Source: an uncultured delta proteobacterium
GTDB taxonomy: Bacteria; Desulfobacterota; Desulfobacteria; Desulfobacterales; B30-G6
Reading direction: 5' to 3'
Length of the DNA stretch: 64,000 nt
Assembly (NCBI GenBank): GCA_963823335.1
Contig: CAWGLD010000001.1
Span: forward strand, 1,120,001-1,184,000
Part shown: positions 1 through 64,000 of the stretch, piece by piece
Position numbering within the stretch: the first letter of the stretch is position 1
How the letters are laid out: the number at the start of each line of letters is the position of its first letter
Notes under the pieces: model-generated
Told to the model about the DNA's origin: nothing
What the model saw: the letters and a program-made list of their open reading frames with translations, nothing else
Database searches by the model: none
Made by a program: the position numbers and the translations under genes

Positions 1-447
1 AACATCCTGAACCGAACCCATGGGCATAACCCAGTCGATGTGTTCCAAGGCATCAGCGACTTTGGCCCCATTGGCGATATCGGTAACCAGCGTTGGATGA
101 ATGTCACCTGTAAGCGCATCCATGGTATTGGGGCTGGCGGTGGACGTGCCATAATAGCTTTTGCGTCCCTCCACCTGCAGGGCCGGTCGGCCATCGCGGC
201 TGTAGATCGTGTATCCCTTGGGAGTAGTCTCCAGACATGCATTCACCACATGCTCAGGGATCTTCACATGGTCGTCTTTGACAATACAGCCGACCTGTTT
301 GAGCATTTTTCTGGCGCCTTTGTGAAGTACCTTGAATCCTACCTTGGCCATGACATCATAGCTGGCACGTTTGATTTCCTCCACCTGGTCGTTGGTAAGT
401 ACCTGGAACGAAAGCGATTTTTTTTCAACTAAGCCTGTCTGTATCAT
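1..447 (-). CDS. Trimethylamine methyltransferase (MttB) superfamily protein, 5' portion; runs off the window edge
   Basis: Not in the ORF track. Manual translation from ATG at 447 (RBS GAGGAGG) is open to position 1: MIQTGLVEKKSLSFQVLTNDQVEEIKRASYDVMAKVGFKVLHKGARKML...PKGYTIYSRDG...DIANGAKVADALEHIDWVMPMGSVQDV, the typical MttB N-terminal pattern. Confidence 0.85.
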   Translation of the reverse strand, partial: MIQTGLVEKKSLSFQVLTNDQVEEIKRASYDVMAKVGFKVLHKGARKMLKQVGCIVKDDHVKIPEHVVNACLETTPKGYTIYSRDGRPALQVEGRKSYYGTSTASPNTMDALTGDIHPTLVTDIANGAKVADALEHIDWVMPMGSVQDV

Positions 448-619
448 AATGCCTCCTCAAGGATCCATGCGCCATTCGCATCGCGTATAAATATTAATCT
501 TTCTCATATCGTACAACGGAAATACTATCCATCAGACGTTATAGCACCTTCGTATTGACATTGGTTTTTCGATATTCAATAGTTATTCACCTCCAAACTT
601 TTCAAGAAAGGAGAACATA

Positions 620-1012
620 ATGAAGATACTTGTGGGTTATAACGACTCGAAGGCAAATGAAAATGTAATAAAGTGGGCTCTTAAACATGGACTCGCATTT
701 AAAGCAGATGTCCATATCATAACCTCCTTGGAACAAAGTCCTACCTTGAAAAGAGAGCAGATCGATAGAGCTGAAAGCAAGCTGGAAAATCTTAAAAAAC
801 CTTTCAAAGCAGATGGGATTGTCTGTGAAACCCGCACATCTGTCAGCTACAATTCTCCCGGAGAAGATCTGGTCCGATTTGCCAAAGAAAATGGTATTGA
901 TGAAATTATTATCGGTGTTAAAAAAAAATCAAAAGTGGGAAAAATAGTTTTTGGGTCCACCGCTCAATATGTCATCCTGAAAGCACACTGCCCGGTTCTT
1001 GCTGTCAAATGA
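620..1012 (+). CDS. Universal stress protein (USP)
   Basis: KILVGY N-terminus and IIIG...GKIVFGSTAQYVILKAHCPVLAVK C-terminal USP motif; RBS AAGGAG. Confidence 0.93.
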   Translation: MKILVGYNDSKANENVIKWALKHGLAFKADVHIITSLEQSPTLKREQIDRAESKLENLKKPFKADGIVCETRTSVSYNSPGEDLVRFAKENGIDEIIIGVKKKSKVGKIVFGSTAQYVILKAHCPVLAVK

Positions 1013-1344
1013 ATATCGAAAACAACCTCATTGTACTTGTCACAGCGATACGCCATTTTTTAGAAGGTCTCAACAACGTTCATTTGAAACCATTTCTGGC
1101 TAACTGGTCTTCCACAACGTGTGTGACAGGTTCTTTCGCGCCGAACAGTCTTCCCGTTCTTTCCTATAACAGGAAGATCCCTCTGGCAGCGGGGTGATCA
1201 AGATTGGATCTATCGATCTCCTGGGCTGCCCATATGTCATGCCTCCTGGGAGTCGCATGACATGAGAACAGAAGCGTATCGTTGCTTGCCCTCTATCTCT
1301 GGCGGGGAGGTGACCTGGTCCAGAAATCACTTCTGACGCCATAG
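1009..1344 (+). pseudogene. Degraded DMSP-lyase-family cupin (internal deletion plus frameshifts)
   Basis: First frame ends ...PNSLPVLSY; a shifted frame from ~1169 reads TGRSLWQRGDQDWIYRSPGLPICHASWESHDMRTE; a further shift reads LLALYLWRGGDLVQKSLLTP* (TAG 1342-1344), matching the family C-terminal pattern HAMRT..PLLALYLWRGGDL. Confidence 0.65.
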
Positions 1345-1382
1345 CCGGCCGGTTTAAAATTCAGGATTACCCACAGTTGCGA

Positions 1383-3500
1383 TCAATCGGCACCTAACTG
1401 CCGTATGTGGAGACGTTCCGCTTCATCCGGTACATGGATTACAGGCGCCACCTTTTTCAACTCTTCCATGGAGATATGACATTTGATGACATGACGGTCT
1501 GCCACTGTTTGCTCCGGTGGGAGCTCATTATCGCAAACATCACCAATTCGCCGGTGGCAGCGGGTACAAAATGGGCAGCCTTTGGGCGGATTCATGGCGC
1601 TGGGCAGGTCGCCTTCCAGCACAATTTCACGCTTGGTTACTTCTGGATCAGCGATGGGTACTGCTGATAATAGCGCTTCTGTGTATGGGTGATAGGGTGG
1701 TGCGAAGATCTCCTCCGTTGTCCCTCTTTCAAAGATATGTCCGAGATACATGACCACAATGCGATCCGATATGTAACGAACAACACTTAGATCGTGACTG
1801 ATGAATAGCAATGTTGTTTTATGTTTGCGCTGGATATCCATGAGCAGTTCTGTTACAGCTGCTGCCACTGAAACGTCCAGTGCGGAGACCGGTTCATCTG
1901 CAATGACCATGCTCGGGTTACCTGCAAAGGCCCGGGCAATACCGATACGCTGTTTTTGCCCCCCTGAAAGTTGTCTGGGTTTTCTAAAGTAGAAATCCCT
2001 TGGAAGTTTGACCGTGTCCAGCAGCTTCATAACGCGATCGAATATTTTTTTCTTGTCAGATTCCACACCAAACTTCTTGATTACCCGTGAGATCTGACCA
2101 CCGATACTGTGGCTTGGGTTCAGGGTGTCAAACGGATTTTGAAATACCATCTGAAGTGAGCTGATCTGTTTGGCGCTGCGATCTCGAACGGCGATGTCGG
2201 AAATGTCCTTGCCTTTGTGGCGCACCTCGCCCTCGGTACTTGTCTCCAATCCCATCAGCACCTTGGCAAAGGTTGATTTACCACAACCGGATTCACCAAC
2301 AATCGCTACCGTTTCACCCTCTCTGGCAGTAAAGTTCAACGCTTCATTGGCTTTTACATAACGCGTTCGTTTCCCGCTAATTAAAGCCCGCAGCGAGCTG
2401 TCACGAATCTCATAGTACTTTTTCATGCCGTCTACATTGAGAACCCGTTTACCGAGTTTAAGTGCCTCTTTGACTTCATCAACCGGCGCCGCAAGGCGAT
2501 GATCGATTTCCTTATAGCGTAAACAGCGTACGCGATGGTCGGCCGCACTATCTTCAACATGTTCCATTTTGAAATGCTCAACGTCACACAGTCCGGGTTT
2601 GAAATGATCACAGCGCGGGTGGTAATAACAGCCCTGGGGTCGATCGAATGGTAACGGGAGTTGACCCCGGATCGGTTTTAGCGGGGCAGCGTTCTTGTCA
2701 GCCGTCGGCAACGGAATACAGGCAAATAGGCCGTGGGTGTAAGGGTGCTTTGGCCAGGTAAACAGCGAGTTAATCGTTCCTTCTTCTACAACTTCACCGG
2801 AATACATCACGAATACCCGGTCACATGTTTCCAGAATCAGTCCCAGATTATGGGAGATATAGATCTGGGAAGTGCCATATTTCTTGCTGATTTCAGCCAC
2901 CAGTTTGACGATGCCGGCTTCAACCGTAACATCCAGGGCGGTCGTGGGCTCATCCAGCAGTAACAGAGATGGATTTGACAAAAGCCCCATGGCGATAACC
3001 ACCCTTTGTTGCTGCCCACCAGATAGCTGATGCGGATATGAGTCCATCAGCCGTTCAGGATCAGGCAGCTTGACATCCCCGAGCATCTGCACAGCCCTCT
3101 GTCGCGCTTCTTCTTTGGAAATGCTCTCATGCGCAAGCGGCACCTCTATAAGCTGGGTGCTTATTTTGAGGCTTGGATTCAAAGAGGCAAAAGGCTCCTG
3201 GTAAATCATTGCGATCTCCGATCCTCGAATATGGCGTAGCTCATGCTCCGACAGTTGGGTCAAATCACGGCCTTTGAAGGTGATACTGCCGCTCTTGATA
3301 CCGCCGTTGGCGCCCATGTGTTGCATGATCGCCATGGCAACGGTAGATTTTCCGCAGCCCGATTCGCCGACAATACCGATCGTTTCACCGGGCTTTACCG
3401 TCAACGAAAAATCCACCACCGCAGGAATCTCTCCTGCCCGGGTATAGTAAGAGATGCAGAGATCCTTGCAGACCAGCACCGGTGCTTGATCGTCGTTCAT
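1383..3500 (-). CDS. Peptide/nickel ABC transporter ATPase, fused double domain (DppD/DppF-like)
   Basis: Two GESGCGKS Walker A motifs, two LSGGQ signatures, HPYT motifs and Cys-rich oligo_HPY tails. Confidence 0.95.
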   Translation of the reverse strand: MNDDQAPVLVCKDLCISYYTRAGEIPAVVDFSLTVKPGETIGIVGESGCGKSTVAMAIMQHMGANGGIKSGSITFKGRDLTQLSEHELRHIRGSEIAMIYQEPFASLNPSLKISTQLIEVPLAHESISKEEARQRAVQMLGDVKLPDPERLMDSYPHQLSGGQQQRVVIAMGLLSNPSLLLLDEPTTALDVTVEAGIVKLVAEISKKYGTSQIYISHNLGLILETCDRVFVMYSGEVVEEGTINSLFTWPKHPYTHGLFACIPLPTADKNAAPLKPIRGQLPLPFDRPQGCYYHPRCDHFKPGLCDVEHFKMEHVEDSAADHRVRCLRYKEIDHRLAAPVDEVKEALKLGKRVLNVDGMKKYYEIRDSSLRALISGKRTRYVKANEALNFTAREGETVAIVGESGCGKSTFAKVLMGLETSTEGEVRHKGKDISDIAVRDRSAKQISSLQMVFQNPFDTLNPSHSIGGQISRVIKKFGVESDKKKIFDRVMKLLDTVKLPRDFYFRKPRQLSGGQKQRIGIARAFAGNPSMVIADEPVSALDVSVAAAVTELLMDIQRKHKTTLLFISHDLSVVRYISDRIVVMYLGHIFERGTTEEIFAPPYHPYTEALLSAVPIADPEVTKREIVLEGDLPSAMNPPKGCPFCTRCHRRIGDVCDNELPPEQTVADRHVIKCHISMEELKKVAPVIHVPDEAERLHIRQLGAD

Positions 3501-3514
3501 ATGTTGCTTCCCTC

Positions 3515-4408
3515 CTAATCACGCAATGAGATTTCACGTAGACCGTCTGCCAGTAGGTTAAACCCCAGGATCAACGAAGATATCGCGATGCAGGGAAAGA
3601 GCGTCATGTGCGGAAAAGCCATGGCCATTTGCCGGGTTTCGTTTACCATGCCACCCCAATCAGGATCCGGTGGCGGTAGACCCAGGCCCAGAAAACCAAG
3701 TACACCGATGGTGATAATGACATAACCCAGGCGTAGGCAGGCATCGACAATAAGTGGGCCACGTGCATTGGGTAAGATTTCAACCAGCATTACGCGCCAG
3801 TCTGATTCACCCCTAGTCTGGGCCGCCGCAACATAGTCACGATTGCGAAGATCCAGCACCAATCCACGCACGATACGCATGATCCCCGGTGAGGATGCAA
3901 AAGTGATGGCAATAATGATGTTAAATCCGGATGCGCCGATGGTGGCGATGATGATAATATACAGCACCAATACCGGAAAAGAGAGAATTATGTCTGCTAT
4001 GCGAGACAGGATATCATCCGTCCAGCCGCCGCGATATCCGGCCGCAAGCCCCATGAAAATACCCAAGGTGTAAGCGCAAATTGTTGCGAGGGGTGCATAA
4101 ATCAGCACCGTACGCGAGCCCCAAATAATACGGGACAGGATATCCCGCCCGATATGATCGGTGCCGAGCCAGAATGTGCCGCCGACCTTGACCGCCTCCA
4201 TACCCGGTTTGGCAAACGGTTGGATGGACGAGTTGGGGTCAAACGGTGCAATCAACGGTGCCAAGATGGCAACCAGCACCCAGAATAAAACAAGGAAGGC
4301 CCCCAACATACCGACCCAACTCTCCCGCAACAGAGCAAAAGATTTCAGACCACGCCACAAAGCCGCGCCATATCCAGCCGTGGGCATTTCTGTTATAGAT
4401 GTCGTCAT
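3515..4408 (-). CDS. Peptide ABC transporter permease (DppC-like)
   Basis: WLGTDHIGRDILSR, EAA-like loop, FLGLG..PPDPDWG. Confidence 0.95.
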   Translation of the reverse strand: MTTSITEMPTAGYGAALWRGLKSFALLRESWVGMLGAFLVLFWVLVAILAPLIAPFDPNSSIQPFAKPGMEAVKVGGTFWLGTDHIGRDILSRIIWGSRTVLIYAPLATICAYTLGIFMGLAAGYRGGWTDDILSRIADIILSFPVLVLYIIIIATIGASGFNIIIAITFASSPGIMRIVRGLVLDLRNRDYVAAAQTRGESDWRVMLVEILPNARGPLIVDACLRLGYVIITIGVLGFLGLGLPPPDPDWGGMVNETRQMAMAFPHMTLFPCIAISSLILGFNLLADGLREISLRD

Positions 4409-4423
4409 GAGTATAAAGCCTCC

Positions 4424-5359
4424 TTAGCTGAAACGGATACGGGGATTGAGAAACGTGTAGCCAATATCGGCGAGGGTTTGCGTCGTAACTGCAACACAAA
4501 CGGCCACCATGGCGCACGCTTCCAGAAGGGCGATATCGTTGTTAAGAGAAGCTTCCAGGATCAGCGCACCAAAGCCCTTGTAAGCAAAGAAAAACTCAAC
4601 CACAATGACCCCTGACAACAGCCAGTTGATCTGCAGCATGATAACTGTGAAGGGTGCGATGAGTGCGTTGCGTAATGCATGTTTTATAATCACCGATTTG
4701 TAGGGCAGACCTTTCAGTACGGCCGTCCGTATATACTGAGAGGTCATTACTTCGGCCATGGATGCCCGGGTCATACGGGCGACATAGCCAAAATCATAGA
4801 CGATCAGAACCATGGCAGGCATAACCAACTGTTTGAACTCGAACCCGCCCGACATGCTGCTGGTGCCCGGCAACCATTTCAGACCGAAGACAAAAAGGGC
4901 GGAGAAAATTACCGCGCTGGCAAATTCCGGCACAGACGTTGTCAAAATGCCGAACACCGAGATAGCTCTATCGAGCTTAGAGCCTTCCTTCATGCCCGAC
5001 AGGACGCCTAATATCAATGATAAGGGGATCATAATCGCAAACGTCCAAAACCCCAATATGGCAGTATTCCATAGCCGGGGTAACATCACATCAGCGACAG
5101 GGCTTTTAAATCGGATGGATTCCCCAAGGTTTCCGGTCGCAAAATTGCCCAGCCACTTCACATAACGTAATATCACGGGTTGATTATACCCGTGTTGTTC
5201 CCGCCACATCTCCCGCTGTTCTTCGTTTGAAAATTGGCCCAGCACCCGGGCTGCCGGATCACCCGTAAGCTCTGTTTCCAGCAACATAAAAAGAATCAGC
5301 GATACGACAAGCATGGTAAAAATCATGAATCCGAAACGCTTTACCACCAAGGTGACCAT
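4424..5359 (-). CDS. Peptide ABC transporter permease (DppB-like)
   Basis: GDPA, GNLGES, YIRTAVLKGL, KHALRNA, NPRIR; start moved to ATG 5359, which follows an AGGAGG RBS. Confidence 0.95.
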   Translation of the reverse strand: MVTLVVKRFGFMIFTMLVVSLILFMLLETELTGDPAARVLGQFSNEEQREMWREQHGYNQPVILRYVKWLGNFATGNLGESIRFKSPVADVMLPRLWNTAILGFWTFAIMIPLSLILGVLSGMKEGSKLDRAISVFGILTTSVPEFASAVIFSALFVFGLKWLPGTSSMSGGFEFKQLVMPAMVLIVYDFGYVARMTRASMAEVMTSQYIRTAVLKGLPYKSVIIKHALRNALIAPFTVIMLQINWLLSGVIVVEFFFAYKGFGALILEASLNNDIALLEACAMVAVCVAVTTQTLADIGYTFLNPRIRFS

Positions 5360-5398
5360 ATGGGTGCCTCCTGATATAATGATAGGTTTTGGGGGAGA

Positions 5399-5438
5399 TT
5401 CCAGGGCGGGGAACGTCGCAGCGCTCCCCGCCCCGGAA
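5399..5438 (-). other. GC-rich intergenic stem-loop downstream of the solute-binding gene (likely mRNA-stabilising hairpin)
   Basis: TTCCAGGGCGGGGAACG...CGCTCCCCGCCCCGGAA imperfect inverted repeat between SBP and permease. Confidence 0.6.
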
Positions 5439-5452
5439 TGCACGCTATTTTA

Positions 5453-7120
5453 CTAGGTCAGAGAGACCTTGTGGAAGCGGTAGTATCGGGTTGGATGCAT
5501 TTCAAAGCCCACGACACTGTCACGGACCGCAGTGAATACGGAACGGAAGAAGGGCTGGATTAGAACGGCGTCATCCTGTAGAATTTTCTCAACCTTCTCC
5601 ATTTTGGCCCGGCGTTGTTCAATATTCAGTGTTGATTCTGCCTCGGTCAAGGCCGCATCAAACGCAGGGTTGGCATAACTGGACTCATTCCAGGGTACAC
5701 CGGTGCGGTAGGCCAGACCCAGTACCATGACGGCCAGGGGCCGGTGGGTCCAGGAGGTCAGGCTCAAGGGCGCCTTGGTCCAGACATCCCAATATGATGC
5801 CATGGGCATCACATTCATTTTGATATTGATCCCGGCTTTGGCGGCATCTTCTTTGAGCACGGCAACGGAGTCCTGCTCCCAAACGCCGTCCGTATTCCCC
5901 ACATTGCAGGTCAATTCAATGCCATTGGGGTATCCGGCCTCGGCCAGCAGTTTTTTTGCCCCTGCAATGTCCTGCTTGATCGGCGGCAGGGCAAAATATT
6001 CAGGGTGGATAGTGGCCACATGATGGTGTTCCGCAACGATCCCTAAACCCTGGTGAGCGATATCGAGCTGTCGCTGGGCATCGCAGGTTTTCTGCACGGC
6101 TTTGCGTACGCGGATATCGGTAAACGGCTTCTCGGTAACTTTCATGCGAATAACACCGGTCTGGGTCGATGGTATGTCGACAACCTTGATTCCCGGAATA
6201 TTCTTGGCCGCCTCCAGGGTCGTCAGGTCAAGATTGTAGATGACATCCACCTGCTTTGAAGCGATAGCGGCCAGATAAGCACCGGCATCTTCCCCCAGAT
6301 CAATAATGCGAATCTCATCCAGAAAGACCTCACCGCCCCACCAGGGTTCTTTACGTTTTTTAAGGACAGCCAGTTCACCAACCCTGAACTCGGTGAGGGT
6401 ATATGGACCGGTTCCCACGGGATTTTTGGATAGATCCCCGCCTTCTTTTTCAAAATTTCTGTGAACGATGCCAGTCGGATAATTGTAAAGATTTTCAGGA
6501 ATCGACAACACCGGCGAGTTCAGATTGAGTTGAACCGTATGCCCATCCACTTTCTGCACCGCAGTTTTAGACATGCGTTTGATCATGTTGCCTTTGGCAT
6601 CTTTCTCACCGGTCTCCTCGAGCATGGCATCGAACAGACCCAGATTGGATGACCCGGTTTTTGGATCGAGCCAGCGGGTAAAATTAAACACCACATCGTC
6701 TGCATTGAAATCATCGCCGTTGGACCATTTGACCCCTTTGCGCAGATGGAAGGTCCAGGTTTTCAGATCATCGGATGCCTCCCAGCTGGTTGCCAGAGAT
6801 GGTCGGGTGATATTATCCGGACCGGTCTCTACCAGGTACTCGGTGATATGGCGAGAAACGATGGATTTCTGGGTCCATGAATACGTTGCGGGGTCGGCCA
6901 TTTCTTGCACCTGCATGCCATATTTTAATACGCCGCCTTTTTTCTGTGTGGCGGCTATGGCAGATGAAACAAAACCCGGTAACCCTGCCATACTGTAGGC
7001 TGCCGTTGCCGAAACACCCAGCAACGTGACCGTGCGTAGAAATTCGCGTCGTGAGCACTTGCCGTCAGCTAGAGCTTTTTTCATTTGTTCAACACCAGGG
7101 TGCACTTTTTTTGTCTTCAT
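5453..7120 (-). CDS. Peptide ABC transporter solute-binding protein (family 5), Tat signal
   Basis: SRREFL twin-arginine motif; [32 protein letters not shown]. Confidence 0.95.
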
Positions 7121-7469
7121 GATGATTTCCTCCTCTTCAATTTATCGGATTGGTAAGAAAGATCCCTGCAGCCGGTATAGACATTTCGCCTGCAGCAATA
7201 TAATAAGGATTAAAATCAATATATTAGATGCGTTGGCAAGACTTGTTAAGTCCCCCAGTATGTAACTAAATTGTTGTTATCAGCGTAATTGCTATCTAAT
7301 TAATTCTATTCAGATGTATTAAAAGCGGGTATGGACTAAATGAGATCCATGCATAACCGCCAGAAAGGCATAACGTTATGCGGTGTAAGGCAGAATGCCA
7401 AACAATAAGTGTATATATTTAGAAAATTAAAGATTTTATGTCAAGCATTTATCCCGGTAGCGACTTGCT

Positions 7470-7946
7470 TTAATTGTACTTGGCCAGATAATCATCCGGG
7501 ATTTGTACGGCCACAACCTTTCCCCTGGCGCAAAGGGTGTCACCGGAGTACAGGTCAATGGAAACCACGACTTTCCTGCCTTTGATCTCATCAATTTTGC
7601 CGCGCATGAGAATTTCCTGCTTGATGGGTACGGGAGCGAGATAATCCACGTGCAGGGATGCGGTTACGAAACGGGAAAGCGGCTCGGTGCCGAGCGTCTT
7701 ACCATCGTTTCTGTGCTTTGCCGCTGAAGCCGTTCCGGCGGCATGACAGTCGATGAGGGAAGCCACCAGACCGCCATACACGAAATTCTGGGCGCCGGTG
7801 TGAAAAGGTTCCGGCTGAAACCGGCAGACGGTCTCGTCGCCATCCCAGAAACTCTTGAGTTGATGACCATGTTCATTCAGTCTTCCACAGCCGTAGCAGA
7901 TGGCAAAATCATCGGGGTAGTAATCTTGAAAACCTTTTTCAGTCAT
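7470..7946 (-). CDS. PaaI/hotdog-fold thioesterase
   Basis: CYGCG, YGGLVASLIDCH, TASLHVDYLAP. Confidence 0.88.
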   Translation of the reverse strand: MTEKGFQDYYPDDFAICYGCGRLNEHGHQLKSFWDGDETVCRFQPEPFHTGAQNFVYGGLVASLIDCHAAGTASAAKHRNDGKTLGTEPLSRFVTASLHVDYLAPVPIKQEILMRGKIDEIKGRKVVVSIDLYSGDTLCARGKVVAVQIPDDYLAKYN

Positions 7947-8093
7947 GTGTTTCTCCTTCTCGTTTTTGGGAACCTATCCTATATCACAAATGCAGGTTTG
8001 TCTCCAAGCGTTTGCCCGGCGCATCCGCAGGAAATTCGTATGGAAGCACCACGTCCGTTCACTGTCGAATGTTGATCCGATCTGTTTTTTTTC

Positions 8094-8122
8094 TTGACAA
8101 TTTTCCGGCTACGGAATAGATA
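8094..8122 (+). promoter_or_regulatory. sigma70-type promoter for tRNA-Asn
   Basis: TTGACA-17 bp-TAGATA about 30 bp upstream of the tRNA. Confidence 0.6.
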
Positions 8123-8151
8123 AAACAGCTTCATTTGCTGTGTTCAGACAA

Positions 8152-8227
8152 TCCCTGGTAGCTCAATCGGCAGAGCGGGTGGCTGTTAACCACTAGGTTG
8201 TAGGTTCAAGTCCTACCCAGGGAGCCA
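8152..8227 (+). tRNA. tRNA-Asn(GTT)
   Basis: 76 nt cloverleaf: TCCCTGG/CCAGGGA acceptor stem, CTGTTAA anticodon loop, GGTTCAAGTCC T-arm, encoded CCA. Confidence 0.97.
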
Positions 8228-8233
8228 AAACTC

Positions 8234-8270
8234 AAGCTCTGTCTTTGAAATTTAGACAGAGCTTTTTTAT
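8234..8270 (+). terminator. Rho-independent terminator between tRNA-Asn and the convergent transporter
   Basis: AAGCTCTGTCT-loop-AGACAGAGCTT followed by a T-run. Confidence 0.8.
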
Positions 8271-8276
8271 TTAATT

Positions 8277-9197
8277 TTACCCCGCAACATTCAGCCAGAA
8301 GGTATAGGCCAGCGACGACAGCAGTGTGCTCATGGAGATGGCTATCACAGCAAAATCCGGGTCACCTTTCATTTCTTTTGCCATGACATAGGAGATGGTC
8401 GCTGTGGGGGATGCCAGCAGGATGAGTCCCGGGAGGTACTCCCCGGGAGGAAAGCCCATGGCACGAAAGACGACATAGCCCAAACCCGGCATGAGGAACA
8501 GCTTGATGGTGCTTGATGAAAGAACCCATTTCATTTTATGACGGATTTCCTGAAAAGAGATAGACGCCCCAATGATGAGCAGGGCCATGGGCAGTGCCAG
8601 GCCACTCAGGATATCGAGGCTTTGCTGAGCGATCAGCGGAATGGAAATATTGAAAAACGAGCAGACAATACCGGCCATTGCCGATAAAATGACCGGATTC
8701 CCGGCGATGTTTCTGAAGATGGTTCGAGCATGCCCGGCCGAATCCGGCTGATAGGCGTTGACGGTCAGGGACAGGACCGATAATAGATTTTGCACGATCA
8801 TCAAGAATCCGGTCAGGATGCTGGCTTTGACCAATCCGTCTTCCCCCAGGTAGTAGAACGCTACGGCAAGACCTATGTAGCCAAGGTTGCCGTGAAATGA
8901 AGACTGGATATAGGACCCCAGTTGGCCCTGTTTCAGCCGGTGGAGTTTTCCTAAAATCCAGGCCAGAATGAAACCGAGCATGGCAGTTGCAATGGTAATG
9001 ACCAGGATGCCTATATTGAAGTGCGCCGTCAGGGTCGCCCTGGATATGGCGCTGAATATCATGGCTGGTAAGGCCAGATAGAAAACAAGCGAATTGGCCG
9101 GCCCGATGAAGTCTGTGTGAATAAATCCCTTTTTTCTGGATATCCACCCCAGCAGGATAATGGCAAAAACAGGGATGATGGTGGCGAAAATATTCAT
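8277..9197 (-). CDS. AEC (auxin efflux carrier/malate permease) family transporter
   Basis: ALPAMIF, GNLGYIGL, NPVI, PTA motifs; about 10 TM segments. Confidence 0.88.
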   Translation of the reverse strand: MNIFATIIPVFAIILLGWISRKKGFIHTDFIGPANSLVFYLALPAMIFSAISRATLTAHFNIGILVITIATAMLGFILAWILGKLHRLKQGQLGSYIQSSFHGNLGYIGLAVAFYYLGEDGLVKASILTGFLMIVQNLLSVLSLTVNAYQPDSAGHARTIFRNIAGNPVILSAMAGIVCSFFNISIPLIAQQSLDILSGLALPMALLIIGASISFQEIRHKMKWVLSSSTIKLFLMPGLGYVVFRAMGFPPGEYLPGLILLASPTATISYVMAKEMKGDPDFAVIAISMSTLLSSLAYTFWLNVAG

Positions 9198-9240
9198 TAT
9201 AGAAGCGACAACGTCTTGTTTTATAATCCGTGTTACGAAT

Positions 9241-11028
9241 TTATTTGATGATCGGCTTGACCTTCAGATAGAGCTCATCCAGTTGTTTTTTGCCGGCATT
9301 AGAAGGCGCGCCGGTAAGGAGACATGCTGCGCGCTGGGTTTTGGGAAAAGCGATAATGTCCCTTATGGAGGGCTGGCCGCACATGAGCATGACCAGGCGG
9401 TCAAACCCGAAGGCGATGCCGCCATGCGGCGGAGCACCGGATTCCAGGGCTGAAATCAGGAACCCGAATTTTTCTTGGTAGGTTTCTGGTGTCAGGCCCA
9501 GGGCATTGAAGACCTGTTCCTGGATTTCTTTCTGGTGGATACGGATACTGCCACCGCCGATTTCGAACCCGTTCAGTACCAGGTCGTAGGCCCGGGAGCG
9601 GACATTGAGGGGGTCTGTTTCGAGCTTGTCATAATCCACTTCAAAGGGCGCGGTGAAGGGGTGGTGCAGGGCCTGGTATCGTTTTTCGGTATCGTCGTAT
9701 TCCATCAGGGGAAACTGTGTTACCCACACAAAATTATGTGTATTGTCCTCGATGAGATTCAATCGTTTTCCCAGATGGTTCCGAAGGTGACCCAATGCTT
9801 CGTTGGTAATCTTTGGCTGATCCGCTACAAAGAAAACCAGGTCGCCTGTTTCCATGCCGATACGCTCTTTCATGGTTGCTTTTTCTTCTTCGCTGAAAAA
9901 TTTGGTGATGGGTGATTGCCATTCGTTTTCCCGAACCTTTATCCAGGCCAGACCCTTGGCCTTGTAGATGGATACCAGATCTGTCAGGTCATCGATTTCC
10001 TTACGCGAAAAATCGAGGCAGCCCTTGGCATTCAACGCCTTGACCAGGCCGCCGTTTTTCACGACGGATGAGAAGACCTTGAAGCCTGAATTCTCGACGA
10101 TATCTGAAAGGTCCACCAGTTCCAGACCGAAGCGGGTGTCTGGCTTGTCAAGGCCGTAGCGCCCGACCGCTTCGTCATAGGTCAGCCTGTTGAAAGGTGC
10201 GTCCAGGGTGATGTCCAGCACATCCTTATACAGTGCCTGGATCATGCCTTCGCTCAGGGCCATGATATCTTCTTCTCCAACAAAGGACATTTCGATATCG
10301 ATCTGGGTAAACTCAGGCTGCCGGTCGGCCCTTAAGTCTTCATCCCGGAAACAGCGAACAATCTGGTAATATCGATCAAACCCGGAGATCATGAGCAGTT
10401 GCTTGAATAACTGCGGTGACTGGGGCAATGCATAAAACTGACCTGGATTTACCCTGCTGGGCACCAGGTAGTCCCGGGCGCCTTCGGGCGTGCTGCGGGT
10501 CAGGCATGGCGTCTCGATGTCGATAAAGCCATGGGTATTCAAAAAGGTTCTGACGGACGATGCAGCCCGATGCCTCAGGATGATATTCTGCTGCAGTTGC
10601 GGCCGCCTCAAATCAAGATGACGGTAGGTGAGGCGCAGGCTTTCGGAGACATCCACGGTATCTTCGATTAAAAATGGTGGTGTTACAGCCGCATTTAAAA
10701 TTCTAAGCTCGGTTACCAGAACTTCGATAGCGCCGGTGGCTAGATTCGGGTTGATCATCCCCTCCGGGCGGCTTTCGACGGTTCCCCTTACCGCGATGAC
10801 GAATTCACTTCTGATGACATGTGCCTTTGAATGAACTGCTTTGTCGACTTCGGGATTGAACACCACCTGGGTAATACCTTCCCTGTCCCGCAGATCCACA
10901 AAAATGACGCCACCATGATCCCTGCGGCGCTGTACCCAGCCCATCAGGATGACTTCGGTTCCCATATCGGTTTTCCCCAAAGCACAACAGCTATGGGTTC
11001 TTCTCATTGATTCAAGATTGTCGGGCAA
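9241..11028 (-). CDS. aspS: Aspartate--tRNA ligase (likely non-discriminating Asp/Asn type)
   Basis: [50 protein letters not shown]. Confidence 0.98.
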
Positions 11029-11055
11029 TTCTCAAACTCCTTTATTTAGATCGTT

Positions 11056-12321
11056 TCACGATTGTATTCGTTTTGAAATGCTTTCCACCAGCCGATTCAG
11101 GGGGACGTCCTCTTGGTCCTTGGTGGACATGTTTCGGAGAAGGGCAAACCCGTTTTCAAGTTCATTGTCTCCCAGCATCAATACATACGGGGCGCCGAGT
11201 CTGCCTGCGCGCTTCATCTGACTTTTTAGACTCCTGTCCTGAAAGTCCATCTCAGTATAGAAACCTTTGGCGCTCAATTCACAGACCCAGCCAAATGCCA
11301 GGGTCTGACTCTTTTCTCCCATGGCGGCAATATAAAGATCCGGTTTTCGCATGAGATCAGCCCCGCTGACCTCTACGATCTCGGCCAGCCGGTCGAATCC
11401 AATGGCAAATCCTGTAGCCGGGATGTCCGGGCCACCCAACATCTGGACAAGGGCATCGTATCTGCCACCGCCGGCCACTGCGCTCTGGGCACCCAGGGAG
11501 CGGGTCTGGATTTCAAACGTCGCGCGGGTGTAATAGTCGAGCCCCCGGACCAGGCGTTTGTCCAGCACAAAAGGTACCTTCAGCCGATCCAGTGCCGATT
11601 GCAACAGCGCGAATTCACGATCGCATACATCGCAGAGACATGCCAGTATGGAAGGGGCGTCCGTCATGGCTTCCCGACAAGTGGGAACCTTACAATCCAG
11701 CACGCGCAAGGGGTTGCGGTCTTTACGGCGTGTGCAGTCAGCGCAAAGCCTCTCGGATACAGATGCGATATGTTCCTGAAGCCGGACTTTGAAGCCGGGG
11801 CGGCACTGCGGGCAACCCAGCGAGTTTATGCGCGCCTCCACGTCCTTTACCGCCAGCCTTTCACATAAAGTTTTTAGAAGAAAAATCAGCTCTGCATCCG
11901 CAAGCGCCGATGAAACACCGAAAATTTCCACATTTATCTGATAAAACTGCCGGTAGCGACCCTTTTGAGGCCGTTCCCTTCGAAACATGGGACCGATGGT
12001 GTAAAATTTCTTGACAGGGTCATCGGCAAACATCTTGTGCTGTATATACGACCGGCAGATCGCTGCGGTGGCTTCAGGACGCAGGGTGACAAGGTCTCCT
12101 TTTCGATCGGAAAAGGTGTACATTTCTTTTTCCACGATATCCGTGTCTTCCCCGATACTGCGTGCAAAAAGTTCCGTGCGTTCCATGATGGGTGTGCGGA
12201 TTTCCCTGAATCCGAAATCCTCGAACAGCAACCGGGCAACCTTCTCGATCTGCTGCCAGGTTTCGACCTCACCGGGAAGGATGTCCTTGAAACCTCTGAT
12301 TAATTGAATCATTCTGTTCAC
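11056..12321 (-). CDS. hisS: Histidine--tRNA ligase
   Basis: LRPEAT, ERPQKGRYRQF, LVRGLDYY, GGGRYD. Confidence 0.98.
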   Translation of the reverse strand: MNRMIQLIRGFKDILPGEVETWQQIEKVARLLFEDFGFREIRTPIMERTELFARSIGEDTDIVEKEMYTFSDRKGDLVTLRPEATAAICRSYIQHKMFADDPVKKFYTIGPMFRRERPQKGRYRQFYQINVEIFGVSSALADAELIFLLKTLCERLAVKDVEARINSLGCPQCRPGFKVRLQEHIASVSERLCADCTRRKDRNPLRVLDCKVPTCREAMTDAPSILACLCDVCDREFALLQSALDRLKVPFVLDKRLVRGLDYYTRATFEIQTRSLGAQSAVAGGGRYDALVQMLGGPDIPATGFAIGFDRLAEIVEVSGADLMRKPDLYIAAMGEKSQTLAFGWVCELSAKGFYTEMDFQDRSLKSQMKRAGRLGAPYVLMLGDNELENGFALLRNMSTKDQEDVPLNRLVESISKRIQS

Positions 12322-12353
12322 TCACAAGTCGTTACAATTAGCATAAACTATTA

Positions 12354-12382
12354 TAGTTATGATGATTGCTTTTTTTAGTCAA
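12354..12382 (-). promoter_or_regulatory. Possible sigma70 promoter for hisS-aspS
   Basis: Minus strand TTGACT-17 bp-TAACTA. Confidence 0.4.
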
Positions 12383-12427
12383 CAGGAATATTTTCTGTGG
12401 CCGGTTATCGCAGAAACACCCGTTTTG

Positions 12428-12456
12428 TTGACAAGATTTTTAAGTTCCGCTAATTA
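12428..12456 (+). promoter_or_regulatory. Possible sigma70 promoter for epmA
   Basis: TTGACA-17 bp-TAATTA. Confidence 0.45.
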
Positions 12457-12507
12457 TGTCGGCAGGTTAATTTCGCATTAATTCATCCGACTTGAGGGGT
12501 TCTTCAA

Positions 12508-13446
12508 ATGAAAGAACATGTCACTGTGCCACACTTTCATTTATCTAATAAAAAAAAGAACCTTGAGCTCCGGGCTGCCATCATGACGGCCGTGCGGCGC
12601 TACTTTAGGTTAAAAGGCTATCTTGAGGTTGAAACGCCAAACCGGATACCGGCTCCGGCGCCTGAAGCCAACATCGAGGCCCAGCCAAGCGGGTCCTGGT
12701 TTTTGCAAACATCGCCTGAGCTGTGCATGAAACGTCTTCTGGCCGCCGGCTTTGAACGGATTTTTCAGATCTGCAAATGTTACCGAAAAGATGAACGGGG
12801 GCGGCTGCACCTGCCCGAGATGACAATGCTGGAGTGGTATACTACGGGACACGATTACCTGGACATGATGCAGCAATGCGAAGACCTCATCACCACTGTG
12901 GCGCAATCCATTGATCATGGAAAGGGAATTCACTATCAAGGGCGGTGGATTGATCTTACAAAACCCTGGGCCCGGATGACTGTGGATCAAGCCTTTGAGA
13001 AGTTTTCGTCGGAATCCCTGGATACCGCCATCCGGAACGGGCATTTTGATGAGATCGTCGGTTGTGACATCGCTCCTAACCTGGGGTGGGTAAAACCGGT
13101 TTTTTTGTATGATTATCCTGCGGAGCTGGGCTCACTTGCCCGGTTGAAACCGGGGAACAAAAGCGTGGCGGAACGTTTTGAGCTATATATCGCGGGTATC
13201 GAAATCTGCAATGCCTTTTCCGAACTGACAGACCCGGACGAGCAGCGAAGACGATTCGAAACAGAAATGACCCATCGCCGGGCATCAGGCAAGACCTCAT
13301 ATCCTCTATCGGAGACCTTTTTGCAGGCCCTGGACGACATGCCGGATGCTGCCGGAAATGCACTCGGCATGGACCGGTTGATCATGCTCTTTGCGGATAC
13401 GTCAGAAATCGAGGCAGTGGTGGCATTTACACCTGAAGTCAGTTAA
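12508..13446 (+). CDS. epmA: EF-P lysine aminoacylase EpmA (GenX/PoxA)
   Basis: LysRS catalytic domain without anticodon domain: LQTSPELCMKRLLA, HLPEMTMLEWY, AERFELY, ELTDPDEQ, ALGMDRL. Confidence 0.93.
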   Translation: MKEHVTVPHFHLSNKKKNLELRAAIMTAVRRYFRLKGYLEVETPNRIPAPAPEANIEAQPSGSWFLQTSPELCMKRLLAAGFERIFQICKCYRKDERGRLHLPEMTMLEWYTTGHDYLDMMQQCEDLITTVAQSIDHGKGIHYQGRWIDLTKPWARMTVDQAFEKFSSESLDTAIRNGHFDEIVGCDIAPNLGWVKPVFLYDYPAELGSLARLKPGNKSVAERFELYIAGIEICNAFSELTDPDEQRRRFETEMTHRRASGKTSYPLSETFLQALDDMPDAAGNALGMDRLIMLFADTSEIEAVVAFTPEVS

Positions 13447-13456
13447 CCCGAATATT

Positions 13457-14653
13457 TCATATGATATTTTCCTGTGTTCTGCGCCGCTTTCCGGGCCTGG
13501 TGAGGGTAAAGAAAGTCAGAACCCCGGCCAAGCTGATAACTGCCCCAAGGGAAAACGCGTCCCGCAAGTCGGTCATGTCCATTATCAGTCCGGCAAAGGA
13601 AGAGCCAATCAACATTCCCAGGCTGTGGGCCATGGTCATCAGCCCCATGAGAGATCCCATGGCGTCGGATTGATTACCCTTGAAAACCGCAATGGCCATG
13701 TGGGCCGGCATGGAGACACCTCCGCCGAGACCGAAGAATATACTTGCGACAACCAGATCGGTCAGGGAACTGGAACAAGCAAAATATATCATCCCGACGG
13801 CCACCAGCAGACCGCCGAAAACAATCATCATTCGACGGCTGATGTGGTCGGCCACATAGCCCATGGGCAGGTGGATGATGCCGCTGATGAAGACGCCCAG
13901 CATGACCAGAAAGCCGATGTTTGAACTCGAAAGAGCAAAGCGGGTGTCTGCAAACACCGGCAAAAACCCCCAGATGATACCGATGCAGGCGGTGTAATTC
14001 AATCGGAAACAGAAAAGCCCGATGATTTCCCGGTCCTGCAGCAGCACTTTCCATGGCAGGGGCGTGCGGCGTTTCTGCATGATTTTCTCCTCATGACTGG
14101 GCGGTAAAAAGGAGAGGCTCAAGAAAAAACCCACCAGGGATAGAATTCCCATACTCAAGAACGAGGCATCGAGGCCCCAGTAATCTTTAATGCCCCCACC
14201 GAGAACGGGGCCAAGGCTCAACCCGAAGAAAATGGACATATTGAAGAACCCCATGGTAAACCCCTCCCGTCCCTGGGGCGTGATATCTCCAACATAGGCC
14301 TGTATGGCAGGCATCATCATGGAAGAGGCAATTCCCTGAAAAAAACGTATGAGTACAAGGGAAGTGACATTTTGGGCCAGCATGAACGCCAGAGAAAGGC
14401 AGGCATAGGAGAACAGACCGGTGACGATGAGACGTTTACGACCTTTTCTGTCAGAAAGTCGTCCAAAATAAGGCAGGAAGAAGGTTCGTGACATGGCAAA
14501 GGACCCGAAAATGAATCCGATGGCCATCCCGCTGGCGCCAAGGTCATGGGCATAAACCGGCAACAGCGGTACAACGATGCCGACACCCGTGACGGTGACA
14601 AAAATGGAAAAAAAAAGGGTGCCGAATATTTTTTTGTCGATACTGGATGTCAT
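13457..14653 (-). CDS. MFS transporter (TetA/DHA1-like)
   Basis: Motif A GRLSDRKGRK, GPVLGG; start placed at ATG 14653 overlapping the PMM stop (ATGA). Confidence 0.9.
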   Translation of the reverse strand: MTSSIDKKIFGTLFFSIFVTVTGVGIVVPLLPVYAHDLGASGMAIGFIFGSFAMSRTFFLPYFGRLSDRKGRKRLIVTGLFSYACLSLAFMLAQNVTSLVLIRFFQGIASSMMMPAIQAYVGDITPQGREGFTMGFFNMSIFFGLSLGPVLGGGIKDYWGLDASFLSMGILSLVGFFLSLSFLPPSHEEKIMQKRRTPLPWKVLLQDREIIGLFCFRLNYTACIGIIWGFLPVFADTRFALSSSNIGFLVMLGVFISGIIHLPMGYVADHISRRMMIVFGGLLVAVGMIYFACSSSLTDLVVASIFFGLGGGVSMPAHMAIAVFKGNQSDAMGSLMGLMTMAHSLGMLIGSSFAGLIMDMTDLRDAFSLGAVISLAGVLTFFTLTRPGKRRRTQENII

Positions 14654-16008
14654 TGAATTTGTTTCTGGATATCCCTCAGGACGGTTTCCACAAGTTCCCG
14701 AATTTCCTGAAGCCTGTTTTCCGTCATGGCCTCGAAGCGCAGGACCAGGGCGGGTTGTGTGTTGGAGGCTCGGACGAGCCCCCAACCATCTGGAAACAAA
14801 ACACGCACACCGTCAATGTCGATGACATCGTGGCGTTCTTTGAAATAGGCGGTTACCTTGTCCACCACCGCAAACTTGATATGATCGGGACATTCGACAC
14901 GGATTTCAGGTGTGGAAACAGTTTTCGGGACATCGGCCAGCAGATCGGAGATCTTTTTGCCGGTGTCGGCCAGGATTTCAAGGAGCCGGCAGGAAGCATA
15001 GACCGCATCGTCAAAACCGAAATACCGGTCGCTAAAAAAGATGTGTCCGCTCATCTCCCCGGCCAGTTCTGCTTTTTCCATTTTCATTTTCTGCTTGATC
15101 AGGGAGTGGCCTGTTTTCCACATGATGGCCCTGCCGCCGTTTTTTTCGATATCGTCATACAGTGTCTTGGAGCATTTGACCTCGGAAATGAACGTGGCGC
15201 CAGGTTTGCGGGACAAAATTTCCCGGGAAAAAATAATCATCAACTTATCCCCATAGATAAGATTTCCATCGGCATCCACGACACCGATCCGATCTCCGTC
15301 ACCATCATAACCAAAACCGATATCCAGCTTTTTTTCTTTGACCAGGGCGATGAGTTCCTGCATGTTTTTGAGCACCGTGGGATCTGCCTCGTGGTTGGGA
15401 AAAGATCCGTCGGGGTCACAATACAGATCGTGTACCTCACAACCCAGGGTTTTTAAAATCGGGACGGCCGTGATGCCTGCAGTGCCATTGCCTGCATCGA
15501 CCCCTACCCTGAGAGAACGGGTCAGGGTGATATTGTTCAGCAGATAGTCTTTGTAGGGTGTCAGGATGTCAAAGGTTCCGACAATACCGGTGCCGGTTTC
15601 AAAATCCTCCTCCTGGATGATCTTAAGAATTTCTTGTATCTGGTCACCAAACACCGAGTCGACACCGCTACAAATTTTGAACCCGTTGTATTCAGGAGGA
15701 TTATGACTGGCAGTTACCATGACGTTGCCCTGTTTATCTAAATGGCGGATGGAAAAATAGCCCACGGGTGTCGAGCAGACACCGATGTCTACTACATGGC
15801 ATCCGGTGCTCAGCAGTCCCTGGATCAGTTTCTCAGAATATTGATCCGATGTTACCCGGCAGTCCCGTCCTACCGTGATGTCGGTATTGCCCTGCCGTCC
15901 AAGATACGTGCCGATGCCTTTGCCGATGAGCACGACATCCGATGTATCCATATCTTTGCCGGCAATACCCCTGATGTCGTATTCTCTGAACATATTAGGA
16001 TTTAACAT
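14650..16008 (-). CDS. Phosphomannomutase/phosphoglucomutase (AlgC-like)
   Basis: FREYDIRG, TASHNP, DGDGDR, GEMSGH, RASNTQP. Confidence 0.96.
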   Translation of the reverse strand: MLNPNMFREYDIRGIAGKDMDTSDVVLIGKGIGTYLGRQGNTDITVGRDCRVTSDQYSEKLIQGLLSTGCHVVDIGVCSTPVGYFSIRHLDKQGNVMVTASHNPPEYNGFKICSGVDSVFGDQIQEILKIIQEEDFETGTGIVGTFDILTPYKDYLLNNITLTRSLRVGVDAGNGTAGITAVPILKTLGCEVHDLYCDPDGSFPNHEADPTVLKNMQELIALVKEKKLDIGFGYDGDGDRIGVVDADGNLIYGDKLMIIFSREILSRKPGATFISEVKCSKTLYDDIEKNGGRAIMWKTGHSLIKQKMKMEKAELAGEMSGHIFFSDRYFGFDDAVYASCRLLEILADTGKKISDLLADVPKTVSTPEIRVECPDHIKFAVVDKVTAYFKERHDVIDIDGVRVLFPDGWGLVRASNTQPALVLRFEAMTENRLQEIRELVETVLRDIQKQIQ

Positions 16009-16225
16009 ATTGTTTTCCTTTCAAAATTGTTCGAATCATTTGAATTTTCGTTTCCTGGACAACATGGTATCGAAAAGCGCTTACACCTGTCAATCGCCAA
16101 ATAAAATCGTTGCCGGATTTATAAAATGAGACTTTCGGATATCCTGGTGTCTATCGGCTTGACAGGCAACGGCCTGGCTTTTATACTCATCCCTCTTTAA
16201 CCTCAATATAATTTTACACGCTGCT

Positions 16226-17191
16226 TTGCCCATGAAAGTAGATCGAAAATATTCATGCCTTTTCATGTTGGTTCTTGGGGGTGTCTTCTTTGGGCTGGTT
16301 TTCCCTGTGTTTGCAGCGGTTCCAGCGGACGAGCCAAAACAACTGACCACCACCCAGGCTGTCATTCTTGGTGTCGTGGAAGGATTGACCGAATATCTGC
16401 CAATCAGTTCCACGGGTCATCTGCTGATAACCAAGGATCTTCTCGGTATGAATACCACAGGATCCGATATCGTGCAGCAGACGACGGAAACGGATGCCAT
16501 CAATGCCTATCTCGTATGCATCCAGTTCGGCGCAATCCTGGCTATTCTTGCTGTATGCGCTCACCGATTCAAGAAAATTTTGAAAGGACTGTTTCAGGGG
16601 GATAACGAAGGCAGACGATTGCTGACCCATCTGATCCTGGCGCTGTTGCCGGCGGTGGGCATCGGACTGCTCCTGGAAAGCTCTATCAAGAAGTTCCTTT
16701 TTGGCACCTATCCTGTTATTGTGGCCTGGTTTGTCGGTGGCGTGGCCATTCTGTTCATCTCGTTTCATTTCAAAAACCGACACAGAGACCTTCATCAGGG
16801 AAAAGAGATCGAGGACATGAATCCGAAGATGGCCATTTTTATCGGCCTTGTCCAGTGCCTGGCCATGTGGCCCGGCGTTAGCCGTAGTCTGGCAACCATT
16901 CTGGGTGGCCTGTTTCTGGGTCTATCCATGAAGGCAACGGTGGAATTCAGCTTTCTGCTGGGTGCCGTCACCTTAACTGCCGCTACGGCTTATGATGTTC
17001 TCAAACACGGCCGTGACATGCTGGCGGTTCTCGATATCCATTCCATGTTTCTGGGACTGGTGTTCGCTTTTGTGGCGGCGGTTTTGTCCGTAAAATGGAT
17101 GATCCACTATTTGAATAAATATGGTCTCGAAATTTTTGGATATTACCGGATTGTTCTGGCGCTTGCAACTGCGTGGTTCTACCTAAAGTGA
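16226..17191 (+). CDS. uppP: Undecaprenyl-diphosphate phosphatase
   Basis: GVVEGLTEYLPISSTGHL, IQFGAILA, PGVSRS. Confidence 0.95.
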   Translation: MPMKVDRKYSCLFMLVLGGVFFGLVFPVFAAVPADEPKQLTTTQAVILGVVEGLTEYLPISSTGHLLITKDLLGMNTTGSDIVQQTTETDAINAYLVCIQFGAILAILAVCAHRFKKILKGLFQGDNEGRRLLTHLILALLPAVGIGLLLESSIKKFLFGTYPVIVAWFVGGVAILFISFHFKNRHRDLHQGKEIEDMNPKMAIFIGLVQCLAMWPGVSRSLATILGGLFLGLSMKATVEFSFLLGAVTLTAATAYDVLKHGRDMLAVLDIHSMFLGLVFAFVAAVLSVKWMIHYLNKYGLEIFGYYRIVLALATAWFYLK

Positions 17192-17241
17192 GCGTTTCAA
17201 ATTTTAAGAATGTCGAAGTTTGCATAGCTATTTAGGAGAAT

Positions 17242-17982
17242 ATGGTGAATACGACCATTGAGACCATGCGATCACATCGGTCTGTCCGAAAATTTAAGGA
17301 CAAGGCAATTTCCGATGAGATGCTTGAAACCATCCTGAGCTCGGCGCAATGCGCAGCTACTTCCAATTTTGTCCAGGCCTACACGATTATTCGTGTCGAT
17401 GATAAACAGAACAGACAGGCTATTGCAAAACTTAGCGGATCCCAGCAGTGGATAATTGATGCGCCGGTATTTCTTGTTTTTCTTGCAGATTTAAACCGTC
17501 TGGAAGCAGCCTGCCGGAAACATGGAAAGGAAATGGCCGACGGATACATGGAGCAGTTTATCGTCGCGACGGTTGACACAGCCCTGATCGGTCAAAACAC
17601 CCTGCTGGCAGCAGAGTCCATGGGTTTGGGAGGCCTTTTTATCGGGGCCATTCGCAACAACCCCAAGAAGATCTGCGACATGCTGGATATACCTGAACAC
17701 GCCTATCCAGTTTTCGGGATGTGTCTGGGATACCCGGATGATCTGCCGCCGGTAAAACCGCGCTTGCCGCTTGAGGGGATTTTTAAGAAGGAAACATACC
17801 AGGCGGATGGAGGTGAGGCTGTCCTGGAAGCCTATGATGAAACGACCCGGGCGTATTACATGTCACGGGACAGCAACTTAAAAGATGAGACCTGGAGCCA
17901 GCAGATGGCCGGGTTCATGAGTAAGATTGTCCGGCCGCATATGAAAGCATTCATCGCCTCAAAGGGTTTTTGTATCCGTTAA
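17242..17982 (+). CDS. nfsA: Oxygen-insensitive NADPH nitroreductase/flavin reductase (NfsA/Frp family)
   Basis: HRSVRKF, AATSNFVQAY, IGAIRN, KPRLP. Confidence 0.88.
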   Translation: MVNTTIETMRSHRSVRKFKDKAISDEMLETILSSAQCAATSNFVQAYTIIRVDDKQNRQAIAKLSGSQQWIIDAPVFLVFLADLNRLEAACRKHGKEMADGYMEQFIVATVDTALIGQNTLLAAESMGLGGLFIGAIRNNPKKICDMLDIPEHAYPVFGMCLGYPDDLPPVKPRLPLEGIFKKETYQADGGEAVLEAYDETTRAYYMSRDSNLKDETWSQQMAGFMSKIVRPHMKAFIASKGFCIR

Positions 17983-17996
17983 CCAAAATTGTTCAA

Positions 17997-18144
17997 TAAA
18001 AGTGGTTTCAAAACCTTCAATCGGGTCCAAGATCAAGGCGAGGCGAATTGTTTAACCGCAAGAATACACTTAGTATTTTGAGGATTAAACGATTCGCCTT
18101 AACACAGAAATTGGGCTCGAGAGGAGATTTTGAAACCACTTTTA
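17997..18144. mobile_element. MITE-like palindromic element, 148 bp, with 17-bp perfect terminal inverted repeats
   Basis: TAAAAGTGGTTTCAAAA ... TTTTGAAACCACTTTTA, with nested internal stems. Confidence 0.7.
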
Positions 18145-19587
18145 GCCTTTTACTACCGCCATGGGTTTAAGCCTGGCTACCTTCCTGGAGATACCGGCAC
18201 TGTGAACGACCCCTACGACTTTTGATATATCCTTGTAGGCATCCGGCATCTCTTCGGCCAGGGTCGACCGTCCGGTCCACCGAACCATGATGCCCTTGTC
18301 CGCCAATTCCCGCTGGATCGATCTCCCCTTGCTCAGCCTTTTGGCGGCGGTTCTGCTCAATACCCTTCCTGCGCCATGACAGGTGGAGCCAAAAGTTTCC
18401 GCCATAGCTGTTTCCGTACCAACCAGAACATAGGATGCCGTGCCCATGTCACCAGGCACCAGGATGGGCTGGCCCGTGGAAAGATGGGTGTTGCAAAGCG
18501 CTTCGTGATTCGGTGGGAAAGCTCGTGTGGCCCCCTTTCGATGCACGCAAAGAATCCTTTTTTCTCCTTCCACCATATGGGTTTCTTTTTTGGCGATGTT
18601 GTGACTGACATCATAGACCAGATTCATGTCGAGGTCTTTCGGACCGATGCCCAGGGCATGTTGGAACACTTCCCGGCAGAGATGCATCAATATCTGGCGA
18701 TTGGCCCAGGCATAGTTGGCTGCACAGGCCATGGCATTAAAATATCGCTGCCCCTGCTCTGATTGAATCATGGCACAGGCCAGCTGCCTGTCTGGTAGGT
18801 CTATTCCGAGTCGATTTACATGCTGGTTCATCTGCTTTATGTAATCGTCGCAAACCTGATAGCCGAAACCTCTGGAACCGGAGTGAAGCATCAACGTCAC
18901 CTGGCCCTCAAAGAGCCCAAAGACTTGTGCAACTTCTGCATCGAACACCTTGTCCACAAGACCGACTTCCAAAAAATGGTTGCCGGATCCGAGGGTGCCG
19001 AGCTGCTTTCTTCCTCTTTCCAATGCCCGAGGACTGATGATATCCGGATCCGCGTTTGTCATACAACCGGCATCTTCAGTGTGCGCAAGATCTCTGTTTT
19101 CTCCAAATCCCCGGCGAACAGCCCATTGGCTGCCCTCACTGAGAACCTGTTTTTCTTCCTTTACCGAAAGCCTGACCGGCCCGGTGGAACCCAGCCCCGA
19201 GGGTATCTGCCGGTATAGCTCTGTTACAAGAGTTTCAAGCCGGGGCCGGACATCAGTTTCTTCCAGTGCCGTGGTCACCAGGCGAACACCACAGTTGATG
19301 TCGTAACCAACACCGCCGGGAGATATCACGCCCGTATCCCAGTCGAAAGCGGCCACGCCACCGATGGGAAACCCATACCCCCAATGCATATCTGGCATGA
19401 CCAGGGAGCCTTTTACGATCCCGGGCAGCGTGGCGACATTGGCGACTTGCTTCAAAGGTTCATTGTGCTCCTTGCCTTGGAGCATGTCGCGTTCGGCATA
19501 GATGATTCCAGGAACACGCATTTTTCCGGTTTTCGGAAGCTCCCATTTGTATGGAGTAATTTCTCTTAATTCCATTTTTCCCATCAT
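18142..19587 (-). CDS. rtcB: RtcB RNA 2',3'-cyclic phosphate/3'-phosphate 5'-OH ligase (long, archease-associated type)
   Basis: MPDMHWGYGFPIG, DINCG, GNHFLE, HSGSRG, HNIAK, HRKGAT, STCHGAGR. Confidence 0.96.
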   Translation of the reverse strand: MMGKMELREITPYKWELPKTGKMRVPGIIYAERDMLQGKEHNEPLKQVANVATLPGIVKGSLVMPDMHWGYGFPIGGVAAFDWDTGVISPGGVGYDINCGVRLVTTALEETDVRPRLETLVTELYRQIPSGLGSTGPVRLSVKEEKQVLSEGSQWAVRRGFGENRDLAHTEDAGCMTNADPDIISPRALERGRKQLGTLGSGNHFLEVGLVDKVFDAEVAQVFGLFEGQVTLMLHSGSRGFGYQVCDDYIKQMNQHVNRLGIDLPDRQLACAMIQSEQGQRYFNAMACAANYAWANRQILMHLCREVFQHALGIGPKDLDMNLVYDVSHNIAKKETHMVEGEKRILCVHRKGATRAFPPNHEALCNTHLSTGQPILVPGDMGTASYVLVGTETAMAETFGSTCHGAGRVLSRTAAKRLSKGRSIQRELADKGIMVRWTGRSTLAEEMPDAYKDISKVVGVVHSAGISRKVARLKPMAVVKG

Positions 19588-19789
19588 CGTGTTGAAGTCA
19601 AATAAAGCTATTCATAAAAACGACCCTGTCGAGTTTGATAAAATCGCAAATACAAGTTTTCAGGTCCATGATAAATTAGTTTGCGTATGTATAAAATGGA
19701 TTTTATAATGTTTTAGCGTAAGAAACCAGGATCCTCAAGCTTAATTCTCTGGATCATGGGATCCTATTCAAAAAATAAAAGGAAAGACC

Positions 19790-20755
19790 GTGCTAGCGGA
19801 AGAAATAGAAAAGATCGCCGCGTTGAACGACAAACTGATGCGAACCATCGATATCCGACTGACGACGAGTCGTGATGCACGCAGTCAGGTTCTTAAGGCC
19901 TTCGGCAGGGAGCTGGTCGAAAATGCACCCAAGATACGGATGGTTTTTGAAAAGAACGACGAAACGGAGGCGCTACCCGGACTGCATATCGCCTCATCCA
20001 TTGTATATCATGCCGTCCCCCACGGGACTGAATTGTTGCCGTTTCTCGACATGCTTGCTGACATTTCTGAACAAAAAGGGGAAAACCCGCGGACCGGACC
20101 GGTCCAGGAGCGCCAGCTGCCGGCCAGGCTGAAGTTGTATGTGTCGAGCATGTGTACATTCTGTCCTTCTGTGGTGCGGAAGTTGCTGCCCCTGGCCTTG
20201 CAGAATACAGGCATCCGGCTTGCTGTTATCGATGGCGTTCTCTTTCCTGAAATGGTGGATATTGATCACATCCGATCGGTTCCAACATTGATTCTGGACG
20301 ACCAATTCCGCTGGACCGGTACGGTGGACCTCAAGGAGGTTCTCAATACCATTCAGCGCCGCGATCCGACACAACTGAGTGCGGAGACACTCGCAGCCAT
20401 GATATCTGACGGCAATGCCTATGGACTGTCCGAAATGATGCTGAAGAAGGGATGCATATTCCCAGCATTTATCGATCTGTTGACCCATGAAGTCTTTTCG
20501 ATACGTCTGGGCGCAATGGCCGCGGCCGAAGAGATTGCCGAAAGTCGTATTTCCCTGGCTGTTCAGATGGCAGCACCCCTGGTGCAAAGGTTTGAAGAAC
20601 AGAGTGATGCCGTGAAAGGAGATATTCTCTACATTATAGGCATTACAGGTGATTTCAGGAGTTTTGACTTTCTCGGGAAAATTTCGACCGGAAAATATAC
20701 CAAAGACGTCAAAGAGGCCGCCGCCGAAGCCCTGGAAGAGCTCCGCTCCCGTTAA
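19790..20755 (+). CDS. Thioredoxin-fold (AhpF N-terminal-like) protein with C-terminal HEAT-like helices
   Basis: CTFC motif, RSVPT cis-Pro loop, C-terminal VKEAAAEALEEL. Confidence 0.7.
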   Translation: MLAEEIEKIAALNDKLMRTIDIRLTTSRDARSQVLKAFGRELVENAPKIRMVFEKNDETEALPGLHIASSIVYHAVPHGTELLPFLDMLADISEQKGENPRTGPVQERQLPARLKLYVSSMCTFCPSVVRKLLPLALQNTGIRLAVIDGVLFPEMVDIDHIRSVPTLILDDQFRWTGTVDLKEVLNTIQRRDPTQLSAETLAAMISDGNAYGLSEMMLKKGCIFPAFIDLLTHEVFSIRLGAMAAAEEIAESRISLAVQMAAPLVQRFEEQSDAVKGDILYIIGITGDFRSFDFLGKISTGKYTKDVKEAAAEALEELRSR

Positions 20756-21885
20756 AACTTCAGTGTAGCACCAATGGTATAGCGTGTATCCTTGCTTTTG
20801 TCGGGGTCGTTAAAATCTTTTTCAAGATATCCCAGATAGCAATAGACGTTTTTGTCGAAGTGCAAGCTCATACCAAGGACCCAGCCGGTGTGGCCATCTT
20901 TGCTCTCCCTGCCCTTGTCGGAATCTTTTCGCCGGCCGTATTCATATAATAACGTGACCTTTCCGATTTTGTAGGATGTGCCCAGAAACCACACATCTGC
21001 TCCGGTTGTCTTGTTTTTTTTGAAGGTGTTGTCGTCATCGGCTGTGCTTACATCATCGGTACTGAGCGAAGAGATACCCTCAGCCAGGGAGATCAATCCC
21101 TTGTCGTACTCATACTGGCCAAAAAGCGAGAAGGTATCTGATCCGAGTTTCCCACCGAATTTGACGGCTTCGTCATCCCCGGATTGGCCGTTGTCATAAT
21201 ACTGCATGAATAGGGATACGCTCTGTGACGTGTAGATAATCCCACCGCCGAAACCAGGGTCCGTATTCTCGCTGTTGTCGATTGTGGTAAACAATTGACT
21301 TGTCACACCAGATTTAGATATAGGCGAGTCGTAGCGAAGGGTATTGGTAGCGCGCCCACGTCCTTTGCCTGTGTTGTGGTGCAGCGCGGACTGAATGTCC
21401 ACAAAAAAGCGACTCGAGAGAGCGTCGCTGGAAAAAGGATCCAGCGTATTGCCGGTCTGCATGTAGGGTGTTTCCATGGTGCCGCCTCTGAATAGACCCC
21501 AGTTGCTGTTTATGCCGAGGTATTGATCGTAACTGCTGAGGATTGTATCATCATCGCCTTCAGGCGTATCGATCCGCCATTCTGTCTTGAAAACCGCACT
21601 CATGCCGCTTCCCATCTGGCGGGCACCGCTGATAGAAATATGTGAGATATCGCCTGTCAGGTATTTATCGGAATCTTCATAGGCGGTCGTATTGGTATCT
21701 GTTGTGCGCCAGATATCCTGACAGTCAGCATCGCAGTCTTCCTGATTATAGCTTATTCTCAGGGCACCACCGATATTGAGCATCCAATCACCGGCATTTA
21801 TTTCTGCCGCATGGCATGCAAAAGGGCTAAATAAAACAATGGTGGTCAACCAAAGGATTGCGTTACGTCTCAGAATACGTTTCAT
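20752..21885 (-). CDS. Outer-membrane porin (Gram-negative type)
   Basis: Signal peptide, RATNTLRYDSP motif, C-terminal Phe (GATLKF); start after AGGAGG. Confidence 0.8.
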   Translation of the reverse strand: MKRILRRNAILWLTTIVLFSPFACHAAEINAGDWMLNIGGALRISYNQEDCDADCQDIWRTTDTNTTAYEDSDKYLTGDISHISISGARQMGSGMSAVFKTEWRIDTPEGDDDTILSSYDQYLGINSNWGLFRGGTMETPYMQTGNTLDPFSSDALSSRFFVDIQSALHHNTGKGRGRATNTLRYDSPISKSGVTSQLFTTIDNSENTDPGFGGGIIYTSQSVSLFMQYYDNGQSGDDEAVKFGGKLGSDTFSLFGQYEYDKGLISLAEGISSLSTDDVSTADDDNTFKKNKTTGADVWFLGTSYKIGKVTLLYEYGRRKDSDKGRESKDGHTGWVLGMSLHFDKNVYCYLGYLEKDFNDPDKSKDTRYTIGATLKF

Positions 21886-21914
21886 TTTCCTCCTTTCTCC
21901 TAATTTGATTATAT

Positions 21915-22349
21915 TCAAGTATCAAAAATGACCTTGGTTTCCCATCTGTTGCCTGTTTCATAGACCTTGATCTGATGATATGTTACCGCCTTGATCTCTG
22001 ATATTAACTTGTGCCGCTCAGAGGAAAACAGATCCACCCACAAATGCGCTGTCAGGCTCGTTTCCGTTATTGATTTGATTTGAATCGATTGGACGAAGCT
22101 TTCTTCTCCAGTCCACAGGTACAGTATTTCTCTAAGCCAGTTGACCATGAGGTCCGGCCAGTCTTTTCCTTCTATGAGTATCCTTCTTTCTTCTCGGGCG
22201 AGAAGGTCCGCCGTTTCTACAAGCTGATCCATCAGGGCCAGGGCCGCATTCTGGAAGAGGTCTTTTGCATTGTTTCCAAACACATGAAGACCAAAATCTG
22301 CAGTGTGATCAATCAGTTCATAATAAGGTTTTTGCGCCATGTTTTTCAT
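21915..22349 (-). CDS. Archease (RtcB activator)
   Basis: DHTAD, EIKAVTYH, VIFD signature motifs. Confidence 0.95.
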   Translation of the reverse strand: MKNMAQKPYYELIDHTADFGLHVFGNNAKDLFQNAALALMDQLVETADLLAREERRILIEGKDWPDLMVNWLREILYLWTGEESFVQSIQIKSITETSLTAHLWVDLFSSERHKLISEIKAVTYHQIKVYETGNRWETKVIFDT

Positions 22350-22351
22350 CT

Positions 22352-22460
22352 TCGACCGTAAGGAATTCTGTCTGATTCAGATTCGCTCACTGACCCCGCA
22401 GCATGCGAACCACTGCCGCAAGGCAGAACCTACGGGGAATGCGCCCGCTGTTTCGGTTCA
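22352..22460 (-). repeat. Dispersed palindromic repeat family, copy 1
   Basis: Minus strand TGAACCGAAACAGCGGGCGCATTCCCCGTAG...TGCTGCGGGG...AATCAGACAGAATTCCTTACGGTCG; shares blocks with 37301-37350 and 63230-63306. Confidence 0.7.
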
Positions 22461-24386
22461 AAGAAGAATGGTCCCGGTTTTTTTTGTGCTGTAACCCCCA
22501 AGGGCCTCCACGCGCTTCTTGAACACACCAGAATTGATAATATCCAATAGGATTTGCATCTGCTTCATGTCAATGTAAATCTGGGGTATCACCAGGTCGT
22601 ATTGTTCGGTGACCAGGGGAATAAAATCGAGATCAAGAGCTTTTGCTGCAGCATAAATTCCGAGCCCCACATCCACCGTGCCGCTGAGAACAGCCACCGC
22701 CACCGACATGTGGGTAAACTCTTCTATCTCGTAGCCATTGATCATACCAGCGTCTATTCCGGATTGTTCCAGACGATAATCCAGAAGGATACGGGTTCCG
22801 GAGCCACTCTGCCGATTGATAAACCGGATGTCTTTCCGGCAGATATCTTCGATCCCTCTGATATGTTTGGGATTTCCTTTGGGAACGATAAATCCCTGGT
22901 CTCGGAAAACCAGATTGACCAGCCTGACATCGATATCCGGCAGATATTTTTTCAAGTATCGGACATTATAGGAACCGTCTTCAATATCCAGAAGGTGACA
23001 GCCGGCCATATGGCACACACCCTTCTTGACGGCCATTAAACCTCCCATGCTGCCGACATGGCTGGATGAGAGGGTGAGATTTGATTTTTCGGCTTTGAGC
23101 TGGTCTGCCAGAATATCGAGCGTGTTGTCATGACTGCCCACCGCAACCAGGGTGTTTTGAATCGCGCTGATGGGCCGCAGAAGCTCTGCTGAAACATCGT
23201 CGTTGTCCTTGATGCCCTCCACGTGGCTGGGAACGCGGATGATGCCATCGGCTTCTGTAATACTGGTGATGCATCCGGCCCCTCTCGGCAAGGGTGTGGC
23301 CACGATGCGATCGCCCACAAGACCGAGCTTTACCCGGATAAATTCTTCAAGACCGAGTTTAGAAGCAATCTTTCGGGTGGGTTCCACGGATACGGTCTGT
23401 CGTACTTTCCCGGGTTGTCCCAGAAACTGATCGATCAATGGCTGAACAAACTGTTCAAAAGCAATAATCGCGGAAACAGGGTAACCGGGAATACCAAAAA
23501 TCGGCTTGTGGTTGATATTTCCGACGATAATTGGTTTGCCGGGCATAATCGTTACCCCATGGACCAGGATCTTGCCCAAGGTCTCAATAACATCTTTTGA
23601 ATAATCTTCGGAACCGGCAGAGGATCCACCGACAGTAAGAATGATATCGGCATCAGAATGGGCGGCCAGGCGAACCTTCTCAGTGAGGGTTGCCAGATCA
23701 TCCATCAAAGGCTCATGGCGGACGACAGTGGCTCCGGATTCTGTTGCAAGACCGCCAAGGACATAAGAGTTGGTATCCAGAACCTGGCCGGGTTGGAGTG
23801 CTTTATCTTTCATCTGCTGCCAGTCAACCAGCTCTGAACCGGTGGGGATGATCAAAATTTTCGGCTTTTTTTTGACCGTCACCGAAAAGACGCCACCAGA
23901 CAGCAGGGCCCCGAGACAGTAGGGTGTGATGAGGTGGTTTTGGGGAAATAACAACTCCGTGGCAACGATGTCTTCGCCGATTTTTCGAATGTGCTGCCAG
24001 GGAAAGGCCGGTGAATCGATCTCGAGGGCAAGCTCGTCGATTACATTGATATGCTCAACCATAATGACGGCATCGGTATTGGCCGGAAGAACATGACCGG
24101 TGTTGACCCAGTAAGCATCCTTGCCGATGGCAAGCTGCTTTGGCTGTGCCTCGCTGGAACCGAATGTATCGGATGCTTTAACTGCGATGCCATCCATTGC
24201 GGCCGCATGAAAATGGGGTGCTGACAAACGGGCATGGACAGGCTCCGCCAGAACCCTGCCCACGGCTTCCGTTACGGCGATTGTTTCCATTGCCCATTGA
24301 CCGGTTGTATTGAATTCATTCAGGATGATATCCCTGGCTTCAGCCAGTGTTTTCATCTTGAGATAGACATTTCGTTTTTTGTTCAT
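22458..24386 (-). CDS. moeA: Molybdopterin molybdotransferase MoeA fused to a C-terminal PBP-like domain
   Basis: AAMDGIA, PTGSEL, GGSSAG, MPGKP, PGYPVS; C-terminal GSHD, GSMGGL, NRQSGSGTR. Confidence 0.95.
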   Translation of the reverse strand: MNKKRNVYLKMKTLAEARDIILNEFNTTGQWAMETIAVTEAVGRVLAEPVHARLSAPHFHAAAMDGIAVKASDTFGSSEAQPKQLAIGKDAYWVNTGHVLPANTDAVIMVEHINVIDELALEIDSPAFPWQHIRKIGEDIVATELLFPQNHLITPYCLGALLSGGVFSVTVKKKPKILIIPTGSELVDWQQMKDKALQPGQVLDTNSYVLGGLATESGATVVRHEPLMDDLATLTEKVRLAAHSDADIILTVGGSSAGSEDYSKDVIETLGKILVHGVTIMPGKPIIVGNINHKPIFGIPGYPVSAIIAFEQFVQPLIDQFLGQPGKVRQTVSVEPTRKIASKLGLEEFIRVKLGLVGDRIVATPLPRGAGCITSITEADGIIRVPSHVEGIKDNDDVSAELLRPISAIQNTLVAVGSHDNTLDILADQLKAEKSNLTLSSSHVGSMGGLMAVKKGVCHMAGCHLLDIEDGSYNVRYLKKYLPDIDVRLVNLVFRDQGFIVPKGNPKHIRGIEDICRKDIRFINRQSGSGTRILLDYRLEQSGIDAGMINGYEIEEFTHMSVAVAVLSGTVDVGLGIYAAAKALDLDFIPLVTEQYDLVIPQIYIDMKQMQILLDIINSGVFKKRVEALGGYSTKKTGTILL

Positions 24387-24402
24387 TTCTTCACCAGATT
24401 GA

Positions 24403-25635
24403 TTATATCAGAAGAGCCACCTCGACGATGCTTCCCTTGTCCAGGCCTTCCGTGTTTTTATCGATCCTGACAAGCCCATCCGCTTTTGTCATGGTGTGAA
24501 TCAGCCCTGACTTGCCCAGGACCGGTTCGGCCGACAGGGTGCCATCTTTGTGATGCAGTTTTACGCGGATGTAATCGACGCGACCCTGCTTTGATGACAG
24601 ATTTCTATTCAATCGCGCGTAGCATGACCGTGTATTTCCGTGGGCCGGGTTTTTACCGCCGATATGTTCCAGAAACGGGCGGACCACCACATGAAAAACG
24701 ACCATGGCCGATGTCACATGACCCGGTAGTCCCCAGAAAAGCGTATTGCCGACTTTTGCAAGGATGGTTGGTTTCCCGGGGCTGATTGAAATTCCATGCG
24801 CGAGAATTTCTGCATCCGGTATGGCCCTAAGTACCTCTATGGTGAAATCGCGCATTCCCACTGAACTTCCCCCGGAAATAAAGACCATGTCCGACCGTTG
24901 AATGGCGGTCTGACACATGTCTCGAAGGGCGCCGAAATCATCCTTTACGATACCCATTCGAGCAGGCAGGCCGCCGGCCTGTGTTACCTGACCGGAAAGG
25001 GTAAAAGAATTGATGTCTCGAATTTTGCCGAGGGTAGGTGTTTCGCTGATGGGAAGAATTTCGTCACCCGTGGAAATAATGCTGATGACCGGCTGCTGAT
25101 ACACGGAAACTGTTTCGATCCCAAGGGCTGCAAGAATGCCTATTTCCTGCGGCCGCAACTGCTGTCCTTGGAACAGAATGGTTTCACTGACCCGGATATC
25201 TTCGCCGACTTGAATCATATGTTGTCCCGGTGCCACACTGCGATACACCTCGATGGTGGTATCATCGATAACATCTGTGTGCTCAATCATGACAACGCTG
25301 TCGGCACCCCCGGGTAGCATTCCCCCGGTAGATATTTTGGCGGTTTCGCCCGGCTTGATAGAGAGCGTCGGGTCTTCACCCATGGCAATGGTGCCTACGA
25401 CGTTCAAATATGCAGGGTTTCCTTCAGATGCTCCAAAGGTCGATGCGGCTCTCACGGCATATCCATCCATGATCGCCCGGGGAAAATCCGGCAGGTTGAT
25501 ATCCGATTGGATGTCCGTTCCCAGAATTCGGCCAAGAGCACTGGTCAGAGGGATAGGTTCTTTTTCTACGGGTTGAAAAAGAGATGTCCATCCAAGAACT
25601 GTTTCAAGATCGGTTACCTTAAAAAATTCTTTCAT
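24403..25635 (-). CDS. moeA: Molybdopterin molybdotransferase MoeA (gephyrin-like)
   Basis: MDGYAV, STGDE, SGGSSVG, SPGKP, LPGH. Confidence 0.95.
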   Translation of the reverse strand: MKEFFKVTDLETVLGWTSLFQPVEKEPIPLTSALGRILGTDIQSDINLPDFPRAIMDGYAVRAASTFGASEGNPAYLNVVGTIAMGEDPTLSIKPGETAKISTGGMLPGGADSVVMIEHTDVIDDTTIEVYRSVAPGQHMIQVGEDIRVSETILFQGQQLRPQEIGILAALGIETVSVYQQPVISIISTGDEILPISETPTLGKIRDINSFTLSGQVTQAGGLPARMGIVKDDFGALRDMCQTAIQRSDMVFISGGSSVGMRDFTIEVLRAIPDAEILAHGISISPGKPTILAKVGNTLFWGLPGHVTSAMVVFHVVVRPFLEHIGGKNPAHGNTRSCYARLNRNLSSKQGRVDYIRVKLHHKDGTLSAEPVLGKSGLIHTMTKADGLVRIDKNTEGLDKGSIVEVALLI

Positions 25636-25681
25636 TAATAAATTTTCTCCGAAAATTTATTTAAAGCGTCTTTGCCGCCAT

Positions 25682-25969
25682 TTATGACATCAGGGAGCGG
25701 CCCGCTCCAACCAGCATCCAAACACCTGCGACAACAAAGAAGATACCGGCGCCGATCTTGATATAACTTTCCGGAACGAAACGGCTCAATGTTGAGCCTA
25801 AAACAACCGCGATGAGTGTACTCAGTACCAGCGCCAGGGCTGCGCCGGCAAAGACGGATACTTTTGGATCGCAGTCGGCCGCCAGACAAAATGTAGCCAG
25901 TTGGGTTTTGTCACCCAACTCGGCCAGGAAAACCATACCGAATGTGGTTAAGAAAATTTGAAAATCCAT
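25682..25969 (-). CDS. TMEM165/GDT1 (UPF0016) family protein, single-repeat form
   Basis: FLAELGDKTQLAT motif, 3 TM helices. Confidence 0.9.
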   Translation of the reverse strand: MDFQIFLTTFGMVFLAELGDKTQLATFCLAADCDPKVSVFAGAALALVLSTLIAVVLGSTLSRFVPESYIKIGAGIFFVVAGVWMLVGAGRSLMS

Positions 25970-26050
25970 GGTTTATGCTACCTTTTTTTGTCAACGTCAG
26001 GGATTCTGAACCAAACGAGCGCCAATCTGCCCTGACAATGTAATGAATTC

Positions 26051-26126
26051 TTAGCAGTTAGCTGTAAGCGATAAGCCGTAAGCTTACTGCGGCTAATGGT
26101 TTATTGCTTACGGCTTACCGCTGTTA
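26051..26126. repeat. Inverted array of degenerate heptamers (TAAGCNN)n forming a hairpin
   Basis: TTAGCAG TTAGCTG TAAGCGA TAAGCCG TAAGC ... GCTTACGGCTTACCGCT. Confidence 0.6.
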
Positions 26127-26127
26127 A

Positions 26128-26997
26128 TCACAAGGCCCTCATCCACTCCGGTTTGAGGGCGATTTTCCCGGAGAGGGCCTGGTCGATCTGCTGGAGGGTT
26201 CGTTCCTTATCCTTTGGCATCCGCGCCTTGATGGGAAGATAATTGGAAGCATGGTTCGCATGAAACAGACCCTTGGAGAGATGCGTGTGGGCAATCATCT
26301 GTCGCAATTCCCTGAGCATTTCGTCCGGTTCCAGCAAAGGAAAAATTCCCTTCTCGTGATCGTTGCTGAGCGGCGTTCCCGGTATGAGCATCAAGCTGAG
26401 GGCACCCACGTATTCCGGGTCGATGGCTGATAGGACATTTCCTGTTTCCTGCGCATGCATCATGGATCGTTGCCTGCCCGCCAGGCCAAGCAGAACGGTT
26501 ATGGACAGCTTGATACCCGCTTTGCGGATCTTTTTGCCCATGGCAATCATTTTTTCGGCCGTCGCCCCCTTTCGGACAGCTTTCAGGGTAACGTCATCCC
26601 CTGTTTCCAGGCCCATGTAGGCAATGCCTAATCCATGTTGGTGAAGCTCTGCCAACTCCTCGGACGTTTTCATCTGAATACTTTTGGTGTTGGCATAGAC
26701 ACCGACCCGGGTGACCCAGGGAAGGTTTGTCTCGATTTTTTTCAGAATGTTCACCAGGCGCTTCTGTGGGAGAATGAGCGCATCACCGTCGCACAGAAAA
26801 ACACGTCGTTGCCGACGGCAATATTCTTTTGCAAATTGAATGTCCTGATCGACAATCTCGTCAGACTTGATCTTGAACCTTTCCCCGGCATATGTTCCGC
26901 AAAAAGTACATTTGTTGTGTGAACACCCCACGGTTACCTGCAGCAAAATGCTGTTGGCTTCACTGGGGGGACGGATAATCATTCCTTCATAGTGCAT
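26128..26997 (-). CDS. Radical SAM protein, function unknown
   Basis: RPPSEA..LLQVTVGCSHNKCTFC with CxxxxCxxC cluster motif; ANHASNY. Confidence 0.92.
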   Translation of the reverse strand: MHYEGMIIRPPSEANSILLQVTVGCSHNKCTFCGTYAGERFKIKSDEIVDQDIQFAKEYCRRQRRVFLCDGDALILPQKRLVNILKKIETNLPWVTRVGVYANTKSIQMKTSEELAELHQHGLGIAYMGLETGDDVTLKAVRKGATAEKMIAMGKKIRKAGIKLSITVLLGLAGRQRSMMHAQETGNVLSAIDPEYVGALSLMLIPGTPLSNDHEKGIFPLLEPDEMLRELRQMIAHTHLSKGLFHANHASNYLPIKARMPKDKERTLQQIDQALSGKIALKPEWMRAL

Positions 26998-27167
26998 TGT
27001 GTCAACCTTCTATCAATGGATTTGCCGGTTTTTTTCAATTGTCGCCAACCCAATATCCAGAGCGGTTGTCTTTTTTCACTATGGAGTCGATGCCACAGAT
27101 AGTGAGTTGAAAAAACCGGCAATTGCTGTTAATAATAATTCTGTGCCGGGCAATCGATTGTTCTACA

Positions 27168-27283
27168 AACCGCGTGCTAAGCACGCGGTTCCGAACCGAA
27201 ATGTTCGGAGACGTGCCGTCTCCCAATCATTTTCCTCTTTTCGGAAAAATGAAAGCCGCCCGTTTTACGGGTGGTCGTTTACT
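27168..27283. repeat. Five consecutive hairpins ending in an IS200/IS605-end-like palindrome
   Basis: AACCGCGTGC-TAA-GCACGCGGTT; CCGAAC..GTTCGG; GGAGACG..CGTCTCC; TCATTTTCC..GGAAAAATGA; AAAGCCGCCCGTTTTACGGGTGGTCGTTTACT. Confidence 0.55.
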
Positions 27284-27421
27284 CGTTGACCGCACGATGG
27301 CCGCCACCTTTGACGATGGGAAACCATGCTGCTATTCTAGTTACCTTTACGTTAAATGCAACCGTAAAGTGTCTATTACCTTATTAGCGGTATATTTATC
27401 AATAAAGGATTCCATGTTTTC

Positions 27422-27787
27422 ATGAACAGAGAAATCGAAGAAAAAAGAAAATTTCCGAGACACCGGGTATACACCCAGGCACAGCTGGAAATGTTTGACG
27501 GTTCGTTGCCGGTGTCTGTTATGGAACTGTCGGTCGAGGGGGTCAGGCTTCATTCTGCCAGTTCGGTTTCTCCCGAGACACATGTCGCCATCCGTGTCAA
27601 CGTGGGTAGAGAGATTGTCTTCCACGGACAGGTTGTGTGGGTAATAAATGTATTGACAGCCAAGGGTCATCTATACAAGATGGGCATTCAGACAGATGTT
27701 ATTCTGGACAGGGGCGATGAGATCTTCGGTATTACCGAAAGAGAAATCCTGATACAGGAGATCGTCATTCTCACTAAACGTGAGTAA
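27422..27787 (+). CDS. PilZ-domain protein
   Basis: EKRKFPR (RxxxR) and ELSVEG (D/NxSxxG-like). Confidence 0.8.
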   Translation: MNREIEEKRKFPRHRVYTQAQLEMFDGSLPVSVMELSVEGVRLHSASSVSPETHVAIRVNVGREIVFHGQVVWVINVLTAKGHLYKMGIQTDVILDRGDEIFGITEREILIQEIVILTKRE

Positions 27788-27894
27788 CCAGACCTTGGAC
27801 AACTGCTTCAGACGATGGCGAATTTAAGAAAATGTGCCTCTGCAGCACTTGACTGTCACAGGAATCAGTTTTCACATTAAGGGGTGTTTGTGAA

Positions 27895-28395
27895 ATGAAA
27901 GTAACACTTCTGATGGCATTGACGGCGGATGGCAAGATTGGAAAAGATGCCGCGCATTTTCCAGACTGGTCCGGAAAAGAAGACAAGAAACGCTTTAAGC
28001 AAATTACATTGAAGGCCGGCGTGGTCATCATGGGATCGGCAACCTACGACACCATCGGACGGCCATTGCCCGGTCGTAAAAATATCGTTTTGACCCGCAA
28101 GACCGATAGATGTTCAAACCAGGACAACCTGGTTTTCACGAATCAGAAACCAGTTCAAATCCTGGAGGATCTGACATCGGAAGGTTTTGAGCATGCGATA
28201 TTGATCGGTGGTGCCCAGATCAATTATCTGTTTGCACGGGAGGGTCTTGTCGATGCAATGATTCTGACCTATTGCCCGAAAATATTCGGTACGGGTCTTG
28301 CCGTTTTTTCAGAAGAGATCTTGTTGAATCTCAGTCTGTTATCCGTGGAGAAACTCGACGAAAATGTGGTTTGTGTGCATTACAAGGTACTTTAG
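27895..28395 (+). CDS. Dihydrofolate reductase family protein
   Basis: ALTADGKIG, VIMGSATY, RPLPGRKNIVLTR, IGGAQI. Confidence 0.9.
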   Translation: MKVTLLMALTADGKIGKDAAHFPDWSGKEDKKRFKQITLKAGVVIMGSATYDTIGRPLPGRKNIVLTRKTDRCSNQDNLVFTNQKPVQILEDLTSEGFEHAILIGGAQINYLFAREGLVDAMILTYCPKIFGTGLAVFSEEILLNLSLLSVEKLDENVVCVHYKVL

Positions 28396-28469
28396 CCCGA
28401 AAATTGACTGCAACAGCTTGTAATCCTTTCTTTGCCTGAGCGATAACGTCGTGTCTGGTAAAATCGTTC

Positions 28470-29228
28470 CTATGCTTTCAGTTTGACCATTTCCAAGATC
28501 TTATCCAGGATAATCCCTGCCTTTTCCGTGATGAGGACATCACACATGTCGTCACAAGGTGTTTCGGACAGATTGATAATGGCCAGGACGGCATTGTTCT
28601 GTTTGGCATAGATGGGCATGTGGGCAGCCGGCTGCACCAGCAACGTGGACCCCACCACGATAAAGAGATCACTGTTTTGAGACAGGGTGATGGCCTGATT
28701 GACCTTGTCCATGGGCATGGACTGGCCAAAGGAAATCGTGTCTGGCTTTAAAAAGCCCCCGCAGTCGCAGACCGGCGCAAGCTCGCCGCTGGAAAGCCGC
28801 TTTTGCACTTCCTGGACGGCGGAAACCTTACGGCAGGACATGCAGCGGATCCGCAGTGTGTTGCCATGCAGTTCGATGACGGCGGATTCCGGTATCCCCG
28901 ATGCCTGGTGAAGACCATCGATGTTCTGAGTGACAACGGCTTGTACCAGCCCCATATGATACAGTTCGGCGATGGCCTGATGGCCCTTGTTGGGTGTTGC
29001 CTGTCGTAATCCCTGATAGAGCTCCTGCCAGCGCTGCCAGTATTCCACACGGGCATCTTCCCGGGACATGAATTCGTCGAAATAGACCGGCTTGAACTTG
29101 TCCCAGATACCCCCCTGGCTGCGGTAGTCGGGAATCCCGCTTTCCGTAGAGATGCCGGCACCGGTGAAAATTACGGTATTCCCCCCCTGGAGGATTTTCT
29201 CTACGATTGTGTTGATGCCAGAATTCAT
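28470..29228 (-). CDS. NAD-dependent protein deacylase (sirtuin, CobB-like)
   Basis: TGAGISTESGIPDYR, TQNIDGLHQ, ELHG, zinc ribbon CxxC...CxC. Confidence 0.95.
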   Translation of the reverse strand: MNSGINTIVEKILQGGNTVIFTGAGISTESGIPDYRSQGGIWDKFKPVYFDEFMSREDARVEYWQRWQELYQGLRQATPNKGHQAIAELYHMGLVQAVVTQNIDGLHQASGIPESAVIELHGNTLRIRCMSCRKVSAVQEVQKRLSSGELAPVCDCGGFLKPDTISFGQSMPMDKVNQAITLSQNSDLFIVVGSTLLVQPAAHMPIYAKQNNAVLAIINLSETPCDDMCDVLITEKAGIILDKILEMVKLKA

Positions 29229-29257
29229 TTGTATAAGTCTCCCATTTGAACATATCT

Positions 29258-29390
29258 TAGGGGACGTCCTTGACTAAATTGACTAATTTCTATCTGTCCG
29301 AAAAGTTATCTTTGATCAATATTCAAGTGGTGACATGGTATAGAGTCTGTAATATGCCTAATTAGTCAATTTAGTCAAGGACGTCCCCTA
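29258..29390. repeat. 133-bp element with 31-bp perfect inverted arms (MITE/REPIN-like)
   Basis: TAGGGGACGTCCTTGACTAAATTGACTAATT (29258-29288) and its exact reverse complement (29360-29390). Confidence 0.85.
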
Positions 29391-29511
29391 TTTTTTCAAG
29401 ACGTTTCTGGGTCCTTCTGGCAATTTCATCCTGGACGATGGGGACAAAAAAATTGCAATTTTTAGGGAGCATACTCGAGATGGCGGCCTGCTTCAATCAG
29501 GGAAAAGTCTA

Positions 29512-30348
29512 CAACCCATCTCAAAAAAAACGAAACAGTATTAAAGCACAACCAAGTTGAAGCATACCAAGGAAATTCTCTACATGGTATTCGTATCGAA
29601 CAACAAGACGCCTGAAGTTTTGGAGCCAGGCAAAAAGCCGTTCGACTTTCCAGCGACGAGTATAGCGTCTAAGTTTACGGCCATCTTGGGTGCGCGGTTT
29701 CTTCCTTCCTTTGCGATGTGGCGAGATCATTTCAATGCCACGTTCCTCGCTAAGCTGCTGATCAAGTTTGTCGCTATCGTAGGCCTTATCCCCAATTATT
29801 TTATCAGGGGCATATTTGGTAAAACCACTGTCAATAGTGGCTTCAACCAATTTCACCTCATGGGGCGAAGCGCTTTCAACGTGAGCGGCGATAGGAAGAC
29901 CAGAAGCGTCTGCGATGGCCATGATCTTGGTGCCTTTGCCGCGTTTCGTCTTGCCGACAGCAAGACCCCTTTTTTTGCCGGCGCGAAGCTGCCGTCTATG
30001 AACGCCTCACGAATGTCAATTTTACCGCGTTCATATAGGTCTTCTGCCAGCTCTTGGACAATCCGTTGGAAAATTCCCTGTCGCACCCATTGCTGGAACC
30101 GCCTATGGCATGTCTGGTATGGCGGATACCGTGGGGGCAGATCTTTCCAAGGTGCTCCGGTTCGAAGAATCCACATTATTCCATTCAATACTTCCCGTGG
30201 ATCCCTTGGCCGGCGGCCTCTCGGGTCTTTTATTGGTGTTAAGGATGAAATCACTGGCTCTATCCGGTTCCATTGTTCGATTGTGAGTTCCATCCTAATT
30301 CTATTACATATTCAGTTCCTTATGTCTAGATTTTTTTGAGATAGGTTG
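29512..30348 (-). mobile_element. IS5-family insertion sequence (IS427-like), apparently intact
   Basis: TIRs CAACC(C/T)ATCTCAAAAAAA; flanking TA duplication restoring a CTAG target; two-ORF transposase. Confidence 0.92.
29521..30293 (-). CDS. IS5 transposase, orfA/orfB joined by programmed -1 frameshift
   Basis: orf[24 protein letters not shown]7G4 slippery run at 29966-29976; orf[36 protein letters not shown]. Confidence 0.92.
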
Positions 30349-30390
30349 TAGTAATTAATACAAATAGTTTAACAATAACTTTCTGTTTCT

Positions 30391-30579
30391 TTAGTCAAAA
30401 CGGGAATTCTTTTTCCTTTTAATTGATAAAATCATTAGACATGCTCCCAATGCTAATCCGATAGAACCCCAGTTGGGGCTGATAATAACACTGCCAACTG
30501 AAATAAAATTATCAGAGCTCATCCAATAACCAGAGGCTAACATTACTATTAAAGCTATAATAGTTAAAAAGTTATTCAT
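30391..30579 (-). CDS. Small two-TM membrane protein, candidate immunity protein
   Basis: 62 aa, two hydrophobic helices and a basic tail; 22 bp downstream of the Rhs C-terminal domain; AT-rich; AAGGA RBS. Confidence 0.55.
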   Translation of the reverse strand: MNNFLTIIALIVMLASGYWMSSDNFISVGSVIISPNWGSIGLALGACLMILSIKRKKNSRFD

Positions 30580-30601
30580 AAGAATTTCCTTTTGTGAAAT
30601 G

Positions 30602-33600
30602 TTACATTTTTGGGAGATTGTTTGTTTCAATATATAAATTTATGGACTCTTCAATGATTTTATCGACGATAGGATCAATAGCAGGATGTGCTTGAACAGC
30701 GGATTGAACTCCTTGTGATATAGCGTCATTACAAGGTGTATCACTGTAAAGAGAACTTTTTAACGCCCTTGCAAAAACACCAATGAACGTAAATGTTGCA
30801 GTAGCTGGAATGTTTCCAGAAAGACCAGATGCAGTACCAAAGACAGTTGCACTATCTATTGTAACATTTAATGTTTTTTCTGAAGGCTTCATATTGTTTC
30901 CAATAAACTTTCCAGCCTCACTGATCGCATGAGCGCCCCCTTTTGTCCCCATTACAAATGCCTTCCCAACTCCAGGAAGGATGTCAGACATCTCTAACCC
31001 ATATGGATCAATAAAATTAGCCGGATTATTTTGTACATACCCATAAAGATCTATATCGCCACCTTCAAATAAAATAGGATCCTTGGCTGTCCATCTTCCG
31101 ATATCGGGGTCGTAATCCCGGTAACCGAATCGGACAAGACGGTGTCTTTGTCGTAAATACTGCCGCCAAACCCAAAGGGGACGTCAAAGAGCGGATTGGT
31201 ATCGAGAATGACATTGCCGAAAGTGTCATACGTTATTTTCTTTATCACGTTTCCTGCTTCATCTGCAACCAGCCTCAAGGAGCCAATAGGATCATATGAC
31301 AGGTAGTAGGTCATATCACCCTGTCTCATTGCCAAGGGCATTCTTCCATCGGCATACTCAAACCGCATGAGAAGATTATCACTGCCATCATATATTGCCA
31401 ACAGTCTTGTCATGCCCAGCCAGAGGTATTTCTCAGTAATAGCGCCATTGATCTTTTTGGCAATTCGTTTGCCTGAGGGGTCATAGATGTATTCGATCTG
31501 CCTGTTGTCAGGCAGTATTACGCTCAAAAGCTCACCATGAGCGGAATAATCATATTGAGTTACATTTGCACCGGCGGTTTTACTGGTTAAAAAGCCATCC
31601 AGGTCGTATTCATAGGAAACAGTACCGACAGTCAGGAGGTGGTCTTCATCTGAATAGGCAAAGCTTCTACCGGGGATATCCCTCAAGCTGTTCATCTCAT
31701 AGGTTCGGGTGCCATTGGAATTATACTGATATTCTTCCACCGGTGTACCGTCTCTGGTTACGATCTGAAGCCTTCCCATGGCATCATAGGTATAAACAAA
31801 ATCAGATGACACACCGGCAATCGTTTCGGTCTTTTGGGTGATCCTGCCGTTATTGTCTCGGGTGAGGTTCCATGAACCGAGGTCCAGCATATTAATCATT
31901 GAGCTTTCTGCCTCGATTTCACCATATCCATTGAAAGTTCGATTGAGATTCAGAGAGGCGCTAATCACCGATTCAGGCAGCCCGTTGTCGATATTCCGGG
32001 TGATGCTAAAAATTCCAGAGCCCGTCATTAATCCATCCTTGTCATATGAGTAGCCTGTTGTTTCTCCGGCATAGGTAAAGGCTTTTAGATTGAAATCATC
32101 GTTATAGGTGTAAACAAGGGCCTGGTTCAGCGTGCCGCTCAAGATTTCCGATGTTAAGAGCCTGCCGTCATATTCAAAGCTGATGCTGTCGGTTCCACTG
32201 GTCATGGATTCCAGCTTGTCTCCGCAAAGATAGGTGTAATTGATATTTCCTTCGGGCGCTTGAACCTGCATGAGTCTGGTTTTATCATAGATATTGATAA
32301 TCTGGTTTCCTGAAGGAAAATTGATTTGGGTCAACTGTCTGTCTCTGTCAAATTCGAAGCTGTAGCTGCCGCTTATGGGTGTCTGGTAAGTGTTATTCAG
32401 ATTGACTTTGTTGTATCCGAATCCATGCTCTATGGTGTTTGGATTTGTAAGCACTGTCATATTGCCGTTGCTGTCGTATGAAAACCAGACCGATGAACTG
32501 TCCGGCCTGTCGATACGCATGACACGCCCGATTTCATCGTAAGCATAGACTGTGGTATGGTTTTCCGCATCTGTAATCGATTCAAGAAAGCCCTCAGCAG
32601 AATAACCATAAGTGGCTTCCCTGATTCCTGTCATGGTTGAGATCATCCGTCCCCTGTCATCATAGCCATACGTTATTTCGTAGAGACCGGGGATTGATAT
32701 GCTGTCTGTCTGCAACGTATCAGGGTTATAAAGCATCGTGGTTGTTCTTCCTTCCGGGGATGTAACTGTTTTTTGAGATTCCAAACTGTCTTCGACGATC
32801 GTTGTTTTTCCGTTTATAGTGATCATCTCTGAAATTGAATCAACACCCCCGGTGCTATAATCCGGCACATATATTTTATCTCTGGCAATGGTTCTTTCCA
32901 GGCCGGATGGGGTTGTCTCTGTTGTTTTCTTGACGAACGTATACCGGTAATCGGGATCGATATCATTCTGGAAAGAAAGTGCCATGCCACATGACAGCGA
33001 TTTGGCCACACGCAGGCCGTCGTCCGAACGACTGTACACGGTTTCCTCGCCGGAAGGCCCGGTAATGGTGGACGTAAAAGCACCGGTTGATTCAATAACA
33101 TCTCGATATGATGTGTTATTGCCTTCAGCAGAGGTGACCTGGACAAGACTGTCGCCGTTGGCGTCTCGATCCTTGCTGTAAGTCCAGGCACCCTCTTCTT
33201 CGTCGGTTACCAGGATGAGTCGCCCGTTTATGTCGAACTGATGCTCAAACCGGTTTCCCTCGGGCTCGAATTTATTTGTCATCAACCCTTCAAGGTCGTA
33301 TTCAAAATCATAATTGGTTCCGTCCGTATAGGTGATTCGATTCAGGTGATTGTTTTCGTCTATGCTTAAGATTGTTGTAAGGCCATCCTGAGAAGTAATG
33401 GATGTGGGAACACCATTTTCGTCTCTTGAAATAGATATTTCATTGCCAAACCGGTCAACCATGGCAATCAGAAGGCTGCTTTCATCATATTCAAAAGAAC
33501 GGTGAGAAATGCCTGTATGCAAGTCAAAGGTCTTTGTGTGCAAACCTGACGCTGAGATGACATGGCCCAGAAGGTTTTCTTCAGAAAAAACATTTTCACC

Positions 33601-36600
33601 GGCCATAATTGTATCTGTGAATGAAGAAGGAAAGGAGACTTTTTTAACCAGATGACTGGTATTGTCGGCAATGAAAATATTTCCATCATCGTCGACCGCG
33701 ATACCCAGTGGATGTCTGAATTTAGCCAGGGTTGCAGGGCCCGTTTTCACATCATAAGCATATACCCCTGAACCGGCAATGGTCGTGATGATTCCACTGG
33801 TATTGACCATCCGGATACGTGAATTGCTATCATCTGCTATATATATATTTCCCACATTGTCCACAGCTACATCTCGGGGATAAAAAAGCTGAGCTTCGAC
33901 AGCCGGACCACCGTCACCACTGAATCCCCGACTGCTTGTTCCGGCAAAGGTGGTGATAATGCCGCCAGTGTCAATTCGCCTGATAACATGGGGTCCATAT
34001 GCACTGACATCGGTAATGTATATATTGCCGGCTTGATCAACGGCAACACCTTCAGGCTGGTAAATCTGTGCATTGACGGCCATTCCACCGTCACCGCTAT
34101 GACCTGCTCCATTGCCACCGACAATTGTTGTAATAATACCATTTGTATCGATTTTTCGGACACAATTATTGTAGCTATCTGCAATGTAAAGGTTCCCGAC
34201 ATCATCAACAGCTACGCCTTTTGGGGAATAAAGCCGTGCCTGTGTTGCCGGTCCGTTATCGCCACCGTAGCCGGATGACCCGGGTATACCTGCAATGGTA
34301 TTGATGATACCATTGGCATCGATTTTTCGAATACAGGAATTCCCAATATCTGAAAAATAGATATTCCCGTTACTATCGACCGCAATTCCCCCACAGCCTT
34401 CAATTCTTGCTTCGACTGCCGGACCTCCATCACCGCTAAAACCCCATCCCTGATACAGTCCAGTAAGGTTATTGAGGATACCGTTTGTATCTATTTTATA
34501 AATCACACCGTAGAAATCTAGTGCTACATAAACATTCCCTTCAGTGTCCACCGCCACCTTATTTGGAAAGCCTAATGGATAAAGGTTACCGGTGCCGGCA
34601 AATCTTTCAATCATACGAACATTGCTGGACACTGTCGTACCATCTCCTTTATGTAACGTGGAAAGATCCTGCGAATTCATATGATGGTGATTTGAAATGG
34701 TCCATCCCTCGGCGAAATCTTTTGTGCCCTTACTTCGGGACGGGTGAATCATGAGGCTGTTGTTTTTGGTTAATATAATTTCCTGGCGAGCGGGGATTTC
34801 TGTGGTTTCGACCCCTGGCTGGCTGAATGCCTGGTCAAAATCACCCGCAGCATAGTATATTGAGTCATAGACAAACCCAACAGTCACATGTGCTGGAATT
34901 GGTGTTTGAAGGAGCCTTCCCAGATAGTCCAAACCATCCCAAAAGAACTCCGCTACTTGATCAGGATCCGGCGGCAGTTCCTGTTTCTGAACCGTACCGG
35001 CGATGTTAACAGCGACTTCGATTCTTTTCAGGCTATCCGGGACCGTTTCACCGCTTGCAGGAACCGTAATTATGGTGTTATAGCCTTCAGCCCTGTTGCT
35101 GGTGTAATGCAGGGTAATATCTGTTCCAGGGATGGGTATGTCCTCGTGGACAATACGCCCGCGCTCATCTACGAGGGAAGCCGTATAGTTACCATAGCAA
35201 TTTTCATTACCGGCCGGATTCTGATCGGATTCCGGACCGAAAGTTGAATTCGGTCCTATTGCCGTTGGGGGCGTTCCGGATGGAAGGTTCCAATCGCCAG
35301 GTGTAAAATGTGTTGTTTCTACACGCCAATACGTTGTTTCCGGTATATATTGATGCGAATCCTCAAGCCCTGTGACCTCATCTATGAATGACCCATTGTC
35401 ATTGAGATCATCCGGCTGATCATCACCATCCGCATCCAAAGCATCTACAATGGTATCTGCATTGGTATCCAGGAGCCTGACAACAACCCCATTATCTGAT
35501 GGTTCCCATAAGCCCCGAGCCCTGTTATAAAACCCAGCCGGAATAACCTCGCCGACATCAAATCCTAAGAAGTTATCCACCCAAATAATAATGGGATCTG
35601 AAAAACTCACGTTTTTCACACCATCCACGGAAAGTTCTACACAATATGTATAGGCGGAGTTAGGCGGCAGTTCTGCAGGCATTGATTCAGGCGTGGTATA
35701 CTCGGTGGAGCGCGTAGTGATGGTGGTAAGTTCTCCTAATATATTTCCATTCGGGTCAACTTCATAGGCTTTGTTGCTGCCTGTGAATACCGTAGAGCAG
35801 GATCTGCTTCCAAAAGCATCGGTCACCTGGGTGCTTTTATGCGTAATGACCGTGGACGGGTTATCATCAAACGTAAACGTTGTAGAAGCCGGGTCAGGTT
35901 CGATCAGTGCAATGGTTTCACTAACAACAATATCGTTATGACCTGTACGCACCTTTCTTTGACTCGAAAGATAGTCCTCTTTTTGATAGACAATTGTCAG
36001 TGTATCTCCGCCTTCGGCAGGAATGGAAAAACGCCCGGATTGATCTGTTGCAGCCGTGCCATACTCGGGATGATCGAGAATCTTCGTTGTTACGCCTGCT
36101 AAGGGGGTACCGGCAATGTCGGTTACAATCCCGGTTAGAACGATCATTCTTTCTACACTATACGATGGCAAGCTGGCATCTTCCGGGATAAGGTCCTCAT
36201 ACTGTTTTCCGAATGAACCCTCGGGTTGGGGTTCGGGGAGATGCCCACGTACTTTGACGACTGTCGTAAGAAAGAGCGACCCATCAGCATTTGTTGCCGA
36301 CAGAGAATAAGTGGTGGTGTATGCCGGTGTGACAACACGGCTTCCGCTGGGCAATTCTTCACTTACAACTGCACCGTCTTTAATGAAGACAGTATCATAT
36401 CCGTCTGCGGACCAACTCAGGGTTGTAGAATCACCATAGTCCAATTCAGTATCGGATACCACCAGGCCGACCAGGGGTGTTATAACCACTGTAATGGCTT
36501 TTTGTTCAGAAACAATCCCGCCGGGGCCTGTGGCGGTAAGAGTATAGGTGGTCGTTTCGGTGGGTGAAACCGTCATCGAGCCACTATCGACCACCATTCC

Positions 36601-37107
36601 GACACCTTGGTCTATTTCGACGGTATCCGCATTCGTTGTTTCCCATGCAAGTACAGACGATTCTCCCTGAAGAATTGAATCGGGATATATGGTAAAATCA
36701 ATCACAGGTGGTGGAATCGGACCGTCTGCATTTTCAATCTTGACATTAATTGAGGCTCCGGGGGTACCCCCAAGAAATGCGGTTAAGTGATTAGAAGCAT
36801 TTAAGGTAATTTCTCTGGACAAATCAATTTCATTTCCAGAAAAGAACTGAATCAGGGGAATGAAGGTGCCATTAAGAAATAGAAAACCAGCGCTGATTAC
36901 CTGACCAGGTGTATTTTTTGTAATGGTTAAAACGCCATCGCCTGGCGTTTGGATTGAAAACGAATACCGGGAGAGATGTAAGTGAAAACTACCTACCTCC
37001 AAATCCTTTGGTCCAAACACGGTCGGTTCATTCGCGTAGGTTATGGATGAAATGATAGAAAACAACATGAAGATGATAATCGGAAAAACAATGGATTTAT
37101 TGTTCAT
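30602..37107 (-). pseudogene. Teneurin-like NHL/YD-repeat (Rhs) protein with C-terminal cargo domain; single frameshift at ~31140
   Basis: Signal peptide, Ig-like repeats, carboxypeptidase-regulatory-like domain, IPIPGTDITLHYTSNRAEG, six NHL repeats, YD repeats; restoring one G gives [43 protein letters not shown], continuing into ORF 30602-30991. Confidence 0.9.
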
Positions 37108-37300
37108 GACAGCCCTCCTCAACACTTCATTGAGTGTCTCACCCTAAAGGCGATACGGTTTTATTTTTAGTAAAATCGTTTTATGCTTCTATAGGGTGTA
37201 TGATGCCAAAGGACTATCTAAAATCAATCCTGGTAAAATGCCCTGTTAATGCGGTATAAAATTACGTAGAAGCTGTTGATGTGATTTTGAGGAGCCTGAT

Positions 37301-37350
37301 TGAACCGCAACAACGAGCGCTAACCCCGTGACTTGCTGCGAGGTTCTTCA
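37301..37350 (+). repeat. Dispersed palindromic repeat family, copy 2 (short)
   Basis: TGAACCGCAACAACGAGCGCTAACCCCGTGACTTGCTGCGAGGTTCTTCA. Confidence 0.65.
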
Positions 37351-37395
37351 ATTTTACTTCTGTTTGCTAAACTTGATGTGAATTTAGGGTCACCG

Positions 37396-38223
37396 CTAAT
37401 CTGTTTTCTGTCGCAGGACAGCATGCAGGGTAACCGACGAAAGGACAACCATCCCTCCCAGCAGTGCCAAGGGTCCCGGGGTTTCTCCAACCGCCAAAAA
37501 CACCCAGATTGGATTAAAAACAGGTTCGATGGTCTGGGTGATGATGACCTCGATGGCTTTCAGGCGCTTGATAACAATCGTGTATAGAACAAAGGACAGA
37601 CCAGCCCCGATAGTCCCCATCGGTATGATCCAGAACCATCCCGATTCCGGTGGCCCGGAAGCGATGATAAAGGGCAGGCCCAAAAGCGTGCAGATGACAT
37701 GGCCCAGAATTGGAATCTTGAGCGGTGAGTCATCTTTCTGCCTGCGCGAAAAAAGAACAAAAACAGCCCAGCATATGGCGCTGACAATGGCGCATATATT
37801 TCCCCAGAAACCGTCAACGGTGAGGGTGTCGCCAAAAAAGAGCAGCATTCCAGAAAGAATAACGCCGGTGATGACCCAGTCCAGGGTTCTGACGTGTTCT
37901 CCGAGAATCCATCCGGACAGCAGGGCTACATATACGGGGGCTGTCAGTTGCAGAAAGATTGCATTGGCTGCTGTTGTCAGCTTGGTGGCGATGACAAAGG
38001 TGATCAGTGCCCCTGCAAACCCAAAAGCGCCTATCAGGGTGTCGAATGATACCAATTGACGTGGCTTTCCCAGGAAAGGCAGCAATACTGCGGCAGCAAA
38101 AAGGCTGCGCAACCCGGAAATTGACATGGGTGACCATGAAACGAGTTTGATCAACAGTCCATTGGTGCTCCATAGCAACGTGACCAGGACCATGAGAAGA
38201 ATAGCATTTCGTTTTGACATCAA
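37396..38223 (-). CDS. DMT/EamA family transporter
   Basis: 10 TM helices, LWST, TTAANAIFLQLTAP, IEPVFNPIW..GETP. Confidence 0.9.
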   Translation of the reverse strand: MMSKRNAILLMVLVTLLWSTNGLLIKLVSWSPMSISGLRSLFAAAVLLPFLGKPRQLVSFDTLIGAFGFAGALITFVIATKLTTAANAIFLQLTAPVYVALLSGWILGEHVRTLDWVITGVILSGMLLFFGDTLTVDGFWGNICAIVSAICWAVFVLFSRRQKDDSPLKIPILGHVICTLLGLPFIIASGPPESGWFWIIPMGTIGAGLSFVLYTIVIKRLKAIEVIITQTIEPVFNPIWVFLAVGETPGPLALLGGMVVLSSVTLHAVLRQKTD

Positions 38224-38290
38224 TGTGTTTCCGGTATTTCAGGACCGGGATGCGACCGATCCGTGATTCTGGCCATTTATAAAAATTCGA

Positions 38291-38794
38291 TTATTGGTTC
38301 TCGCATATTCTGGCGAGGTCATTCCATTCGATTTTCCGACTCGGCACCTCATATCCGAAGATATCTTTCATCGCTTGTTCTTTCTGTGTGCCTCCCAGTT
38401 TCTCGTAAAACCGTATGGCTTTTTCATTGCTTTCAAATACCCAGAGATAAGCAGTTTTGTGCTCTCTTTTGATGAGTTCTTTCGCGACCGCCTTCATTAA
38501 GGCGGAACCAATTTTTTTAGACCTGTGAGAGGGTTTCACATGCAAATTGTCTATGAATGGAATTGGTCTACACCAAACCGCCGCAAACCCGACCAGCAAA
38601 TCTTCCTCCGCAACCAAGACAATGTCTTGCTCTTGTATTTCGATGTCGCTCCAATGCCGTGATATCTCCTGGTCGATTTGCCCGGTCATGAATTCTGCAG
38701 GCAGGACATCCGAGTAAACGTCTTTCCAACTCTCGACATTAATAGCTGCAATGTCCTGAAGATCAGATTGTGTTGCTCGTCGTATTTTCATCAT
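38291..38794 (-). CDS. GNAT family N-acetyltransferase
   Basis: IRRAT, LHVKPSHRSKKIGSAL, LWVFESNEKAIRFYEKLG. Confidence 0.92.
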   Translation of the reverse strand: MMKIRRATQSDLQDIAAINVESWKDVYSDVLPAEFMTGQIDQEISRHWSDIEIQEQDIVLVAEEDLLVGFAAVWCRPIPFIDNLHVKPSHRSKKIGSALMKAVAKELIKREHKTAYLWVFESNEKAIRFYEKLGGTQKEQAMKDIFGYEVPSRKIEWNDLARICENQ

Positions 38795-39683
38795 ATTCGA
38801 TTTTAAACGTGTAACGTGGGTCATCGTGTGCCTTCCAATATCCTTCCTGCAATTTTATTGTAACCGGGCCGGGTGTTCCAGGGCCGAGCTTGTGCCCGTC
38901 GATTTTCGTAATCGGTATTACACCTCCAGCGGTACTGGTGACAAACAGTTCATCGGCCATACGGGTCTGGTCAGCAGAAAGATGGTGCTGCATGACCTCG
39001 TAGCCATACCCGGTTGCAAGCTCAATCACAGTTTTGCGTGTGATGCCTTCAAGTATGCCATGCGCCGGGGTCGTGATCGTGTTGCTTTTTACAGCGAATA
39101 TATTAAAGCCGGGACCCTCCACAAGGTTTCCTTGTGCATCAACGACAACGGCAGTTTCGGCGCCTCGATCATAGGCTTCGAAGAGGCTCATAACCATGTC
39201 GAGCCAGTGATAGTTCTTCACGGTAGGGTCAACCGATTCAGGAGCTATTCGCTGCAAGCGGCTGATGCTCAGGTGCAATCCTTCTTTCTGTTTCTCTGGA
39301 TTTGCGATCCATACGAACGGAATTGCAAAGGCAAAAAACCGATTTGTACACTCCCGTGGATCGCGGGATCCTGACCTTGGTATCCCTCGTGTACAGATCA
39401 TTTCGACATAGGCATTGCGCAGCCCACTCGCTTTTACGCACTCAATCAGAATGGAGCGCAAATCGTCACGGTTGTGAGGAATAGACATATGCAGTTTGTC
39501 AATTCCCGAAAAGAAGCGATCCATGTGATCATCGAGTCGGAAAAACCTTCCCTTCCATACATGTACGACATCGTAAGTTGCATCCGAATGGAGGAAACCC
39601 CAGTCAAGGATCGATATTTTCGCCTCTGCAATGGGCACAAATTCTTCATCGACATAGGCAGCACCATTTGAAAAATCAAGCAT
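38763..39683 (-). CDS. PLP fold-type IV aminotransferase, (R)-amine transaminase-like
   Basis: DWGFLHSDATYDVVH, YVE, KNYHWLD, EGPGFN, LEGITR, TSTAGG; start after AAGGAG. Confidence 0.9.
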   Translation of the reverse strand: MLDFSNGAAYVDEEFVPIAEAKISILDWGFLHSDATYDVVHVWKGRFFRLDDHMDRFFSGIDKLHMSIPHNRDDLRSILIECVKASGLRNAYVEMICTRGIPRSGSRDPRECTNRFFAFAIPFVWIANPEKQKEGLHLSISRLQRIAPESVDPTVKNYHWLDMVMSLFEAYDRGAETAVVVDAQGNLVEGPGFNIFAVKSNTITTPAHGILEGITRKTVIELATGYGYEVMQHHLSADQTRMADELFVTSTAGGVIPITKIDGHKLGPGTPGPVTIKLQEGYWKAHDDPRYTFKIEYDENTTSNTI

Positions 39684-39700
39684 ATGTGTTCTCCTTTGTT

Positions 39701-40993
39701 TCATTCATGCAATTGCCGGCAAAATGTCTCCTTGGCAAAGGTAATAAGAACTGTTCCGAGAATAGATAGGCCAATGATGACACCAAAGGCCAGGTGATAT
39801 GCATTGAGATCATAGATGCGGATGCCATTTTCCAATAATCCACCCCATTTGAGATCGAGGACCAGGCCTATGGCTGGCTGCAAAACCATGGGCCCCATTT
39901 CCATACCCATATTGCTGATGCCTGAAACGGTTCCCACCAAAGCCAAGGGCACGGATTCCTTTACAAACGCCATACCGACAACAATGGCGCCTGTGGCAAA
40001 CCCCACCATGCTGAATAATACAACAAGAAGCCACAAAGGTATGTCCTGCAGGAAAAGGATGGGTATCCAGCCAATCAAGGAAAGACAGAGAGCATAAAAA
40101 TAGATGGGTTTTCTGCGTCCTGTTTTTTCAGATAGAGCGCCCAGAATCGGTGCGCCAAGCGCACAGGCGATTAAAAGTGCGGATATCAGGGTAGCGCTTT
40201 TTACCGGGCTCAAGTCATAATGCGTCGTGAGGTAGGGTACTCCCCACAAACCAGCGAATGCCAAAGCGGGGCCGATCAAGCTGGCTGGCACGATGGTGAG
40301 AATCCATGTGTTTTTATATCGAAATATATCTGACAGATCTCTTAGAATAGACGCTTGGGGTCTATGAATAGATGGTGCAAGGTCTGTGGCATAGCTGTCA
40401 TATCCCTTCTGAACAGGGTCGTCCCGCACGAAAATCCAGATAGCCAGGCAGATGACAAGCGTTATGATACCGGCACCAAAAATGACCGAACGCCACCCGA
40501 ACAGGTTCATTAAGAGTTTCAGGGGAACGCCGGCAGATAAAGCGCCCAAGATACCCAGGCCTAGTGCCAAGCCGGTCACAAGTGCAAATTGGTTTGGCTT
40601 AAACCACCGGGTCGATAATTTTAAGATGGAAACCCAGGCGACCCCCATGGAGGCCCCAATAACAAGTCTGCCCACATTGGCCGTGTGAATCGAGGATGCA
40701 GAGGCAAATATAAAAGCCCCAACACTGGATAAGAGAGCGCCTGCCGTGAGCAATTTCCGGGGTCCCCAGTAATCGGCAAGAATTCCTGTGGGGATTTGAA
40801 CCGCCACGTAGCTGTAGTAATAAAAAGAGGAAAAGTTACCCAGGGACGCCGCTCCTATATTAAAATCCGCCATAAGCTGGTCGGCCATAACGGCCGTGAC
40901 CATTCTATGGAAAAAACCCGAAAAATAGAAAGCGATCCCCAAGCACAGGGTCATCCAGGATTGATACGCAGGGGGATAGTTGTGTCGATGCAT
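39701..40993 (-). CDS. MFS transporter
   Basis: QIPTGILADYWGPRK motif A, about 12 TM helices. Confidence 0.92.
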   Translation of the reverse strand: MHRHNYPPAYQSWMTLCLGIAFYFSGFFHRMVTAVMADQLMADFNIGAASLGNFSSFYYYSYVAVQIPTGILADYWGPRKLLTAGALLSSVGAFIFASASSIHTANVGRLVIGASMGVAWVSILKLSTRWFKPNQFALVTGLALGLGILGALSAGVPLKLLMNLFGWRSVIFGAGIITLVICLAIWIFVRDDPVQKGYDSYATDLAPSIHRPQASILRDLSDIFRYKNTWILTIVPASLIGPALAFAGLWGVPYLTTHYDLSPVKSATLISALLIACALGAPILGALSEKTGRRKPIYFYALCLSLIGWIPILFLQDIPLWLLVVLFSMVGFATGAIVVGMAFVKESVPLALVGTVSGISNMGMEMGPMVLQPAIGLVLDLKWGGLLENGIRIYDLNAYHLAFGVIIGLSILGTVLITFAKETFCRQLHE

Positions 40994-41008
40994 AAAATCA
41001 TTTTTCTG

Positions 41009-41371
41009 TTAATGTATAATTGAAAAGCACTGAATGAATCCGATCTGTTTGCCATCCATATCAAAAGGCGTAACGGTTACACCCAGTTTGTTCTCGCCTC
41101 TTTGGGCCTCGTAATAAAACTCCTTTCTTTTACCCGCATTCAGATCGGATAAGATTCTCTTTATTTTCTCGATACTCTCTGGTTTTTTATGGCAGAATGC
41201 TATGTTTTTGCCGACATATTCCGGTTTTCTGTCAACAAATTTAGCGCAATATTCATTATAGTAAAGAATACGACCCTCATTGTCTATTACGGTTATCCCG
41301 GCAGGGATTTTATCCAACACCATGGCCAGTTGATTTGTGTTAAGGGTAACATTCTTTTCGTCGGGCATCAT
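41009..41371 (-). CDS. Stand-alone PAS-domain protein
   Basis: LDKIPAGITVIDNEGRILYYN..GKNIAFCH. Confidence 0.8.
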   Translation of the reverse strand: MMPDEKNVTLNTNQLAMVLDKIPAGITVIDNEGRILYYNEYCAKFVDRKPEYVGKNIAFCHKKPESIEKIKRILSDLNAGKRKEFYYEAQRGENKLGVTVTPFDMDGKQIGFIQCFSIIH

Positions 41372-41673
41372 TTTCTCCATTTATTTTCTTTGAAATATTG
41401 AGATAAGACCTGACAGACGATGACTTCTCTATTATAATAAATTGATTCTGAGCGGTTAGCCTGCCCCCAACCTTTAAACTTGTCAATAAGAAATGAACCC
41501 GGTTGCCGCAATAACCCAAACCTGTTGTGGCGGCGGTTCATGTCATGGGAAATCCGCCGGAGGCATACTTGTGGACACCCAAAAAAGAGCATCGCAATAT
41601 TTGCATCCTGGTTCAACGTGTGTTAGGGGTAGCGAATTTGATTTCGTAGTACTTCTTCATTGAAAGGCTTACG

Positions 41674-42561
41674 ATGAACACCGATCCTTACCTAATCCTG
41701 CTGCCGTTGATTGTACTCGCCCTGGGTGGTTATATCTGTTCGTGGTTGTTCTCCCTGTCGGAAGATACCCTCGTAAGGGCTGTTACCGATTTTTTTATGC
41801 CCATGCTTGTCTTCTACTCCCTTTATACATCCACCATCAAACTCGATGATACCATGAAAATAGGCGGGGCAGTGGGTTTTGTGCTCTTGTTTCTGTTGAT
41901 TGCGTCGCTGGTTTACTGTCGTGTTTTCAACCTCGATAAACGTGCCTTTCTGCCACCGATTATTTTTATGAACTCCGGCTTTCTCGGAATTCCTTTGATG
42001 GAGTTGTGGGGTGGTGCCGGGGCAGTGAACCAGATCGTCATTTATGATCAGATCCAGACGTTTTTCATTTTTACACTCGGTATCTTCCTGGTGGCAGGGG
42101 GATTCACATTGTCGGGTCTTGTGGAGATGTTTAAAACACCCCTGCTGTGGTCCATCATTTTGGGTTTCTGGTGTCGCTATGCAAACATTGAAATACCACA
42201 ACCCCTGCTGGATGCATGTAAGTACAGTGGTGCCGGAGCTCCGGCGTTGGCGACTTTTGCCCTGGGGTGTTCATTGAGAAAGCGTCGTCCGCGTGCGGAT
42301 CCCCACCTGGTATCGGGGCTGTTGATGCGTTTTGGTTTGGGTTTTATCGCCGGCATGCTGGCGGTGAACATATTCGGCATTACCGGTTCGGCCAGAATCG
42401 TTGTGGTTTCGGCCTCCACCCTGCCATCGGCGGTTTTTTCGGTTGTTCTGCCGCTTCGCTATGGGGTGGATACCCGTTTTGCCGGTGCAATGGTCCTGTT
42501 GTCCACTTTATTGAGTATTTTCACGATTCCGGTCGTGTTCTATTTGTGCAGCAAACTTTAA
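41674..42561 (+). CDS. AEC family transporter
   Basis: FMNSGFLGIP, TLPSAV, STLLS motifs. Confidence 0.85.
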   Translation: MNTDPYLILLPLIVLALGGYICSWLFSLSEDTLVRAVTDFFMPMLVFYSLYTSTIKLDDTMKIGGAVGFVLLFLLIASLVYCRVFNLDKRAFLPPIIFMNSGFLGIPLMELWGGAGAVNQIVIYDQIQTFFIFTLGIFLVAGGFTLSGLVEMFKTPLLWSIILGFWCRYANIEIPQPLLDACKYSGAGAPALATFALGCSLRKRRPRADPHLVSGLLMRFGLGFIAGMLAVNIFGITGSARIVVVSASTLPSAVFSVVLPLRYGVDTRFAGAMVLLSTLLSIFTIPVVFYLCSKL

Positions 42562-42591
42562 ATAGAAGTTATGGTGAAAATTGGAGGAGTT

Positions 42592-43923
42592 ATGGAGCGA
42601 GCCATGTGGAACCCGGAAATGGAGACGATTTCTGCGTCCGACCAGGAGAAGCTCGAACAGCAAAAGCTGATGGATCAGATTCAGTATGTCTTTGCCAACA
42701 GCACCATGTACCAGGAGAAATATCGTCAGGCGGGTTTGGCTGTAAAAGATATCACCCGTGTTGAAGATCTTGCCAAACTCCCCTTTACGACAAAAACAGA
42801 CCTGCGTGAATCCCAGGTACGCAAGCCCCCCTATGGCGATTTTTTAGCAGCGACCTCAGAACAGGTTAACCGTGTTCACCGGACCTCCGGCGCTACCGGA
42901 CAATTCATATACACCGCCCTCACCCACAAGGATCTCGAAACCACCAACGACTGCGGGGCAAGAGCATTCTGGGCGGCAGGGTTGCGACCGCACCACCGGG
43001 TAGTCCACTGCTTGAACTACTGTCTGTGGATGGGTGGTTATACGGATCATTCAAATCTGGAACTGACGGGCGCCACGGTATTTCCCTTCGGGGTGGGCAA
43101 CTCACGCCAACTGGTCCGTGTAATTCGGGATGCCGGCATCAGTGTCATCTCATCCACCCCTTCCTATCCGGCTTACCTGGAGGATGTCGTGCGTGACGAA
43201 CTGGGCATCGAGCCAAAGGAGCTGGGTCTTAGACTGGGACTGTTTGGGGGGGAGTCAGGTCTTGAAAACCCGTCCTATCGCAACCGTATTGCGGATACAT
43301 GGGGAATGCAGCCACAAAATGCCAATTATGGCGTATCCGATGTTCTGTGTAACTTTGCATCTGTCTGCAGTGAGAATTATCAACTGCATTTTCTGGCCCA
43401 GGGAGCCTTGCTGGCCCAGTTGATCGATCCGGCCACGGGGAAAGAGATTCCCATCCAAGACGGGGTAAAGGGCGAACTGGTATTGACCCACCTTGAAAAA
43501 GAGGCCCAGCCACTTATTCGATATCGGACCTCAGACATTTTGGAAATATTGGGCACCGGCCCATGCCGCTGCGGCAGGACCGGTTTTCGATTCAGGGTCG
43601 TGGGAAGATCGGACGATATGCTGAATGTAAAAGGAGTCAATGTCTTTCCCAACGGTATTTCACAGGTGATCGAAGAGATGGTCCCGGATTTGAATGGAGA
43701 ATTTCAAATCGTTCTGGACCACCCCTCGCCATATACAGGCCTCAACATTACCGTCGAGTATGGTGCCGGCATCAATCCGGATCAGAAGGATGCGATTGCC
43801 CGGAAACTCGAGGGAAAAGTCAAAGCAGTGCTGAATTTTACAGCCAAGGTTAACCTGGTTCCACCTCAATCCATCCAGCGAACAGAGATGGGAAAGGCTG
43901 TGCGTGTTCTGCGCCGGTATTAG
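42592..43923 (+). CDS. Phenylacetate-CoA ligase (PaaK) family protein
   Basis: LPFTTK.DLR, RTSGATG, YGVSD, PLIRYRTSD, GRSDDM..KGVN.FP; start after GGAGG. Confidence 0.88.
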   Translation: MERAMWNPEMETISASDQEKLEQQKLMDQIQYVFANSTMYQEKYRQAGLAVKDITRVEDLAKLPFTTKTDLRESQVRKPPYGDFLAATSEQVNRVHRTSGATGQFIYTALTHKDLETTNDCGARAFWAAGLRPHHRVVHCLNYCLWMGGYTDHSNLELTGATVFPFGVGNSRQLVRVIRDAGISVISSTPSYPAYLEDVVRDELGIEPKELGLRLGLFGGESGLENPSYRNRIADTWGMQPQNANYGVSDVLCNFASVCSENYQLHFLAQGALLAQLIDPATGKEIPIQDGVKGELVLTHLEKEAQPLIRYRTSDILEILGTGPCRCGRTGFRFRVVGRSDDMLNVKGVNVFPNGISQVIEEMVPDLNGEFQIVLDHPSPYTGLNITVEYGAGINPDQKDAIARKLEGKVKAVLNFTAKVNLVPPQSIQRTEMGKAVRVLRRY

Positions 43924-44256
43924 ATTTTCATTGACTAAATGAACAGGATTCTATACTTAAATCATGTTAATTTATTGCTTGGCGCAACAGGTAGCCCGGC
44001 ATCAGATGTTTGAGGACACGATTTCTGTGAGTAGGATTTGATCGAAACTAACAACAGGTTTTTGTGCGGCATATCAAGCGATGCCGGAGATAGATTACAA
44101 AATGTTTCGTCCTGCCTACCAGCATTCAACCATGAACCGCTTCTCAGTTTCGCATCTCATTGATGTCCCATAATTTTTTATATTGCACCGGAAAAGTCGC
44201 AGCGGTGCTTTTGGAGTGCACCATTTACTAAAACCCTAAAAACCGGAGTTGTTTGT

Positions 44257-45024
44257 ATGGCAGAATTGCTATTGAAAAAGGTCACCATGAAATTTGGCGG
44301 GCTGCTGGCTGTCGACAACTTGGATCTCGAGGTACCCAGTGGGAAAATATTGAGCTTGATCGGCCCCAACGGTGCTGGAAAGACAACGGTGTTTAACCTG
44401 ATCACCGGTGTGTACAAACCAACCGAAGGAACCATTACTTACAATGGTGAAACACTCAATGGTCTGCACAGCAACAAGGTCGTTTCCCGTGGCATCGCCA
44501 GGACATTTCAGAACATCCGCCTCTTTAATTCCATGACGGTTCTGGAAAATGTACAGGTGGGCTTGCACTGCCGTACCAAAAGCGGTGCCATACGCGCGCT
44601 GTTGAACACCCCTTTTCTGGTACGGGAAGAAAAAGAAATCGCAGAAAAAGCCATGGCGGTGCTCGAATTTCTTGGACTCGAGAAATACCGGAACGACTAT
44701 GCCTCCAGCCTTGCCTACGGCAATCAGCGCCGTCTCGAAATCGCCAGGGCCATGGCGACTGAACCAGGAACCCTTCTGCTCGACGAGCCGGCTGCCGGCA
44801 TGAACCCTAAAGAGACCGCCGAATTGATGGATCTTATCCTCAAAATCCGGGATACCGGGTTGGACATATTTCTGGTGGAGCACGACATGCGACTGGTGAT
44901 GGGAATCTCTGACATGATCACCGTTCTCGATTATGGACAGAAGATTGCCGAAGGAACCCCAAAGGAGATCCAGAACAACGAAACGGTCATCGAAGCCTAC
45001 CTGGGATCGGGTGGGAAAAAATAA
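44257..45024 (+). CDS. livG: Branched-chain amino acid ABC transporter ATPase (LivG-like)
   Basis: GPNGAGKTT, RTFQNIRLF, DEPAAGMN, VEHDM. Confidence 0.93.
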   Translation: MAELLLKKVTMKFGGLLAVDNLDLEVPSGKILSLIGPNGAGKTTVFNLITGVYKPTEGTITYNGETLNGLHSNKVVSRGIARTFQNIRLFNSMTVLENVQVGLHCRTKSGAIRALLNTPFLVREEKEIAEKAMAVLEFLGLEKYRNDYASSLAYGNQRRLEIARAMATEPGTLLLDEPAAGMNPKETAELMDLILKIRDTGLDIFLVEHDMRLVMGISDMITVLDYGQKIAEGTPKEIQNNETVIEAYLGSGGKK

Positions 45025-45126
45025 CCGGAGCTTTTTGTATCTTTGATGCAATTAGAATTGTTTCCCAACTTTTAATTCATAACAAGTCGGGAATGTCAGA
45101 CAAACCCAAAACAAGAAGGAGTTAAG

Positions 45127-46260
45127 ATGAAAAAACTTGGTATTGTTGTATTGTGCATCGCATTGATCGCAAGTTTCAGTGGCATAGCAACCGCTAAAAC
45201 GCTGAAAATAGGAACCATGAGCCCCCTGACAGGTCCTTATGCCCAGGATGGAACCTACATCCTCCAGGGTGTGAAAACCGCCGTGAAAGCGTTTGAGGCC
45301 GGTGGTGGGCTGCCCGGTTATGACAAAATCGAAATTCTGGCCGAAGACAGTGCCTGTGACGGTGGCAAGGCCACCATGGCCGCCAATAAACTTATTCATA
45401 GTGAGGTATCCGCCATCATCGGCTGCTACTGCTCTTCTGCAACCCTGCCGAGTTCGATTCCGGTCGAAGAAGCGGGCATCGTCATGCTCACACCGGCGTC
45501 CACCAATGAACAAATAACGGAACGGGGATTCAAAAATTTCTTCCGCCTGCCGCCCAGAGACGATGTTCAGGGATGGTCTGCGGTAAAGTTTATGGAAAAC
45601 TCTTTGAAAGCCAAAACCGTTGCCCTGATTGACGATCGTCAGACCTACACCGTCGGCCTCGTCGATAATATTAAAAAATTCGCCCAGGAAACCGGAAAAC
45701 TTGAATTTATCGCCCACGAGCACATCACCCCCGGCGACAAAGACTTCACCGCAATATTGACGTCTCTGAAACGGCTGAATCCTGATGTCATCTACATGGC
45801 TATTTATCAGCCCGAAGGCTCCTTGATGGCACGTCAGGTCAAACAGCTCGAAATCACCTCTACGCTGGTCACCGAAGATGCCTGTTATCAGCCTAAATTC
45901 ATCGAGGTGGGTGGAGCGGCCACCGAGGGTATCTACCTGACCTTTGCAGCTCCGGTTGAAGACAACCCGGTTCGAACAGACTTCGTAAAAGCCTACTCCA
46001 GTGACTGGGGTGTCGGTGAAAATGAAATCGGTTCGTTCTCCTTTTTTGCTTACGACGCTACCATGCTGGTGTTGAACGGCATCAAAAAGGGTGGCGTAGA
46101 CAAGCTTGCCGAAACCATCCGGGCAACAAAATCGTTGGGAGCCACTGGAGAAATCGAGTTTAACGAAAAAGGCGACCGTGCCCTGGCCCACGCCGTGTGG
46201 ATCGTCAAAGATGGCGCTTTCGTGCCTTATTACAATCCACTTACGGACAAAATGTACTAA
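45127..46260 (+). CDS. Branched-chain amino acid ABC solute-binding protein (LivJ/K-like)
   Basis: Signal peptide, PLTGPYA, EDSACD, CSSAT, GEIEFNEKGD. Confidence 0.92.
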   Translation: MKKLGIVVLCIALIASFSGIATAKTLKIGTMSPLTGPYAQDGTYILQGVKTAVKAFEAGGGLPGYDKIEILAEDSACDGGKATMAANKLIHSEVSAIIGCYCSSATLPSSIPVEEAGIVMLTPASTNEQITERGFKNFFRLPPRDDVQGWSAVKFMENSLKAKTVALIDDRQTYTVGLVDNIKKFAQETGKLEFIAHEHITPGDKDFTAILTSLKRLNPDVIYMAIYQPEGSLMARQVKQLEITSTLVTEDACYQPKFIEVGGAATEGIYLTFAAPVEDNPVRTDFVKAYSSDWGVGENEIGSFSFFAYDATMLVLNGIKKGGVDKLAETIRATKSLGATGEIEFNEKGDRALAHAVWIVKDGAFVPYYNPLTDKMY

Positions 46261-46269
46261 ATTACCACA

Positions 46270-46299
46270 AACGATCGGGGGTTTTTGCCCCCGATCGTT
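46270..46299 (+). other. Stem-loop after the solute-binding gene (mRNA stabiliser or partial terminator)
   Basis: AACGATCGGGGG-loop-CCCCCGATCGTT perfect stem. Confidence 0.7.
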
Positions 46300-46364
46300 A
46301 ACAACGATCTGCCCTCCAATATGAAGTAAGTCGTCTTTTTGCTCAGTCAAAGGAAGCTTTCCAT

Positions 46365-47285
46365 ATGGATACAACGTCTTTTCTTATTCAGCAATTGATC
46401 AATGCCATTTTTCTGGGCAGCATATTTTCCCTGATCGCCCTCGGCTATACCATGGTATACGGAATTATTCAGTTGATCAATTTCGCTCATGGCGAAATGT
46501 TTACCGCAGGGTCCTTTGCCGGTTTAATTGTGCTGGCGGGTCTTCAAAAATTTGGTTTTGTCGACAGTCATTTTATCTTATCCATGGTTTTGGTTTTCGG
46601 CCTCGGCATGGCCTATGTTGCCGTTCTTGGGGTTTCCATCGAGCAGGTAGCCTATAAACCCCTGCGGAACGCATCACGCCTGGCTGCCATCCTGAGCGCC
46701 CTGGGGATGTCCATCTTTCTGTCCAACGGCATGATGCTGAGCCAGGGTGTTTCCGACCGGGGTTTTCCGGCTGTGCTTGGCTGGGAAGGGTTTAATATCC
46801 TGGGTGCAAAAATTTCCTATGGGCAGGTCTTCATCATCATCTTGGCCTTTGCCCTCATGTATGGTTTGTGGATTTTTGTCACCTCCACCAAGCTTGGCAA
46901 GGCCATGCGTGCCACTGCGCAAAACAAACCCATGGCCAGGATGCTCGGTATCAACGTCGATAAAACCATTCGCGTCACCTTTATGATCGGCCCGGCCTTG
47001 GGTGCCGCCGCCGGAATAATGGTTGGTTTGTATTATGGTTCGGTGCGTTTTGACATGGGTTTCATCTATATGATCAAAGCGTTTGCGGCGGCCATTCTGG
47101 GCGGTATCGGTTCCATACCTGGCGCCATGCTTGGCGGTATGATCATTGGTTTCGTCGAAGTCGCATGGTCGGCATTTCTACCCAGTGAATGGAAAGATGT
47201 AACCACCTTCGTGGTTATGATTCTGGTGTTATACCTGAAACCGAGCGGTCTTTTAGGACAGAGCGCGAGCGAAGAAAAGGTGTGA
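46365..47285 (+). CDS. livH: Branched-chain amino acid ABC permease (LivH-like)
   Basis: ALGYTMVYGI..LINFAHGE, GKAMRA, KAFAAAILGG. Confidence 0.93.
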   Translation: MDTTSFLIQQLINAIFLGSIFSLIALGYTMVYGIIQLINFAHGEMFTAGSFAGLIVLAGLQKFGFVDSHFILSMVLVFGLGMAYVAVLGVSIEQVAYKPLRNASRLAAILSALGMSIFLSNGMMLSQGVSDRGFPAVLGWEGFNILGAKISYGQVFIIILAFALMYGLWIFVTSTKLGKAMRATAQNKPMARMLGINVDKTIRVTFMIGPALGAAAGIMVGLYYGSVRFDMGFIYMIKAFAAAILGGIGSIPGAMLGGMIIGFVEVAWSAFLPSEWKDVTTFVVMILVLYLKPSGLLGQSASEEKV

Positions 47286-47286
47286 T

Positions 47287-48522
47287 ATGGTACAATCGGA
47301 TTTAAAGAAATTTTTTGTATACTCCCTGTTTCTCGGTATCCTTATTCTACCCTTAGTCGGGTTTGCCACCACAACATTCGATGCCTCGCGGGCCTTTACC
47401 GTTTGGGGGTTGTTTGTGGGTGTGCTGGCTTTGGGTTTGATTACAAAAGGAATTCGGCGCAGCGGCGGTTATGTGAATCTTTCCGACAGCCTGGCACCCG
47501 TTCGCAAGCGGATCAGAAACAAACTGACCGCCGTACCGGTCAACTATTACATCACAGCCCTTCTGGCCTTTGCCGTGATCTACCCCATGGTGGCCAACCG
47601 GTATCTGGTGGATGTCGGTATTACCTGCCTGATATATATTGTTTTGGGATTGGGTCTCAATATCGTCGTGGGGCTTGCCGGGCTGCTCGATCTTGGCTAC
47701 ATCGCTTTTTACGCCGTTGGCGCATATACCTATTCACTGCTTAATCTGAATTATGGCATCCCTTTTTGGTTCTGTATACCCATGGGCATCGGTTTTGGCT
47801 GTATTGCCGGATGCATCATCGGTTATCCCACACTTAAAATGCGCGGTGATTATCTGGCTATCGTGACCATGGGGTTTGGTGAAATAATCCGTCTGATGCT
47901 CAACAACTGGGACAACTTGACCGCCGGGCCCAATGGCCTCTATGGCCAGGCCAAACCGGCGCTCATATATCCGTCCATTACCGACGGTGGCTTGACCTGG
48001 GTTACCTTTCATTTGAAATCCCTTGAATCACTTTACTTTCTGGCCCTGATCATTGCAATACTGACGGTTGTCGGCGTACGGCGCTTGGACAGGTCCAGAA
48101 TCGGACGGGCCTGGGTGGCCATACGTGAAGACGAGGTCGCCGCCGAACTGTCGGGTGTACCGACCATGTGGTTGAAACTGCTGGCCTATGCCCTGGGTGC
48201 CTCTTTTGCGGCGGTTGTCGGGGGCTTTTTTGCCGCCAAGTTGAGCTATACAAATCCGAACTTCTTTATTTTCATGGAATCGTGCATTGTTTTATGCATC
48301 GTTGTTCTAGGCGGTGTCGGAAGTACGCCCGGGGTTATTGTGGCTGCGGTCATCTTGTCCGCTGTGCCTGAAATATTCCGGGATCTTCAAAATTATCGCA
48401 TGCTGGCTTTCGGTGCCGCCATGGCGGCCATGATGGTCCTGAGACCGGAGGGGTTGATACCGGCAAGCCGACGTAAACGCGAACTGCACGCAGCCGAACA
48501 GCACCAACACGAGGAATCCTAA
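47287..48522 (+). CDS. livM: Branched-chain amino acid ABC permease (LivM-like)
   Basis: GLNIVVGLAGLLDLGY, RGDYLAIVT.GFGEI, GRAW.AIREDE. Confidence 0.93.
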   Translation: MVQSDLKKFFVYSLFLGILILPLVGFATTTFDASRAFTVWGLFVGVLALGLITKGIRRSGGYVNLSDSLAPVRKRIRNKLTAVPVNYYITALLAFAVIYPMVANRYLVDVGITCLIYIVLGLGLNIVVGLAGLLDLGYIAFYAVGAYTYSLLNLNYGIPFWFCIPMGIGFGCIAGCIIGYPTLKMRGDYLAIVTMGFGEIIRLMLNNWDNLTAGPNGLYGQAKPALIYPSITDGGLTWVTFHLKSLESLYFLALIIAILTVVGVRRLDRSRIGRAWVAIREDEVAAELSGVPTMWLKLLAYALGASFAAVVGGFFAAKLSYTNPNFFIFMESCIVLCIVVLGGVGSTPGVIVAAVILSAVPEIFRDLQNYRMLAFGAAMAAMMVLRPEGLIPASRRKRELHAAEQHQHEES

Positions 48523-48523
48523 T

Positions 48524-49249
48524 ATGGCCAATGAGCAACCAATTCTTCAACTCAAGGATGTGCACACTTACTATGGAAATATTCACGCCCTGAAGGGTGT
48601 GTCGATAGCCATTCCCAAAGGAAAGATCGCTTGCCTGATCGGCGCCAATGGCGCAGGAAAATCCACCACACTCATGACCATCTTCGGCATCCAACGGGCC
48701 GCAAAAGGGAAAATATTCTACAAAGCCCGAGAAATTCATAAGCTTCAACCTGAAGAGGTTGCCGCTCTGGGCGTGGCCCAAAGCCCGGAAGGCCGGCAGA
48801 TTTTTCCCAATATGTCCGTTCGCGAAAACCTGGAAATGGGCGCCTATCTGCGCAAGGACAAAAATGAAATTGCCAAAGATATGGACTGGGTTGTTACGCT
48901 CTTCCCGCGCTTAAAAGAGCGTACCGAGCAGTTGGGCGGCACGTTGAGTGGCGGAGAACAGCAGATGCTCGCCATCGCCCGGGCCCTGATGCAGAGACCG
49001 ACGTTACTCTTGCTGGACGAGCCCTCTTTGGGCCTGGCTCCCAAGCTGGTGGAAGTTATTTTTGAAACCATACAGCAGATCAACCGAGACAGCGGCACGA
49101 CTATCTTTCTTGTGGAGCAGAACGCCAACATGGCTCTGGGAATTTCCGATACAGGCTATGTAATGGAAACAGGCAAGATTGTGCTGACAGACAAGTCTTC
49201 GGTGCTTCTGGAGAGCGAACAGGTCAAAAAAGCCTACCTGGGTGAATAG
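48524..49249 (+). CDS. livF: Branched-chain amino acid ABC transporter ATPase (LivF-like)
   Basis: GANGAGKST, LSGGEQQM, DEPSLGLAP, VEQN. Confidence 0.93.
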   Translation: MANEQPILQLKDVHTYYGNIHALKGVSIAIPKGKIACLIGANGAGKSTTLMTIFGIQRAAKGKIFYKAREIHKLQPEEVAALGVAQSPEGRQIFPNMSVRENLEMGAYLRKDKNEIAKDMDWVVTLFPRLKERTEQLGGTLSGGEQQMLAIARALMQRPTLLLLDEPSLGLAPKLVEVIFETIQQINRDSGTTIFLVEQNANMALGISDTGYVMETGKIVLTDKSSVLLESEQVKKAYLGE

Positions 49250-49291
49250 CGCGGTAATCACGACATATGCATTGTAATAAGGATAAAAACA

Positions 49292-50059
49292 GTGGAAGCA
49301 TCAACCGTTTTATATCGCCGTGAAGGGAATGTCGGTATCATTACCCTGAATCGCCCCCACCGCCTTAACGCACTGACCGGTGAACTTTTAAAAACGTTCA
49401 TGCAGACACTCGATACGGCCCGGCGCGACAAAGAGGCTGCGGTCATCATTCTTACCGGATCCGGCAAGAGTTTCTGCTCCGGAGAAGACCTGAAAGAGAC
49501 CGCCGAAGGAAAAAGCGCCGAAACCTGGATGGATGAGGCGGATCGGCTTCAGGATGTACAGCGCTATACCTTAAAGCTGGACAAGCCCCTGATTGCCGCC
49601 GTCAAGGGATATGCTGTCGGCGGCGGCTGCGAAATCGCCATGAGTTGCGATATCCGTATCGCTGCTGAATCAGCCGTTTTCGGGTTTCCCGAGACCGGTG
49701 TTGGATTGACCGTAACAAATGCGGGCACAAAACTGCTGACCCATCTAGTGGGTCTTGGAAAAGCCAAAGAATTAATTTTTACGGGCGAATTCATCGGCGC
49801 CAACGAAGCATGTAAAATCGGACTGGCCAATAAAGTGGTTCCCGATGGTGATTTGATGGATGAAACCATGGCGATGGCACAAATAATTGCCCAGCGTTCC
49901 CCAATGGCTTTAAGATTGTCCCGAATTGCCATCGATCAGGGCATGAGCGCCAGTTTCGAAGAAATATTGGAACTCGAAGCCAGCCACCTCCTTACCTGCA
50001 CCCTCGCCGGAAATGAAAAAGCCTTTGTCGAAAAACGCCTGAGGGAAATGAAGAAATAG
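49292..50059 (+). CDS. Enoyl-CoA hydratase/isomerase family protein
   Basis: LNRP..LNAL, FCSGEDL, GGGCE, FPE. Confidence 0.92.
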   Translation: MEASTVLYRREGNVGIITLNRPHRLNALTGELLKTFMQTLDTARRDKEAAVIILTGSGKSFCSGEDLKETAEGKSAETWMDEADRLQDVQRYTLKLDKPLIAAVKGYAVGGGCEIAMSCDIRIAAESAVFGFPETGVGLTVTNAGTKLLTHLVGLGKAKELIFTGEFIGANEACKIGLANKVVPDGDLMDETMAMAQIIAQRSPMALRLSRIAIDQGMSASFEEILELEASHLLTCTLAGNEKAFVEKRLREMKK

Positions 50060-50125
50060 CCCCGGCGCAGTTCTGCGATATGAAGAAAGCATCGCGTATG
50101 TCTATTTTGAAAGGAGATTTCACCC

Positions 50126-50506
50126 ATGGCAATTAAATCCATCGAGACCAAGCAGGCACCGGCGGCCATTGGCCCCTATTCCCAGGGCATCAGTGCCGGA
50201 GCGTGGCATTTTGTGAGTGGACAGCTGGGAATGGACCCGGATACTGGAGAGCTGGTGAGCGAGAATGTGGCCGGTCAGGCACAGCAGGCCCTGGAGAACC
50301 TGAAGCAGATCGTGGAGGCAGCCGGGTGCAGTCTGAACCAGGTGGTGGCTGTGGATGTGTTCTTGACCGACATGGGAAATTTTCTGGAATTCAACGGCAT
50401 CTACGAAGCGTTTTTTGCCGGCCACAAACCGGCCCGGGCCGTGGTGGAAGTTAGTGCCCTGCCCAAGGGGGGGTGCGTGGAGATCAAGTGTATCGTCAAC
50501 GGATAG
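50126..50506 (+). CDS. RidA/Rid family enamine/imine deaminase
   Basis: APAAIGPYSQ, SGQL, PARA.VEV..LP...VEI. Confidence 0.93.
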   Translation: MAIKSIETKQAPAAIGPYSQGISAGAWHFVSGQLGMDPDTGELVSENVAGQAQQALENLKQIVEAAGCSLNQVVAVDVFLTDMGNFLEFNGIYEAFFAGHKPARAVVEVSALPKGGCVEIKCIVNG

Positions 50507-50541
50507 CCTGGTGAGCATTTAAGCTGTGAGCCGCATAATGC

Positions 50542-51030
50542 TTATTGCTCTGGAACATCGACAAGCTGTATTTCATGGCCTGTGCTTTCCAGGAAACGGA
50601 CAAGGTTTTCCCGGGAGATCTCCAGGGTGGCGGTGTTCACCAGGGGGTGACATTGAAAGGATTCCGACGCCCACAGCGCCTGGTCCACGAAGAGTTCCAC
50701 AGCATGGACCTTGTCATTGTAGAGCGCCAGTATGGAAACCGCTCCCGGCTCTATGCCCAGGTGTTTTTTCAAGCGCTCAGATGACCCGAAACTGATTCGT
50801 TTGATCCCCATCCGATCTTTCAACGTTTTCAAATTCACCTGTTTGTGACCAGGTACGACAACCAAGAAATGGCGCTTGCCTTTGTCGTCTCTCAGGAACA
50901 GGTTTTTTGTTTTGGCTGCTGACAGCTCCGGTACGAGCCGGTCGGCTTCTTCCACCGTATAAACCGCTGGATGGTCGTGGCGGGTGTATGCAATCAGGTT
51001 TTCTTCCAGAAATTTAAAAAAAGCTTCCAT
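50542..51030 (-). CDS. ProX/YbaK-family aminoacyl-tRNA deacylase (ProXp-ala-like)
   Basis: HPAVYTVEE, KNLFLRD, PGAVS, HPLVN. Confidence 0.88.
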   Translation of the reverse strand: MEAFFKFLEENLIAYTRHDHPAVYTVEEADRLVPELSAAKTKNLFLRDDKGKRHFLVVVPGHKQVNLKTLKDRMGIKRISFGSSERLKKHLGIEPGAVSILALYNDKVHAVELFVDQALWASESFQCHPLVNTATLEISRENLVRFLESTGHEIQLVDVPEQ

Positions 51031-51222
51031 GAATTTTTCCTTTGTGCGTATTTTACCATAATTCGTTTGATGCTTATATGTTCTTAAGCATGATATTTCA
51101 AGTCTTACCCACAGGAAAATTTGTGCATTGGAATTGTTGCCCGGAAACCATTTGCATTTTCACACGGCCTCCATTAGAAACATCGTTTGTGATTATCAAT
51201 TTTCTTGTTTTAAGGAGGTCTT

Positions 51223-52200
51223 ATGTCTTCGAACCGTCTGCTCTATCTTTCCCAGCAGGAGGTGGCTTCCGCCGGTGTTACCATGGCGGAAATTATTGAT
51301 CTGCTGGAAATCGCTTTTCAGGAAAAAGGAAACCATCAAACGGAAATGCCGCCAAAACCAGGGATTCATCCGGGCGGCGGTGACAACTTTATTCATGCCA
51401 TGCCGGCCTATATACCGGCAATGAAGGCTGCCGGCATCAAGTGGGTCAGCGGATTTCCGGACAACCTCAAACAAGGCGTTCCCTATATCAACGGGCTGCT
51501 CATTCTAAATGATGCAGAAACAGGTCTGCCAATATCCGTCATGGATTGTGTCTGGCTCACCGGGATGAGAACCGGCGCCGCAACAGCCTTGTCAGCCCGT
51601 TACCTGGCACGGCCCGATTCATCAACTGTCGGCGTGCTTGGATGCGGGGTCCAGGGCAGGACCAATTTCGAAGCATTGAAGGTGCTGTTTCCCCTTCAAA
51701 GCGTGAAAGCCTTTGATGCCCATAAGGGGGCAGCTCAGGCCTATGCAAAAGAGATTCAAGCCCGTTTTGATGTTCATGTGGAAATTGTTGAGACGCCTCA
51801 AGCCGCGGTGACAGGCAGTGACATCATCGTGACGGCCGGTCCGATTCTGAAAAAACCCCATGCCACCATCCAGCCAGGATGGATGTCGGAAGGGGCCTTT
51901 GCTTCACTGGTGGATTTTGATTCTTACTGGCATGCCCATGCCATGAAGGAAGCAGGCAAATTCTGCACGGATGATACGCCTCAGATGCTGCATTACAAAA
52001 CACTGGGGTATTTTCAGGAGATCCCACCCATTCATGCCGACCTGGGAGAACTGGTGACGGGCGAAAAACCCGGGCGCGAGACACGTAAGGAGAAAACCAT
52101 GACCGCAAACCTTGGTCTTGCCATCGACGATATGGCCGTGGCTCCCTTGGTTTTTCAAAAAGCCAGGGAAAAAGGGATCGGGACTTGGTTAGACTTATGA
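51223..52200 (+). CDS. Ornithine cyclodeaminase/mu-crystallin family protein
   Basis: HAMPA, GIKWV, TGMRTGA, GCGVQG, GLAIDD. Confidence 0.9.
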   Translation: MSSNRLLYLSQQEVASAGVTMAEIIDLLEIAFQEKGNHQTEMPPKPGIHPGGGDNFIHAMPAYIPAMKAAGIKWVSGFPDNLKQGVPYINGLLILNDAETGLPISVMDCVWLTGMRTGAATALSARYLARPDSSTVGVLGCGVQGRTNFEALKVLFPLQSVKAFDAHKGAAQAYAKEIQARFDVHVEIVETPQAAVTGSDIIVTAGPILKKPHATIQPGWMSEGAFASLVDFDSYWHAHAMKEAGKFCTDDTPQMLHYKTLGYFQEIPPIHADLGELVTGEKPGRETRKEKTMTANLGLAIDDMAVAPLVFQKAREKGIGTWLDL

Positions 52201-52229
52201 TACCAATGTAAGAAAGGACGGTAACACGT

Positions 52230-53399
52230 ATGACGGAAAAGATAGATATCATCATCATCGGTGGCGGGATCATGGGGAGCGCCACTGCCTATTCACTGCT
52301 GCAGGCGGACAACGGCCTGAAGATAGTAGTGATCGAAAAGGATCCCTCATACACGCGTGCATCCACCACCTTATCCATGTCCAATGCCCGGATTCAGTTC
52401 AGCCTGAAACAGAATATCCGGATATCCCAATATGCTTTTGAGATACTGGAACGGTTCGAGGAGGATATGGGGGTGGGAGACAGACACCCACGCATTGGAT
52501 TCAAGCGGGAAGGGAACCTGTTTGTGGTGGACGCGCAGGGACTCGAATCTGCAAAAGCAGCGATTCAACTGCAAAAGGGACTGGGCTGTGACATCCTGTG
52601 GCAGAGTCCAGAGGAGATCGCGGCACAGTACCCCTTGTACAATATGAAAGAATATGTCGGCGGGTCTTTTGGCCCCCGGGATGGTTATTTCGATGCCTAT
52701 GCCACTCTCATGGGATACAAGGCAAAAGCCATTGCCATGGGGGCACGCTATATAGAAGACGCGGTTGTAAAAATAAACCTTATGAACAAGCAGGTGGATG
52801 GCGTACACCTGGCATCCGGCAACGCCCTTGGGGCCGGTGTCGTTGTCAACTGTGCCGGCGCATGGGCAGCGCAGGTCGCCCGTACAGCCAATGTCGACCT
52901 GCCCATCGATCCGGTCAAGCGCCAGGTGTTTGTACTGGATACGACGGTGAAGCCTGAACGGCCCCTGCCCTTGACGGTTCTTCCATCGGGTCTTTATTTT
53001 AGAACGGAAACAGGGGGCCACATTCTGTTGGGAAAATCCATGGATGAGGATCCGGTCGGCTTTGAATTTTCCTGGGACGAAAAACGGTTTTATGATGTAT
53101 TGTGGCCCGAGCTTGCCGAGTATGTGCCCGCTTTCGATACCCTGAAACTCATCCGGGGATGGGCTGGTCTCTATGCGGTCAACCGGCTGGACAGCAATGC
53201 CATTCTCGGGGAATGGCCTGAAATTGCGGGTCTGTTTTTGGCCAATGGGTTTTCGGGCCACGGTCTGCAGCAGGCCCCGGCGGTGGGGCGCTATCTGTCA
53301 GAAGTTATTTTGGGAAAAGAGCCTGTTTTGGACCTGTCCATATTTTCTCCCCAGCGCATTCTTGAAAACAAACCCTTAACGGAGATGGGGTTGGTATAG
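52230..53399 (+). CDS. FAD-dependent oxidoreductase, DAO family (sarcosine oxidase beta/FOXRED1-like)
   Basis: GGGIMG, NCAGAW, WAGLY, GFSGHGLQQAPAVG. Confidence 0.88.
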   Translation: MTEKIDIIIIGGGIMGSATAYSLLQADNGLKIVVIEKDPSYTRASTTLSMSNARIQFSLKQNIRISQYAFEILERFEEDMGVGDRHPRIGFKREGNLFVVDAQGLESAKAAIQLQKGLGCDILWQSPEEIAAQYPLYNMKEYVGGSFGPRDGYFDAYATLMGYKAKAIAMGARYIEDAVVKINLMNKQVDGVHLASGNALGAGVVVNCAGAWAAQVARTANVDLPIDPVKRQVFVLDTTVKPERPLPLTVLPSGLYFRTETGGHILLGKSMDEDPVGFEFSWDEKRFYDVLWPELAEYVPAFDTLKLIRGWAGLYAVNRLDSNAILGEWPEIAGLFLANGFSGHGLQQAPAVGRYLSEVILGKEPVLDLSIFSPQRILENKPLTEMGLV

Positions 53400-53402
53400 C
53401 AA

Positions 53403-54650
53403 ATGGAAACATCCAAGCACGTCATCATCATCGGTGGTGGTGTCATAGGCGGGTTTGCGGCGTATTACCTGCTGGAGAACGGGTGGTCGGTTACCATCGT
53501 CGACAAAGACCGCTTCGGCCAGGGAGCTTCCAGCGGCAACTGCGGCCTGATCGTCCCCAATCACATTCTGCCCCTCAACTCCCTGGGCACCCTTGTCAAG
53601 GCGCTCACGTGGATGCTGTCTGAAGATTCGCCGCTGTATATCAAGCCGCGATTGGACGCTAATCTGATTAAATGGTTTTGCCAGTTTGCTCGTCATGCAC
53701 ATCCAAAAGCGGTGTTGAGATCTGCGAGAGGCCGTCATGCATTGCTGAAGAGCAGTTTCGAGCTGTATCCGGTGTTTATGGAGGCAGAAAATGTGGCCTG
53801 CGACTGGGATGTGGGCGGTTCCCTTCACATTTATAGATCTGCCAGGGGCTGGAACGATTATCGCAGAACCGATACTTTTTTAAGAGGGTTCGGAATACAG
53901 GCCCAGGCCCTGGACAGGAATACCATCCGTGGCTTTATGCCGGCCCTGGATGAGGGCGTCAGCGGCGGCTGGCTCTACCGGCAGACCGCCCTTCTCCGAC
54001 CCGAACGGCTCATGTCTGAGTTGCGCCGCATTCTTCTAGACCGTGGTGCACGGATTTTAGAGAATTGTCCAGTTCAAACCTTTCGGCAGGAACAAGGTCG
54101 CGCTGTTTCCATTGTGACAAAGGATGGGGAACTTGCAGCCGATGCATTTGTGCTGGCCACAGGGGCCTGGGCGCCTTTTTTTGAGAACGTGCTGGGGTGC
54201 AACCTCCCGATTCAAGCGGGAAAAGGGTATTCTATGACCATGGATCGGCCAGAGAGATTTCCCGGGATCCCATGCTTTTTTGAAGAACAGCGCATGGTAT
54301 CGACACCCTGGCCCGATGCGTGCCGGCTGGGAGGAACCATGGAATTCTCGGGTTATGATACCCAGCTGAACCAACGGCGACTGCGGGCGTTGAAAAGCGG
54401 TTTCGAGGGCTACTCCGAGCAATGGCAATTCAACAGCAAAAAAGAGCAATGGTGTGGTTTCCGGCCCATGACCATGGACGGGTTGCCTTTCATCGATCGT
54501 TCGCCCCGGTTGAAAAATGTCATGATTGCAGCCGGGCATAACATGATCGGCCTGAGTGCGGCGCCGGGAACGGGAAAACTCGTGGCTGAGATCCTGGCAG
54601 GAGCCTCGCCCCATATCGATCCACATCCCTACCGCATTACAAGGCCATAA
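53403..54650 (+). CDS. D-amino acid dehydrogenase (DadA-like) flavoprotein
   Basis: GGGVIG, ASSGNCG, KGYS, GGTME, WCGFRPMT.DGLP, GHNMIG. Confidence 0.88.
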   Translation: METSKHVIIIGGGVIGGFAAYYLLENGWSVTIVDKDRFGQGASSGNCGLIVPNHILPLNSLGTLVKALTWMLSEDSPLYIKPRLDANLIKWFCQFARHAHPKAVLRSARGRHALLKSSFELYPVFMEAENVACDWDVGGSLHIYRSARGWNDYRRTDTFLRGFGIQAQALDRNTIRGFMPALDEGVSGGWLYRQTALLRPERLMSELRRILLDRGARILENCPVQTFRQEQGRAVSIVTKDGELAADAFVLATGAWAPFFENVLGCNLPIQAGKGYSMTMDRPERFPGIPCFFEEQRMVSTPWPDACRLGGTMEFSGYDTQLNQRRLRALKSGFEGYSEQWQFNSKKEQWCGFRPMTMDGLPFIDRSPRLKNVMIAAGHNMIGLSAAPGTGKLVAEILAGASPHIDPHPYRITRP

Positions 54651-54889
54651 TGGCATCGCTGGGCGATGTTATTTGACGCGGCTTTGCCGCTTTAAAACAT
54701 GCGGTCATCTATGAAACTGAAATACTATCGAGAGGTTATAGCATTTGTCAAAATACCTTGTCGTGAGTGTTTTTCTTTTAATGAGCAGAAAGCCCCAGGT
54801 GTGATCCGCATACGGGGAATCATCTTGATGGTATAATTATAATCTGCTATCAATTCCATATCATCGTCTTCAGATGGGAGAGCGAAACA

Positions 54890-55984
54890 ATGCATGTGTT
54901 TTTTCGATTTTTTATCCGCATACGGATATGTTTATGCCTGGTATTACTAGCAGGAGCAAATTTCACTTCCTATTCATTTGCCCAGGAACAGAAAAAAACA
55001 CCCCCGGCCATCCCGGTCAAGACAGCGCCAGTCGTAAAAAAAACCGTCAGTGACCAGATTTCTCTGATTGGCACGACAAAGCCCATCCGGGAGAGCGTCG
55101 TTGCATCCGAGGTGTCGGGTCTGGTGGAGATTTTTTACGTCAAGGCCGGGGATTTTATCACCAGGGGAACTCCGCTGGCGGTTCTGGGGTCTACTGGTGC
55201 GCGACTGCGATTGAAGGGCGCCATGGCTGCCCGGTCTGGTATTCAAGCAAGACGTATTCTCGCTGAAAAGGAGTTGCAGCGCATCAGCAACCTCAAGAGT
55301 ACCAACAGCGTGGCGGAAAGACAATATGACGAAGCTTTCTACAATCATAGTGCTCTTGAAAATGAACTTTTAAAAAATGCGGCCGATATCGAGCAACTGG
55401 AATACGAAATTTATAGAAAGGATATTAAGGCGCCTTTTGCAGGTTTTGTCGCATCAGAGCATACCCAGGTAGGGGAATGGGTGGCTGCGGGCGGTCCGGT
55501 TGTTACGCTGGTGGACATGAACCGTATTCTCATCATGGTGGATGTGCCTGAAAGATATGCCGTGGGGATCAAATCCAGCAGCAACGTCCGTGCGGCCATT
55601 GGCAGCCTGGGTACATTACCCCTGTTCGCAAGCGTTTCCGCAATTTTACCCAAGGGGGATCCAAGCGCCAGAACATTCCCTGTACACATCGAACTGCCAA
55701 ATAAAGATTACAGGATCAAGAGCGGCATGGCCGCAACGGTTACATTCAATGTAGGGGAGAAGCGAACGGTCAAGTTGCTGCCCAAAGATGCCGTTGTAAC
55801 TTCCGGAGACACGCGGCTGGTCTATACCGTCGAAAATGGCAAGGCAGTTCCTGTTCCTGTCAAGATCGAGGGCTACTATGACAATGATGCCGCCATCGAG
55901 GGAGCTCTGGAACCGGGCATTCAGGTGGTTATCCGGGGTAACGAGCGCTTGAGGCCAGGTCAGGCCATACAGGTTGTTGACTGA
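54890..55984 (+). CDS. RND efflux periplasmic adaptor (membrane fusion protein)
   Basis: SEVSG.V, IKAPFAG, ARTF.V, LRPGQ. Confidence 0.92.
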   Translation: MHVFFRFFIRIRICLCLVLLAGANFTSYSFAQEQKKTPPAIPVKTAPVVKKTVSDQISLIGTTKPIRESVVASEVSGLVEIFYVKAGDFITRGTPLAVLGSTGARLRLKGAMAARSGIQARRILAEKELQRISNLKSTNSVAERQYDEAFYNHSALENELLKNAADIEQLEYEIYRKDIKAPFAGFVASEHTQVGEWVAAGGPVVTLVDMNRILIMVDVPERYAVGIKSSSNVRAAIGSLGTLPLFASVSAILPKGDPSARTFPVHIELPNKDYRIKSGMAATVTFNVGEKRTVKLLPKDAVVTSGDTRLVYTVENGKAVPVPVKIEGYYDNDAAIEGALEPGIQVVIRGNERLRPGQAIQVVD

Positions 55985-58900
55985 TGAAACTCGTCGATAC
56001 TGCGATCAAAAGACCGGTGACCGTTATTGTGGGTGCTATTCTGCTGGTTCTGTTCGGTTTTATTTCTCTTTACAGAATTCCGATCCAGTTGACGCCCAAT
56101 GTGGATCTACCTGAAGTGTCCGTGGAGACGCGATGGGATGGAGCCAGCCCTCAGGAGGTGGAACGGGAGATTATCGATGTCCAGGAGGAGGAGTTGAAAA
56201 ACCTCGAGGGACTGGACAGCATGGAAAGCGAAAGCCGGGACAGCTATGCGTACATCAACCTGATGTTCGAAATCGGTACGGATCCGGATGACGCGCTGTT
56301 GCGGGTGTCCAAGAAACTGGACCAGGTAAAAAAATATCCAACCGACGCCGACAAACCCCTGATAAAATCCGGTGGGCGGCAAGAGCAGGCCATTGCCTGG
56401 ATGGTGGTGAAGGCTTTAGACGGATACCAGGGTATTTTGAATCAGGAGTTCGACTTTATCAATGATAATGTCAAACCCTTTCTGGAAAGAATCGACAACG
56501 TCGCTTCGGTGAATGTCTATGGGGGTCAGGAAAGGGAGCTTACGGTCATCATCGACACGGAAGCGATGGCCGCCCGCAAAATCACCATACCCGAACTTTT
56601 AAGAGCACTGGCCGTTGAGAACAGAAACGTGAGTGCCGGCAGTTTCGATGAAGGCAAACGAAAGTATGTCACCCGAACGGTGGGTGAGTTCAGGGATGTC
56701 ACCGACGTTGAAAATGTCATCGTCAAACGGGTGAACAATATCCCTGTAAAGGTGGGAGATGTCTCGCGTGTCCAGATTGGGTATGAAAAACTGGACGTGG
56801 TGGTCCGACACGAAGGCTCACCCACCATCGTCATGAATGTCATCCGTGAACCGGGCTCCAATGTGCTGGTTATCATGAGCCGCCTGAAAGAGGTTTTAAA
56901 GGACCTCAACGACTCGGTTCTCAAGGACAGAAAGCTGGCGATCCGTCAAGTCTACGATGAAACCGGCTATATTTACAGCGCCATCGATCTTGTGCGGCAG
57001 AACATCTTTCTTGGAGGGATCCTGGCGATCGTGGTGCTGATTCTATTCTTAAGGAGTCTTGCCAGCACCTTTATCGTTTCCCTGGCGATCCCCATCAGCG
57101 TGATCGCGACTTTTCTGATCATGACCTTGCTGGGACGCAATATCAATGTGGTCAGTCTGGCGGGTCTCAGTTTTGCCATCGGCATGGTGGTGGACAACTC
57201 CATTGTGGTGTTCGAGAACATTTTTCGGCATCGTGAGATGGGCAAATCGCGTGCGACGGCTGCCTATGACGGCACCGTAGAAGTCTGGGGTGCTGTCCTG
57301 GCAAGTACGCTGACCACCGTGGCGGTGTTTCTGCCCATCGTGTTTGTACAGGAAGAAGCGGGCCAGCTATTCCGGGACATTGCCATTGCCATCAGCAGTG
57401 CGGTTTTGTTGAGTCTGATCGTTTCCATAACGGGTATTCCGACGCTATCGGCCAAGATTCTCGGCCGGGTCGATACAACATCTCCGAAAAAGAGAGGCCG
57501 GTTTTCCGTCATCGGAATAGCCGGCGGGTTCGTCAATATGATCACCCGTTTTATCTACTGGATGTGCGGTTATGTGACGGCCAGGATTGTGATGGTGCTT
57601 GTTTTAACCACATTGTCATTCAGTTTTGCCTTAGGGCTGATACCCAAAACAGAGTATCTTCCCCAGGGGAACCGTGAAATGCTGTTCGGTATTCTCATCC
57701 CTCCACCCGGTTATAACCAGGATGAAATGAAGCGTATCGCCATAGAGGTGGAAAAAGACATTCTGCCCTTGATCGATCATGAAGGTGAAAGTAAAATGGC
57801 GTCAGATTTAAATCTTCCTCCGCTGGAGAGCTTCTTCTTTGTGGCGTTCGGACAACAGGCCTTTATGGGGATGATGTCCAAGATTCAAGAACGGACAGCC
57901 GAACTGCTCCCTTATATTTATGGTGCCCTCAGAAAAATACCCGGCATGATCGCCGTGGTTCAGCAGCCGGGCCTTTTCGCACGGGGCATCGGTAAGGGTC
58001 GATCCATCGAGGTCGAGATAACAGGCCCTGATCTGGTTCAGTTGATCAATCTGGGGCGGCAGGTCTTTGGCGGGGCCATGCAGGTCCTTCCCGGAGCCCA
58101 GATTCGACCCATCCCGAGCCTCGACCTGGGGAGCCCGGAAATGCAGATTGTTCCCGACCGGGACCGGCTGACCCGCCTGGGATTGACCACGGCCGATCTT
58201 GGTACAACGGTCGATGTTCTGGTGGACGGTGCTCGTGCCAGCGGATACCGTTTTCTGGGGGAAGAGATTGACCTCATGGTCAAGACGGAAGAAAACAGGA
58301 TATCGACCATTCAGGATTTAGCAGGTCTGCCGATAATTGCCCAATCCGGAGAAACGGTGACCCTGGCATCGGTGGCAGACATAAGCTTGACCGAGGGACC
58401 CAGCCAGATCAACCATATCCGTGCGGAACGGGCCATCACCATACAGATTATCCCACCCTTTGAGATCGCTCTTGAAACGGCAACACAGCTCATCGCCGAA
58501 AAGGTTATCGAGCCTCTGACTGGCAGTGGTGTTCTGGGTACTAGCTATCGTATCGACATGGCAGGCACCGCGGACGACCTGACACGAACCCGGGACGCGC
58601 TCATGTGGAATTTCCTGCTGGCGATGGTTATCAGCTATCTGCTCATGTCAGCTCTGTTTGAAAATTTTCTGTATCCCTTCATCATCATGTTCAGCGTGCC
58701 CCTGGCTGCGGCCGGTGGCTTTGTCGGTCTTTTTCTGCTCAACCGGTTTCTTGTTTACCAGCCCCTGGACATTATTACCATGCTCGGTTTCGTCATTCTG
58801 GTGGGCATCGTGGTGAACAATGCCATTCTTATCGTTCATCAGACACTCAACAATATGCGCGATGCCGCCATGACATCCCGCGAGGCCATCGCCGAGTCGG

Positions 58901-59142
58901 TCCGGTCACGAATACGACCCATCTATATGAGCAGCATCACCACGGTATGCGCCATGACCCCCCTGGTGCTTTCACCCGGGGCCGGTTCCGAATTTTATCG
59001 TGGGCTCGGCAGCGTTGTCATTGGCGGTATCCTGGTTTCCACGATTTTCACCATTTTTCTGATTCCTGCATTGCTGAGCTTGACATTGGATACCGTGTCC
59101 GGCATTAAGAGAAGCTTGCACCTGGAGAACACAGACACCTGA
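55984..59142 (+). CDS. RND efflux permease (AcrB/AcrD/AcrF family)
   Basis: 1052 aa; AIP.S, GMVVDNSIVVFENI, GIVVNNAI, RIRPI. Confidence 0.95.
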   Translation: MKLVDTAIKRPVTVIVGAILLVLFGFISLYRIPIQLTPNVDLPEVSVETRWDGASPQEVEREIIDVQEEELKNLEGLDSMESESRDSYAYINLMFEIGTDPDDALLRVSKKLDQVKKYPTDADKPLIKSGGRQEQAIAWMVVKALDGYQGILNQEFDFINDNVKPFLERIDNVASVNVYGGQERELTVIIDTEAMAARKITIPELLRALAVENRNVSAGSFDEGKRKYVTRTVGEFRDVTDVENVIVKRVNNIPVKVGDVSRVQIGYEKLDVVVRHEGSPTIVMNVIREPGSNVLVIMSRLKEVLKDLNDSVLKDRKLAIRQVYDETGYIYSAIDLVRQNIFLGGILAIVVLILFLRSLASTFIVSLAIPISVIATFLIMTLLGRNINVVSLAGLSFAIGMVVDNSIVVFENIFRHREMGKSRATAAYDGTVEVWGAVLASTLTTVAVFLPIVFVQEEAGQLFRDIAIAISSAVLLSLIVSITGIPTLSAKILGRVDTTSPKKRGRFSVIGIAGGFVNMITRFIYWMCGYVTARIVMVLVLTTLSFSFALGLIPKTEYLPQGNREMLFGILIPPPGYNQDEMKRIAIEVEKDILPLIDHEGESKMASDLNLPPLESFFFVAFGQQAFMGMMSKIQERTAELLPYIYGALRKIPGMIAVVQQPGLFARGIGKGRSIEVEITGPDLVQLINLGRQVFGGAMQVLPGAQIRPIPSLDLGSPEMQIVPDRDRLTRLGLTTADLGTTVDVLVDGARASGYRFLGEEIDLMVKTEENRISTIQDLAGLPIIAQSGETVTLASVADISLTEGPSQINHIRAERAITIQIIPPFEIALETATQLIAEKVIEPLTGSGVLGTSYRIDMAGTADDLTRTRDALMWNFLLAMVISYLLMSALFENFLYPFIIMFSVPLAAAGGFVGLFLLNRFLVYQPLDIITMLGFVILVGIVVNNAILIVHQTLNNMRDAAMTSREAIAESVRSRIRPIYMSSITTVCAMTPLVLSPGAGSEFYRGLGSVVIGGILVSTIFTIFLIPALLSLTLDTVSGIKRSLHLENTDT

Positions 59143-59154
59143 GGGAAGGAACAT

Positions 59155-61296
59155 ATGAAAGCGTTTAATTTGAAAGACATCACATCACTGACCTATCAAC
59201 GGCCGGATATCGAAAAGGGCTATGCAAACCAAACTCTTTGTGTGGATATTTCAGATCCTGAAATATCCATTAAACCGGTTTCCGACGAAATGAAACGGAT
59301 TTTTGTCGGTGGCAAAGGTTTTGATTTATGGCTGCTGTGGCATGCTGTAACCGGAACCACCCAATGGACAGATCCGGAGAACACCATCTGTATAGCCTCG
59401 GGTCCCATGGGCGGGACACCGTCCTATCCAGGATCAGGGAAGAGTATTGTGACGTCCTTGTCGCCGCTGACAGGGTCGGTTGTCGATTCCAACGTGGGCG
59501 GGTATTTTGGCCCCTATCTTAAATTTTCAGGATTTGATGCCCTGGAGATACAAGGCCAATCTTCCCGGGAAGTGGTTATATACATTGACGGTATCAGCGA
59601 GACCGTGACCATTTTCGAGGCACAGGGCCTGCCTGAAGATGCCTATGAAACCTCGTCTGTATTGACCCGGCATTTTGGAAATGAAAAACCAAGAGGAATT
59701 TCCGTCGTATCCACAGGACCGGGTGCGAAACATACCTTGATGGGCTGCCTGAACGTCACCTGGTACGACCCGAAACGGAAACGGGCTAGATATAAACAGG
59801 CCGGTCGTGGCGGACTGGGCACGGTGTTTGCCCATAAAGGCGTCAAGGCGGTTGTTGTCCGTTGGGACACCGTTTCCATGGATGCCAACAACCCGGCCGA
59901 TTTGGAAACAATGAAAACTGTTGCCAAAAGCTACTCCAGAGAGATCGTGGAACTGGACCCGAAACAGAATGAGATGGCAAAGATCGGTACGACCCATCTG
60001 GTTCCTATTATGAACGATTTTGATCTGCTGCCGACGCATAATTTTAAATTCGGGCAGCATAAGATGGCCGGATTGATTGGAAAGGAGGTTTATAAAGATC
60101 TCTTTGATCCAGGATTTGACGGATGCTGGATGGGCTGTACCGTGGCATGCTCTCATGGTGTAAAGGATTTTGTGCCGCTGACAGGCCCCTACAAGGGCAG
60201 CAAGGTTTTTGTGGACGGGCCCGAATATGAAACCATTGCCGGGTGCGGGTCCAATCTGGGCATCTTTGATCCCTATACTATTATCGAAATCAATTTTTAC
60301 TGTGATGCCTACGGTCTCGATACCATCTCTGTGGGGACTACCATGGCATTTGCCATGGAATGCTTTGAAATGGGTCTCATCGACAAAAGCCATACAGGCG
60401 GGCTGGATCTTCATTTCGGCAATCGGGATGCAGCCCTGGAACTGGTTCATCAAATGGCCAGAGGAGAGGGGTTTGGAACGGTTCTCGGCCAGGGTGTCCG
60501 GCGGATGAAAAAGCAATTTGCCTCGGAATTTGGTGCGGATGCGCAAACCCTGCAGGATATCGGTATGGAGTCCAAGGGGCTCGAATTTTCTGAGTACATG
60601 ACCAAGGAATCCCTGGCCCAGCAGGGTGGATATGGCATGGCTCTCAAAGGACCGCAGCACGATGAAGCATGGCTGATCTTTCTGGACATGGTGCACAACT
60701 ATATGCCAACATTCGAACAGAAAGCAGAAGCCTTGCACTGGTTCCCCATGTTTCGCACATGGTTCGGGCTCTGTGGTCTGTGCAAGCTTCCCTGGAACGA
60801 TATTGTCCCGGAAGACAACAAGGACACCGAGGAACCCGCCAAGGTGATCAAGCATATGACATGGTACGCCCAATATTTTGGTGCGGTAACAGGACGTAAA
60901 GTCGTTCCGGAGGATCTCATCACCATCAGCGAGGCGGTATACAATTTCCAGCGGATCTTCAACCTGAAAATGGGGTTTGGGACAAGGGCCCAGGACATCC
61001 TGCCCTATCGTGCAGTGGGCCCGGTGACGGAAGAGGAATATGAATCCCGTCAGGAACGCTACGACGGCCAGCTGAAAGAGAGGCATGGCGTCGATATCCA
61101 GGGCAAGTCTACAGCAGAAAAGGTGGCTGTTCTGCGCAAACTGCGGGAAGAGCAATATGAACAATTAAAAGATGCGGTATATGAGAGAAGAGGATGGACC
61201 CAGAACGGCATACCGACGGTAAAAACCGTCAAGCGCCTGGGTATCGATTTCCCCGCTGTGCTGGAGATCCTAGAGAAAAACGGAGTAACCACTTGA
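59155..61296 (+). CDS. Aldehyde:ferredoxin oxidoreductase family (tungsten/molybdopterin) enzyme
   Basis: DSNVGGYFG, AGRGG.G, C..C...C, GPEYET, CD.YGLDTIS, GLCKL. Confidence 0.92.
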   Translation: MKAFNLKDITSLTYQRPDIEKGYANQTLCVDISDPEISIKPVSDEMKRIFVGGKGFDLWLLWHAVTGTTQWTDPENTICIASGPMGGTPSYPGSGKSIVTSLSPLTGSVVDSNVGGYFGPYLKFSGFDALEIQGQSSREVVIYIDGISETVTIFEAQGLPEDAYETSSVLTRHFGNEKPRGISVVSTGPGAKHTLMGCLNVTWYDPKRKRARYKQAGRGGLGTVFAHKGVKAVVVRWDTVSMDANNPADLETMKTVAKSYSREIVELDPKQNEMAKIGTTHLVPIMNDFDLLPTHNFKFGQHKMAGLIGKEVYKDLFDPGFDGCWMGCTVACSHGVKDFVPLTGPYKGSKVFVDGPEYETIAGCGSNLGIFDPYTIIEINFYCDAYGLDTISVGTTMAFAMECFEMGLIDKSHTGGLDLHFGNRDAALELVHQMARGEGFGTVLGQGVRRMKKQFASEFGADAQTLQDIGMESKGLEFSEYMTKESLAQQGGYGMALKGPQHDEAWLIFLDMVHNYMPTFEQKAEALHWFPMFRTWFGLCGLCKLPWNDIVPEDNKDTEEPAKVIKHMTWYAQYFGAVTGRKVVPEDLITISEAVYNFQRIFNLKMGFGTRAQDILPYRAVGPVTEEEYESRQERYDGQLKERHGVDIQGKSTAEKVAVLRKLREEQYEQLKDAVYERRGWTQNGIPTVKTVKRLGIDFPAVLEILEKNGVTT

Positions 61297-61490
61297 TTTC
61301 ACTGGATGGCAAGCAGATGCTCTGGAAAAAAGGCATGACCGTATCGAATTTTTTGCAGGAAATCCCTGATGCCCATCAATATGCCGTGATAAGGGTTAAT
61401 GACCGCTATGTGTCTCGACCCAGTTTTGATACCTATATTATTCCGGATAACGCTGAAATATACTTGATACCAATGATTGCAGGAGGGTAA
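61293..61490 (+). CDS. ThiS/MoaD-family sulfur carrier protein
   Basis: TTG start overlapping the AOR stop (TTGA), GGAG RBS; 65 aa ending in IAGG. Confidence 0.85.
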   Translation: MISLDGKQMLWKKGMTVSNFLQEIPDAHQYAVIRVNDRYVSRPSFDTYIIPDNAEIYLIPMIAGG

Positions 61491-61666
61491 ACAGAGTTGT
61501 GGCGAAAATAGAGGGCGGTTGCATCAACGGCCTTGATTTCCCGTTGGATTGGAATTTAACCCTGTACCTGTAATGCCTGAATTGAGCGATCCCAAGAAGT
61601 GCAACGTTCAACTTGGGTAAGCATACCGATGCATTCTATAAACTCACTATTTTATAAGGAGGCGTC

Positions 61667-61963
61667 ATGCTTAAGAAGAATTACACAAAAACAGGCCAAT
61701 TTTGCAGAGTGACATTTAAGGTGCCACCGGATGTCGATGCCAAGAAGGTAATGTTGTGCGGGGATTTTAATGCTTGGGATAGAAAAAAAACCGTCATGAA
61801 GCTTCTTAAAGATGGCAGTTTTTCGGTTACGATCACATTGCCTGCAAACAGCTTGTATCGGTTTAAGTATTACCTTGGCACCCATCGATGGGAGAACGAC
61901 GGGGATGCCGATGGCTACGTCAGCAACGATTTCGGGAGTGAAGATTCCTTGCTCGAGGTTTGA
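61667..61963 (+). CDS. Isoamylase early-set/AMPK1-CBM-like carbohydrate-binding domain protein
   Basis: GDFNAW, YRFKY, WEND..AD.Y..N.FG; AAGGAGG RBS. Confidence 0.88.
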   Translation: MLKKNYTKTGQFCRVTFKVPPDVDAKKVMLCGDFNAWDRKKTVMKLLKDGSFSVTITLPANSLYRFKYYLGTHRWENDGDADGYVSNDFGSEDSLLEV

Positions 61964-62581
61964 TATGGAATATTACATTCAGTACACAACAGTTGCGTAA
62001 TTGGAGTGCAAATTCCAGACCTTTGGGTACAAGATATCCTATATTTTCTAATATTTTGCAGACAACATACTATATGTTGATCTTGCACGATTTTTGCATT
62101 ATAGGAATTCAGTCAATCCGCAGTGGGTTGATATATTCCCAAAAGTCAGAACGGTGCATGAGGAAATGAAAGACTATTCGGTTCTCAAATCAAGCAGGGA
62201 GGCGCTCCTGAGAAAGGCTGGTTTTCAGGAAGGCCATAACATTTTTGATAGCGGATCCCTAAATCAGACACTCGAATTTCAGGTCGTGGGGGATCGGAGC
62301 GATCCGGGTTCCCCCAGCGACCAGAATTGATATGCGACATCCACGTTTAATGATGTGTTGCATATTCATCTAAGTGTCCGAGAATCTTTTTTTCGTTACT
62401 GGGTCTGATCATCGTTTGCCTATCAAAATGGTACCCTTTACCATTCGTTCGCATATTCCATCATCAAACCGGGAATTGTATCTTTTTAAGAGCACCCCCC
62501 TATATCTTCCCTAATTTTTTATATCAGAGCATATACGCAAACCTGTCATTGAACAAAGAACAGATAAAGGAGGTTAAAAGC

Positions 62582-63229
62582 ATGAGGTATCCGATGTCAA
62601 GATATACCATCTCACTGATATTAATCTGGATGATCATCGCGCTGACCGGGTGCGTCGGGGTGCAAAATATTGGAAGAGATGGAGATTCCAATGTCACGGA
62701 GCCGGTATCCTGGCCCCGGCCGTTCTTTTTGACTGTGGGGGAACACCAAACAGCCCCTGGTCTTTCGGTTGTCTATTTCTATAAAAAAATCAGGCATATC
62801 GATGAAATGTCAAATGATCAATGGACGGCAAAAAATGGTGTGTCTGGCGAACCGATCCCCATAATCGCCCATCAATTCGGGAATGGTGAAGTGTTCGGCA
62901 GCGGAGAAAGGCAGGGGGTTTGTGTGCAGATGCAGGGCTATCTGAATTTTAAGGAACCCGGGATATACCTGATCAAAGCCAACAGCAACGACGGCATTCG
63001 GGTATTTCTGGACAACAAAATGATCCTCAACGATCCGGACCAACATTCAGCGCGTTTTACATCGAAGGCAGAGATCGAGATCAAGCAACCGGGTCACTAT
63101 AGCATCCTGGTGCGGTACTTTCAGAGAAAAGGAACGGCAACCCTGGAAATGTACTGGAAAACACCCGCAACCGAAAGCTTTGACATTATACCGGCCATGG
63201 CTTATTCACACGATAGTAATGCATCCTGA
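62582..63229 (+). CDS. PA14-domain lipoprotein
   Basis: Lipobox LTGC; G.Y....NSNDG.RV.LD, YFQ..G...L..YW..P; start after AGGAGG. Confidence 0.8.
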   Translation: MRYPMSRYTISLILIWMIIALTGCVGVQNIGRDGDSNVTEPVSWPRPFFLTVGEHQTAPGLSVVYFYKKIRHIDEMSNDQWTAKNGVSGEPIPIIAHQFGNGEVFGSGERQGVCVQMQGYLNFKEPGIYLIKANSNDGIRVFLDNKMILNDPDQHSARFTSKAEIEIKQPGHYSILVRYFQRKGTATLEMYWKTPATESFDIIPAMAYSHDSNAS

Positions 63230-63306
63230 TGAACCGCAATAGCCTGCAAATCAAAATCAGATAGAATTCCTTACGGTCGCTGCTTCGCATGCTGCGCGGT
63301 TCTTCA
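63230..63306 (+). repeat. Dispersed palindromic repeat family, copy 3
   Basis: TGAACCGCAATAG...AATCAGATAGAATTCCTTACGGTCG...TTCGCATGCTGCGCGGTTCTTCA. Confidence 0.7.
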
Positions 63307-63336
63307 ATCCATTCCTTCCAATATAAGGGGATAGCG

Positions 63337-64000
63337 ATGTTCCGCCCTGTTTCGATTCGAATCAATATTCTCACCAATTTTATACTTGTTATCGTTTTGA
63401 TCGCTGTTTCACTGCTGGGAATGCAGTACTTTTTCAGCCAGCAGTTGGCCATGTCGGCAACGCATAAAAGTTTTGTTCAAACAGCCCGGCAGGTGACCCA
63501 GCATATTCAAGCCCGTGATGCCCTGGCAAAAAACATGCTCTACCTCACGGAATTCTATCCAGAGCTGACGCTCCCGCCCACGGACCCGCGTCATAGCGAT
63601 ACCATTAAGCGCTTTACCGTCAACATGCAACGCGCCACCCATATCTATGCTATGTATATCGGGCATCCTAATGGCGACTTTTTTGAAGTGGTCAATATGG
63701 AAAGTGCCGCTGTGCTGCATACCCATTTCAAGGCACCTTCGGAAACGCGCTGGACGATCATCAAAATATTTGATTCCCCCCAGGGCAGAGTGCTACAATT
63801 TGATTTTCTGAACAGCGCATTGCAGCTGATTTCAACCCGTTCAGAGTCTTCTGAATATCGGGCCAATGAACGGCCATGGTTCCAGCAGGCGTATCAAAGT
63901 GACAACGTGGTGCGGACGGATCCCTATTTATTTTCTCACCTCCAACAAAAAGGGATTACTTTTGCCAAAGTGATCAATGGTTCCCAATCTGTTCTGGCCA
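63337..64000 (+). CDS. Membrane sensor with periplasmic Cache-like domain, 5' portion (output domain outside the window)
   Basis: Not in the ORF track. Open frame from ATG 63337: MFRPVSIRINILTNFILVIVLIAVSLLG (TM)...MYIGHPNGDF...RPWFQQA...TDPYLF...GITFA. Confidence 0.8.
   Translation, partial: MFRPVSIRINILTNFILVIVLIAVSLLGMQYFFSQQLAMSATHKSFVQTARQVTQHIQARDALAKNMLYLTEFYPELTLPPTDPRHSDTIKRFTVNMQRATHIYAMYIGHPNGDFFEVVNMESAAVLHTHFKAPSETRWTIIKIFDSPQGRVLQFDFLNSALQLISTRSESSEYRANERPWFQQAYQSDNVVRTDPYLFSHLQQKGITFAKVINGSQSVLA

Follow-up and report, generated by a model that had tools for sequence, protein, structure and literature searches.

Teneurin-like proteins (TLPs) have been defined as polymorphic toxins in which a caged C-terminal toxin is paired with an immunity gene encoded downstream (Raoelijaona et al., Nat Commun 2026, PMC13018210). 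That work covers a cryo-EM structure, the caged and cleaved toxin, the polymorphic C-termini and the downstream immunity genes, and it already counts Thermodesulfobacteriota among the TLP-bearing phyla. In 96% of TLPs a transthyretin-like (TTR) domain and then a TIP region stand upstream of the plug, while the C-terminal domain is short (~15 kDa) and highly polymorphic (PMC13018210). The Bacillus cargo permeabilised E. coli when it was directed to the periplasm (PMC13018210).

Parts of this architecture recur elsewhere. Metazoan teneurins (PDB 6fb3, 6fay, 7bam, 8fia), which have type II membrane topology, share the superfold of FN-plug, NHL propeller and YD shell. Type VI Rhs effectors (PDB 7q97, 8h8a, 8qja) have the YD shell and Rhs core end, with a caged polymorphic toxin, two self-cleavages and an immunity gene. 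In the TcB-TcC cocoon of ABC toxins (PDB 4o9x, 6h6e), also built of YD repeats, a core-end aspartyl protease frees the encapsulated C-terminal toxin. ABC toxins target insect cells and are not known to have an immunity gene. CdiA-CT/CdiI of E. coli EC93 is a pair of a small membrane-acting contact-dependent toxin and an inner-membrane immunity protein.

Here we analysed a TLP locus in a 64,000-nucleotide stretch of DNA (the window) from an uncultured delta proteobacterium. In our assessment the locus is probably a two-gene polymorphic toxin module of the TLP class, made of a Sec-exported, self-cleaving shell with a caged cargo and a cognate 62-aa immunity protein. A first-pass annotation, made from the DNA letters, had called it the best candidate in the window for an undescribed system; this has to be withdrawn, since TLPs were already described in PMC13018210. 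The observation itself was partly confirmed and its interpretation is partly supported. The system class is thus known, and what is new is this cargo/immunity pair together with some family-wide regularities: an unnamed, rare cargo family, a constant two-helix downstream ORF, the joint swapping of the two, and a regular pair of cysteines.

Domain organization of the precursor

The TLP gene was assembled as an ORF of 2024 codons in a single frame, 31051-37125(-), followed by a piece in a shifted frame. Its parts are the following:

37033-37107, minus strand: start codon Met 37107 and Sec type I signal peptide, 25 aa, without lipobox Cys (translation read directly)
36730-37044, minus strand: N-terminal beta-sandwich domain, unnamed, P0001 residues ~28-132 (AF2 model m685935c9004a)
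36247-36705, minus strand: two tandem Ig-like repeats, residues ~141-214 and ~218-293 (BLASTP, AF2, Foldseek)
35908-36153, minus strand: TTR domain, residues 325-406 (Pfam TTR_TEN1-4, E 7.2e-15)
35230-35910, minus strand: TIP region, from TTR to plug, residues 406-632 (phmmer to BiTLP)
34822-35199, minus strand: FN-plug, residues 643-768 (alignment to solved structures)
35197-35199, minus strand: plug Cys643 (alignment)
35176-35178, minus strand: plug Ser650, aligned with the BiTLP plug cleavage residue S724 (alignment)
33571-34608, minus strand: six-bladed NHL beta-propeller (Pfam TEN_NHL, E 2.9e-46; NHL, E 1.3e-26)
31141-33561, minus strand: YD-repeat shell up to the break (Pfam TEN_YD-shell, RHS_repeat)
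31139-31141, minus strand: one-base frame shift splitting the TLP gene in the assembly (three-frame translation and DNA)
30995-31138, minus strand: Rhs-associated core end, 48 aa, in the shifted frame (phmmer to BiTLP 2097-2144, E 1.9e-16)
31118-31120, minus strand: conserved Arg of the core end (alignment to BiTLP)
31079-31081 and 31007-31009, minus strand: two catalytic Asp of the core end (alignment to BiTLP)
30995-30997, minus strand: predicted cleavage site after DPYGL (alignment to BiTLP)

The closest solved relative is the 'Teneurin-like protein' of Bacillus inaquosorum (BiTLP; PDB 9ifo, 9pt5), whose chains 9ifo_A/9pt5_A match with E 1.1e-240 in a phmmer search of the PDB, followed by 16 teneurin sequences (E 8.6e-70 to 9.8e-57, query 654-1997). 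This bears out the teneurin superfold proposed in the first-pass annotation, and the Sec signal, Ig-like repeats, plug, six NHL repeats and long YD-repeat region listed there were likewise recovered. The Sec-type signal peptide after Met 37107, read directly, is MNNKSIVFPIIIFMLFSIISSITYA. Among the 119 homologues listed (from the best 120 of 1013), 100 have a signal-like N-terminus, and 3 of these 100 carry a lipobox-like motif by a crude rule.

In AF2 model m685935c9004a of the N-terminal part (pLDDT 86) the strands of the first beta-sandwich domain lie at model residues 4-108; a Pfam search with this domain gave no match. The two Ig-like repeats, each ~80 aa, are 36% identical to one another (BLASTP, E 6e-10) and are modelled as beta-sandwiches (pLDDT 86). 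Pfam detects no Ig domain there, and Foldseek relates the model to tandem Ig-like adhesin and receptor ectodomains (best E 7.6e-9, the rest weaker). The segment previously read as carboxypeptidase-regulatory-like corresponds to the TTR domain, a beta domain in the AF2 model. CarboxypepD_reg matches with E 1e-4 and 23 bits, under the Pfam cut-off. TIP was taken as the segment between TTR and plug after the scheme in PMC13018210, the available text of which gives no residue numbers for its borders in BiTLP. It has no Pfam model match, and phmmer aligned it with residues 479-708 of 9ifo_A/9pt5_A (E 5.9e-35), the only 2 PDB sequences matched.

The Pfam match of the plug to FN-plug_TEN1-4 is under the cut-off (E 3.2e-3; 18.1 bits versus 27.8 bits), though in a phmmer search against solved structures residues 640-800 match BiTLP 721-844 with E 3.6e-14 and 16 teneurin entries with E 1e-12 to 3.5e-7. 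Cys643 sits 7 residues upstream of Ser650. Between plug and shell the blade motif [VI]A[VL]D..GN.[YF] was counted six times, and the shell itself matches TEN_YD-shell at residues 1189-1997 (E 6.8e-22, above the cut-off) and RHS_repeat (E 1.9e-30). The core end, also matched by NCBIfam Rhs_assc_core (E 1.2e-14), keeps, residue by residue, the equivalents of BiTLP R2103, D2116, D2140 and L2144, which have self-cleavage roles according to PMC13018210; the expectation that the self-cleavage residues of the Rhs core are preserved is therefore upheld.

The window protein and BiTLP thus have the same order of TTR, TIP, FN-plug, NHL, YD shell and Rhs core end. They have in common the core-end Arg and both Asp, the plug Ser and the plug Cys, and in both a short one-Cys cargo (130 aa in the window) is followed directly by a small gene. 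In contrast to BiTLP, the window copy is frame-shifted and has no single uninterrupted reading frame. Its type I Sec signal differs from the lipoprotein (type II) signals predicted for TLPs of Gram-negative Myxococcota, and it is unlike the Gram-positive members with predicted S-layer or wall anchors (PMC13018210). The host appears to be Gram-negative, and a porin gene is present in the window.

Identity with the more distant systems was rejected in each case. Compared with metazoan teneurins, whose superfold is recognisable by sequence, the window protein shows neither a transmembrane anchor nor EGF repeats, ABD or Tox-GHH in Pfam; its N-terminus is a Sec signal, in place of their type II topology, and it keeps the self-cleavage motif, reported as absent from mammalian teneurins (PMC13018210). 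Matches to type VI Rhs effectors in the PDB are confined to parts of the shell and core end; the window protein lacks their PAAR/VgrG-binding N-terminus and adds the Sec signal, plug and NHL propeller. No VgrG or PAAR gene had been noticed in the window, and for PAAR this extends to the genome (93.9% complete), where PAAR (PF05488) and the sheath protein VipB/TssC (PF05943) have 0 matches each. The match of the core end to TcdB2-TccC3 (E 6e-6 to 2e-4) covers ~50 residues only, and Pfam reported no TcB-type propeller, SpvB domain or TcA partner in the protein and 20 neighbouring ORFs, which speaks against an ABC toxin TcB-TcC.

State of the window copy and its genomic context

The 2024-aa ORF includes neither the remaining Rhs core end nor the cargo, which lie in a different frame beyond the one-base shift at 31139-31141; the core end had been correctly recognised, but this displacement was only hinted at by the word 'frame-repaired'. 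The gene is broken as assembled, so that the window copy may produce no cargo. The shift most probably stems from an error in the assembly, or else from a strain variant of very recent origin. It concerns the condition of this copy and leaves the identity of the gene untouched. Both public contigs that bridge the site (2/2) carry one extra base there and an open frame. One of them, X1 record 5, has 0 further differences from the window over 31091-31503 (413 bases), whereas X6 record 21 has 24 over 30890-31555. X1 is possibly the window's own source sample, and hence not independent.

The module is bordered by a mobile element:

29521-30354, minus strand: IS4/IS5-family insertion sequence, adjoining the module and not part of the system (Pfam DUF4096, DDE_Tnp_1)

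This element marks the downstream border, where contigs of three runs diverge at 30350-30353, and a second copy with 96% identity is found on contig 4 of the genome. Its position next to the immunity ORF would suit a dead gene, in which the frame shift present in the assembly is real, a shell is made that lacks core end and cargo, and the IS belongs to the erosion of a decaying module. Decay of the TLP gene in this lineage may also be suggested by the near-identical database record P0004 (6 of 1943 residues differ), which stops at residue 1949, 36 residues before the window's break, and by the G407 orthologue, which is likewise split over two frames at a different place; two other TLPs of the phylum (L042, L044) have cut or very short C-termini adjoining transposase genes. 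We nevertheless consider a dead gene rather unlikely, in view of the extra base and open frame in both bridging contigs, one otherwise identical over its 413 bases. In addition, the catalytic residues, the cargo frame of 130 aa and the immunity ORF all remain intact downstream of the break, and the comparison of a 2-kb stretch with public contigs showed no other insertion or deletion in its gene part.

The TLP gene occupies a conserved chromosomal position in 6/9 other genomes of the genus, the order MFS-aminotransferase-GNAT-EamA-TLP being complete in G404 and partial in G407, G403 and G402. TLPs are present in 11/14 other genomes of the window's family, as against less than 3% of species per phylum outside Myxococcota in PMC13018210.

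The cargo and its downstream gene

The end of the module comprises the following features:

30605-30994, minus strand: cargo (putative C-terminal toxin domain), 130 aa, 13.5 kDa (translation, family alignment)
30731-30733, minus strand: single Cys of the cargo (translation)
30602-30604, minus strand: cargo stop codon (DNA)
30391-30579, minus strand: candidate immunity gene, 62 aa, two hydrophobic helices (ORF and homologues)

The cargo is small, helical, rich in small residues and in no named family. It consists of a ~36-aa linker followed by a ~95-aa core with the pattern PSExxL...NLPKM-COOH. As the annotation had it, the cargo is unrecognised: Pfam gives 0 families, NCBIfam nothing beyond the core end, Foldseek no PDB fold at E<=0.001 with a low-confidence model (AF2, pLDDT 61.6), and the best ESM Atlas score, 0.82, is within the noise range. 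With no significant match to a curated profile or solved fold in these sources, assignment to a named toxin domain family was rejected. The family is also rare: ~12 sequences matched it among 1.84 billion representatives, and no match came from 185,579 species genomes. G401, of the same genus, has a distant member (HMM E 4.3e-15). None of the 5 supplementary text files of PMC13018210 contains the motifs TPCNDA, SPCNDA or NLPKM, and both the cargo and the immunity families differ from those of that paper.

The candidate immunity ORF, preceded by AAAGGAAA, begins 22 nt downstream of the cargo stop codon. It is single copy in the genome, has Kyte-Doolittle (KD) maxima of 1.77 and 1.51, and its 12 database homologues (58-82% identity) substantiate the gene proposed at first. 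P0138, a homologue of the immunity ORF (77% identity), and P0117, a homologue of the cargo (81%), both come from 10586-nt contigs. At 8/8 inspected loci of the cargo family (window, G401, L003-L008) a small two-helix ORF lies just downstream, of three sequence types: in all 6 metagenome loci (L003-L008) it has 50-65 aa and lies 56-254 nt downstream, and in G401 it has 47 aa. Homology between the window immunity family (A5) and the family beside related cargos (A3) was not found (hhalign probability 8%). We infer that the 62-aa membrane protein is the producer's cognate immunity protein.

Because this partner is an integral two-helix membrane protein, the cargo would act on the target-cell envelope, at the inner membrane or its periplasmic face. 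A membrane theme is also seen in the homologues (among the best 120 of 1013), where 44/109 cargos have a 19-residue window with KD>=1.6, versus 0/109 shell controls. The window cargo, being only moderately hydrophobic (maximum KD 1.14), could instead have its target in the cytoplasm, as a small enzyme or inhibitor, with the two-helix ORF protecting indirectly or serving export or release. Predicted enzymes do occur among the TLP cargos of PMC13018210, and family alignment A1 reveals a conserved polar motif, LYS-D/N-T/S-P-C-N-D-A, and an invariant Tyr in the C-terminal half of the cargo. However, the motif Cys is replaced by Tyr in P0128 and P0131, and G401-type cargos have none at that position but one near the C-terminus, so a catalytic Cys is unlikely; the alignment has no invariant His or acidic residue, and the two-helix ORF recurs at all eight inspected loci in its three sequence types. 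We consider this alternative as a whole improbable. For an envelope-acting cargo, CdiA-CT/CdiI offers a functional analogy only, as a small C-terminal toxin with a tiny integral membrane protein on a different delivery scaffold; no sequence or fold relation of the cargo to membrane-acting contact-dependent toxins was found in Pfam, NCBIfam, ESM Atlas or the PDB.

Joint variation of cargo and downstream gene

In eight loci of the window's family the shells are 53-82% identical, whereas in 27/28 locus pairs the cargos share <=32% and the downstream ORFs <=34% identity. The sole pair with the same cargo (88%) also has the same downstream ORF (67%). Around a conserved shell, cargo and downstream ORF are thus exchanged jointly at a syntenic locus. 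The polymorphism of the cargos was followed in a wider set: homologues were collected at E<=0.001 (1013), and the 119 listed without the query, from the best 120, gave 109 cargos of >=60 aa after removal of 6 without core-end motif and 4 with shorter cargos. Together with one further cargo (G401 or window) these 110 fall into 52 BLAST clusters; the median cargo length is 110 aa (87 first parsed). Placed on the shell tree, the cluster labels require 87 changes, with a minimum possible of 51 and 93-97 in five of 200 shuffles.

The check proposed in the annotation, that cargo and downstream gene vary together around a conserved core, is borne out by these 8 loci, 28 pairs and shell tree. It had named a missing teneurin match, or an invariant C-terminus with no linked small gene, as outcomes against it; we find a teneurin match and a variable C-terminus with a linked small gene. 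Domain homology, conserved residues, hypervariable cargo and linked variation of the downstream ORF are directly supported.

A hypervariable C-terminus that swaps with the next gene is the signature of a toxin-immunity conflict and not of a conserved ligand. This, together with the retention of all the self-cleavage residues lost in animal teneurins and the toxicity to E. coli of four TLP cargos (Bacillus and three of nine others; both PMC13018210), makes it very improbable that the protein serves chiefly in adhesion or recognition between cells, like animal teneurins, with a structural or signalling peptide at its C-terminus and an unrelated small membrane protein next to it. Such a role would fit the similarity of the Ig-like repeats to adhesin extenders, the lack of a recognisable toxin fold in the cargo, and the conserved position of the gene and its frequency in the family; the Discussion of PMC13018210 leaves a signalling role open.

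Proposed mechanism

For the toxin module we propose the following sequence of events. Gene 1 would give a ~2160-aa precursor, exported by Sec through its type I signal and not as a lipoprotein. The N-terminal part (beta-sandwich, two Ig-like repeats, TTR and TIP) would form the display or binding end, while FN-plug, NHL propeller and YD shell would close into the teneurin superfold. By analogy with the Bacillus TLP, the cargo, formed by the last 130 residues, would fold back into the shell cavity. Also by analogy, a first cleavage would occur after DPYGL, by the Rhs aspartyl-protease residues (Arg and two Asp), and a second in the plug loop, before Ser650. The single Cys of the cargo would then be disulfide-linked to Cys643 of the plug loop. 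The cargo would act on the target envelope and the gene 2 product would protect the producer, with no type VI machinery involved. Encapsulation, both cleavages, the disulfide, toxicity, the envelope target and immunity are the inferred steps; apart from the target, they are drawn from one solved relative with ~1100 alignable residues.

In the Bacillus structure the disulfide C719-C2216 joins the plug and cargo cysteines (PMC13018210). A disulfide is not self-evident in the periplasm of a strict anaerobe from sulfidic sediment.

Among the homologues from the best 120 of 1013, 108/109 unrelated cargos contain at least one Cys and 90/109 exactly one; at the family's Cys frequency of 0.61%, 54 cargos with at least one would be expected, versus the 108 observed. 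On the plug side, 112/113 anchored family members have a Cys <=12 residues upstream of the Ser, and at the position aligned with Ser650 these 113 have Ser (108), Cys (4) or Thr (1). The single disulfide of the Bacillus structure can thereby be generalised to the family.

We tentatively suggest, as a possibility that is itself doubtful, that the Cys pair is a rule of the whole TLP class rather than peculiar to the Bacillus structure, that the shell, once both self-cleavages are made, is a mere folding cage, and that the exported active species is a heterodimer of the N-terminal display fragment and the cargo, linked by the disulfide. If so, TLPs would be A-B toxins built from both ends of one chain, in which the N-terminal fragment (Ig-like repeats, TTR, TIP and first plug strand) binds and aids entry, and reduction in the target frees the cargo; neither a lipid anchor nor a type VI apparatus would be needed for this in Desulfobacterota. 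Such a heterodimer would explain why otherwise unrelated cargos have exactly one Cys, often penultimate after Pro, and why this Cys shifts its position within one cargo family.

A probable Sec-exported toxin cage of a published class

The locus encodes a bacterial teneurin-like protein (TLP) with a C-terminal cargo and a candidate immunity gene, and sequence evidence supports well its first-pass annotation as a toxin cage that is exported by Sec and accompanied by an immunity gene. That annotation also took it for the best candidate for an undescribed system, a claim that has to be given up: the TLP class was already in print (Raoelijaona et al., Nat Commun 2026, PMC13018210, published in February 2026), and the locus therefore opens no new category. 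What is new is an unnamed cargo/immunity pair, together with family-wide evidence for a cysteine tether.

Features of the locus
37125 to 31051, (-), long open reading frame of 2024 codons
Residues 325-406, TTR_TEN1-4 domain, Pfam E 7.2e-15
TEN_NHL domain, Pfam E 2.9e-46
NHL domain, Pfam E 1.3e-26
Residues 1189-1997, TEN_YD-shell domain, Pfam E 6.8e-22
RHS_repeat, Pfam E 1.9e-30
30887-30994, (-), cargo linker of about 36 aa (cargo residues 1-36), xxSDIxPGVxKAIVEGTKGG...
Cargo core of about 95 aa, with PSExxL, a small-residue-rich helix-turn-helix, LYS-D/N-T/S-P-C-N-D-A and the end NLPKM
30391-30579, (-), candidate immunity ORF of 62 codons with two hydrophobic helices, preceded by AAAGGAAA and starting 22 bases after the cargo stop
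29521-30354, (-), IS4/IS5-family element (DUF4096 and DDE_Tnp_1 in two overlapping frames), adjoining the immunity ORF downstream

The likely start codon of the long frame is the Met at 37107, after which the translation gives a classical Sec type I signal, MNNKSIVFPIIIFMLFSIISSITYA, in which the lipobox cysteine is absent. CarboxypepD_reg and FN-plug_TEN1-4 were matched only below their Pfam cut-offs, six NHL blade motifs were counted, and a Pfam scan of the N-terminal 300 aa and of the TIP region gave nothing useful. In a sequence search of all solved structures the top match was the Bacillus inaquosorum TLP (BiTLP; 9ifo_A/9pt5_A, E 1.1e-240), followed by 16 animal teneurin sequences (E 8.6e-70 to 9.8e-57, residues 654-1997), with type VI Rhs proteins ranking below the teneurins. 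The plug region, used as a separate query, retrieved BiTLP 721-844 (E 3.6e-14) and teneurin plugs, while the segment from the TTR domain to the plug, called TIP in the published scheme, had BiTLP 479-708 as its sole PDB match (E 5.9e-35). The predicted model of the first 400 residues (pLDDT 86) contains four beta domains, namely an unnamed sandwich, a pair of Ig-like repeats with 36% mutual identity (E 6e-10) and the TTR domain, and its best fold matches are Ig-like domain chains of bacterial adhesins and receptor ectodomains. Since the Pfam and PDB searches, the six blades and the N-terminal model agree, the features listed in the first-pass annotation (signal, Ig-like repeats, plug, NHL and YD) were right; it passed over a one-base frame shift, which puts the Rhs core end in another frame.

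According to the main text of PMC13018210, the cryo-EM structure of BiTLP is a closed plug-NHL-shell superfold with the last 92 residues inside. The cut that separates this cargo from the Rhs motif is made by an arginine and two aspartates, a second cut falls in the plug loop before Ser724, and a disulfide joins plug-loop Cys719 to cargo Cys2216. TLP cargos are described there as polymorphic and about 15 kDa in size, some being toxic to E. coli, and the gene just 3′ of the TLP as acting in immunity, with delivery and release of the toxins left explicitly open. The core end of the window protein aligns residue for residue with BiTLP 2097-2144, keeping the arginine, both aspartates and the leucine before the cut, and Ser650 aligns with BiTLP Ser724, with Cys643 seven residues upstream. 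By analogy, the mechanism proposed here is the published BiTLP one: the Sec pathway would export the precursor, the chain would fold with the cargo enclosed in the shell, two self-cleavages would take place, and a disulfide would tether the cargo.

A frame break before the cargo

Past ...GGSIYDKDT the long frame continues for 35 residues that are unlike the family core end and then stops, and the remaining Rhs core end (48 aa) and the 130 residues after it sit in another frame, with the stop at 30602; the ‘129-aa ORF’ at 30602-30991 is simply the cargo. The break is more likely to reflect a misassembly or a variant of very recent origin than real decay: every catalytic residue, the reading frame of the cargo and the gene that follows are intact. 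Close homologues (70-82% identity, 2121-2164 aa) are uninterrupted. When contigs from four public metagenome runs, each of a different study, were aligned over 30300-32300, only two were found to span the break, both with one extra base at 31139-31141, although the best-covering run may be the window's own source sample and this evidence is not fully independent. One of the spanning contigs shows no other difference from the window over 31091-31503, and the other, a variant, has 24 differences in the interval 30890-31555; contigs of runs X2 and X5 do not span the site.

A real frame shift in a decaying copy, which we consider the less likely reading, would agree with two related sequences. The database protein P0004, which comes from a very closely related genome and is almost identical (6 differences over 1943 residues), shares the starting Met and terminates at residue 1949, which lies 36 residues ahead of the break in the window, and the orthologue in G407, a genome of the same genus (L034 3937-9501 and 9534-10448) is likewise in two frames, broken at a site that differs from that of the window. 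Programmed frame shifting was dropped, since the close homologues and the spanning contigs are plainly in frame.

A cargo of no known family

The cargo (130 aa, 13.5 kDa, one cysteine) belongs to no Pfam or NCBIfam family. Its AF2 model is poor (pLDDT 61.6, five helices), and the Foldseek search of this model against the PDB, without a match at E<=0.001, is as uninformative as the best score of 0.82 in the ESM Atlas. A complete HMMER search of 1.84 billion representatives returned 14 cargo matches; 11 were examined (P0132, P0134 and P0135 being left out) and nine of these are true, mostly C-terminal fragments of Rhs-type proteins. The other two, the tandem-repeat proteins P0124 (3274 aa, 34 stretches) and P0137 (490 aa, 5 stretches), show no resemblance on visual inspection and were rejected as spurious. 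When 185,579 species genomes were scanned for the pattern of the cargo-family alignment A4, 270 stretches fitted it, none of which encodes a cargo relative, and the cargo motifs occur in none of five supplementary text files of PMC13018210.

The linker also precedes two other cargo types with an unrelated remainder (P0086 and P0073), and comparison of the sequences suggests that the first ~36 cargo residues are a separate linker or pre-toxin module. The ‘shell-less’ metagenomic protein P0126 (403 aa) combines a signal peptide and only the last part of the Rhs core with the same cargo, and has in addition, judged by eye, a carboxypeptidase-regulatory-like domain; the same cargo thus appears to be used by different delivery scaffolds.

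Conserved residues at the plug cut and in the cargo

A word-indexed search gave 1013 homologues at E<=0.001, of which the best 120 were used; named sources among these are Desulfobacterales, Thermodesulfobacteriota and a Candidatus Electrothrix. The plug could be anchored in 113 of the best 120 (seven could not be anchored), and the position of the plug-cleavage serine is occupied by Ser in 108, Cys in four and Thr in one, each of which can serve as nucleophile. A cysteine lies at most 12 residues upstream of the plug cut in 112 of the 113.

For the cargo we considered 109 of the 119 non-query homologues among the best 120 of 1013, namely those with a core end and a cargo of at least 60 aa (six without the core-end motif and four with a shorter cargo were left out). 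All but one of these cargos (108/109) contain at least one cysteine and 90 contain exactly one, whereas at the family frequency of 0.61% only 54 of the 109 would be expected to contain any. Of the 152 cysteines in these cargos, 75 follow a proline, and 39 of the 90 cargos with a single cysteine carry it in the penultimate position. Within the window's own cargo family the cysteine may vanish from the motif and reappear near the C-terminus, and this shift in position speaks for a tethering function and against a catalytic one.

The main text of PMC13018210 reports a disulfide for the Bacillus protein only, and the cysteine regularity goes beyond that main text, although the paper's supplementary figures may already contain it. 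With the cysteine pair and the Ser/Cys/Thr at the plug cut, seen in more than 100 relatives, a single structural observation becomes a testable rule on how TLP cages hold and hand over their toxin.

The candidate immunity gene and the site of action

The 62-aa ORF has 12 database homologues (58-82% identity) and, like the Rhs core end, is single-copy in the genome. A two-helix ORF of 50-65 aa is found 56-254 nt 3′ of the cargo in all six metagenome loci with the cargo family, and in G401, a genome of the same genus, a distant cargo-family member (profile E 4.3e-15) is followed by a 47-aa two-helix ORF. The family of the window's small ORF (A5) and that of the small ORFs beside related cargos (A3) reach hhalign probabilities of 18% with a single sequence and 8% profile to profile; the three small-ORF types have their architecture in common, and homology is not demonstrated. 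A cargo/immunity pair of no known family is a small and cheap target for a toxicity and rescue assay.

The nature of the partner, a predicted integral membrane protein, points to an action of the cargo at or within the cell envelope, a reading that fits the behaviour of the Bacillus cargo in the main text of PMC13018210. A membrane-like segment is present in 44 of the 109 clade cargos (from the best 120 of 1013 homologues), against none of 109 shell controls; the window cargo reaches a maximum KD of only 1.14, and for this reason we go no further than inferring envelope action.

Other downstream ORFs of the family, at L036:10731-11048, L034:10490-10807 and L041:8698-8943, have two membrane helices together with CxxC...CxxC zinc-ribbon-like ends, and the partners of these cargos are nearly all small membrane proteins.

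Cargo exchange and distribution

The 110 cargos compared (the 109 and one further, from the best 120 of 1013) form 52 clusters, the largest of which, with 10 members by single linkage, is the window's cargo family. Placed on the shell tree, the cluster labels require 87 changes, where the minimum possible is 51 and the five shuffles inspected, out of 200, gave 93-97, so the cargos are almost free of the shell phylogeny. Among eight loci of the window's taxonomic family the shells are 53-82% identical, and in 27 of the 28 locus pairs the cargo and the downstream ORF are both at noise level, while the single pair with the same cargo (88%) has the downstream ORF in common as well (67%). Over these eight loci, C-terminus and downstream gene vary together and the core is conserved, the pattern looked for in the first-pass annotation.

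In L008 the cargo and small ORF are followed, at 603-1049, by an orphan module of a core-end fragment (36 aa) and a different C-terminal domain, such as is commonly left when a cassette has been displaced in an Rhs locus.

A TLP gene is present in six of nine other genomes of the genus and 11 of 14 of the family. Of 400 further genomes sampled from the phylum, 52 show a match to part of the query, in most cases to the NHL region, and at least 17 of them also to the plug; none of the 13 same-order genomes within this sample matches, while in the set of relatives five of 26 genomes from other families of the order match the plug as well. The copies of the genus occupy one shared chromosomal place, behind MFS-aminotransferase-GNAT-EamA genes or parts thereof; upstream in L034 the aminotransferase and EamA are fragments only. 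These sediment sulfate-reducer relatives, in which a TLP is the norm, the site is fixed and the cargo is swapped, constitute a natural series for cassette exchange. PMC13018210, with its 139 genomes, names a cultivable relative that bears a TLP, Desulfosudis oleivorans.

Export and genomic surroundings

The genome (4.37 Mb, 11 contigs, 93.9% complete) contains five secretin genes. VipB and PAAR have no match in this 93.9% complete assembly, and for this reason delivery is probably independent of type VI secretion. Judged by a crude rule, a signal-like N-terminus occurs in 100 of the 119 homologues (best 120 of 1013), only three of the 100 being lipoprotein-like, which differs from the prediction made for Myxococcota TLPs in the main text of PMC13018210. 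This is evidence that a lipid anchor is not obligatory for Gram-negative TLPs, and it makes the exit of a 220-kDa protein from the periplasm a more pressing question.

The genes adjoining the module are housekeeping genes, and promoter and terminator scans at both operon ends gave nothing above shuffled expectation on the gene's strand. A second copy of the IS4/IS5 element, 96% identical, lies on contig 4 of the genome, and contigs of three public runs diverge at 30350-30353, the end of the element.

Genes for Y1 (IS200-like) transposases that carry a DnaA_C-type helix-turn-helix are found repeatedly at the 3′ ends of teneurin-like genes:
L007:516-1523, Y1 transposase after the immunity ORF
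L042:2751-3770 and L044:9714-10712, Y1 transposases after a cut or very short C-terminus
P0150, in-frame fusion of a Y1 transposase with a residual core end and a cargo that has 74% identity to that of the window

The idea that these transposases move cargo cassettes was set aside; they occur in three of 45 loci and P0150, and the DNA flanks are without common borders. A perfect 31-nt inverted repeat (window 29258-29288 and 29360-29390), with similar copies at several places in the genome, may be a REP-like element.
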